From an uncultured virus (IMG/VR IMGVR_UViG_3300024999_000092) (lineage: Duplodnaviria > Heunggongvirae > Uroviricota > Caudoviricetes), in the IMG/VR virus record IMGVR_UViG_3300024999_000092: a stretch of 20,000 nt of DNA; one strand, 5' to 3'. Shown piece after piece: positions 1 through 20,000 of this stretch (its first letter is position 1; every line of letters starts with the position of its first letter). A program made the position numbers and the translations under genes. The notes beneath the pieces were generated by a model that searched no databases, had not been told where the DNA came from, and saw only the letters and a list, made by a program, of their open reading frames with translations.

Positions 1-67
1 CCCAGTCAATGACGAAAAGAACAATACCAGATATTTCCAGAGTCTTATTTGGGTCCGCTATTTTCAT
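1..67 (-). CDS. Hypothetical protein, 5' part only (runs off window)
   Basis: ATG at 67 overlaps the TGA of the upstream Spo0E-like ORF (ATGA). Open frame MKIADPNKTLEISGIVLFVIDW to the window edge. Confidence 0.5.
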   Translation of the reverse strand, partial: MKIADPNKTLEISGIVLFVIDW

Positions 68-225
68 ACCTGCTCCCTCATATACTGCACAATCAACTTA
101 TCCAACTCCTGACTGGCCTTAACTACGTCAGTAGCGGTCAAGTTAAAATCAGTCACGGCATCGTACATTTTTTGTTGCGCTACCTTAATTTGTTGTGATA
201 GTGCTTGTCTTTCCGTATTGGACAT
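64..225 (-). CDS. Spo0E-like aspartyl-phosphate phosphatase (53 aa; not in ORF track)
   Basis: Hand translation MSNTERQALSQQIKVAQQKMYDAVTDFNLTATDVVKASQELDKLIVQYMREQV contains the SQELD signature and has the family's size. GGAGG RBS at 234-238. Confidence 0.85.
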   Translation of the reverse strand: MSNTERQALSQQIKVAQQKMYDAVTDFNLTATDVVKASQELDKLIVQYMREQV

Positions 226-237
226 TTGATCTACCTC

Positions 238-1194
238 CTATTCCACATAATCTAATAATGTAGGTTGTTTCTCTAATTCCTTCTTAACTGCCGCTTCCAT
301 ATTTCCAACACCCTGAGCAAAGTAACTATCCTTCAACTCGATACCGACAAACTTTCTGCCCATTTCAATTGCCTTGTACCCTACCGACATTATGCCACCA
401 AACGGGTCACATACAACGTCACCGGGATTAGACCATAACTGCAAGCACCTTTCAATAACGTCTAACTGTAGAGGGCAAATGTGTCTCTCGTCTGCTTCAT
501 CTCTAGCACTTTTGCGCTGCAATGTGTTGCTTTGGTTAATATCCATCCATACCGGCGAAGCGTATCTCTGCCATATCTGGATTGACTTTTTAACATCGTT
601 GCCCTGTTGTTTATAGTTAAGTACATTCTCGGCATCGTCACCGGCATAATAGGTCAACTCTCCCATAATCGCTTCTGGATTTACCCCTGGTTTTCGCATA
701 ACCACCAAATAATCCGGCACTCCCTGGCGACTCATTGCGCTGTCTTTACATAGTTGCTTATGGAGCAATCCCAATGATTTAGTCCTCTGCATTTCGGTAA
801 CAGGATTTTTCCAAATGGTAACTTTTGAGTGATAGACAAATCCCGCATTTTCAAACATTTTACGAATAACAGCAGGAAAGTCTCTTAATCCGATAATTCC
901 GTCCCTGGATTTTAATAGCGGCAGATCCATACAGTGAATAATACATAACCTGCCCGGCATCATTTTTTGATATAACGAGTTGACCAAGAATCTAAAATGC
1001 TTCATAAACTGCTTAGAATTAGAACTATTACCCATATCCCTTTCGCTGTTTGAATAGCAATATAAGTTTTCAAATGGCGGCGAAAAGATTGAGCAATGAA
1101 TAGAATTGTCCGGCAGACCGTTTATAATTTCTACATTGTCGCCATGATAGATTGAATAATCACGTGTTATTGCCTGTCCTATTACTTTAATCAA
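238..1194 (-). CDS. Site-specific DNA methyltransferase, N4/N6 family (beta order)
   Basis: Catalytic SPPF near the N-terminus, HICPLQ, and SAM-binding DPFGGIMS...GIEL near the C-terminus. Confidence 0.9.
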   Translation of the reverse strand: MIKVIGQAITRDYSIYHGDNVEIINGLPDNSIHCSIFSPPFENLYCYSNSERDMGNSSNSKQFMKHFRFLVNSLYQKMMPGRLCIIHCMDLPLLKSRDGIIGLRDFPAVIRKMFENAGFVYHSKVTIWKNPVTEMQRTKSLGLLHKQLCKDSAMSRQGVPDYLVVMRKPGVNPEAIMGELTYYAGDDAENVLNYKQQGNDVKKSIQIWQRYASPVWMDINQSNTLQRKSARDEADERHICPLQLDVIERCLQLWSNPGDVVCDPFGGIMSVGYKAIEMGRKFVGIELKDSYFAQGVGNMEAAVKKELEKQPTLLDYVE

Positions 1195-1207
1195 TTAGGT
1201 ATCCCCT

Positions 1208-2569
1208 TTACGCTGATTTTAGCCATTCTGGTATTTGCATTATTTCTTGTGGGTCATAGATTGTCGCATCCCTAAGTGTCGCTCTTATATTTTCAGCACA
1301 GATACTTTGTGTAGCGGCAATCATCCCAGACAACATTTCCTGGAATTCCTGCTCTTTACGATTAATGTTTTCAACTACTGCTCCCTCTGCCTCTGAAGTA
1401 ATAACATACACATTAACGGGTTTTGTTTGTCCGAATCTCCAGCAACGGCGCACAGCTTGAAAATACTGCTCGAAAGAATCTGATAATCCGACAAACGCCA
1501 TATTGCTGCATACTTGCATATTAATTCCGAATCCGCATATTGACGCTTTAGAAACAAGTATTGGTATCTCTCCAGCTGAAAACTCGGCTATTGTCTTTTC
1601 CTTATACTCCGGTTTATGACTACCTCTGATTTCTATAGCATCTTGAATAGACTTAGTAAGTTTGTCCGATTCATCATTTAATCCACACCACACCAACCAG
1701 TTTTCTTTTGATTGATTAATCAATTCAGCGGCGGCGGCAACCCTAAAATCAACACTTTCCTTCCGCGCTTTCCTGCGCTCTGTCATAGTTTTCGCTTCCG
1801 GTCCATCCGTCGGTACTACTACTGAATGAATATTTAGCGGTGGCAATTGATACTCTGTATCCTCATATCCCAGGTCAGAAGGGTTCTGTAACATAACAGC
1901 CCATGATGCAACCCAAGTCCAAAACGATTCCCTAACGTGTCCCTTTAGTCGCCATTTAGACGTATCACCACCATCATGCACAAACCACATAGCAAGCATT
2001 TCTGACCGCTTCATCACTCCCAAAAACTCAGCATGGTTACACAACTCCATAATATCGTTTGGTGCAGGAGTGGCGGTACATGCTAGTCGGTAAGGTGTTT
2101 TGCTGAATGATTCTATAATCTGATTCCTTACCTTTCCAGTAAATGACTTCAAAATACTGGATTCATCAAGTACAACCCCAATAAAATGTTCAAGGTTAAA
2201 CTTATGCAACATTTCATAGTTAGTTATGGTGATACCTGGCATAATTTCTTCTTGACTTCGGCAATAATTAACCTCGATACCAAACTTTTCACCTTCGCGA
2301 ACTGTCTGCTGTGCAACCGCTAAAGGTGCTACAATAAGTACGTCGCCTCCGGTATATATACAAACTTTATTTGCATATTCAAGTTGCATAAAGGTTTTGC
2401 CAAGTCCGGTCCCGGCAAATATCGCTGCCCGACCTTTCTGTAGTGACCATCTCACAATATCGCTCTGAAATAATTTTGCGTGAATATTTATATCGTCTGC
2501 CGATACCCTGAAACCTACGCTATCGACAAATAATTTCTTGCTCTCTAAAAACTCTTTATAATCAACCAA
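1208..2569 (-). CDS. SF2/SNF2-like helicase
   Basis: Walker A GTGLGKT, Walker B LDESS, motif III TATP, motif VI QAVRRCWRFGQ. The helicase-methylase pair is common in phages. Confidence 0.9.
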   Translation of the reverse strand: MVDYKEFLESKKLFVDSVGFRVSADDINIHAKLFQSDIVRWSLQKGRAAIFAGTGLGKTFMQLEYANKVCIYTGGDVLIVAPLAVAQQTVREGEKFGIEVNYCRSQEEIMPGITITNYEMLHKFNLEHFIGVVLDESSILKSFTGKVRNQIIESFSKTPYRLACTATPAPNDIMELCNHAEFLGVMKRSEMLAMWFVHDGGDTSKWRLKGHVRESFWTWVASWAVMLQNPSDLGYEDTEYQLPPLNIHSVVVPTDGPEAKTMTERRKARKESVDFRVAAAAELINQSKENWLVWCGLNDESDKLTKSIQDAIEIRGSHKPEYKEKTIAEFSAGEIPILVSKASICGFGINMQVCSNMAFVGLSDSFEQYFQAVRRCWRFGQTKPVNVYVITSEAEGAVVENINRKEQEFQEMLSGMIAATQSICAENIRATLRDATIYDPQEIMQIPEWLKSA

Positions 2570-2614
2570 CTAACTACCTCCCGTTCAAAGTTTCTGTCTA
2601 CCGGATACAGTAGG

Positions 2615-3031
2615 TCAACGTAACCCTAAAGAACTTTCGATAACCTGTCTGCTCTGCTCGGTATGCTGTTCGCCGCCCAAAATCATCGAATGTGCAAGTG
2701 CTAGTGCTTTGCGAAGTTTAGTAATAGTCGCTATGGACAACTTATGCACCTCTAAAGTTTCCTCCATAAGTTTAATATCTTCTGTGCGATGCAATGATAA
2801 TTTGACTACTTCTAAGTTCAACCTCTTAACCTCTGCCTCTGCCGCAATTGCTCGGTTAATTGCCTCTGGCCAACCTTCGCGGGATTCTGATATAAATATT
2901 GCATCTAAGGTGCTATCACATTCCACTACCACTAAATTGTTGGCATCGCTAACAACTAAATCTTCGTTTAGATTCCATGGTCCACGCGCGGCATCTTTAC
3001 AAACCCCTAAATCCTTCTTTAAGTCTCTCAC
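2615..3031 (-). CDS. Phage hypothetical protein (Ead/Ea22-like N-terminus, coiled coil)
   Basis: GPW...DAIFISESREGWPEAINRAIAAEAEVKRL pattern seen in phage accessory proteins. GTG start coupled to the upstream TAG. Confidence 0.5.
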   Translation of the reverse strand: MRDLKKDLGVCKDAARGPWNLNEDLVVSDANNLVVVECDSTLDAIFISESREGWPEAINRAIAAEAEVKRLNLEVVKLSLHRTEDIKLMEETLEVHKLSIATITKLRKALALAHSMILGGEQHTEQSRQVIESSLGLR

Positions 3032-3317
3032 TACACAACCCCCTCAAAGTGTTTTTGAAGGCTTTTCAGGATTTCAGCACCTAAAGTATCTAAATGATTT
3101 TTAATCTCCTGTACGTCCTTCAAATCATTGTTTTCAATGCCATAAAACAGGCAACCGTTTATTACCCCGCCAAGAGAACTATAGAAACCAACTGCGTCCC
3201 ACATCACATAACCCTGCCTGGTTCTGCTGATTTTTTACCAGCAATGCGTTTAGTTTCAAGAATATAATTATGCGGATCAGTTGATACTCTGTAGTCGTCG
3301 TTAATCTCTACTTGCAT
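3031..3317 (-). pseudogene. DUF5405-like phage gene split by a 5-bp duplication (37 aa + 57 aa)
   Basis: ATG 3317 with GGAGG RBS gives MQVEINDDYRVSTDPHNYILETKRIAGKKSAEPGRVM*. MWDAVGFYSSLGGVINGCL...GVV* follows in another frame. Removing one copy of CACATCACAT (3200-3209) restores a 93-aa ORF. Confidence 0.65.
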
Positions 3318-3395
3318 ATTGTACCTCCATTCATACCTAAAATAAATTTACTCGTCTATATGACCTTTTGAGTGCTGTTTCCGGTCATTCTGTGA

Positions 3396-3626
3396 CTAAC
3401 TAGCTACCTCCACATCAGACCAAAGTATATGCTCGTTCAATCCCCTACCGCGAACGCTGCCGTACACGTTTAAATGCGTTCCATCGGGATAGCGGTATAA
3501 GTCCTCGAATACTAACCTAAACGCTCTCTCAATGGGACTGTACTGCTCGATAACACCCCTCATTGCATCGTCGCCGCCAAGCATGGTTAACCTGCCGCTT
3601 TCTACCTCTACTGTTACGAATGGCAT
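3396..3626 (-). CDS. Hypothetical protein
   Basis: 76-aa ORF with GGGAGG RBS, co-oriented with the operon. Confidence 0.6.
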   Translation of the reverse strand: MPFVTVEVESGRLTMLGGDDAMRGVIEQYSPIERAFRLVFEDLYRYPDGTHLNVYGSVRGRGLNEHILWSDVEVAS

Positions 3627-3760
3627 TGCATTTTCCTCCCTCTAACCGCACCCCGTACCCACCGGGCAACCACAGCATTTTTACTTGCCGATATACGCCC
3701 ATCCCGGTATCCGGTGCAGTATATTGTGTTTTTGGTTGGAGGCAGACAACTGCCTCCCCA

Positions 3761-3883
3761 TTAACCTTCCTTATACCATTTTTCTAATTCCGCACATATC
3801 CTGGCAACGTCGGAGATTATTTTGTCTATTCTGGCAATGTCCTCCGGCGTTGCAGGTGCTTCAAACTTTGATAATATAGCCAA
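3761..3883 (-). CDS. Small hypothetical protein (40 aa)
   Basis: TTG directly after the stop of 3884..4903: MAILSKFEAPATPEDIARIDKIISDVARICAELEKWYKEG. Confidence 0.35.
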   Translation of the reverse strand: MAILSKFEAPATPEDIARIDKIISDVARICAELEKWYKEG

Positions 3884-4903
3884 TTAATTAGCATCCTGAG
3901 CGATTAACCACTCATTATAACCTGCTTGACGTTCTTCTACGATGCCTCTCAGTCCTTCAAGGTTGTTATCATTAATAGACTTGATTATCATTTCAACCGC
4001 CTTGTCGTTTGCTTTTTCTAAGGAGTTTGTCTTACCCTTAGATGCTGTCCAAACCAAGACTGTAACCTCGTCATTAGTCAATCCCTTATTTAATCCGGCA
4101 GCATATACAGGATGAATATTCTCTAATTGTTCCTCTGGGTAATTATTACCCTGTGTTGCTAATGCCATTTCCTCGGCAATTTGCTGTTCTTTTGCCCTGT
4201 TTAGCATATCAATAAAGTCCTGCCCTGCCGCTTGAATCTGTAAAACATGCTCAGAGGGAGGTAATGCTTTGCGTTGATGCCGATTAATAAAGTCTGCCAT
4301 AGTCCCTTCAATATCTACCTGCAAGACAAAGACGGTTTTCTTAAACTGCTTACCATCGGTTATAATTGTTCCCTCATGCGGTTCGATTTTTAACTTAAGC
4401 GGAATAAAGGCTATTTTGCCGCCGGTCATGCCACGAATCATATCAAGACTACTGTTAATGTTAACTATCGAATTCCAACCGCCCGTAGTGGTCTGATAAA
4501 CCCTCATACTGCTTACCTTCGGGACAATGTAACTAAGTGTACCTTTCGGCTGGCAACCCTTACACCAAGGATCGTCAAGGTCACATGCTCGCTCAACCAT
4601 TTCCCCATCAATCATTGCGGTTCCGGTTTCTCCGTCGCCTTTACAATGAAGTCCAACCTTACCGTACTTCTTCATGTATTGAGGGAAAATTTGCTCTAAA
4701 TCGTTTACAGGAAAAATAATGTCTAATTCCTTTGGGTCTTGTCCATATATTGCGGCAACTTCCTCCGGTACTTTGAAATGGTCAAGTGCAACCGGATATT
4801 CAACTACTTTGCCGTTACGATTTTCTTTTTGCACCTTCTCACCTATCTTAATCTTGCCTTGTCTCGGTAGACGGCGGCGTTCTGATATTCCCTTAATTGC
4901 CAT
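3884..4903 (-). CDS. Gp3-like / recombination directionality factor-like DNA recombination protein
   Basis: N-terminal RLPRQGKIKIG...YPVALDHF, CKGDGE and C..C..C motifs, TGGWNSIVNI, IPLKLKI. Located in the replication/recombination operon. Confidence 0.7.
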   Translation of the reverse strand: MAIKGISERRRLPRQGKIKIGEKVQKENRNGKVVEYPVALDHFKVPEEVAAIYGQDPKELDIIFPVNDLEQIFPQYMKKYGKVGLHCKGDGETGTAMIDGEMVERACDLDDPWCKGCQPKGTLSYIVPKVSSMRVYQTTTGGWNSIVNINSSLDMIRGMTGGKIAFIPLKLKIEPHEGTIITDGKQFKKTVFVLQVDIEGTMADFINRHQRKALPPSEHVLQIQAAGQDFIDMLNRAKEQQIAEEMALATQGNNYPEEQLENIHPVYAAGLNKGLTNDEVTVLVWTASKGKTNSLEKANDKAVEMIIKSINDNNLEGLRGIVEERQAGYNEWLIAQDAN

Positions 4904-5192
4904 TAATGCAATTCTCCCTTCTTAGTCCAATATACTCCTTTAGTTTGTTATCATTAAATATAATAAAACTGCATGATTCTCTATGTGTTCTAGGTTTTTC
5001 TTTGTTTATATGTCCAACAGGAACATATTTCTGATAGGCAAGGATAGAGTTTTTAAGTAAACGCTTAAACGTGGCATCTTTAGTAATAGCGCATAGCTTT
5101 GTTAGTTTGTCGGCCTTCATGTATGGTTTTGCGCTATTAGACAAAATAACCAATGCCTGCTGATACTCGTTTAGTTTGACGTATTTGCCCAT
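4893..5192 (-). CDS. Hypothetical basic protein
   Basis: 99-aa ORF with GAGGTG RBS, overlapping the next gene. Confidence 0.6.
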   Translation of the reverse strand: MGKYVKLNEYQQALVILSNSAKPYMKADKLTKLCAITKDATFKRLLKNSILAYQKYVPVGHINKEKPRTHRESCSFIIFNDNKLKEYIGLRRENCINGN

Positions 5193-5208
5193 TTAAAACA
5201 TCACCTCA

Positions 5209-5754
5209 CTATCTATTTTCTAAAAATCTACTAGCAAACATATCTGCCCAATGGATAATCATCAACAACTTAGTTTCTCTGCCCGATATTACCCTTCCAT
5301 CCGGCGTATACAGCGCATTGTGATAAAGCACCGAATAATACTCGTCCTCTGTTAAATCTATAAACTTACTTAAAATTAACGCTGAAACTGTCTGGTGTGG
5401 TATCGGCAACCTGTCTGGATTGGTTGTATAAGGTTTGCTTCCCGATACTTTGCCGCCTTTTAGTAGATTAGGTATATAGTTAGGTTTATCTAAAAACTGC
5501 GCCTTGCCTAAGTCATGGAATAGTCCGGCAATAATAACTGACTCTCTCGGTAGTTCCGGTGCTAATGTGTCCCTGAGTTTTAATGCTGTCTCGGTAACAA
5601 GAATACTGTGTTTAAAGTTTCCTGATTCCTCTGCACCGTGATATTGACTTGAACTTGGACAGGTAAAGTAGTGGTTGTTTTTTAAGTAGTTTAATAGGTT
5701 GCCTTTGCCTTCCCGGTTAATCTCAGCAAATAGCGTGTTAAATTTCTCCCTCAA
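5209..5754 (-). CDS. HD-domain hydrolase
   Basis: PSSSQYHG...KHS, LFHDLGK, H, YH and HWADM metal-binding motifs. Confidence 0.85.
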   Translation of the reverse strand: MREKFNTLFAEINREGKGNLLNYLKNNHYFTCPSSSQYHGAEESGNFKHSILVTETALKLRDTLAPELPRESVIIAGLFHDLGKAQFLDKPNYIPNLLKGGKVSGSKPYTTNPDRLPIPHQTVSALILSKFIDLTEDEYYSVLYHNALYTPDGRVISGRETKLLMIIHWADMFASRFLENR

Positions 5755-5756
5755 AG

Positions 5757-6092
5757 TTAACCCTCCTTAATTTCGTGAACATTTCCAATTACCTCAACCT
5801 CTTGACCAAAAGGATAATATTCTCCGCTTGATTTTAACCATCTTAGATGCCATCCATAGTTATAAAATGATACAACGGCAGTTAACCCAGCTTTACTTTT
5901 AACAATATCGCCCTCATAGATTTCCTTGCCGTGTTTATCCGTCAATCCGGTAAACTGCATATGCAAACCAGCATCAGCATTGGGCGCAAAAATATTTCCA
6001 AAATAACCTCTTTTATATGCCTTGCCGTCAACAACAACGACATTTTGGTGCATTTCTTTGCCGTCCCATGCTCTAAACTTAATATCTCTCAA
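5757..6092 (-). CDS. YopX family protein
   Basis: MRDIKFRAWD...MQFTGLTDKHGKEIYEGDIV...EVIGNVHE. Confidence 0.9.
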   Translation of the reverse strand: MRDIKFRAWDGKEMHQNVVVVDGKAYKRGYFGNIFAPNADAGLHMQFTGLTDKHGKEIYEGDIVKSKAGLTAVVSFYNYGWHLRWLKSSGEYYPFGQEVEVIGNVHEIKEG

Positions 6093-6104
6093 AGTTAATC
6101 CTCC

Positions 6105-6413
6105 TTAACTTGTTTGTGGTTCTGGTTTAAACCAATCACACGTTGTTCCTGTGCACTCAACCTTTCCTGGACACTTACTGTTTTTTAAGAGAAGACAAGT
6201 GCAAATTTCATCACGATCCAAGCAGTGCAGGCAACATCTTGGTTCGATAATCAAGTTGCAACCAATAACATCAAACCATATGCCTTTTTTAAATTTTAAG
6301 CATAGTTTATTTATGGCACTTAATGGATTTTTAGCTATTACAGATTCCCTATTCATCCTGTCTGGAAATAAATACACATTTACTATATATAATTTTTTCA
6401 ATATTAATCTCAC
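6105..6413 (-). CDS. Cys-rich hypothetical protein
   Basis: 102-aa ORF in the operon with a Cys-rich C-terminus (CCLHC...C.C...C...C...CDWF). Confidence 0.5.
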   Translation of the reverse strand: MRLILKKLYIVNVYLFPDRMNRESVIAKNPLSAINKLCLKFKKGIWFDVIGCNLIIEPRCCLHCLDRDEICTCLLLKNSKCPGKVECTGTTCDWFKPEPQTS

Positions 6414-6476
6414 CTCAAAATGGTATTACGTCCGGCTCACTCTCCACCGCCTCAAAACAATCCAAATTAGGACACA

Positions 6477-6755
6477 TCAGGCGGTAGTCTTGCGTTTCCC
6501 TCTCGACCAAAATCCCCGCAACCACTTCCATGTCGGTGCCGGGGACAGCAACTTCCACCATTTCACTTCCGCAGCGTTCACACATGGACATTTGAACGAC
6601 TCCCTTGCATATTCATCCGGCACACTCGCTTGCTCCAAGCAGTACGCCGACACTCTTTCAAGTGTTTCTGCGACTAATACTGCTTGTCCGTTGCGGATAC
6701 TCTGCGCCCATGATGCGGAGTGTTTTGCTAATTGTGCGTAGTCGTTTGTGTTCAT
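6477..6755 (-). CDS. Hypothetical protein
   Basis: 92-aa ORF with ATGA overlap to the upstream gene. Confidence 0.55.
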   Translation of the reverse strand: MNTNDYAQLAKHSASWAQSIRNGQAVLVAETLERVSAYCLEQASVPDEYARESFKCPCVNAAEVKWWKLLSPAPTWKWLRGFWSRGKRKTTA

Positions 6756-6958
6756 GCTTTTTTATTGGTGATTAGGGTTAATTCTTCTTGCAGAAAACAC
6801 CTTTCAAGTCCATCCCAAGTCGCTACCATATTGTCTAATTTAACGTCACATAACTGCTGAAAATGTCCGTCATAAGTACATATAACAGTACCTTTGATGT
6901 TTACTATATCCATATCAGGTTCATTAACAATAACCCGATCCCACTCTTTAAACTTCAT
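6752..6958 (-). CDS. Small SH3/KOW-like hypothetical protein
   Basis: Likely ATG at 6958 after GGAGG. MKFKEWDRVIV...GTVI...CDVKLD...FLQEELTLI pattern. Confidence 0.6.
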   Translation of the reverse strand: MKFKEWDRVIVNEPDMDIVNIKGTVICTYDGHFQQLCDVKLDNMVATWDGLERCFLQEELTLITNKKA

Positions 6959-6959
6959 C

Positions 6960-7142
6960 CTACTTGTCCTCCTTCGCCTCCTCAAAAGCATAGCAAGTTG
7001 TAGATTGTGCTGCTTTTATAGCATTAAAATTTACTCCGCTATCAGTACATTTCCAATAACCTTTTAATTGCAGACAAAACTTGCAATCATTACACGTTTT
7101 TTCAATTGGTATAGATACGCCCACTTTAATTCCCACCACCAA
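6960..7142 (-). CDS. Small Cys-rich protein
   Basis: CNDCKFC...WKC...TCYAF, in the operon. Confidence 0.55.
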   Translation of the reverse strand: MVVGIKVGVSIPIEKTCNDCKFCLQLKGYWKCTDSGVNFNAIKAAQSTTCYAFEEAKEDK

Positions 7143-7145
7143 ATT

Positions 7146-7403
7146 TTAACTTAAATTTACGGCACGACTACGTGCAGGTGACAGTAAAAACATTAAACAG
7201 TTATAGTTAATCCAGTTATCGTCGGCAAAGTTATCTCCAAGTAATCTTTCCCCGCCTTGCGGCCAATCAGGATTAAAATACTTAATATGACTATCGCAAG
7301 CACCTATAATTAAAATAGGCTTATCAGTAAAACTTCTATCTCCTGTTTGTGCCGCACACTTAGTTCTTACGGCTAATTTGCCTATAAGTTGTTCTGCTCT
7401 CAC
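7146..7403 (-). CDS. Hypothetical protein
   Basis: 85-aa ORF with GTG start and GGGAGG RBS. Confidence 0.65.
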   Translation of the reverse strand: MRAEQLIGKLAVRTKCAAQTGDRSFTDKPILIIGACDSHIKYFNPDWPQGGERLLGDNFADDNWINYNCLMFLLSPARSRAVNLS

Positions 7404-7466
7404 GGTATCTACCTCCCTAAAAACTTTTTAAAAAATTTTCATAATCATTGCCGCATATACATATCA

Positions 7467-7700
7467 TTAATTAAGTAAATCGGAACTGGATTCAGTTTCT
7501 ATCATCAGATCAATAACATCACAATTCAAAGCGGCAGCAATACGCTGTAACGTATTGAGGCCAGGGTTAAGATTTTCTCCAACTTCTAAAAGACTAATTT
7601 TTTGTTGGGTAATGCCGGTTGCTTCGCTGAGTTCTCTTTGTAATAATCCCTGTTGTTTACGTCTCTTAGCAATATTTAACCCAACACGTTTCAAATCCAA
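7467..7700 (-). CDS. Cro-like XRE helix-turn-helix regulator
   Basis: IAKRRKQQGLLQRELSEATGITQQKISLLEVGENLNPGLNTLQRIAAALNC. First gene of the leftward operon, AAGGAGG RBS. Confidence 0.9.
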   Translation of the reverse strand: MDLKRVGLNIAKRRKQQGLLQRELSEATGITQQKISLLEVGENLNPGLNTLQRIAAALNCDVIDLMIETESSSDLLN

Positions 7701-7726
7701 ACTGTTTGTCCTCCTTTCAGGGTAAT

Positions 7727-7873
7727 AATACTGGAAACAGTATTTCTATGCAAAAAATTAAAACCGTTTTTCTATTACTATTATACACCTTTTACGGTGT
7801 ATGTCAACTGTATTAAGTAAATTTTTCTGTTAAATTGTCGTTGCCAAAAAATAATCTATATACTGAATTAAGT
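7727..7873. promoter_or_regulatory. CI/Cro switch region with sigma-A promoter and 12-bp operators
   Basis: Minus-strand TTGACA(7807-7802)-16bp-TATAAT(7785-7780). Operator-like ACTGGAAACAGT 7730-7741, ACCTTTTACGGT 7787-7798, ACTGTATTAAGT 7807-7818, ACTGAATTAAGT 7862-7873. Confidence 0.75.
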
Positions 7874-7910
7874 AAGGGCAATATAATCAATACATAAGGG
7901 AGGGTGTCTG

Positions 7911-8315
7911 ATGGAGATTAAAGACAAACTGTATAATTTGAGGAATAACCGAGGTTTAAGCATGGATGATCTATCTCTAAAAACTATCACAAGCGAGTGT
8001 CCGAAGGCCGTATCAACCAACACCATTGCGGAAATTGAAAGCGGAAAAAGACAAAGTCCCGGAATAAAAGTGATCGAAAGACTTACTACCGCACTTAATG
8101 TATCACCTATGTACTTCTTTAGTGAAAACGCTCGTACTGTTTTTGACATTTCCGAGGTTAACGAGGTATTGACCGATGAAATTAAGCAAATGCTACTTGA
8201 TAAGGAAACCTTGCCATACCTGTTACTGGCTAAAAAGGCGTACACTGACCAAATACCGCCTGATATTGTCGAAGAATTACTGAAAACCATAACAAAGGTA
8301 AGAAATATGCAATAA
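7911..8315 (+). CDS. CI-like XRE family repressor (no S24 peptidase domain)
   Basis: LYNLRNNRGLSMDDLS...TIAEIESGKRQSPGIKVIERLTTALNVSPMYFF. Divergent from cro, 134 aa. Confidence 0.85.
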   Translation: MEIKDKLYNLRNNRGLSMDDLSLKTITSECPKAVSTNTIAEIESGKRQSPGIKVIERLTTALNVSPMYFFSENARTVFDISEVNEVLTDEIKQMLLDKETLPYLLLAKKAYTDQIPPDIVEELLKTITKVRNMQ

Positions 8316-8344
8316 CTTTGTCGAAATTACGGGAAAATATTACC

Positions 8345-8399
8345 TTGAAAATTACGGACACTCAGCGTATTATTATGTGTAGCATAAAACAAGTGTTCG
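8345..8399 (+). promoter_or_regulatory. Sigma-A promoter with downstream LexA (Cheo) box
   Basis: TTGAAA(8345)-17bp-TATTAT(8368). AAAC-AAGT-GTTCG at 8387-8399 (reverse CGAACACTTGTTT). Confidence 0.6.
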
Positions 8400-8409
8400 C
8401 AGAAGGGGG

Positions 8410-8607
8410 ATGGGCATTATAGATATAGCAGACTTTGGCGGTTTTTTCCATTGTGTAGTTGACGGTAAAAACATAACTATCGACCAAAACATTACCCAAA
8501 AAGGAATTAAACAGGTTAATAAGATATTAACGTATAGTCAGGCGAAGCAGGATGTGTCCCTGGTTGATGCCAGGGAAGAATATGCCTGCGCCGGGTCAGC
8601 GAGATAA
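8410..8607 (+). CDS. Small hypothetical protein, candidate SOS-induced antirepressor
   Basis: 65-aa ORF with its own promoter, LexA-like box and terminator. The function is an inference. Confidence 0.55.
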   Translation: MGIIDIADFGGFFHCVVDGKNITIDQNITQKGIKQVNKILTYSQAKQDVSLVDAREEYACAGSAR

Positions 8608-8609
8608 AC

Positions 8610-8636
8610 AAAAACCCCTTCCATGTGGAGGGGTTT
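8610..8636. terminator. Intrinsic terminator-like hairpin
   Basis: AAACCCCTTCCA-TG-TGGAGGGGTTT right after the stop codon. Confidence 0.65.
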
Positions 8637-8647
8637 AATAAATTACA

Positions 8648-8676
8648 TTGCATTATTTACCGGGTAATGCTAAAAT
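8648..8676 (+). promoter_or_regulatory. Sigma-A promoter for the leader of the HTH/coiled-coil gene
   Basis: TTGCAT-17bp-TAAAAT with TGn extension. GCATTA...TAATGC inverted repeat in the spacer. Confidence 0.65.
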
Positions 8677-8687
8677 TATTGTCAATT

Positions 8688-8766
8688 AAACACGAAAGAC
8701 ACCCATCCGGCCAAGGTTGAAGGTGTCTTTATCCTAAAGCGGAGGCGTTCTCTGCTCGCTTTGCTA
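8688..8766 (-). ncRNA. Putative counter-transcribed antisense RNA (about 80 nt)
   Basis: Minus-strand TTGACA(8801-8796)-17bp-TAAAAT(8778-8773). Two hairpins: AAAGC...GCTTT 8736-8762 and AAAGACACC...GGTGTCTTT 8695-8730, the latter followed by a U-rich run on the minus strand. Confidence 0.6.
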
Positions 8767-8841
8767 TTACTTATTTTAAGCAAGGTTAGCCAAAATGTCA
8801 ATACTCTCCGCTATGGAAATTTTGGAGTGGAGGGAAAATTG

Positions 8842-9663
8842 ATGGGACAGGCACTTGCGAAGTTAGACGTTAGGGAAAATTCCACTAGAAAATATCTAGA
8901 ATTAATCGTTAGAAATAAGGAAAATACTATTAGAAAAAGCAATCATAATAATAATGATGATTATTATATAGATATTATTAAGAGAAAGAGTAATGCACTA
9001 AGAGAATATTTAGGTAAAACAAAAGAAAAGGTGAATGAACCAATGGAAAATTCTAATGGAAAAACGAAAAGTAAATATATTGGCGTTGATGAAGCTGCTG
9101 AGTACACCAACAAAACAACTAAGACTATTAGGAATTGGATTAAAGCAGGTATGCCGCACACTACAGTAAACGGAAAACACTTTATCAGCATAGAGACACT
9201 AGAAGTTTGGAAGGTAAGAAAGTACGAGAAAATAAAATTTGTACCGGAAAGTGCTAATGGAAAAGATAGCGAACCTGTGGATAACTCAGTTAGTGCGGAA
9301 ATTACATATACTGAAATTTATCAACCTAAAAATAATTCTCCGCAAAATCATCAACCCGTACAAATTATTGACGTTGGCCGCAACTATATGGCAGAGGTTG
9401 AAGAAAAAATAAGTTCGGCCTTATCTGAGCAGAGAGAATTTTTTACTGCTGCCTTGGCCAGCATTGAAAAGAAACAGGAACTAGAACGGCAGGAGAATAA
9501 GATCGTCATTGACACCATGACAAACGAAAATGCCCAACTCGTCAAAAAAGTTGAGCATCTTGTTAGTCGTGTTCAGCGTACCGAAGAATTTATCGAGTGT
9601 CAGGAGAAGAAGTTGCCTTGGTGGAATTTTGGCGGTAGAATGTTATCTCTTAAAAGACTTTGA
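8842..9663 (+). CDS. HTH (excisionase/MerR-like) + coiled-coil protein, Par/RacA/DUF536-like architecture
   Basis: IGVDEAAEYTNKTTKTIRNWIKAG HTH, C-terminal coiled coil, KKLPWWNF tail. ATG 8842 follows GGAGGG; alternative ATG 9043 follows AAGGTG. Confidence 0.65.
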   Translation: MGQALAKLDVRENSTRKYLELIVRNKENTIRKSNHNNNDDYYIDIIKRKSNALREYLGKTKEKVNEPMENSNGKTKSKYIGVDEAAEYTNKTTKTIRNWIKAGMPHTTVNGKHFISIETLEVWKVRKYEKIKFVPESANGKDSEPVDNSVSAEITYTEIYQPKNNSPQNHQPVQIIDVGRNYMAEVEEKISSALSEQREFFTAALASIEKKQELERQENKIVIDTMTNENAQLVKKVEHLVSRVQRTEEFIECQEKKLPWWNFGGRMLSLKRL

Positions 9664-9906
9664 CAGCATTTCTACTGGATACAGAAGTATAATTAATATG
9701 CCGCATATCATCCCCGAAAATAATATAAAAATAGATATCGCAAGGCCGACTAATGGGAAATTTATAAATATTTTAATCGCTTTTTGGTATTTTTGTGGAC
9801 GTTTTTCTATAAATTCATCAATAAGATCATGTTTCATAAACGCAACCCCTAATGACCATAACGCCATAAATATAAATATAATTACAACTATCTCAAATGA
9901 TATCAA
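9643..9906 (-). CDS. Small membrane protein
   Basis: Two long hydrophobic segments. AGGGGG RBS, TTG start. Confidence 0.55.
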   Translation of the reverse strand: MISFEIVVIIFIFMALWSLGVAFMKHDLIDEFIEKRPQKYQKAIKIFINFPLVGLAISIFILFSGMICGILIILLYPVEMLSKSFKR

Positions 9907-9962
9907 TATTTTACCCCCTACAATTTACTTATCAACCGGTTAAGAAGTTTCCGTGGTGAAAG

Positions 9963-10133
9963 TTATTTAAACATAGACGATAACCTTAAAAATAACCTGC
10001 CTTTAAAACTCCTTCTATCAACCCAGTAACTTTTATATCCATCACCGTTCAGTGCGCTACACCTATGGCAAGGTTCACTATGTATTGCATTGCTAAACCT
10101 AGTGCAATGATGGCATAAATCTTTATTACTCAA
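9963..10133 (-). CDS. Small Cys-rich protein (56 aa; not in ORF track)
   Basis: TTG after GAGGAGGGG: MSNKDLCHHCTRFSNAIHSEPCHRCSALNGDGYKSYWVDRRSFKGRLFLRLSSMFK. Confidence 0.55.
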   Translation of the reverse strand: MSNKDLCHHCTRFSNAIHSEPCHRCSALNGDGYKSYWVDRRSFKGRLFLRLSSMFK

Positions 10134-10341
10134 CGATTAATCTCCCCTCCTCACAACAAACAAGTCTTACGATATTAGGATGATTACCTTTGTGAAAAAC
10201 CTGCTTGCCGTATTTATTACAAACGTGAATAGGATATTTTTCGCCTTTTCTTTTCGCAATGCTTTGCTGCTGCTCAGTAAGGGAAAGATACTCGCAGTTG
10301 CCGCAAAATTTATTGTTCAACATTGATTTAAGGTTACTCAT
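10126..10341 (-). CDS. Cys-rich hypothetical protein
   Basis: Likely start MSNLK (ATGA overlap). CGNCEYL...HVCNKY...CC. Confidence 0.6.
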   Translation of the reverse strand: MSNLKSMLNNKFCGNCEYLSLTEQQQSIAKRKGEKYPIHVCNKYGKQVFHKGNHPNIVRLVCCEEGRLIVE

Positions 10342-10442
10342 AGTTTGCCGCCCATCCATTTCTCGAGTAGATAATTAAAAAGTTCGTATGCGCCAATTGC
10401 AAGAAATCCCGTTATGATGTGGCTTATTATTATATTACTCAA
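10338..10442 (-). CDS. Small single-TM protein (34 aa)
   Basis: TTG after GGAGG: MSNIIISHIITGFLAIGAYELFNYLLEKWMGGKL, coupled to neighbours at both ends. Confidence 0.45.
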   Translation of the reverse strand: MSNIIISHIITGFLAIGAYELFNYLLEKWMGGKL

Positions 10443-10627
10443 CGGATAACCTCCTTCAGCGTGGTAGGAAATGCGGGATAAACTTGCTCACATTCACCAT
10501 TACTTCGCCAGCCTGTGTTATTGTCACATAGATATGGTTTGTTCTCAAACGCCCACCATCCGGTATTGTCATAAGCAATATACTTCGCCCACTCCGGTAT
10601 CGAGTAGAATTTAATTTGATTATTCAC
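10439..10627 (-). CDS. Phage hypothetical protein
   Basis: IPEWAKYIAYDNTGWWAFENKP motif typical of small phage proteins. Probable GTG start at 10627. Confidence 0.6.
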   Translation of the reverse strand: MNNQIKFYSIPEWAKYIAYDNTGWWAFENKPYLCDNNTGWRSNGECEQVYPAFPTTLKEVIR

Positions 10628-10937
10628 TATTACCACCCGCCTTCCCAAGTGACTTTTTAATCTTAGCACACAACTTCGCCCTATCGTCAGGATCTAGACT
10701 ATCAATAACATCCTGCGGACATTCAAGGAGAAACTTAACCGCCTGCAAGAGTTTGATTTGTTTATCAAGAGACTTAGTAGTACTTTCACCCTCAAAAACT
10801 CTTTTCTCCCTGCTATCGTGCTTGTATGCACACTCAGGGCATACGATATTATTGTCCAACGGTACAAAATACACTATGTCGCAGTCGCTAAACGGTTTGC
10901 CGCATACCTGACAGTTACGGATTGATGTTGTTTTCAT
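10620..10937 (-). CDS. Zn-finger hypothetical protein
   Basis: CQVC...CPEC. GGAGG RBS. Confidence 0.7.
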   Translation of the reverse strand: MKTTSIRNCQVCGKPFSDCDIVYFVPLDNNIVCPECAYKHDSREKRVFEGESTTKSLDKQIKLLQAVKFLLECPQDVIDSLDPDDRAKLCAKIKKSLGKAGGNSE

Positions 10938-10938
10938 T

Positions 10939-11172
10939 TTATACCTCCTTAGTAATTGGCTTAATTTTACTCATAACCTTCTTATGCAATTTCTTTAATA
11001 TGGAATCTTGTTGCGAATCAGTGAGTAAATGAAATATGAGCATCAAATAGGCATTGTGTAATTTTTCTATCAATTCCCGTTCTTTGCCTAAGGTAAATCC
11101 TTGCTTATTCAACTGATCTTCTATCGGTTCACATAAAGCACCGTAACCTATTCCTACTTCTTTTTTAGTCAA
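10939..11172 (-). CDS. Hypothetical protein
   Basis: Probable TTG start at 11172 after GGGGAGG. Confidence 0.65.
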   Translation of the reverse strand: MTKKEVGIGYGALCEPIEDQLNKQGFTLGKERELIEKLHNAYLMLIFHLLTDSQQDSILKKLHKKVMSKIKPITKEV

Positions 11173-11285
11173 CTTACTTCCTCCCCACATTTATCACATT
11201 TCCCCTCTGCCCTCTCCGCAGCGGTCAACTTTCTACCGCACCCAAGGCAGTATTCCGGTTCTGTTTTGGTGTAGTCGAAAAGCGT
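11169..11285 (-). pseudogene. Zn-ribbon ORF with ACG in place of the start codon
   Basis: (T)LFDYTKTEPEYCLGCGRKLTAAERAEGKCDKCGEEVS*. Its 5' end is duplicated with an intact ATG at 11504-11530. Confidence 0.5.
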
Positions 11286-11470
11286 TAGTTAATATTCTTC
11301 TTTTTCCCACAGTCTCCACATAACCATTTATCCTTATTTAACATCCATCCCCTTTTTATACATTCTTTTATGCCTTCTTTGGAAGTTTTACTATCTATAT
11401 ACTCCCATTTAGGACATGCCGAACAGAAAACTGTTAATTGAACATGAAAATACTTTAGATTAGTAGGCAT
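11285..11470 (-). CDS. Small Zn-finger protein
   Basis: CSAC...KRGW...WLCGDC. GGGGAGG RBS. Confidence 0.65.
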   Translation of the reverse strand: MPTNLKYFHVQLTVFCSACPKWEYIDSKTSKEGIKECIKRGWMLNKDKWLCGDCGKKKNIN

Positions 11471-11527
11471 ATTTATTCCTCCCCTCCGTCAATAGATACG
11501 CACCTGTTTTTGTGTAGTCGAAGGGCA

Positions 11528-11803
11528 TTATTCTACTACCTTAAATTTGCCACGAATCCATTGCTTATCTGCCCTTGGTTCGCCGTTCTTCTTTAACTTA
11601 TGCCAATGCCAATCCATAAAATCTCCAATGGACGGAAGGGCAAGTATACCACGCTCACCCTTTGCATTTTCAACTAACTGTCCTACCTTGAAACCTGTTT
11701 TTAACTCTAAAAGTTGGCATCTTAGGTTAAGTATATCTTGCTTAGTGTTTTTCATAACTTCTTCGAGTTCAGTTATTTTTAGCTTTATGTCTTGTATATT
11801 CAT
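11528..11803 (-). CDS. Hypothetical protein (coiled coil + SH3-like)
   Basis: N-terminal heptads, FKVGQLV...KKNG. GGAGG RBS. Confidence 0.65.
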   Translation of the reverse strand: MNIQDIKLKITELEEVMKNTKQDILNLRCQLLELKTGFKVGQLVENAKGERGILALPSIGDFMDWHWHKLKKNGEPRADKQWIRGKFKVVE

Positions 11804-12246
11804 TGGCTATCCTCCCCACCCAGTAGGTTACTTTGCTCGTGGACGTTTCCAATAACCTTGCAATTTTTAAGTCCATCATAAATAGGACTGTGTGACGAGT
11901 AATATATTTTCCCTCCTAAGAATCTACCATTTGGTTTAGCTAGGCAAAATGCACCCCAATGTATATTCCAGCGCACCACAAACATTTGACTATGTTTGTC
12001 CTTAACAATATCTCCATCAAATATCTTCTGTCCTTCGGGAAACTCGGCGGTTCTCTTGTTGTCCCTTAAGCCGGTAAACTGACCGACAGTTTCCGGATCA
12101 ACCTCATATGCAACCATTTCAAATTCATCGGCAACCTGTATTCCGTAACCGTTTTCCAAATTACCGGCAATAAATGTTCTGCATAGTAAACCATAAACAA
12201 ACTCACCGTTATCAATGCGCTTACCGCGAAACTCAATCTCTCTCAT
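11800..12246 (-). CDS. YopX family protein
   Basis: MREIEFRGKRIDNGEFVYG...VDPETVGQFTGLRD...IFDGDIV...VIGNVHE. ATG at 12246. Confidence 0.9.
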   Translation of the reverse strand: MREIEFRGKRIDNGEFVYGLLCRTFIAGNLENGYGIQVADEFEMVAYEVDPETVGQFTGLRDNKRTAEFPEGQKIFDGDIVKDKHSQMFVVRWNIHWGAFCLAKPNGRFLGGKIYYSSHSPIYDGLKNCKVIGNVHEQSNLLGGEDSQ

Positions 12247-12617
12247 TAACTCTCCTCCTTCGCTATCACCGCGCATAACGCCGCCTTACAAATTGCCTCC
12301 GGTATATTATCAGCTAATGCCCAATGCTTGCCGTATACCTCTTTGTATTTATGTTCGCGTGAATGTCTATGAATAATATCATCAGTCACGACAGCATACC
12401 AACCATCTTCGGAACAGATAACGCTTATCTGCATCCTAGCCATTACCGACAGTATTGATCTAATTTCAGTGCTATAATGTGGCAGATAACTTAAATCCTG
12501 CCTAACCATCTTAAGTTCGTGATAGACTTTATCTTTACCCCAACCAAAAACATTTTCAGCGACTAGAGCATCTAACTCGCGCCCAGGTTTCATTGCTAGA
12601 ATTTGATCTTTGGTCAA
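12246..12617 (-). CDS. Phage ABA-sandwich domain protein
   Basis: MKPGRELDALVAENVFGW...PHYST...PEAICKAAL. Confidence 0.75.
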   Translation of the reverse strand: MTKDQILAMKPGRELDALVAENVFGWGKDKVYHELKMVRQDLSYLPHYSTEIRSILSVMARMQISVICSEDGWYAVVTDDIIHRHSREHKYKEVYGKHWALADNIPEAICKAALCAVIAKEES

Positions 12618-12883
12618 TTTATTTCCTCCTTCTTAACCTTATCCCAAGTAAAATCCTCGCACCACTGCTTTGCTTCCTCTATGTCCTTAAACCAAATATC
12701 TTGCCATAAAGAATTAAACCGTTTATCCGTCTTAATATCGGCAACACTAACCCACCAGCCTAAATGTCTACAACTAAAACCTTCTGTATAATCGTTAATT
12801 TCAAACTGGTTGTTATTTTTTCTTCCCTTAACTCCAGCTTTGCCATGAGTGTAACGTTCCCTCTTTTTAGGTGTCCACTTCAA
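12614..12883 (-). CDS. Hypothetical protein
   Basis: 89-aa ORF with AAGGAGG RBS and FKDIEEAKQWCE motif. Confidence 0.7.
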   Translation of the reverse strand: MKWTPKKRERYTHGKAGVKGRKNNNQFEINDYTEGFSCRHLGWWVSVADIKTDKRFNSLWQDIWFKDIEEAKQWCEDFTWDKVKKEEIN

Positions 12884-13110
12884 TTGTTTTCCTCCTTGTG
12901 TTTATTCATTGACACAACTATTATATTTTTACATTTATCAATGTTGGATAAATAATCTTTGGTATTATTGTGCAGTTCTTTCAAAATAAAAAGATAGTCA
13001 AGAGAATCGCAAGAAGTTTTACCCTTAATATAGTTAAGATAAGACTTCCTAATATGATATTTAGATTTATAGTAAAAACTTAAAATATCATATCTGATAA
13101 TACTAAACAT
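12880..13110 (-). CDS. AT-rich hypothetical ORF (may be spurious)
   Basis: 76 aa with an upstream GGAGGG, but low complexity. Confidence 0.3.
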   Translation of the reverse strand: MFSIIRYDILSFYYKSKYHIRKSYLNYIKGKTSCDSLDYLFILKELHNNTKDYLSNIDKCKNIIVVSMNKHKEENN

Positions 13111-13166
13111 GGAATTTATTCTTCCCTCCTATATCGTCTGTTTTGCAATTTAGCAAAACGACTATG

Positions 13167-13337
13167 TTATTTATCTTTCCTTTTCTCCCAACCTTCGAGA
13201 TAACTACTAACCGCATTATCTAAAACCCTAGTCATTGGTACGCCTGTTTCATTGGAATAGTCCCTAAGTTTCTTAAATATCTCATTCTTAAGCGTACTAC
13301 TAAACTGTGTGCGGTTCTTTAAGTCCTTAACTGCCAT
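13167..13337 (-). CDS. Ribbon-helix-helix transcriptional regulator (56 aa; not in ORF track)
   Basis: MAVKDLKNRTQFSSTLKNEIFKKLRDYSNETGVPMTRVLDNAVSSYLEGWEKRKDK. GAGGTG RBS. Confidence 0.85.
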   Translation of the reverse strand: MAVKDLKNRTQFSSTLKNEIFKKLRDYSNETGVPMTRVLDNAVSSYLEGWEKRKDK

Positions 13338-13355
13338 CTATTTCACCTCGTAAAT

Positions 13356-13421
13356 ATTATATCATTTAGTCAATAAACAGTCAACAACGTTATTGATATT
13401 ATGTTTAAAATATGGTATTAT
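13356..13421. promoter_or_regulatory. Divergent sigma-A promoters
   Basis: Minus strand: TTGACT(13384)-17bp-TATAAT(13361) with TGn. Plus strand: TTGATA(13393)-17bp-TATTAT(13416) with TGn. AGTCAA repeated at 13368 and 13379. Confidence 0.65.
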
Positions 13422-13448
13422 TATTACATAAATATTGGAGGTGTTGGA

Positions 13449-14108
13449 GTGAAAGATCGCGCTTTAATAGATAGAATATCTAGCACAATGCTAGAGTTAG
13501 AATTGTCTAAAATACGCTTTGACAGTGAGCAAAATAGAATAAAGGAAGAGTTAACTAATTATCTAACCGACAACAAGGAACTCATCACTAGAGATGTAAT
13601 GTCATATTATTATTGGGAAACTAATCTTGCCGTATCCATACTTAAGGCATCATTGAATGACGAAAAAATGATGATAAATAAGTTTGTTCAAGGTTATTGT
13701 GTTGTAACCTCATGTCCTAACTGCGGTTCCGATGTTTTCTCATATCCAAGGTCAAGAGAAAAGAGAAGATATATGAAAGACGATGTATTATGTCCTGTCT
13801 GTAGCGATAGAAAGAAATGGATTAAGGAGAGAAAATCTAAAGAGGAATGGGAAGATTATAAAATATACCTAAAGAAATTAAAGGATATGCCCTATAAAGA
13901 ATATCTGCGCACGAATCATTGGTTAGATGTAAGGAGAAGGGCATTAAACAGGGCTAATAATAAGTGTCAACTATGTTACAATGAGAACAAACTACAGGTT
14001 CACCATAAGACATATGAGAGAAGAGGTCACGAGCATAATAGTGATGTTATAGTTTTATGTGAGAAATGCCATAAGAAATTCCATGATATTTTAGATAGTA
14101 AGGAGTAG
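13449..14108 (+). CDS. HNH endonuclease with extra Zn-ribbon and N-terminal helical domain
   Basis: CQLC...LQVHHKTY...VLCEKCHKKFH plus CPNC/CPVC. GTG at 13449 after GGAGGTG. Confidence 0.85.
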   Translation: MKDRALIDRISSTMLELELSKIRFDSEQNRIKEELTNYLTDNKELITRDVMSYYYWETNLAVSILKASLNDEKMMINKFVQGYCVVTSCPNCGSDVFSYPRSREKRRYMKDDVLCPVCSDRKKWIKERKSKEEWEDYKIYLKKLKDMPYKEYLRTNHWLDVRRRALNRANNKCQLCYNENKLQVHHKTYERRGHEHNSDVIVLCEKCHKKFHDILDSKE

Positions 14109-14113
14109 AGTTT

Positions 14114-14137
14114 AAGGGTGCCGCATAGCACCCTTTT
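14114..14137 (+). terminator. Intrinsic terminator
   Basis: AAGGGTGC-CGCATA-GCACCCTT followed by TT. Confidence 0.75.
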
Positions 14138-14163
14138 CTGCCGTATCCAGCACAAAGTTACCT

Positions 14164-14188
14164 AAAAAAAATAACCCCAATTGGGGTT
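14164..14188 (-). terminator. Intrinsic terminator of the FtsK cassette
   Basis: AACCCC-AATT-GGGGTT followed by a U run on the minus strand. Confidence 0.7.
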
Positions 14189-14472
14189 TAATGAAAACTC
14201 AAAGCACTCTCGACATACTCACTATTCTCCTTATCCATCTTGGCAAGCTGATACCTAGACACTACATCCCTTATCTCTTTGCTAAATTTTTTAGCACCAA
14301 CGCCAATGGTAACCGCATTATCTGGTCTATGAATGGCATTTATCAGACCACCAAGTTTAATCCAATATTCGGTGAATACTCCCTTTTCATATTCAATGAC
14401 AATTATATCTGTCTCTGCATCGTTAAGTATTGCTCTTATGGTTCCGAAAGTGATATTAGAATCGTCCTTCAA
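14188..14472 (-). CDS. Hypothetical protein
   Basis: 94 aa, GGGAGG RBS. Confidence 0.6.
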   Translation of the reverse strand: MKDDSNITFGTIRAILNDAETDIIVIEYEKGVFTEYWIKLGGLINAIHRPDNAVTIGVGAKKFSKEIRDVVSRYQLAKMDKENSEYVESALSFH

Positions 14473-14477
14473 GCAAC

Positions 14478-14699
14478 CTACCTCCCAATCATCCTATTAT
14501 GATTCGCAACAACTCTCTTATCCCGTATCTTCTCCCAGGCATCGCCGTACAGCGACTCCATCCGCTTATTGAATATCTTTTCCTTGCGCACCTGCTTCTT
14601 ATAATACTTCTCATGGTCAGGCGTATTGTCCGGCGGGCCCAAATGATAGAGAGTACCCAAAATCATTCCAATGCCCCGACCTGCTCCCGATAAACTCAT
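14478..14699 (-). CDS. Hypothetical protein
   Basis: 73 aa, ATGA overlap. Confidence 0.55.
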   Translation of the reverse strand: MSLSGAGRGIGMILGTLYHLGPPDNTPDHEKYYKKQVRKEKIFNKRMESLYGDAWEKIRDKRVVANHNRMIGR

Positions 14700-15325
14700 T
14701 TAATCACGTCCTTTACTTCGCTCATTAGACAAACATAAAACACAACTTTACTGCCTTTAATCAACTTCTCGATCCTTGCCTTATCCTTAAGATTATCAAC
14801 AACTACGACAACTCTAGCAAACTTACCCGGCATCGGCCAATCCTCGGCATCCCATTTACGACTAAGCGCATATTGCTCGTATTGCTGAATCTTAACCGAC
14901 ATATCGGAATGATTAATCGCCCTCTGATACTCAACGAAATACGGCCTGTTTTCGACCACTACAAACGCATCAGCTATGCCAATACCATAATCAAAATCAC
15001 TCTTAAATACGGGGTTAATATGCCGCAAATTAATGAATATCTGATTAATACCTAACCTATGTTCAACGTGCTTTGGCTGCTTACCCATCCAATAAATATA
15101 ATCGTTACAGGACATACACCTGCCTCGATAAATTAACTTTGCATCAAAGAGTTTCTTTAACTCCGTTCTGCATTTGTGCTGACCATAATTGGAATCATCA
15201 AACAATAACTGATTAACTTGCCGACGAGAAAGAACACCAAAATCTTTAAGAAAATTAATAATATCAAAACGTCTTTGAGTAGAACGAATCGGAAAACTAA
15301 CAAAAGCCAAATTTTCAGCAGACAT
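14696..15325 (-). CDS. Replication-relaxation (Replic_Relax) family protein
   Basis: wHTH N-terminus (IINFLKDFGVLSRRQVNQLLF), HVEHRLGINQI, and PD-(D/E)xK-like ADAF...YFVEYQR...KIQQY. Downstream of FtsK. Confidence 0.8.
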   Translation of the reverse strand: MSAENLAFVSFPIRSTQRRFDIINFLKDFGVLSRRQVNQLLFDDSNYGQHKCRTELKKLFDAKLIYRGRCMSCNDYIYWMGKQPKHVEHRLGINQIFINLRHINPVFKSDFDYGIGIADAFVVVENRPYFVEYQRAINHSDMSVKIQQYEQYALSRKWDAEDWPMPGKFARVVVVVDNLKDKARIEKLIKGSKVVFYVCLMSEVKDVIK

Positions 15326-15393
15326 AAAGGCTAACACCTCACATTTAAAACAAGTGGTTTATAATACGCGGATTGATAAAAGTATCGGTATGT

Positions 15394-15603
15394 CTACCAA
15401 CTTAAATTATTCTGTCGCTCCTTCAAAGATTTGATATTTTCAGCACACCATTCACTCGTAAAATTTAATGTATAGTTCATTAACTCAACCCTTCTATTAA
15501 GAGTATTTACTATTTCCTTAATGTGATCTCTTTCGATAATCATAGCGACAGTAACTTCTCTAAGTACTTCAACAGACTCAAGCATAAAATCTAAATTATC
15601 CAT
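15394..15603 (-). CDS. Small coiled-coil hypothetical protein
   Basis: 69-aa ORF between the FtsK and Replic_Relax genes. Confidence 0.55.
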   Translation of the reverse strand: MDNLDFMLESVEVLREVTVAMIIERDHIKEIVNTLNRRVELMNYTLNFTSEWCAENIKSLKERQNNLSW

Positions 15604-15606
15604 ACG

Positions 15607-16845
15607 TCACCAACTTAAAACCTCCTCGTCTTCCTCAGTGGCTAAAACGGTAACAACATTGTCGGACGGATATACCTTTTTAATCATCTTCTTAATCATG
15701 CCAGGGTGCAAATCCATAACCTGCACCTTCCGCATCCTCTCTTTGGCCTGAAATATACACCTGCCGGGACATTCGAGATATGCCGCTTGGTTGCGTTCTT
15801 CGCCCAATACCATTCTACTATACCGGCGAGAACTCACCTTAAAGGCTATCGTTGCCGGTATTAACGATCTAACCTCGCCGGATACAACCTTACATGAAGG
15901 GTGCTGCGTGCAAATAATCGTGTGGATCCCAGCAAACCGACCTTGTTGCACCAGCGTTAACGCTAACTTTTTTGCATCTTCGTCAAGACTCATCCATTCA
16001 TCAATAACGATAACGGCATGAGACATTTTATCCTTGCCTACCTTGTTGTAATCGGCAATAGAGGACACGTTGGCTTTGCTAATCAACTTAGCTCGGTAAT
16101 CCAATTCTGCGAATGCGGCAGTGAGCACTCTCTTTGCGCCGGCCAAATTGCAAGCGAAATCTTTAACGTGCGGAGCCAATTGAAACCCCGACAATTCAAC
16201 GCCGCCCTGCTTCATATCAACTAGATAAAGAATAACTTCATTTAGAGTATAGTTAATGACAAGAGACATTAACGCCTGCCGGATAAACGATGATTTACCG
16301 CCCCCAGGCATCCCGGCAATTAACACGGAAAAACATTCATCATCGGATAGATTAAGCATAACCAAACCCTCCCTACCAATACCCACAGGCACGGCACAAG
16401 GGTATTTCTTTGCCCGACTAGCCAAACTATCTACATACTTAAAGCGCCTCGGTATGCCCCTTGTAAACGCTCTTAGATGGATATAACCCTTGTTATCCTG
16501 CGTGATCTGCACTTCTGCATTTAAGGCAGATTCTAGCTGAGCATGGTATTTAAAGAAGTCACCTATCCATATGCCGGGATAAGTTTTAACGATCATGTGA
16601 ATTCCGTAATCTGTCTTAATCTGCTTCATAATTACGGGCCTGCTGACTTTTCCGCTTTCTCTGTCCGTCCGCTCCATTCCGACATTTTTAAATAGTTCCT
16701 TAGCTTTGTCACGTTTATTTTCGCTGTACTTATCCGCAAAATATTTCACCACATCGGTTATGCAGCGGGCCCCGGCATCTACTCCTAGCCAAATAGCCTT
16801 ACCTAAACCATCAAACGCATTTGCCGAACCGTAACCATTACTCAT
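15607..16845 (-). CDS. FtsK/SpoIIIE domain ATPase
   Basis: VLIAGMPGGGKS, LYLVDMKQGGVEL, IVIDE, GRFAGIHTIICTQHP, PGRCIF. Likely ATG at 16845. Confidence 0.9.
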   Translation of the reverse strand: MSNGYGSANAFDGLGKAIWLGVDAGARCITDVVKYFADKYSENKRDKAKELFKNVGMERTDRESGKVSRPVIMKQIKTDYGIHMIVKTYPGIWIGDFFKYHAQLESALNAEVQITQDNKGYIHLRAFTRGIPRRFKYVDSLASRAKKYPCAVPVGIGREGLVMLNLSDDECFSVLIAGMPGGGKSSFIRQALMSLVINYTLNEVILYLVDMKQGGVELSGFQLAPHVKDFACNLAGAKRVLTAAFAELDYRAKLISKANVSSIADYNKVGKDKMSHAVIVIDEWMSLDEDAKKLALTLVQQGRFAGIHTIICTQHPSCKVVSGEVRSLIPATIAFKVSSRRYSRMVLGEERNQAAYLECPGRCIFQAKERMRKVQVMDLHPGMIKKMIKKVYPSDNVVTVLATEEDEEVLSW

Positions 16846-16987
16846 TTCCCCACGACTCCTTGCTGTCCGGGATATTGTCTGTCTCAGTCCACACCGATTT
16901 AATTTTCTCACGCTTCATGTAAAGTATTTCGATTAAACTATAGACGCTGATAGTTAATAATGTCGTGCCGATTGTCATTAAAGCCAT
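16838..16987 (-). CDS. Small single-TM protein
   Basis: MALMTIGTTLLTISVYSLIEILY..., GGAG RBS, coupled to FtsK. Confidence 0.55.
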   Translation of the reverse strand: MALMTIGTTLLTISVYSLIEILYMKREKIKSVWTETDNIPDSKESWGNE

Positions 16988-17202
16988 GCGTCGCTCCACT
17001 CCTTTGAATATTTTACTTCTTTCCATCCGACAAGCACATCACCCTTAACACCCCTGGCCTTTAGGATATACTGTTTATCCTTACGCCAGTCTAAGGACAT
17101 GCTATAAAGTTCTCTTTCGGGATAGATAGAATCAAGGGTATCAAACATTGCTTTGTTGTCAAGGGATTTAGCATGTGAGTGACTCATAAGCATATCGAAC
17201 AA
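16978..17202 (-). CDS. Hypothetical protein (first gene of the FtsK cassette)
   Basis: 74 aa, TTG start after GGGGGTGG. Confidence 0.6.
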   Translation of the reverse strand: MFDMLMSHSHAKSLDNKAMFDTLDSIYPERELYSMSLDWRKDKQYILKARGVKGDVLVGWKEVKYSKEWSDAWL

Positions 17203-17223
17203 CTGACCACCCCCTGTTGTTAT

Positions 17224-17254
17224 AAGTTATGCAGGGGGAATTTGTCCATATTGC
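17224..17254 (-). promoter_or_regulatory. Sigma-E/sigma-K-like sporulation promoter
   Basis: GCAATAT-GGACAAAT-N8-CATAACTT, with a CATA-N3-T type -10. Confidence 0.45.
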
Positions 17255-17286
17255 AGGTAAGTTTTAGGGAGAAGTAGTTGAAAGTG

Positions 17287-17369
17287 AAAAAAAATAGGCC
17301 GACCGTGGTAGGCGACCTTTCGTAGATATACTTCGGATTATTTACGCCAGTAAGATAGTCCGGTAATAT
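17287..17369 (-). ncRNA. Putative small RNA (hairpin + terminator)
   Basis: Hairpin CGGA-C-TAT-C-TTAC-TGGC-GTAA-ATA-A-TCCG (17362-17334). Terminator AGGTCG...CGGCCT plus T8 (17318-17287). Upstream CATAGAAT at 17383-17376. Confidence 0.4.
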
Positions 17370-17398
17370 GTAGTTATTCTATGCCGGACGTTATTTGT

Positions 17399-17458
17399 CC
17401 TGCAAACGGTATGAATCTACCGTAAACGGTTGTATTAACATTTACCGAGTGATATAAT
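17399..17458 (+). promoter_or_regulatory. Sigma-A promoter with paired operators (moron 1)
   Basis: TTGTAT(17430)-17bp-TATAAT(17453) with TGn. Operators CCTGCAAACGGT 17399 and ACCGTAAACGGT 17419. Confidence 0.7.
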
Positions 17459-17491
17459 TTAATGACTAATAGAGGACTATGGAGGGATAGA

Positions 17492-17977
17492 ATGGATACC
17501 AAGGATTTGATAGAAAAGTTATCCGAGAAAGTGCATGACGCATGGATGAAGGAAAAAGCGGCACAGGGTTTTCATGCACCAAACGATTGCCCTAATATGG
17601 GGAAATTAAGCACGGCAATGTGTAAAAAATGCCATACCGATATGTACCCCTACGAAGAATTGCCGGAAAATATAAAGGACTATGACCGCGTAACAGTTAA
17701 TGCTGTTTTACAGGCATTGGATGATTTGGGCATTAAGTTAAAGGAAAGCACCCAAAAAACAGGACTTAACTTCGGCCAGGCGTTAGAACAGGTGAAACAT
17801 GGTAAAGGTATGCGCTTACCTGCATGGCAATCTGACGTTGTTATTAGGGCGCAATATCCTGACGAAAACAGCAAAATGACCTCACCTTATTTATATGTCG
17901 AAAGTCGCTTTGGACGAGTGCCTTGGAAAGAAACGATGATCGAGTTATTTTCTGAACAATGGGAAATAGTTGACTAA
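17492..17977 (+). CDS. RyR-domain / Tad2 (DUF2829)-like fusion; putative anti-defence signal sponge
   Basis: N-half LSEKVHDAWMKEKAAQGF...HTDMYPYEELPENIKDYDR resembles a RyR repeat. C-half LNFGQALEQVKHGKGMRLPAW...SKMTSPYLYV...VPWKETMIELFSEQWEIVD resembles DUF2829. ATG 17492 after GGAGGG. Confidence 0.8.
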   Translation: MDTKDLIEKLSEKVHDAWMKEKAAQGFHAPNDCPNMGKLSTAMCKKCHTDMYPYEELPENIKDYDRVTVNAVLQALDDLGIKLKESTQKTGLNFGQALEQVKHGKGMRLPAWQSDVVIRAQYPDENSKMTSPYLYVESRFGRVPWKETMIELFSEQWEIVD

Positions 17978-17987
17978 CTCAAACACA

Positions 17988-18022
17988 CAAAACTCTCTCT
18001 AGTTGAGGGAGTTTTTATTTTT
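17988..18022 (+). terminator. Intrinsic terminator
   Basis: AAAACTCTCT-CTAGTTG-AGGGAGTTTT followed by a T-rich tail. Confidence 0.75.
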
Positions 18023-18027
18023 CATCT

Positions 18028-18087
18028 ACTGTATACAATATTCATCTACCTAATACGGTTGCAACATAACTAACCCGATGATATAAT
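18028..18087 (+). promoter_or_regulatory. Sigma-A promoter with paired operators (moron 2)
   Basis: TTGCAA(18059)-17bp-TATAAT(18082) with TGn. Operators ACTGTATACAAT 18028 and ACCTAATACGGT 18048. Confidence 0.7.
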
Positions 18088-18092
18088 AATTA

Positions 18093-18268
18093 CAGAATCG
18101 CTACGCCTCTGTCTCGCGTGATATGCGCACATGGCGGTTACTCCAACACCAACCTGCAAAGAAAGGAAGTGAATACCCTCCATGGACAAATAATTATTGA
18201 ATCTAGTAGTAGTGTGCTCAATAGAATATTAGCCGTTAGAATGGACGCATATAGCGTTCTTTTTTTTG
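18093..18268 (+). ncRNA. Promoter- and terminator-bounded transcript with no convincing ORF
   Basis: 5' stem AATCGCTA...TGGCGGTT. RBS-like AGAAAGGAAGTGA followed by ATG GAC AAA TAA. Terminator ACGC-ATATA-GCGT plus T run. Confidence 0.4.
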
Positions 18269-18271
18269 CGT

Positions 18272-18306
18272 AAAAATAAAAACCCGGCAACCATGACAGT
18301 CACCGG
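18272..18306 (-). terminator. Terminator of the lysis operon
   Basis: CCCGG...CCGGG stem followed by a U-rich run on the minus strand. Confidence 0.55.
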
Positions 18307-18326
18307 GCATAAGAAAGTCATTCGCG

Positions 18327-18551
18327 TTATTGTAGCTTAACCGCTTTGTCGGAATCCTTATTCGTTTCTGCACCGACTAAATTACTGTAAAATCTACCAC
18401 CAGTAGCTAAACCTATGCTTGTGCCGAATATAAATATCAACTCTTTTATATTATCTAGCGGTTTACCGATTAGACACGTATATAGATATGTAGTCAGGCA
18501 AATAGCCATGCAAGCAGCGAAAAACCAGTCCATTTTAGTGAATTCTTTCAT
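18327..18551 (-). CDS. Holin-like two-TM protein
   Basis: Two hydrophobic helices and a charged C-tail, in the lysis operon. ATG 18551 after GGGAGGGG. Confidence 0.65.
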   Translation of the reverse strand: MKEFTKMDWFFAACMAICLTTYLYTCLIGKPLDNIKELIFIFGTSIGLATGGRFYSNLVGAETNKDSDKAVKLQ

Positions 18552-18591
18552 CTTATCCCCTCCCAATATTACTTCGGAATAACTTCGGAAA

Positions 18592-18915
18592 TTAAATTCC
18601 GATTAAGCAAATTAACAGTTGTCCTATGTGTAAACTCTGGTCAATCCATAAGTCCCTGGTCAATGCAAATGTTTTATCATCTTTCCGCGCTTTCCATCGG
18701 TCAATAAAGAAATGTCCGATCAGCAATACGGCAACCTTCCACCAAGTAAATAAGTCAAAGTAGATAAGTCCAGCAGAAATTGCGCCGGACCACATAAACG
18801 CATGAGCAAATAACAGATAGTCGAATTTGCCCTTCATGTTAGCCAAAAACTCACCCTGTAGCGGAAAGTCGGCTATAAAGTGTAGAGCAACTAGAAAGAA
18901 AAGTGTCGTTAGCAT
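18592..18915 (-). CDS. DUF3307 family membrane protein
   Basis: HFIADFPLQ, LFAH, HFFIDRWK and IDQSLH motifs. Confidence 0.8.
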   Translation of the reverse strand: MLTTLFFLVALHFIADFPLQGEFLANMKGKFDYLLFAHAFMWSGAISAGLIYFDLFTWWKVAVLLIGHFFIDRWKARKDDKTFALTRDLWIDQSLHIGQLLICLIGI

Positions 18916-19592
18916 TATTTAATCATCCCCTTATCCAACATCTTACAGATAATAGCGGCCATTTGCTCACGGGTTAGTGGTGCTTCTGGTTTAAAACGCC
19001 CGTCACCGCCCCCTACCATTAGGCCAAGTTCCTTGACTCTAGCAATATGTCCGGCACTCCATCTATCCCCGGCAACGTCAGGGAATGGACCAGGAACAGT
19101 CCGTAAGTCAGTAAATAATCTATCCCACGGAAACGCTGGACCTGGACAATTGGGACGGTTAACGCTGTCAATGCGGTAATGTCCGATGATGTGATCCTTA
19201 TCTATGGGAATACCATGTTTAGCGATTAACTGTTTATGTAGCCAGAGAGTTGCTTGATATTGTTCCTCGGTCAAATTTCCATCACCACCGACACCAGTAT
19301 ATCCTTCATGTTCAATACCGATAGTATAGCGGTTAGGATTCACCCCATTATATAGCGGCCAATTTGGCTTATTCAGACCGCCTGCGTGCCATGCTGAGTT
19401 TTCATCCGCTACCAACTGGACAATCTCACCGGCGCGACTAATAACATAGTGTGCGCTTGCCTTGGATGCTGGATTACATAACCATGATACCGCACCACTA
19501 AATGAACCTGCGGTAATATGGTTCACGATGGCAATAATCTTGCTGCCCTGTCTGCTGCTGAAATTCTTACTCAGTTTTTGTTTTATTTCCAT
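18915..19592 (-). CDS. Endolysin: N-acetylmuramoyl-L-alanine amidase (Amidase_2) with C-terminal SLH domain
   Basis: IVNHIT, SAHYVI, AWHAG, TIGIEHEG, IIGH, CPG. SLH motif FPDV...W...GLMVG...FKPEAPLTREQMA. Confidence 0.92.
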   Translation of the reverse strand: MEIKQKLSKNFSSRQGSKIIAIVNHITAGSFSGAVSWLCNPASKASAHYVISRAGEIVQLVADENSAWHAGGLNKPNWPLYNGVNPNRYTIGIEHEGYTGVGGDGNLTEEQYQATLWLHKQLIAKHGIPIDKDHIIGHYRIDSVNRPNCPGPAFPWDRLFTDLRTVPGPFPDVAGDRWSAGHIARVKELGLMVGGGDGRFKPEAPLTREQMAAIICKMLDKGMIK

Positions 19593-19607
19593 AGCGGGTT
19601 ATCCTCC

Positions 19608-19895
19608 CTACTCCCTAAACTTCTTCTTAATCAAGGCCAGTCTCTTGTCCCCGATGCCCCTAATCAAATCTAACTCTTTCAATACGATAGGTTTATGTTT
19701 CTGTCGATACTCAATTACTCTCTCAGTCAGCACCGGGCCCATACCCTTAATACTGACCAATTCTGACCTTAGTTGATTGTCGGTTAGTTGGTTGATGTCT
19801 TGTTTTTCCCCGATAGTGCAGACGAAAAACAATACTGCTGTAGATAAGATAATGGATAATAAGATTACCGATGCTTGTCCACGATGTATTTTCAT
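19608..19895 (-). CDS. ComEA-like helix-hairpin-helix protein with N-terminal TM
   Basis: Hydrophobic N-terminus, DINQ...LVSIKGMGPVLTERVIEYR...LDLIRGIGDKRLALIK. Confidence 0.85.
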   Translation of the reverse strand: MKIHRGQASVILLSIILSTAVLFFVCTIGEKQDINQLTDNQLRSELVSIKGMGPVLTERVIEYRQKHKPIVLKELDLIRGIGDKRLALIKKKFRE

Positions 19896-19999
19896 TTAGC
19901 CAACCACCCACAAATGCCCATTAGTGCCGCTATGAGTGTTGATGCCCATACTGGAGGACGGTTCTGGAATGTTTTATACATTTCATCCATGCGCTTCAA
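19892..19999 (-). CDS. XhlA/holin-like membrane protein, 3' part only
   Basis: ...LKRMDEMYKTFQNRPPVWASTLIAALMGICGWLAK* with ATGA overlap to the next gene. Confidence 0.5.
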   Translation of the reverse strand: MKRMDEMYKTFQNRPPVWASTLIAALMGICGWLAK

Positions 20000-20000
20000 T

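Follow-up and report, generated by a model that had tools for sequence, protein, structure and literature searches.

A putative switch by cis-antisense RNA and leader refolding in the lysogeny region of an uncultured temperate phage

Switches built from a counter-transcript and a pre-emptor are textbook material in the replication of Gram-positive plasmids, and antisense RNAs are known from a few phages of Gram-negative hosts. P22 sar, P1/P7 c4 and lambda OOP are small antisense RNAs in the regulatory regions of temperate phages, where they restrain a regulator gene. The sar and OOP RNAs overlap the ribosome site or the 3' end of their target, whereas c4 arises by processing of the transcript that it shares with its target. 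None of these three is known to use a distant pre-emptor switch. A literature search of limited extent found no equivalent switch in phages of Firmicutes. PMC5703833 describes the pSK41 counter-transcript, RNAI, as about 83 nt long with two stem-loops; once bound, it brings about a stem-loop in which the ribosome site is hidden, and transcription is not terminated. For pT181 RNAI and pIP501 RNAIII the same source describes a pre-emptor segment of the leader which, when the antisense has not sequestered it, pairs with the 5' arm of the final stem-loop. In pIP501 the sense promoter is also the site of an HTH repressor that relieves convergent transcription.

We analysed a stretch of 20,000 nucleotides from an uncultured virus of the Caudoviricetes (IMG/VR record IMGVR_UViG_3300024999_000092), which we call the window. 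By its gene content it is a region of a temperate phage and not of a plasmid, and the uncultured host probably belongs to the Bacillota. Paired XRE regulators (7467-7700 on the minus strand and 7911-8315 on the plus strand) are followed by a small ORF, a terminator and the antisense/leader module set out in Table 1. The genes flanking the module are phage genes, including those for an endolysin, FtsK, YopX and an RDF-like protein. We lean towards the view that the module holds a cis-antisense RNA together with a leader-refolding switch. Our analysis is best read as pointing to a counter-transcript and pre-emptor of the pSK41/pT181 kind, unrelated in sequence to those systems and with no link to a rep gene. 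An initial annotation had already proposed antisense copy-control logic of the pSK41 type at this place, and its promoter and pairing motifs are all located where it put them.

Table 1. Features of the proposed module and the gene it precedes, numbered along the window; functional roles are predictions
Feature	Position	Strand	Details
Bidirectional terminator hairpin (predicted)	8610..8638		after the small ORF; from the sequence and the fold of 8765->8598
P(+), putative promoter of leader and gene	8648..8676	+	TTGCAT 8648-8653, 17-nt spacer ending TGc, TAAAAT 8671-8676
Palindrome GCATTA-N9-TAATGC	8650..8670		inside the P(+) spacer
Predicted cis-antisense RNA, short form	8684..8765	-	5' AGCAAAGC..., H2, H1, U-rich tail; positions derived from P(-)
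Hairpin H1	8695..8730		10-bp stem, 16-nt loop; common to leader and antisense RNA
Hairpin H2	8737..8757		plus-strand stem: AGCGGAG 8738-8744 with CTCTGCT 8750-8756
Segment A, predicted pre-emptor, SD look-alike	8738..8745	+	AGCGGAGG; can bind the anti-SD by long-range pairing
Segment B	8750..8756	+	H2 partner of A
Hairpin H3	8758..8786	+	8758-8765 with 8779-8786; loop and 3' arm are the P(-) -10 box and spacer
P(-), putative antisense-RNA promoter	8773..8801	-	TTGACA 8801->8796, 17-nt spacer, TAAAAT 8778->8773
Segment C, anti-SD	8804..8812	+	CTCTCCGCT; proposed pivot of the switch
Segment D, SD strand and start	8826..8844	+	AGTGGAGGG 8826-8834, GGAGGG 8829-8834, ATG 8842; closed in hairpin H4
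Regulated gene, 273 aa	8842..9663	+	predicted winged-HTH and coiled-coil protein

The proposed mechanism is as follows. The mRNA would start near 8683 from P(+), and the strong P(-) would give a non-coding RNA from near 8765 that runs leftward through H2 and H1 and ends either after H1, at about 80 nt, or at the 8638-8610 terminator, at about 160 nt. During synthesis of the mRNA, segment A would capture C, D would emerge free and the gene would be translated. An antisense RNA sitting on the 5' leader would cover A and B, C would be left free to close on D as hairpin H4, and translation would be blocked. An undisturbed leader would relax to A:B plus C:D, so the open state would be a short window in time. 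Production of the minus-strand RNA and its action through leader refolding are our inference, and so is the purpose: the protein would be kept silent once lysogeny is established or when the phage dose is high, and a newly entering phage would still be granted a burst of it.

As in pSK41, the antisense target lies well upstream of the start site, by about 100 nt there according to PMC5703833 and by 77 nt here; the two share no sequence or Rfam relation. The pSK41 system controls translation of Rep on a plasmid, whereas the target here is not a Rep and the element belongs to a phage lysogeny module. Unlike in pSK41, the closed state here is the equilibrium state even without antisense RNA. The palindrome in P(+) recalls pIP501. 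The final stem-loop of pT181 and pIP501 is a terminator, whereas H4 is followed by AAAAUUGAUG, which contains no U-run, and the expected output is therefore translational. The locus differs from sar, c4 and OOP as well: a search of both strands of the whole window with the Rfam covariance models, those of the ctRNA families, sar and C4 among them, had no match at E <= 1, and neither Pfam nor PHROGs places an antirepressor domain in the target protein.

Related phage contigs from environmental samples supplied 12 different leader variants for comparison, two of which were retrieved with an anchor that contains no promoter base. Every variant has the same leader upstream of the same protein family. 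Transcript starts were assumed to lie 7 nt after each -10 box. P(+) is an extended -10 promoter, and a generic promoter scan does not list it because its -35 box matches at only 3 of 6 positions. The class to which it belongs, TTG-N17-TGnTAWRAT, occurs four times against 0.13 expected, a number reached by none of 200 shuffles. All 12 variants retain the TTG, TGn and TAnnAT elements at the 17-nt spacing, and in five of them the spacer and the tail of the -35 box are unrelated in sequence. The palindrome in this spacer, whose arms are longer in relatives of the L045 and L052 type (GCATTAC-N7-GTAATGC), may be an operator.

P(-) exceeds chance. It matches 11 of 12 consensus positions in the generic scan, and the 20 kb of the window contain two matches to TTGACA-N16-18-TAWAAT where 0.08 would be expected (one of 200 shuffles reached two), the other near-consensus match being an early promoter at 7807->7780. 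The -35 box and the 17-nt spacing are invariant in 12 of 12 variants. The -10 box reads TAAAAT in ten and TAGAAT in two, a change that falls at the least constrained position, and 13 of the 17 spacer columns vary. The transcripts from the two promoters would share 84 nt in the window; in the relatives the shared stretch is 84-87 nt long.

Promoters that face each other in this way could regulate the gene by transcriptional interference. P(-) would act against the weaker P(+) across about 84 bp, collision or occlusion of polymerases would throttle the gene, and the short RNA would be a by-product. The overlap and the unequal match to consensus speak for this, and the palindrome could let a repressor shift the balance between the promoters, as CopR does in pIP501 according to PMC5703833. 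Interference would leave unexplained the covariation in H1 and H2, the bias towards G.U on the minus strand, the lock on the SD and the matched pre-emptor, and we think it unlikely to be the main mechanism. It could operate together with the RNA mechanism.

The refolding switch requires two pairings in the leader that exclude each other. Such pairings had been claimed from the sequence of the window, and both prove stronger than composition gives. The arms of A:C in the window pair at -15.9 kcal/mol, which 4 of 2000 shuffled arms equal, and the anti-SD pairs with the SD strand (C:D) at -15.0 kcal/mol, which 6 of 2000 equal. Over ten variants the A:C duplex ranges from -11.3 to -16.6 kcal/mol and C:D from -13.6 to -17.2, so that the rivals are well matched, with shuffled arms as strong in 1 to 117 of 2000 trials. 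Two natural recombinants, L047 and L060, carry weaker combinations of A:C arms (-12.4 and -11.3 kcal/mol). When the transcript is cut before the SD, the A:C helix (AGCGGAG 8738-8744 with CTCCGCT 8806-8812) is in the MFE structure of all 12 variants. This long-range helix has no clean two-sided compensatory change among the variants.

The ribosome site itself is closed. H4 folded by itself has -12.3 to -17.3 kcal/mol in nine variants, and the SD is paired in the full-length MFE of 12 out of 12. At equilibrium the probability that the SD is unpaired is 0.00-0.18 in the free leader and 0.00-0.10 when the antisense region is blocked, so it is closed both ways. Opening it costs 0.7-12.7 kcal/mol, and with a predicted accessibility of 0.17 this start site ranks lowest among the 27 of the window. 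A switch would therefore have to act while the RNA is being transcribed, a process that we approximated solely by MFE folds of truncated transcripts. The antisense target (8684-8765) lies upstream of both the SD (8829-8834) and the ATG (8842) and overlaps neither. In cofolds the antisense RNA forms a complete duplex with the leader, with a gain of -116.9 kcal/mol, and the anti-SD of the nascent transcript stays unpaired. The antisense changes the folding prediction for the nascent transcript only. Cofolding with and without the antisense, one of the checks that the initial annotation had put forward, frees the nascent anti-SD and leaves the full-length SD closed in both cases. The comparison with pSK41 is supported in part: a conserved counter-promoter, covarying hairpins, a locked SD and a rival helix speak for it, and the SD that is closed in both states at equilibrium does not.

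It is important to consider that an antisense RNA could be real and work differently. The duplex could trigger processing or decay of the 5' end of the mRNA, for example by RNase III, and the SD hairpin would then be a separate, constitutive brake. The completeness of the predicted duplex suits this idea, as do equilibrium folds that show no antisense-dependent change at the SD, and H1 at the 5' end of the mRNA could be a stabiliser that the duplex removes. What decay leaves unexplained is a pre-emptor that looks like an SD and that holds the anti-SD in every nascent MFE. We consider decay improbable as the main mode of action.

The hairpins in the region shared by both transcripts bear on whether an antisense RNA exists. 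MAFFT and RNAalifold run over the whole overlap misplaced indels and broke stems, so equal-length alignments of the hairpins were used instead. For H1, ten distinct 36-mers with ten pairs each give 100 cells, of which the minus strand pairs all 100 and the plus strand 93, counts that overstate the number of independent events since the variants are close, mosaic relatives from few environmental samples. All seven failures on the plus strand are A.C, that is, G.U on the minus strand. Five of the ten pairs have changed on both sides, and 500 shuffles never gave as high a paired fraction or covariation score. Alternatively, H1 could serve as a plus-strand attenuator or as a stabiliser of the 5' end. 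The minus strand of H2 pairs in 46 of 47 cells, the sole miss being the row of the window, which is offset by an alignment gap, and two of eight pairs have changed on both sides. The initial annotation had asked for a covariation search in related phages and plasmids to see which genes follow the leader; in the related phage contigs H1 and H2 covary and one protein family follows throughout. Energies for H2 favour the plus strand in five of nine variants and the minus strand in four. A hairpin at the position of H3 is present in all nine variants folded, despite their differing spacer sequences; no two-sided compensatory changes were counted for it.

The predicted counter-transcript of about 80 nt has two hairpins that covary and that emerge when the halves are folded separately. 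The whole-molecule MFE of the minus RNA of the window lacks the two-hairpin shape, and this 82-nt RNA is not stabler than shuffles (z -0.68; 49 of 200 as good). A length of about 80 nt presupposes termination after H1, and the U-run there is weak on the minus strand and of about the same quality on the plus strand. It is equally possible that the RNA continues to the 8638-8610 terminator and measures about 160 nt. The fold of 8765->8598 gives a hairpin followed by UUUUUGUUUAU on the minus strand as against UUUAAUAAAUU on the plus strand, and this hairpin is likely to be the 3' end of a long minus-strand RNA. L060 has an unrelated stem sequence at the terminator position with the same strand asymmetry.

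These observations can be turned around. There may be no functional antisense RNA at all, only a structured, cis-acting 5' UTR that serves protein autoregulation, temperature sensing or slow self-closing, and the P(-) match may be conserved for the role of its bases in plus-strand folding. On that strand the leader has an unusually high stability (z -3.19), unlike the short minus RNA; the H3 loop contains the -10 box of P(-); part of its -35 box can pair with the start-codon region; and the equilibrium lock on the SD requires no antisense RNA. Against this stand the boxes and exact spacing of P(-), which persist while the spacer between them changes, and the presence of only two such promoters in 20 kb. 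Each non-standard cell of H1 on the plus strand is standard on the minus strand, and the leftward terminators have their better U-run on the minus strand. We regard a purely cis-acting leader as very doubtful. Two other candidates were rejected: a leader peptide with translational coupling at ATG 8795, the only short reading frame in the leader, which is inconsistent in frame and length (9 to 35 codons, or fused in frame) across nine variants and whose ATG is lost in L093, and a type I toxin-antitoxin, as the target of 273 aa is not a small toxic peptide and the same frame is inconsistent.

Having preferred the antisense and refolding switch, we turn to its surroundings and its target. The initial annotation offered two views of the gene, a repurposed rep leader or a new replication/maintenance factor. 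Neither the leader nor the protein has a match in a plasmid collection, and among GenBank phages the region has no blastn match and the protein no tblastn match. A repurposed rep leader finds no support in these results or in the setting, which is a phage lysogeny module. That the gene is not a recognisable rep holds up: it encodes an HTH_17-like coiled-coil protein in a phage context. The exact H1 36-mer was not found in viral contigs, and the target/antisense sequence has no second copy elsewhere in the window, where chance matches reach 13 nt at most. Profile searches of the genome contigs with alignments of the small ORF and the CI-like protein returned no relatives, and a tRNA scan of the window returned no matches. 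Searches with PADLOC and NCBIfam were indecisive for the protein as well as for its neighbours. The stretch is contained in five DNA sequencing runs from two studies, with no RNA run among those listed.

The protein begins with N-terminal helices that lead into a winged HTH of the MerR/excisionase kind (residues 79-125). A disordered linker separates this domain from a helix of 80 residues, and the short helix at the C terminus bears a PWW motif. Pfam HTH_17 (E 3.7e-4; 21.1 bits against a cut-off of 27) and TIGR01764 of NCBIfam (22.3 against 28.8) both fall below threshold; phrog_66 matches at E 1.7e-7. The 17 homologues are all metagenomic, and several carry PF12728 or PF00376. The structure model has a pLDDT of 66.5 overall and folds the HTH at 85-88. 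As modelled, the protein is a divergent HTH_17/MerR-excisionase member by fold, not by score. Fold matches are confined to the HTH (about 48 residues) at E of at least 0.012 and include the DNA-binding domains of RacA and pSK1 Par; Xis, TraN, BldC and small-terminase domains match it about equally. The RacA cluster in the Atlas list scores 0.84, under the bar of 0.9. RacA and pSK1 Par themselves join a MerR-like winged HTH to a coiled coil and act in DNA anchoring and partition, and the modelled winged HTH followed by a long helix resembles them in architecture, though the matches are weak. The idea of a maintenance factor survives as an architectural lead, and no function is deducible from HTH fold matches of this kind.

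We believe that the interest of the locus lies in finding a plasmid-type logic, unrelated in sequence, in the lysogeny module of uncultured phages, where natural variants keep every part of the design and change the sequence. If confirmed, the circuit would have been reinvented for phage decision-making. It would also supply a translational gate for Bacillota that is compact and modular and consists only of RNA, and it would draw attention to a winged-helix coiled-coil protein, so far unstudied, that the phage holds to a tightly controlled dose. The switch might sense dosage, as was first suggested. We give little credence to a bolder version in which it is a sensor of phage dose or immunity: a constitutive antisense RNA of the resident prophage would silence a RacA/Par-like DNA-anchoring protein, an arriving genome would translate it briefly, and the H1/H2 variants would be specificity types. 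If this were true, the freely recombining H1/H2 variants would act like plasmid incompatibility groups or P1/P7 heteroimmunity, and a prophage that persists as an episome could be tethered or partitioned by the protein. Among three related records (about 84% completeness) a large serine recombinase domain was found in none, and a tyrosine recombinase in one.

We believe the region 8648-8844 carries an antisense and pre-emptor translational switch, predicted antisense RNA included, and its architecture is well supported by comparison of relatives. The initial annotation had read it as antisense attenuation, and every one of its motifs is where it was said to be. The architecture survives the comparison, but the effect of the antisense on the leader is seen in nascent-state folds only. 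Relatives were gathered in three ways: by the downstream protein, by searching metagenome contigs with the small ORF that lies upstream, and by a 17-base anchor without any promoter base. With the window counted and identical copies merged to one, they give 12 distinct leader versions. These are close, mosaic relatives from environmental contigs, so all counts given here are of cells and not of independent events.

Features of the proposed switch and of its surroundings
Feature	Coordinates	Strand	Remark
P(+), leader and gene promoter	8648-8676	+	TTGCAT-17-TAAAAT
P(-), predicted antisense RNA promoter	8801->8773	-	TTGACA-17-TAAAAT
Hairpin H1	8695-8730		in overlap
Hairpin H2	8737-8757		in overlap
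Pre-emptor	8738-8745		AGCGGAG arm, SD look-alike
Anti-SD	8804-8812		
SD	8829-8834		GGAGGG
Regulated gene	8842-9663	+	273 aa
Short frame	8795-8842		15 codons
Palindrome in P(+) spacer	8650-8670		GCATTA-N9-TAATGC
Terminator hairpin	8610-8638		
Small ORF	8410-8607		65 aa
XRE regulator pair, divergent	7467-7700; 7911-8315	-; +	
Early promoter	7780-7807	-	TTGACA-16-TATAAT
Further palindrome	7727		AATACTG-N4-CAGTATT
Gp3-like recombination directionality factor	3884-4903		
Extended -10 promoter	17430-17458		
Tad2-like protein gene	17462-17977	+	
Endolysin with SLH domain			adjoins small membrane protein
FtsK-like ATPase; Replic_Relax protein			
YopX proteins; HNH endonuclease			
Helicase; methylase			

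P(-) scores 11/12 in a generic promoter scan and is one of two matches in the window to TTGACA-N16-18-TAWAAT, where 0.08 are expected; the second is the early promoter adjoining the Cro-like gene. Its -35 box and its 17-nt spacing are identical in all 12 leader versions; ten have TAAAAT as the -10 box and two have TAGAAT, and the spacer varies in 13 of its 17 columns. The spacer of P(+) ends in TGc, so this is an extended -10 promoter, and it is absent from the generic scan list because its -35 box matches at only 3/6 positions. Its class, TTG-N17-TGnTAWRAT, occurs four times in the window against 0.13 expected. Other members lie at 17430, immediately before the gene that starts at 17462, and at 13356 on the minus strand, upstream of the minus-strand gene block beginning at 13110. 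TTG, TGn and TAnnAT with the 17-nt spacing are kept in 12/12 leader versions, and the remainder of P(+) is unrelated in sequence in five variants. Such a swap of one promoter for another in a fixed place argues well for the need of a promoter at this site. The predicted transcripts of P(+) and P(-) overlap by about 84 nt.

Several smaller features accompany these promoters. A palindrome lies inside the P(+) spacer, and TTTACCG(G/A)GT is common to this spacer and that of the promoter upstream of the Tad2-like gene; the two may have a common operator and be co-regulated. The early promoter faces the Cro-like gene and has a perfect palindrome, ATACACC-N6-GGTGTAT, in its spacer; together with the palindrome at 7727 it probably supplies the main switch with its operators. 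The invariant CCAAAATGTCAA contains an ATG that starts the short frame, and the TGA of this frame overlaps the main ATG. Among relatives the frame runs for 9-35 codons, may take any of the three phases or is joined in one frame to the gene, and contig L093 is without the ATG. The short frame is probably a by-product of the P(-) -35 box.

With z -3.19, equalled by 2 of 200 shuffles, the 177-nt plus-strand leader stands out for its stability, and its MFE fold shuts the SD and the ATG in a hairpin, H4, with the anti-SD as partner strand. In the full-length MFE the SD is paired in 12/12 variants (P(unpaired) 0.00-0.19). H4 alone is worth -12.3 to -17.3 kcal/mol, and a 12-nt insertion in one variant group merely makes it longer. 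Predicted accessibility of the ATG at 8842 is the lowest (0.17) of 27 candidate starts in the window. The rival pairing proposed is real: the AGCGGAG arm binds the anti-SD arm at -11.3 to -16.6 kcal/mol, compared with -13.6 to -17.2 kcal/mol for the duplex of anti-SD and SD strand. Shuffled arms do as well in 1-117 of 2000 trials. The left and right arm types match each other in part, and the natural recombinants L047 and L060 have weaker arm combinations.

Folding with and without the antisense gave a divided answer. At equilibrium, with the antisense-covered part blocked or the antisense cofolded, the SD is closed just as without it, so there is no equilibrium switch; opening the SD by force costs 0.7-12.7 kcal/mol. 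However, a transcript ending just before the SD strand has the long-range helix in its MFE in 12/12 variants, and cofolding the nascent transcript with bound antisense RNA leaves the anti-SD unpaired. Since the antisense has its effect in nascent folds only, the design is sensible only as a kinetic, co-transcriptional switch. The anti-SD would be held by the pre-emptor while the SD is being synthesized, provided that no antisense RNA has bound the pre-emptor; the leader would afterwards relax to the closed form. This kinetic step is inferred, as MFE folds of shortened transcripts approximate the kinetics of folding only roughly.

There is modest but consistent evidence that a minus-strand RNA is selected to fold. 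H1 was aligned as ungapped 36-mers in 10 distinct versions, omitting L044 and L047, which repeat the H1 of L043 and L045. Standard pairs are found on the minus strand in 100 of 100 cells. Both sides have changed in 5 of 10 pairs, no shuffle out of 500 equalled either the paired fraction or the covariation score, and slid registers are all at most 69% paired. The plus strand has 93 of 100 cells paired, and its seven failures are each A.C where the minus strand has G.U; among the 10 versions no cell fails on the minus strand while pairing on the plus. For H2 (six distinct versions) 46 of 47 minus-strand cells pair and 2 of 8 pairs are compensatory, the lone miss being the window row, shifted by an alignment gap. 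H2 folds on either strand, the plus more stable in 5/9 variants and the minus in 4/9. The two hairpins of the counter-transcript first proposed pair and covary in relatives. Two results count against an antisense RNA: at z -0.68 the window's 82-nt minus RNA does not surpass shuffles in stability, and folding this molecule whole gives an MFE structure other than the two hairpins. The U-run 3' of H1 is weak on the minus strand, so read-through of the predicted RNA to the terminator hairpin is plausible. On that strand the hairpin (8638-8610) has UUUUUGUUUAU, and the 168-nt minus form has z -2.41. The corresponding terminators of L060, L093 and L155 are built on other stems, with the U-run likewise better on the minus strand.

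The phage antisense RNAs sar, c4 and OOP differ in geometry from this module. The suggestion of a repurposed rep leader finds no support. In the review PMC5703833, pSK41 RNAI is about 83 nt with two stem-loops, has its complement in the leader some 100 nt ahead of the start site, and on binding brings about a stem-loop that hides the ribosome site; a 'pre-emptor' is described for pT181, and in pIP501 CopR relieves convergent transcription. As they are described there, the phage module would work like these controls, with its antisense RNA predicted. It appears to be a variant of a known control type, translational control by antisense and pre-emptor, yet neither sequence nor Rfam relates it to the plasmid systems, and it acts within a phage on a target other than a replication initiator.

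The 273-aa protein has 17 homologues, all metagenomic and none named. They are mosaic: a MGQA start, an Asn-rich stretch, the coiled coil and a C-terminal PWW motif are common, and the HTH module between them is exchangeable. In its predicted structure (pLDDT 66.5, pTM 0.23) the winged HTH at 79-125 is confident; a disordered linker leads from there to an 80-residue helix at 178-257, and the chain closes with a short terminal helix. Fold matches are to the HTH only and weak (E >= 0.012): RacA, TraN, Xis, BldC, small terminase and pSK1 Par. Among its Atlas hits are HTH_17/MerR clusters and a RacA cluster at 0.84, under the Atlas's own bar. A role in DNA anchoring or partition is a lead only. 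Pfam, PHROGs, PADLOC and NCBIfam gave no antirepressor, Rep or defence family. Relatives differ by exchange of the HTH domain and of the coiled coil's first half, but retain the leader, the 60 residues at the N-terminus and the PWW motif. Contig L040 has two tandem start modules (SD, start codon, GGACA) at about 1640-1700, which resemble a scar left by recombination of two variants of the gene's N-terminal part.

By its gene content, the 20-kb window appears to be temperate-phage DNA. The plus-strand island runs from a CI-like gene through the small ORF, terminator hairpin and switch to the 273-aa gene, and on its right side minus-strand genes converge on it. GenBank phages gave 0 matches to the region or to the protein, a plasmid collection 0 to the leader or the protein, and relatives were not found in the reference genomes scanned. 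The FtsK-like protein has distant relatives only (<31% identity), mostly in Bacillus phages. In three related virus records (about 84% completeness) no large-serine-recombinase domain was found, and one of the three has a tyrosine recombinase. The small ORF is conserved at 65-68 aa with invariant Cys residues; three relatives are 57-68% identical to the window's copy, Pfam, PHROGs, PADLOC and NCBIfam gave it no family, and L060 has a different small gene in its place. The Tad2-like protein joins a RyR domain to the Tad2-like (Thoeris anti-defence) domain, and its gene stands on the plus strand among minus-strand genes with its own extended -10 promoter.

Follow-up and report, generated by a model that had tools for sequence, protein, structure and literature searches.

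The closest described relatives of the protein analysed here are phage proteins that act on the cyclic ADP-ribose (cADPR) isomers used as signals by Thoeris defence. RyDEP has been reported to cleave 2'/3'cADPR, with H75, W78, H100 and D117 as its ligand or catalytic residues; six of eight homologues bound 2'/3'cADPR without cleaving it, two bound nothing, and two of the binding homologues acted as sponges in vivo (PMC13232231). RyR Tad, which is gp68 of Pectobacterium phage vB_PatP_CB1, has been reported as a dimeric sponge with a KD of 43 nM for 3'cADPR, its key residues being H129/W132, H154/K147 and K170/D171 (10.64898/2026.06.04.730250). Mutation of the ligand residues weakened 3'cADPR binding about 100-fold, and the W132A mutant lost anti-Thoeris activity (10.64898/2026.06.04.730250). 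The gp68 sequence differs at only two residues from RyDEP homologue H7, also from a Pectobacterium phage. Tad2 (DUF2829) has been described as a tetramer that sequesters 3'/2'cADPR (10.1101/2023.05.01.538930); cyclic dinucleotides are bound as well by some of its homologues (10.1101/2023.11.15.567273), and His-ADPR, cUMP/cCMP or N7-cADPR by others (PMC12393519). An anti-CRISPR reading of DUF2829, as AcrIIA7, was set aside, Li et al. having stated that they could not reproduce any Cas9 inhibition. Outside phages, human RyR Repeat12 (R12) has been reported to have a pseudosymmetric cleft that accommodates adenine nucleotides and dantrolene and to which each repeat contributes one Trp (PMC12627627).

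The window, which is the whole stretch of 20,000 nucleotides analysed from an uncultured virus (IMG/VR IMGVR_UViG_3300024999_000092), contains a gene in which a RyR domain and a Tad2 domain, employed singly by other phages against Thoeris signals, are joined. The product is probably a counter-defence protein with two modules, made by a Firmicutes-type siphophage to neutralise ADP-ribose-derived Thoeris signals. Its features, with positions counted in the window, are as follows.

17430-17458, + strand: promoter-like element, with a weak -35 TTGTAT (17430-17435) and an extended -10 TGATATAAT (17450-17458), found by eye
17481-17486, + strand: ribosome-binding site GGAGGG, 5 nt before the ATG, found by eye
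17492-17977, + strand: CDS of the 161-aa RyR-Tad2 fusion protein (P0001), ATG at 17492, TAA at 17975-17977 included
17498-17743, + strand: RyR domain, residues 3-84, with long helices 3-24 and 59-78 (Pfam, PDB matches, Foldseek)
17573-17635, + strand: zinc-like loop between the RyR helices, with H28, C33, C44 and C47, then H48 (alignment conservation)
17732-17767, + strand: flexible linker, residues 81-92, with the conserved junction TQKTGLNFGQA at its end (pLDDT 67 for residues 81-90)
17768-17971, + strand: Tad2-like domain, residues 93-160, a 'type I' cassette with W112, W145 and the loop PDENSKMTSPY (Pfam, Foldseek, identity to Tad2 no. 79)
17989-18025, + strand: intrinsic terminator, a stem-loop at 17989-18015 (11 pairs, 4 of them G-C) followed by a T-run, tail TATTTTTCAT

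A longer reading frame would begin at 17462, where no ribosome-binding site lies upstream, and an MDT or MGT start at the position of the chosen ATG is common to all five fused relatives (P0002-P0006), as is the architecture. The sequence-only reading had regarded the gene as a stand-alone moron with its own promoter, ribosome-binding site and terminator. Two of these signals hold up, the ribosome-binding site by eye and the terminator as called by program. The promoter is visible by eye only: its -35 matches at three of six positions, with a spacer of 17 nt to the extended -10, and a consensus promoter scan at its thresholds called nothing upstream of the ORF at 17492. The 9-mer of the extended -10 occurs again within a promoter that the scan did call, at 18059-18087. 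A scan of Rfam returned nothing at the gathering score, and one of NCBIfam gave no family.

The gene is the only one on the + strand between neighbours on the - strand, which fits a stand-alone insert. One flank carries an FtsK/SpoIIIE-like gene, a replication-relaxation gene, two YopX genes, a helicase and a methylase, and the other is a lysis cassette with an endolysin (Amidase_2 and SLH domains) and membrane proteins. This gene order is of siphophage type and typical of Firmicutes. The G+C content of the window is 39.6 %, and megablast of all 20 kb against cultured phages gave no match.

Both domain assignments made from the sequence alone were upheld by profile and fold. The N-terminal half matched the Pfam RyR family (PF02026) over residues 3-84 (E 1.6e-9, 38.3 bits, gathering score 27.4), and the C-terminal half matched the Tad2-like family (PF11195, DUF2829) over residues 93-160 (E 1.2e-10, 42.2 bits, cut-off 25), covering profile positions 2-73 of 73. 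Every motif that had been quoted is present in the translation, including H28-x4-C33-x10-C44-x2-C47-H48; those of the RyR half are HDAW (residues 15-18), PYEELP (53-58) and K.YDR (62-66), and those of the Tad2 half NFGQAL (93-98), W112, PYLY (132-135), VPW (143-145) and W.IV (157-160). An AlphaFold2 model of the full protein, built from a 110-row alignment, had a mean pLDDT of 90.5 and showed two domains with a floppy linker between them. Sequence searches of the PDB matched the RyR half to the RyR protein of B. thetaiotaomicron (3nrt, 5.4e-6) and to its tandem chimera (6uhi, 1.8e-13), and matched the Tad2 half weakly to Tad2 chains. Foldseek against the PDB, with TM scores normalised to the target, placed the RyR half on 3nrt_E (TM 0.65, rmsd 3.2) and on chains of human RyR3 Repeat12, and the Tad2 half on SPO1 Tad2 (TM 0.80-0.81; 8sme_B 0.81, rmsd 1.9) as well as on ModTad2, HgmTad2 and SptTad2. 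Entries 9eib, 8v3e, 8kbj and 8wjd were also among the Tad2 matches.

The ligand residues of the described phage RyR proteins have counterparts in the RyR half. In an alignment with gp68, translated from its GenBank entry, H15, W18, H48 and D65 fall on H129, W132, H154 and D171, and their spacing equals that of H75, W78, H100 and D117 in RyDEP once an 8-residue loop insertion is allowed, the RyDEP mapping being by spacing only. Conservation was counted in a 75-row alignment that comprised the six fusions and 69 short stand-alone forms from the other 99 RyR-half matches and left out the longer multi-domain matches. H15, H48 and D65 were present in 75/75 rows and W18 in 74/75, while in the loop H28, C44 and C47 were present in 75/75 and C33 in 68/75 (His in three), values that are partly a product of construction because the rows were picked by similarity to the query. 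The Cys/His loop is absent from RyDEP, from its homologues H1-H8 and from the B. thetaiotaomicron protein. Two observations would fit a small metal site: His replaces Cys at position 33 in some rows, and the AlphaFold2 model has a beta-bridge linking residues 28 and 47. H28, C33, C44 and C47 may thus form a zinc-like metal-binding loop.

The RyR half differs in build from the tested phage forms. About 60 N-terminal residues of RyDEP and H1-H8, which make up helices alpha1 and alpha2, are missing here, so that the HxxW motif starts at residue 15, and the AlphaFold2 model has only two long RyR helices in place of a four-helix protomer. Since alpha1-alpha2, including the mutated Q54, are lacking, the RyR pocket here must be built differently. 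This half is a single repeat of minimal size, as is the B. thetaiotaomicron putative ryanodine receptor (3NRT, 6UAG, 6UG4), a protein of similar length that is its best match in both sequence and fold. That protein has been crystallised as open and closed dimers; unlike the phage form it is cellular, lacks the Cys/His loop and is 8 residues shorter between the helices, and the searches made here turned up no function for it. RyDEP, from mycobacteriophage DyoEdafos, shares the Pfam family and, by spacing only, the ligand residues, but is reported to be an enzyme of 137 aa with one domain and a four-helix protomer, and catalysis was observed in RyDEP alone. The likeness to gp68 extends to the Pfam RyR family, the aligned HxxW, His and Asp, the two-domain phage architecture and dimerisation by way of the first and last helices, which is reported for gp68 and predicted here. 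However, identity to gp68 is 30 % over 61 residues only. In gp68 the RyR domain is described as C-terminal, preceded by an inactive domain whose function is unknown, and as having two extra helices before HxxW, whereas here the repeat is minimal and N-terminal, includes a Cys/His loop and is joined to a partner of a proven sponge type.

Prediction with two copies of residues 1-88 gave a dimer score of 0.61 (runs 0.61, 0.45 and 0.61; best control 0.00). A score at least this high was obtained for 20 of 30 solved homo-pairs and for one of 23 single chains. The present score may reflect the predictor's knowledge of similar dimers, which have already been solved (3NRT, 6UAG). At least 79 % of contacts were common to the runs, the partner pLDDT was at least 74, and the interface ran along both long helices, including residues 16-18 and 63-65. 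This supports a predicted symmetric homodimer of residues 1-88, in the sense of likeness to solved pairs and not of binding. The predicted arrangement matches the R12 cleft, in which each repeat supplies one Trp.

The Tad2 half has the expected fold in the AlphaFold2 model, a helix at residues 94-101 followed by strands over 106-160. W112 and W145 correspond to W25 and W73, the Trp pair of the gcADPR pocket in SPO1 Tad2, and are conserved in 41/41 and 39/41 aligned rows, respectively. The polar contacts differ: N26, S76, T78 and D79 of SPO1 Tad2 are replaced by Q113, T148, I150 and E151, so that the N and D found in SPO1 Tad2 (N26, D79) and HgmTad2 (N22, D93) are here Q113 and E151. Position 113 is variable within the cassette type (Q in 13, K in 11, S in nine and N in four of 41 rows), and E stands at position 151 in 36/41. 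Tad2 no. 79 of Hadary et al. (2025, Table S2), a tested protein to which the Tad2 half is identical at 55 of 79 residues (70 %), is likewise unlike SPO1 Tad2 at these two positions, with S and E. Both no. 79 and SPO1 Tad2 (8SME/8SMF) share PF11195, the fold and the Trp pair with the present domain; they are stand-alone proteins of 80-90 aa whereas this domain is fused, and identity to SPO1 Tad2 is about 20 %.

The plaque assays listed for no. 79 in Table S2 are positive for type I Thoeris, type IV Thoeris and E. albertii CBASS, and negative for type II Thoeris, Yersinia CBASS and E. coli Pycsar, with Bacillus Pycsar not validated (PMC12393519). The reading of the columns was cross-checked on rows 70 and 71 against the text of that paper. 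Among nos. 63-86 of the table, nos. 71 and 79 are the only full type IV positives, and the loop motif PDE(H/N)SKMT.PY is, by eye, common to these two proteins and the Tad2 half described here. The shared loop is a lead toward N7-cADPR binding, drawn from motif comparison. The cassette form MRLPxW...VVIRAQYPDENSKMT.PYLYVESRFGRVPWKETMIELF is common. It occurs as a stand-alone protein in phages of Bacillus, Enterococcus and Latilactobacillus and in IMG/VR contigs, in prophages of Lachnospiraceae, Paenibacillus and Oscillospiraceae, and as the second domain of tandem Tad2-Tad2 proteins of 148-176 aa.

Taken with the 70 % identity to no. 79, the conserved RyR ligand residues suggest that both heads are most likely directed at ADP-ribose-derived Thoeris signals and not at two unrelated systems. 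The Tad2 half would form a Tad2-like tetramer whose pockets, with W112 and W145 in their walls, hold 3'cADPR and probably N7-cADPR, a role that has been shown for close relatives and is presumed here. The RyR half would pair into a symmetric four-helix dimer; both chains would contribute H15, W18, H48 and D65 to its cleft, which the zinc-like loop would brace. It would most likely serve as a sponge for 2'/3'cADPR, cleavage to ADPR being less likely. Fusion may thereby offer more binding sites per particle than the two pockets of a Tad2 tetramer alone, and a wider cover of Thoeris types (I, IV and VI) from one self-contained gene. Acb4-Sequestin, gp59 of Pseudomonas phage Ab09, resembles the present protein in that two independent sponge modules are reported on one polypeptide (10.64898/2026.06.04.730250), but gp59 targets CBASS and type I Thoeris whereas both modules here come from Thoeris-directed families.

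From the sequence alone, the RyR domain had been proposed as a second sponge for a nucleotide immune signal, by which one protein could block two signalling defences. The handling of such a signal by RyR domains has meanwhile been shown experimentally for the homologues RyDEP and RyR Tad, whose ligand residues are conserved here. The idea that two unrelated defences are blocked fared less well: the known signals of RyR domains are the Thoeris cADPR isomers, which belong to the same signal family as those of Tad2, so that having two heads probably makes the cover of Thoeris types broader or deeper. It is accordingly unlikely that the zinc-loop RyR has a ligand from outside Thoeris, for example a cyclic di- or trinucleotide, cUMP/cCMP or a signal still undiscovered, with the fusion blocking Thoeris and a second system. 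The subfamily is, to be sure, structurally distinct from the tested RyDEP forms, in that its minimal repeat has a Cys/His loop next to the pocket; human R12 is reported to bind ATP/ADP in the same cleft, reported sponge families have repeatedly proved broader than first thought, and the 'y' against E. albertii CBASS for no. 79 in the plaque column of Table S2 may leave some room for CBASS. Against this, all four cADPR-type contact residues are strictly conserved, and the ligands reported so far for phage RyR domains are all cADPR isomers.

Conservation of the same residues would also suit an enzyme, since the catalytic dyad of RyDEP, H75 and D117, has counterparts in H15 and D65, both present in 75/75 relatives. 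The RyR half would then be an inverting glycosidase of RyDEP type, opening the ribose-ribose bond of 2'/3'cADPR to give ADPR while the Tad2 half only sequesters, so that the signal is both buffered and removed. This arrangement seems decidedly improbable: RyDEP alone is reported as catalytic, eight other tested homologues with the same residues did not cleave, and the N-terminal helices of RyDEP, with the mutated Q54, are missing here. The confident symmetric dimer that was predicted, together with the report that the second domain of gp68 aids dimerisation with no activity of its own, could instead point to a RyR half that is a dimerisation or scaffolding arm, or an ATP/ADP sensor, altering the valency or stability of Tad2 and sequestering no immune signal. 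There is very little to recommend such a role when the ligand residues are invariant and when most relatives in the RyR subfamily are stand-alone forms of 88-110 aa, which argues that the domain has a function by itself. A pair of Thoeris-directed sponges is the preferred reading of the fusion.

The pairing of the two domains was found in few of the proteins searched. A search of 5.8 billion clusters yielded six two-domain proteins (P0001-P0006) among the best 120 of 738 matches, and a Pfam re-scan agreed; the six represent 90 %-identity clusters and all are metagenomic. Searching with the RyR half gave 103 matches, mostly stand-alone proteins of 88-110 aa. An exhaustive HMMER search of 50 %-identity representatives gave 1129 matches at E<=0.001, and among the best 150 of these only P0002 spanned both halves. 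Among cultured phages, tblastn with the full-length fusion found 32 records, none covering at least 80 % of the query, and the RyR half alone found five records at E up to 1 with a best identity of 33 % and no fusion. None of the best 80 of 125 relatives in IMG/VR matched query residues before 62, the three longest matches being stand-alone or tandem Tad2. The 31 loci found in reference genomes divided into 28 that matched the C-terminal part only and three that matched the RyR half only, with no locus matching both. Near a stand-alone RyR gene in a Fermentimonas MAG, no Tad2-like ORF was seen by eye.

The six fusions split as mosaics at the common junction TQKTGLNFGQA. P0001 and P0003 are 95 % identical in the N-half and 27 % in the C-half, and P0002 and P0006 show a similar pattern (93 % and 27 %). 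The reverse holds for P0001 and P0002 (65 % in the N-half, 91 % in the C-half), while P0003 and P0005 are 74 % and 89 % identical in the two halves. These values indicate that at least four types of Tad2 cassette have been combined with three RyR alleles. The sequence comparison shows clearly that the architecture is conserved while the Tad2 module is swapped at a fixed junction. This exchange points to a retuning of specificity by recombination, the RyR half being kept and the Tad2 cassette replaced.

A wider and rather unlikely interpretation is that the minimal zinc-loop RyR is a separate structural solution and that RyR-Tad2 chimeras are a modular 'pan-Thoeris' sponge with a swappable Tad2. 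A separate solution would mean a single symmetric cleft across a homodimer, braced by metal and with a specificity unlike that of the RyDEP forms. If the chimeras are pan-Thoeris sponges, swaps of Tad2 at TQKTGLNFGQA would let phages retune the signals covered, and the same selection would have given rise, as a second outcome, to the proteins described below in which a RyR-like segment is nested inside Tad2.

The proposal that RyR domains handle immune signals appeared in print in May-June 2026 and has thereby lost its novelty. Both modules of the present protein are already described; what is new is their pairing, the minimal two-helix form of the RyR domain with its zinc-like loop and the swapping of cassettes. 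The RyR-Tad2 pairing was not found in print in the text available, and the accessible part of 10.64898/2026.06.04.730250 (Bondy-Denomy) names Tad2 separately. Literature retrieved with the terms PF02026, PF11195, DUF2829 and ryanodine contained only the RyDEP preprint as a source combining such terms, and no other relevant paper on RyDEP, as far as the indexed text goes. The words 'fused', 'DUF2829' and 'zinc' are absent from the main texts of both RyR preprints, whose figures (a viral R12 tree) may show architectures.

Phage sponges have repeatedly served as tools for the discovery of immune signals, and a RyR-Tad2 chimera would be an easy construct for capturing those derived from ADPR. As a chimera of two probable, independent cADPR binders it also offers a test of gain in breadth (Thoeris I, IV and VI) against gain in capacity. 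The zinc-loop RyR is the form closest to a single animal RyR repeat, and its ligand preference therefore bears on the question of cADPR sensing by R12. Cassette swapping provides a concrete example of how counter-defence specificity evolves.

Partners other than Tad2 occur in the same RyR subfamily. A fusion to the Acb2/Tad1 hairpin was found in P0217 (28.6 bits, cut-off 27) and, weakly, in P0153, and further partners include crAss001_48, a dATP/dGTP pyrophosphohydrolase, Fib_succ_major and several unnamed domains. Separately, Table S1 of Hadary et al. lists two IMG/VR proteins with a RyR-like segment inside a type I Tad2 domain; these segments are without the Cys loop and represent a second way of joining the two modules.

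The loop motif PDE(H/N)SKMT.PY is common to Tad2 homologues 71 and 79 in the survey of Hadary et al. 2025 (PMC12393519), which were the only full positives against type IV Thoeris among the Table S2 entries numbered 63–86. The window protein, a fusion of an RyR domain with a Tad2-like domain, also has this motif (residues 123–133, nt 17858–17890). The motif is a possible marker for binding of the Thoeris signal N7-cADPR.

The type-I cassette, the Tad2 type of the window protein, was also identified as the second domain of tandem Tad2–Tad2 proteins of 148–176 aa (P0010, P0013 and one encoded by L014, a locus from the IMG/VR relatives). The relevant L014 features are:

5746–6276, tandem Tad2–Tad2 gene
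6290–7126, next ORF, which by eye looks like an amidase endolysin

This adjacency echoes the place of the window fusion gene beside the lysis cassette. A nested RyR-in-Tad2 architecture is present in two IMG/VR proteins (rows 3661–3662 of sheet homologs_Tad2, PMC12393519 supplementary file 2), in which an RyR-like segment without the Cys loop sits within a type-I Tad2 domain, in the loop that holds the dinucleotide-binding insertion of HgmTad2. Fusion partners of the zinc-loop RyR subfamily, the Cys-loop relatives of the window RyR half, comprised crAss001_48, dATP/dGTP pyrophosphohydrolase, Acb2/Tad1 hairpin and Fib_succ_major domains (P0190, P0195, P0217, P0270 and others), with several further domains lacking a Pfam match. 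These partners are possible counter-defence candidates.

Downstream of the fusion gene lies a small unit:

18059–18267, + strand, region holding both the promoter-like site and the terminator-like hairpin
18118–18273, + strand, GTG-start ORF of 51 codons
18243–18259, + strand, terminator-like hairpin 3′ of the promoter-like site

The promoter-like site (TTGCAA-17-TATAAT, preceded by TG) shares the element TGATATAAT with the region upstream of the fusion gene, and together with the hairpin delimits approximately 150 nt containing the GTG ORF. An Rfam search of this unit gave no credible match and its folding energy was not unusual (z −0.13).

One further ORF was recognized by PHROG matches only:

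13401–14108, + strand, HNH-endonuclease-like ORF

It sits within the − strand early/replication block and may be a homing-endonuclease-type insert.
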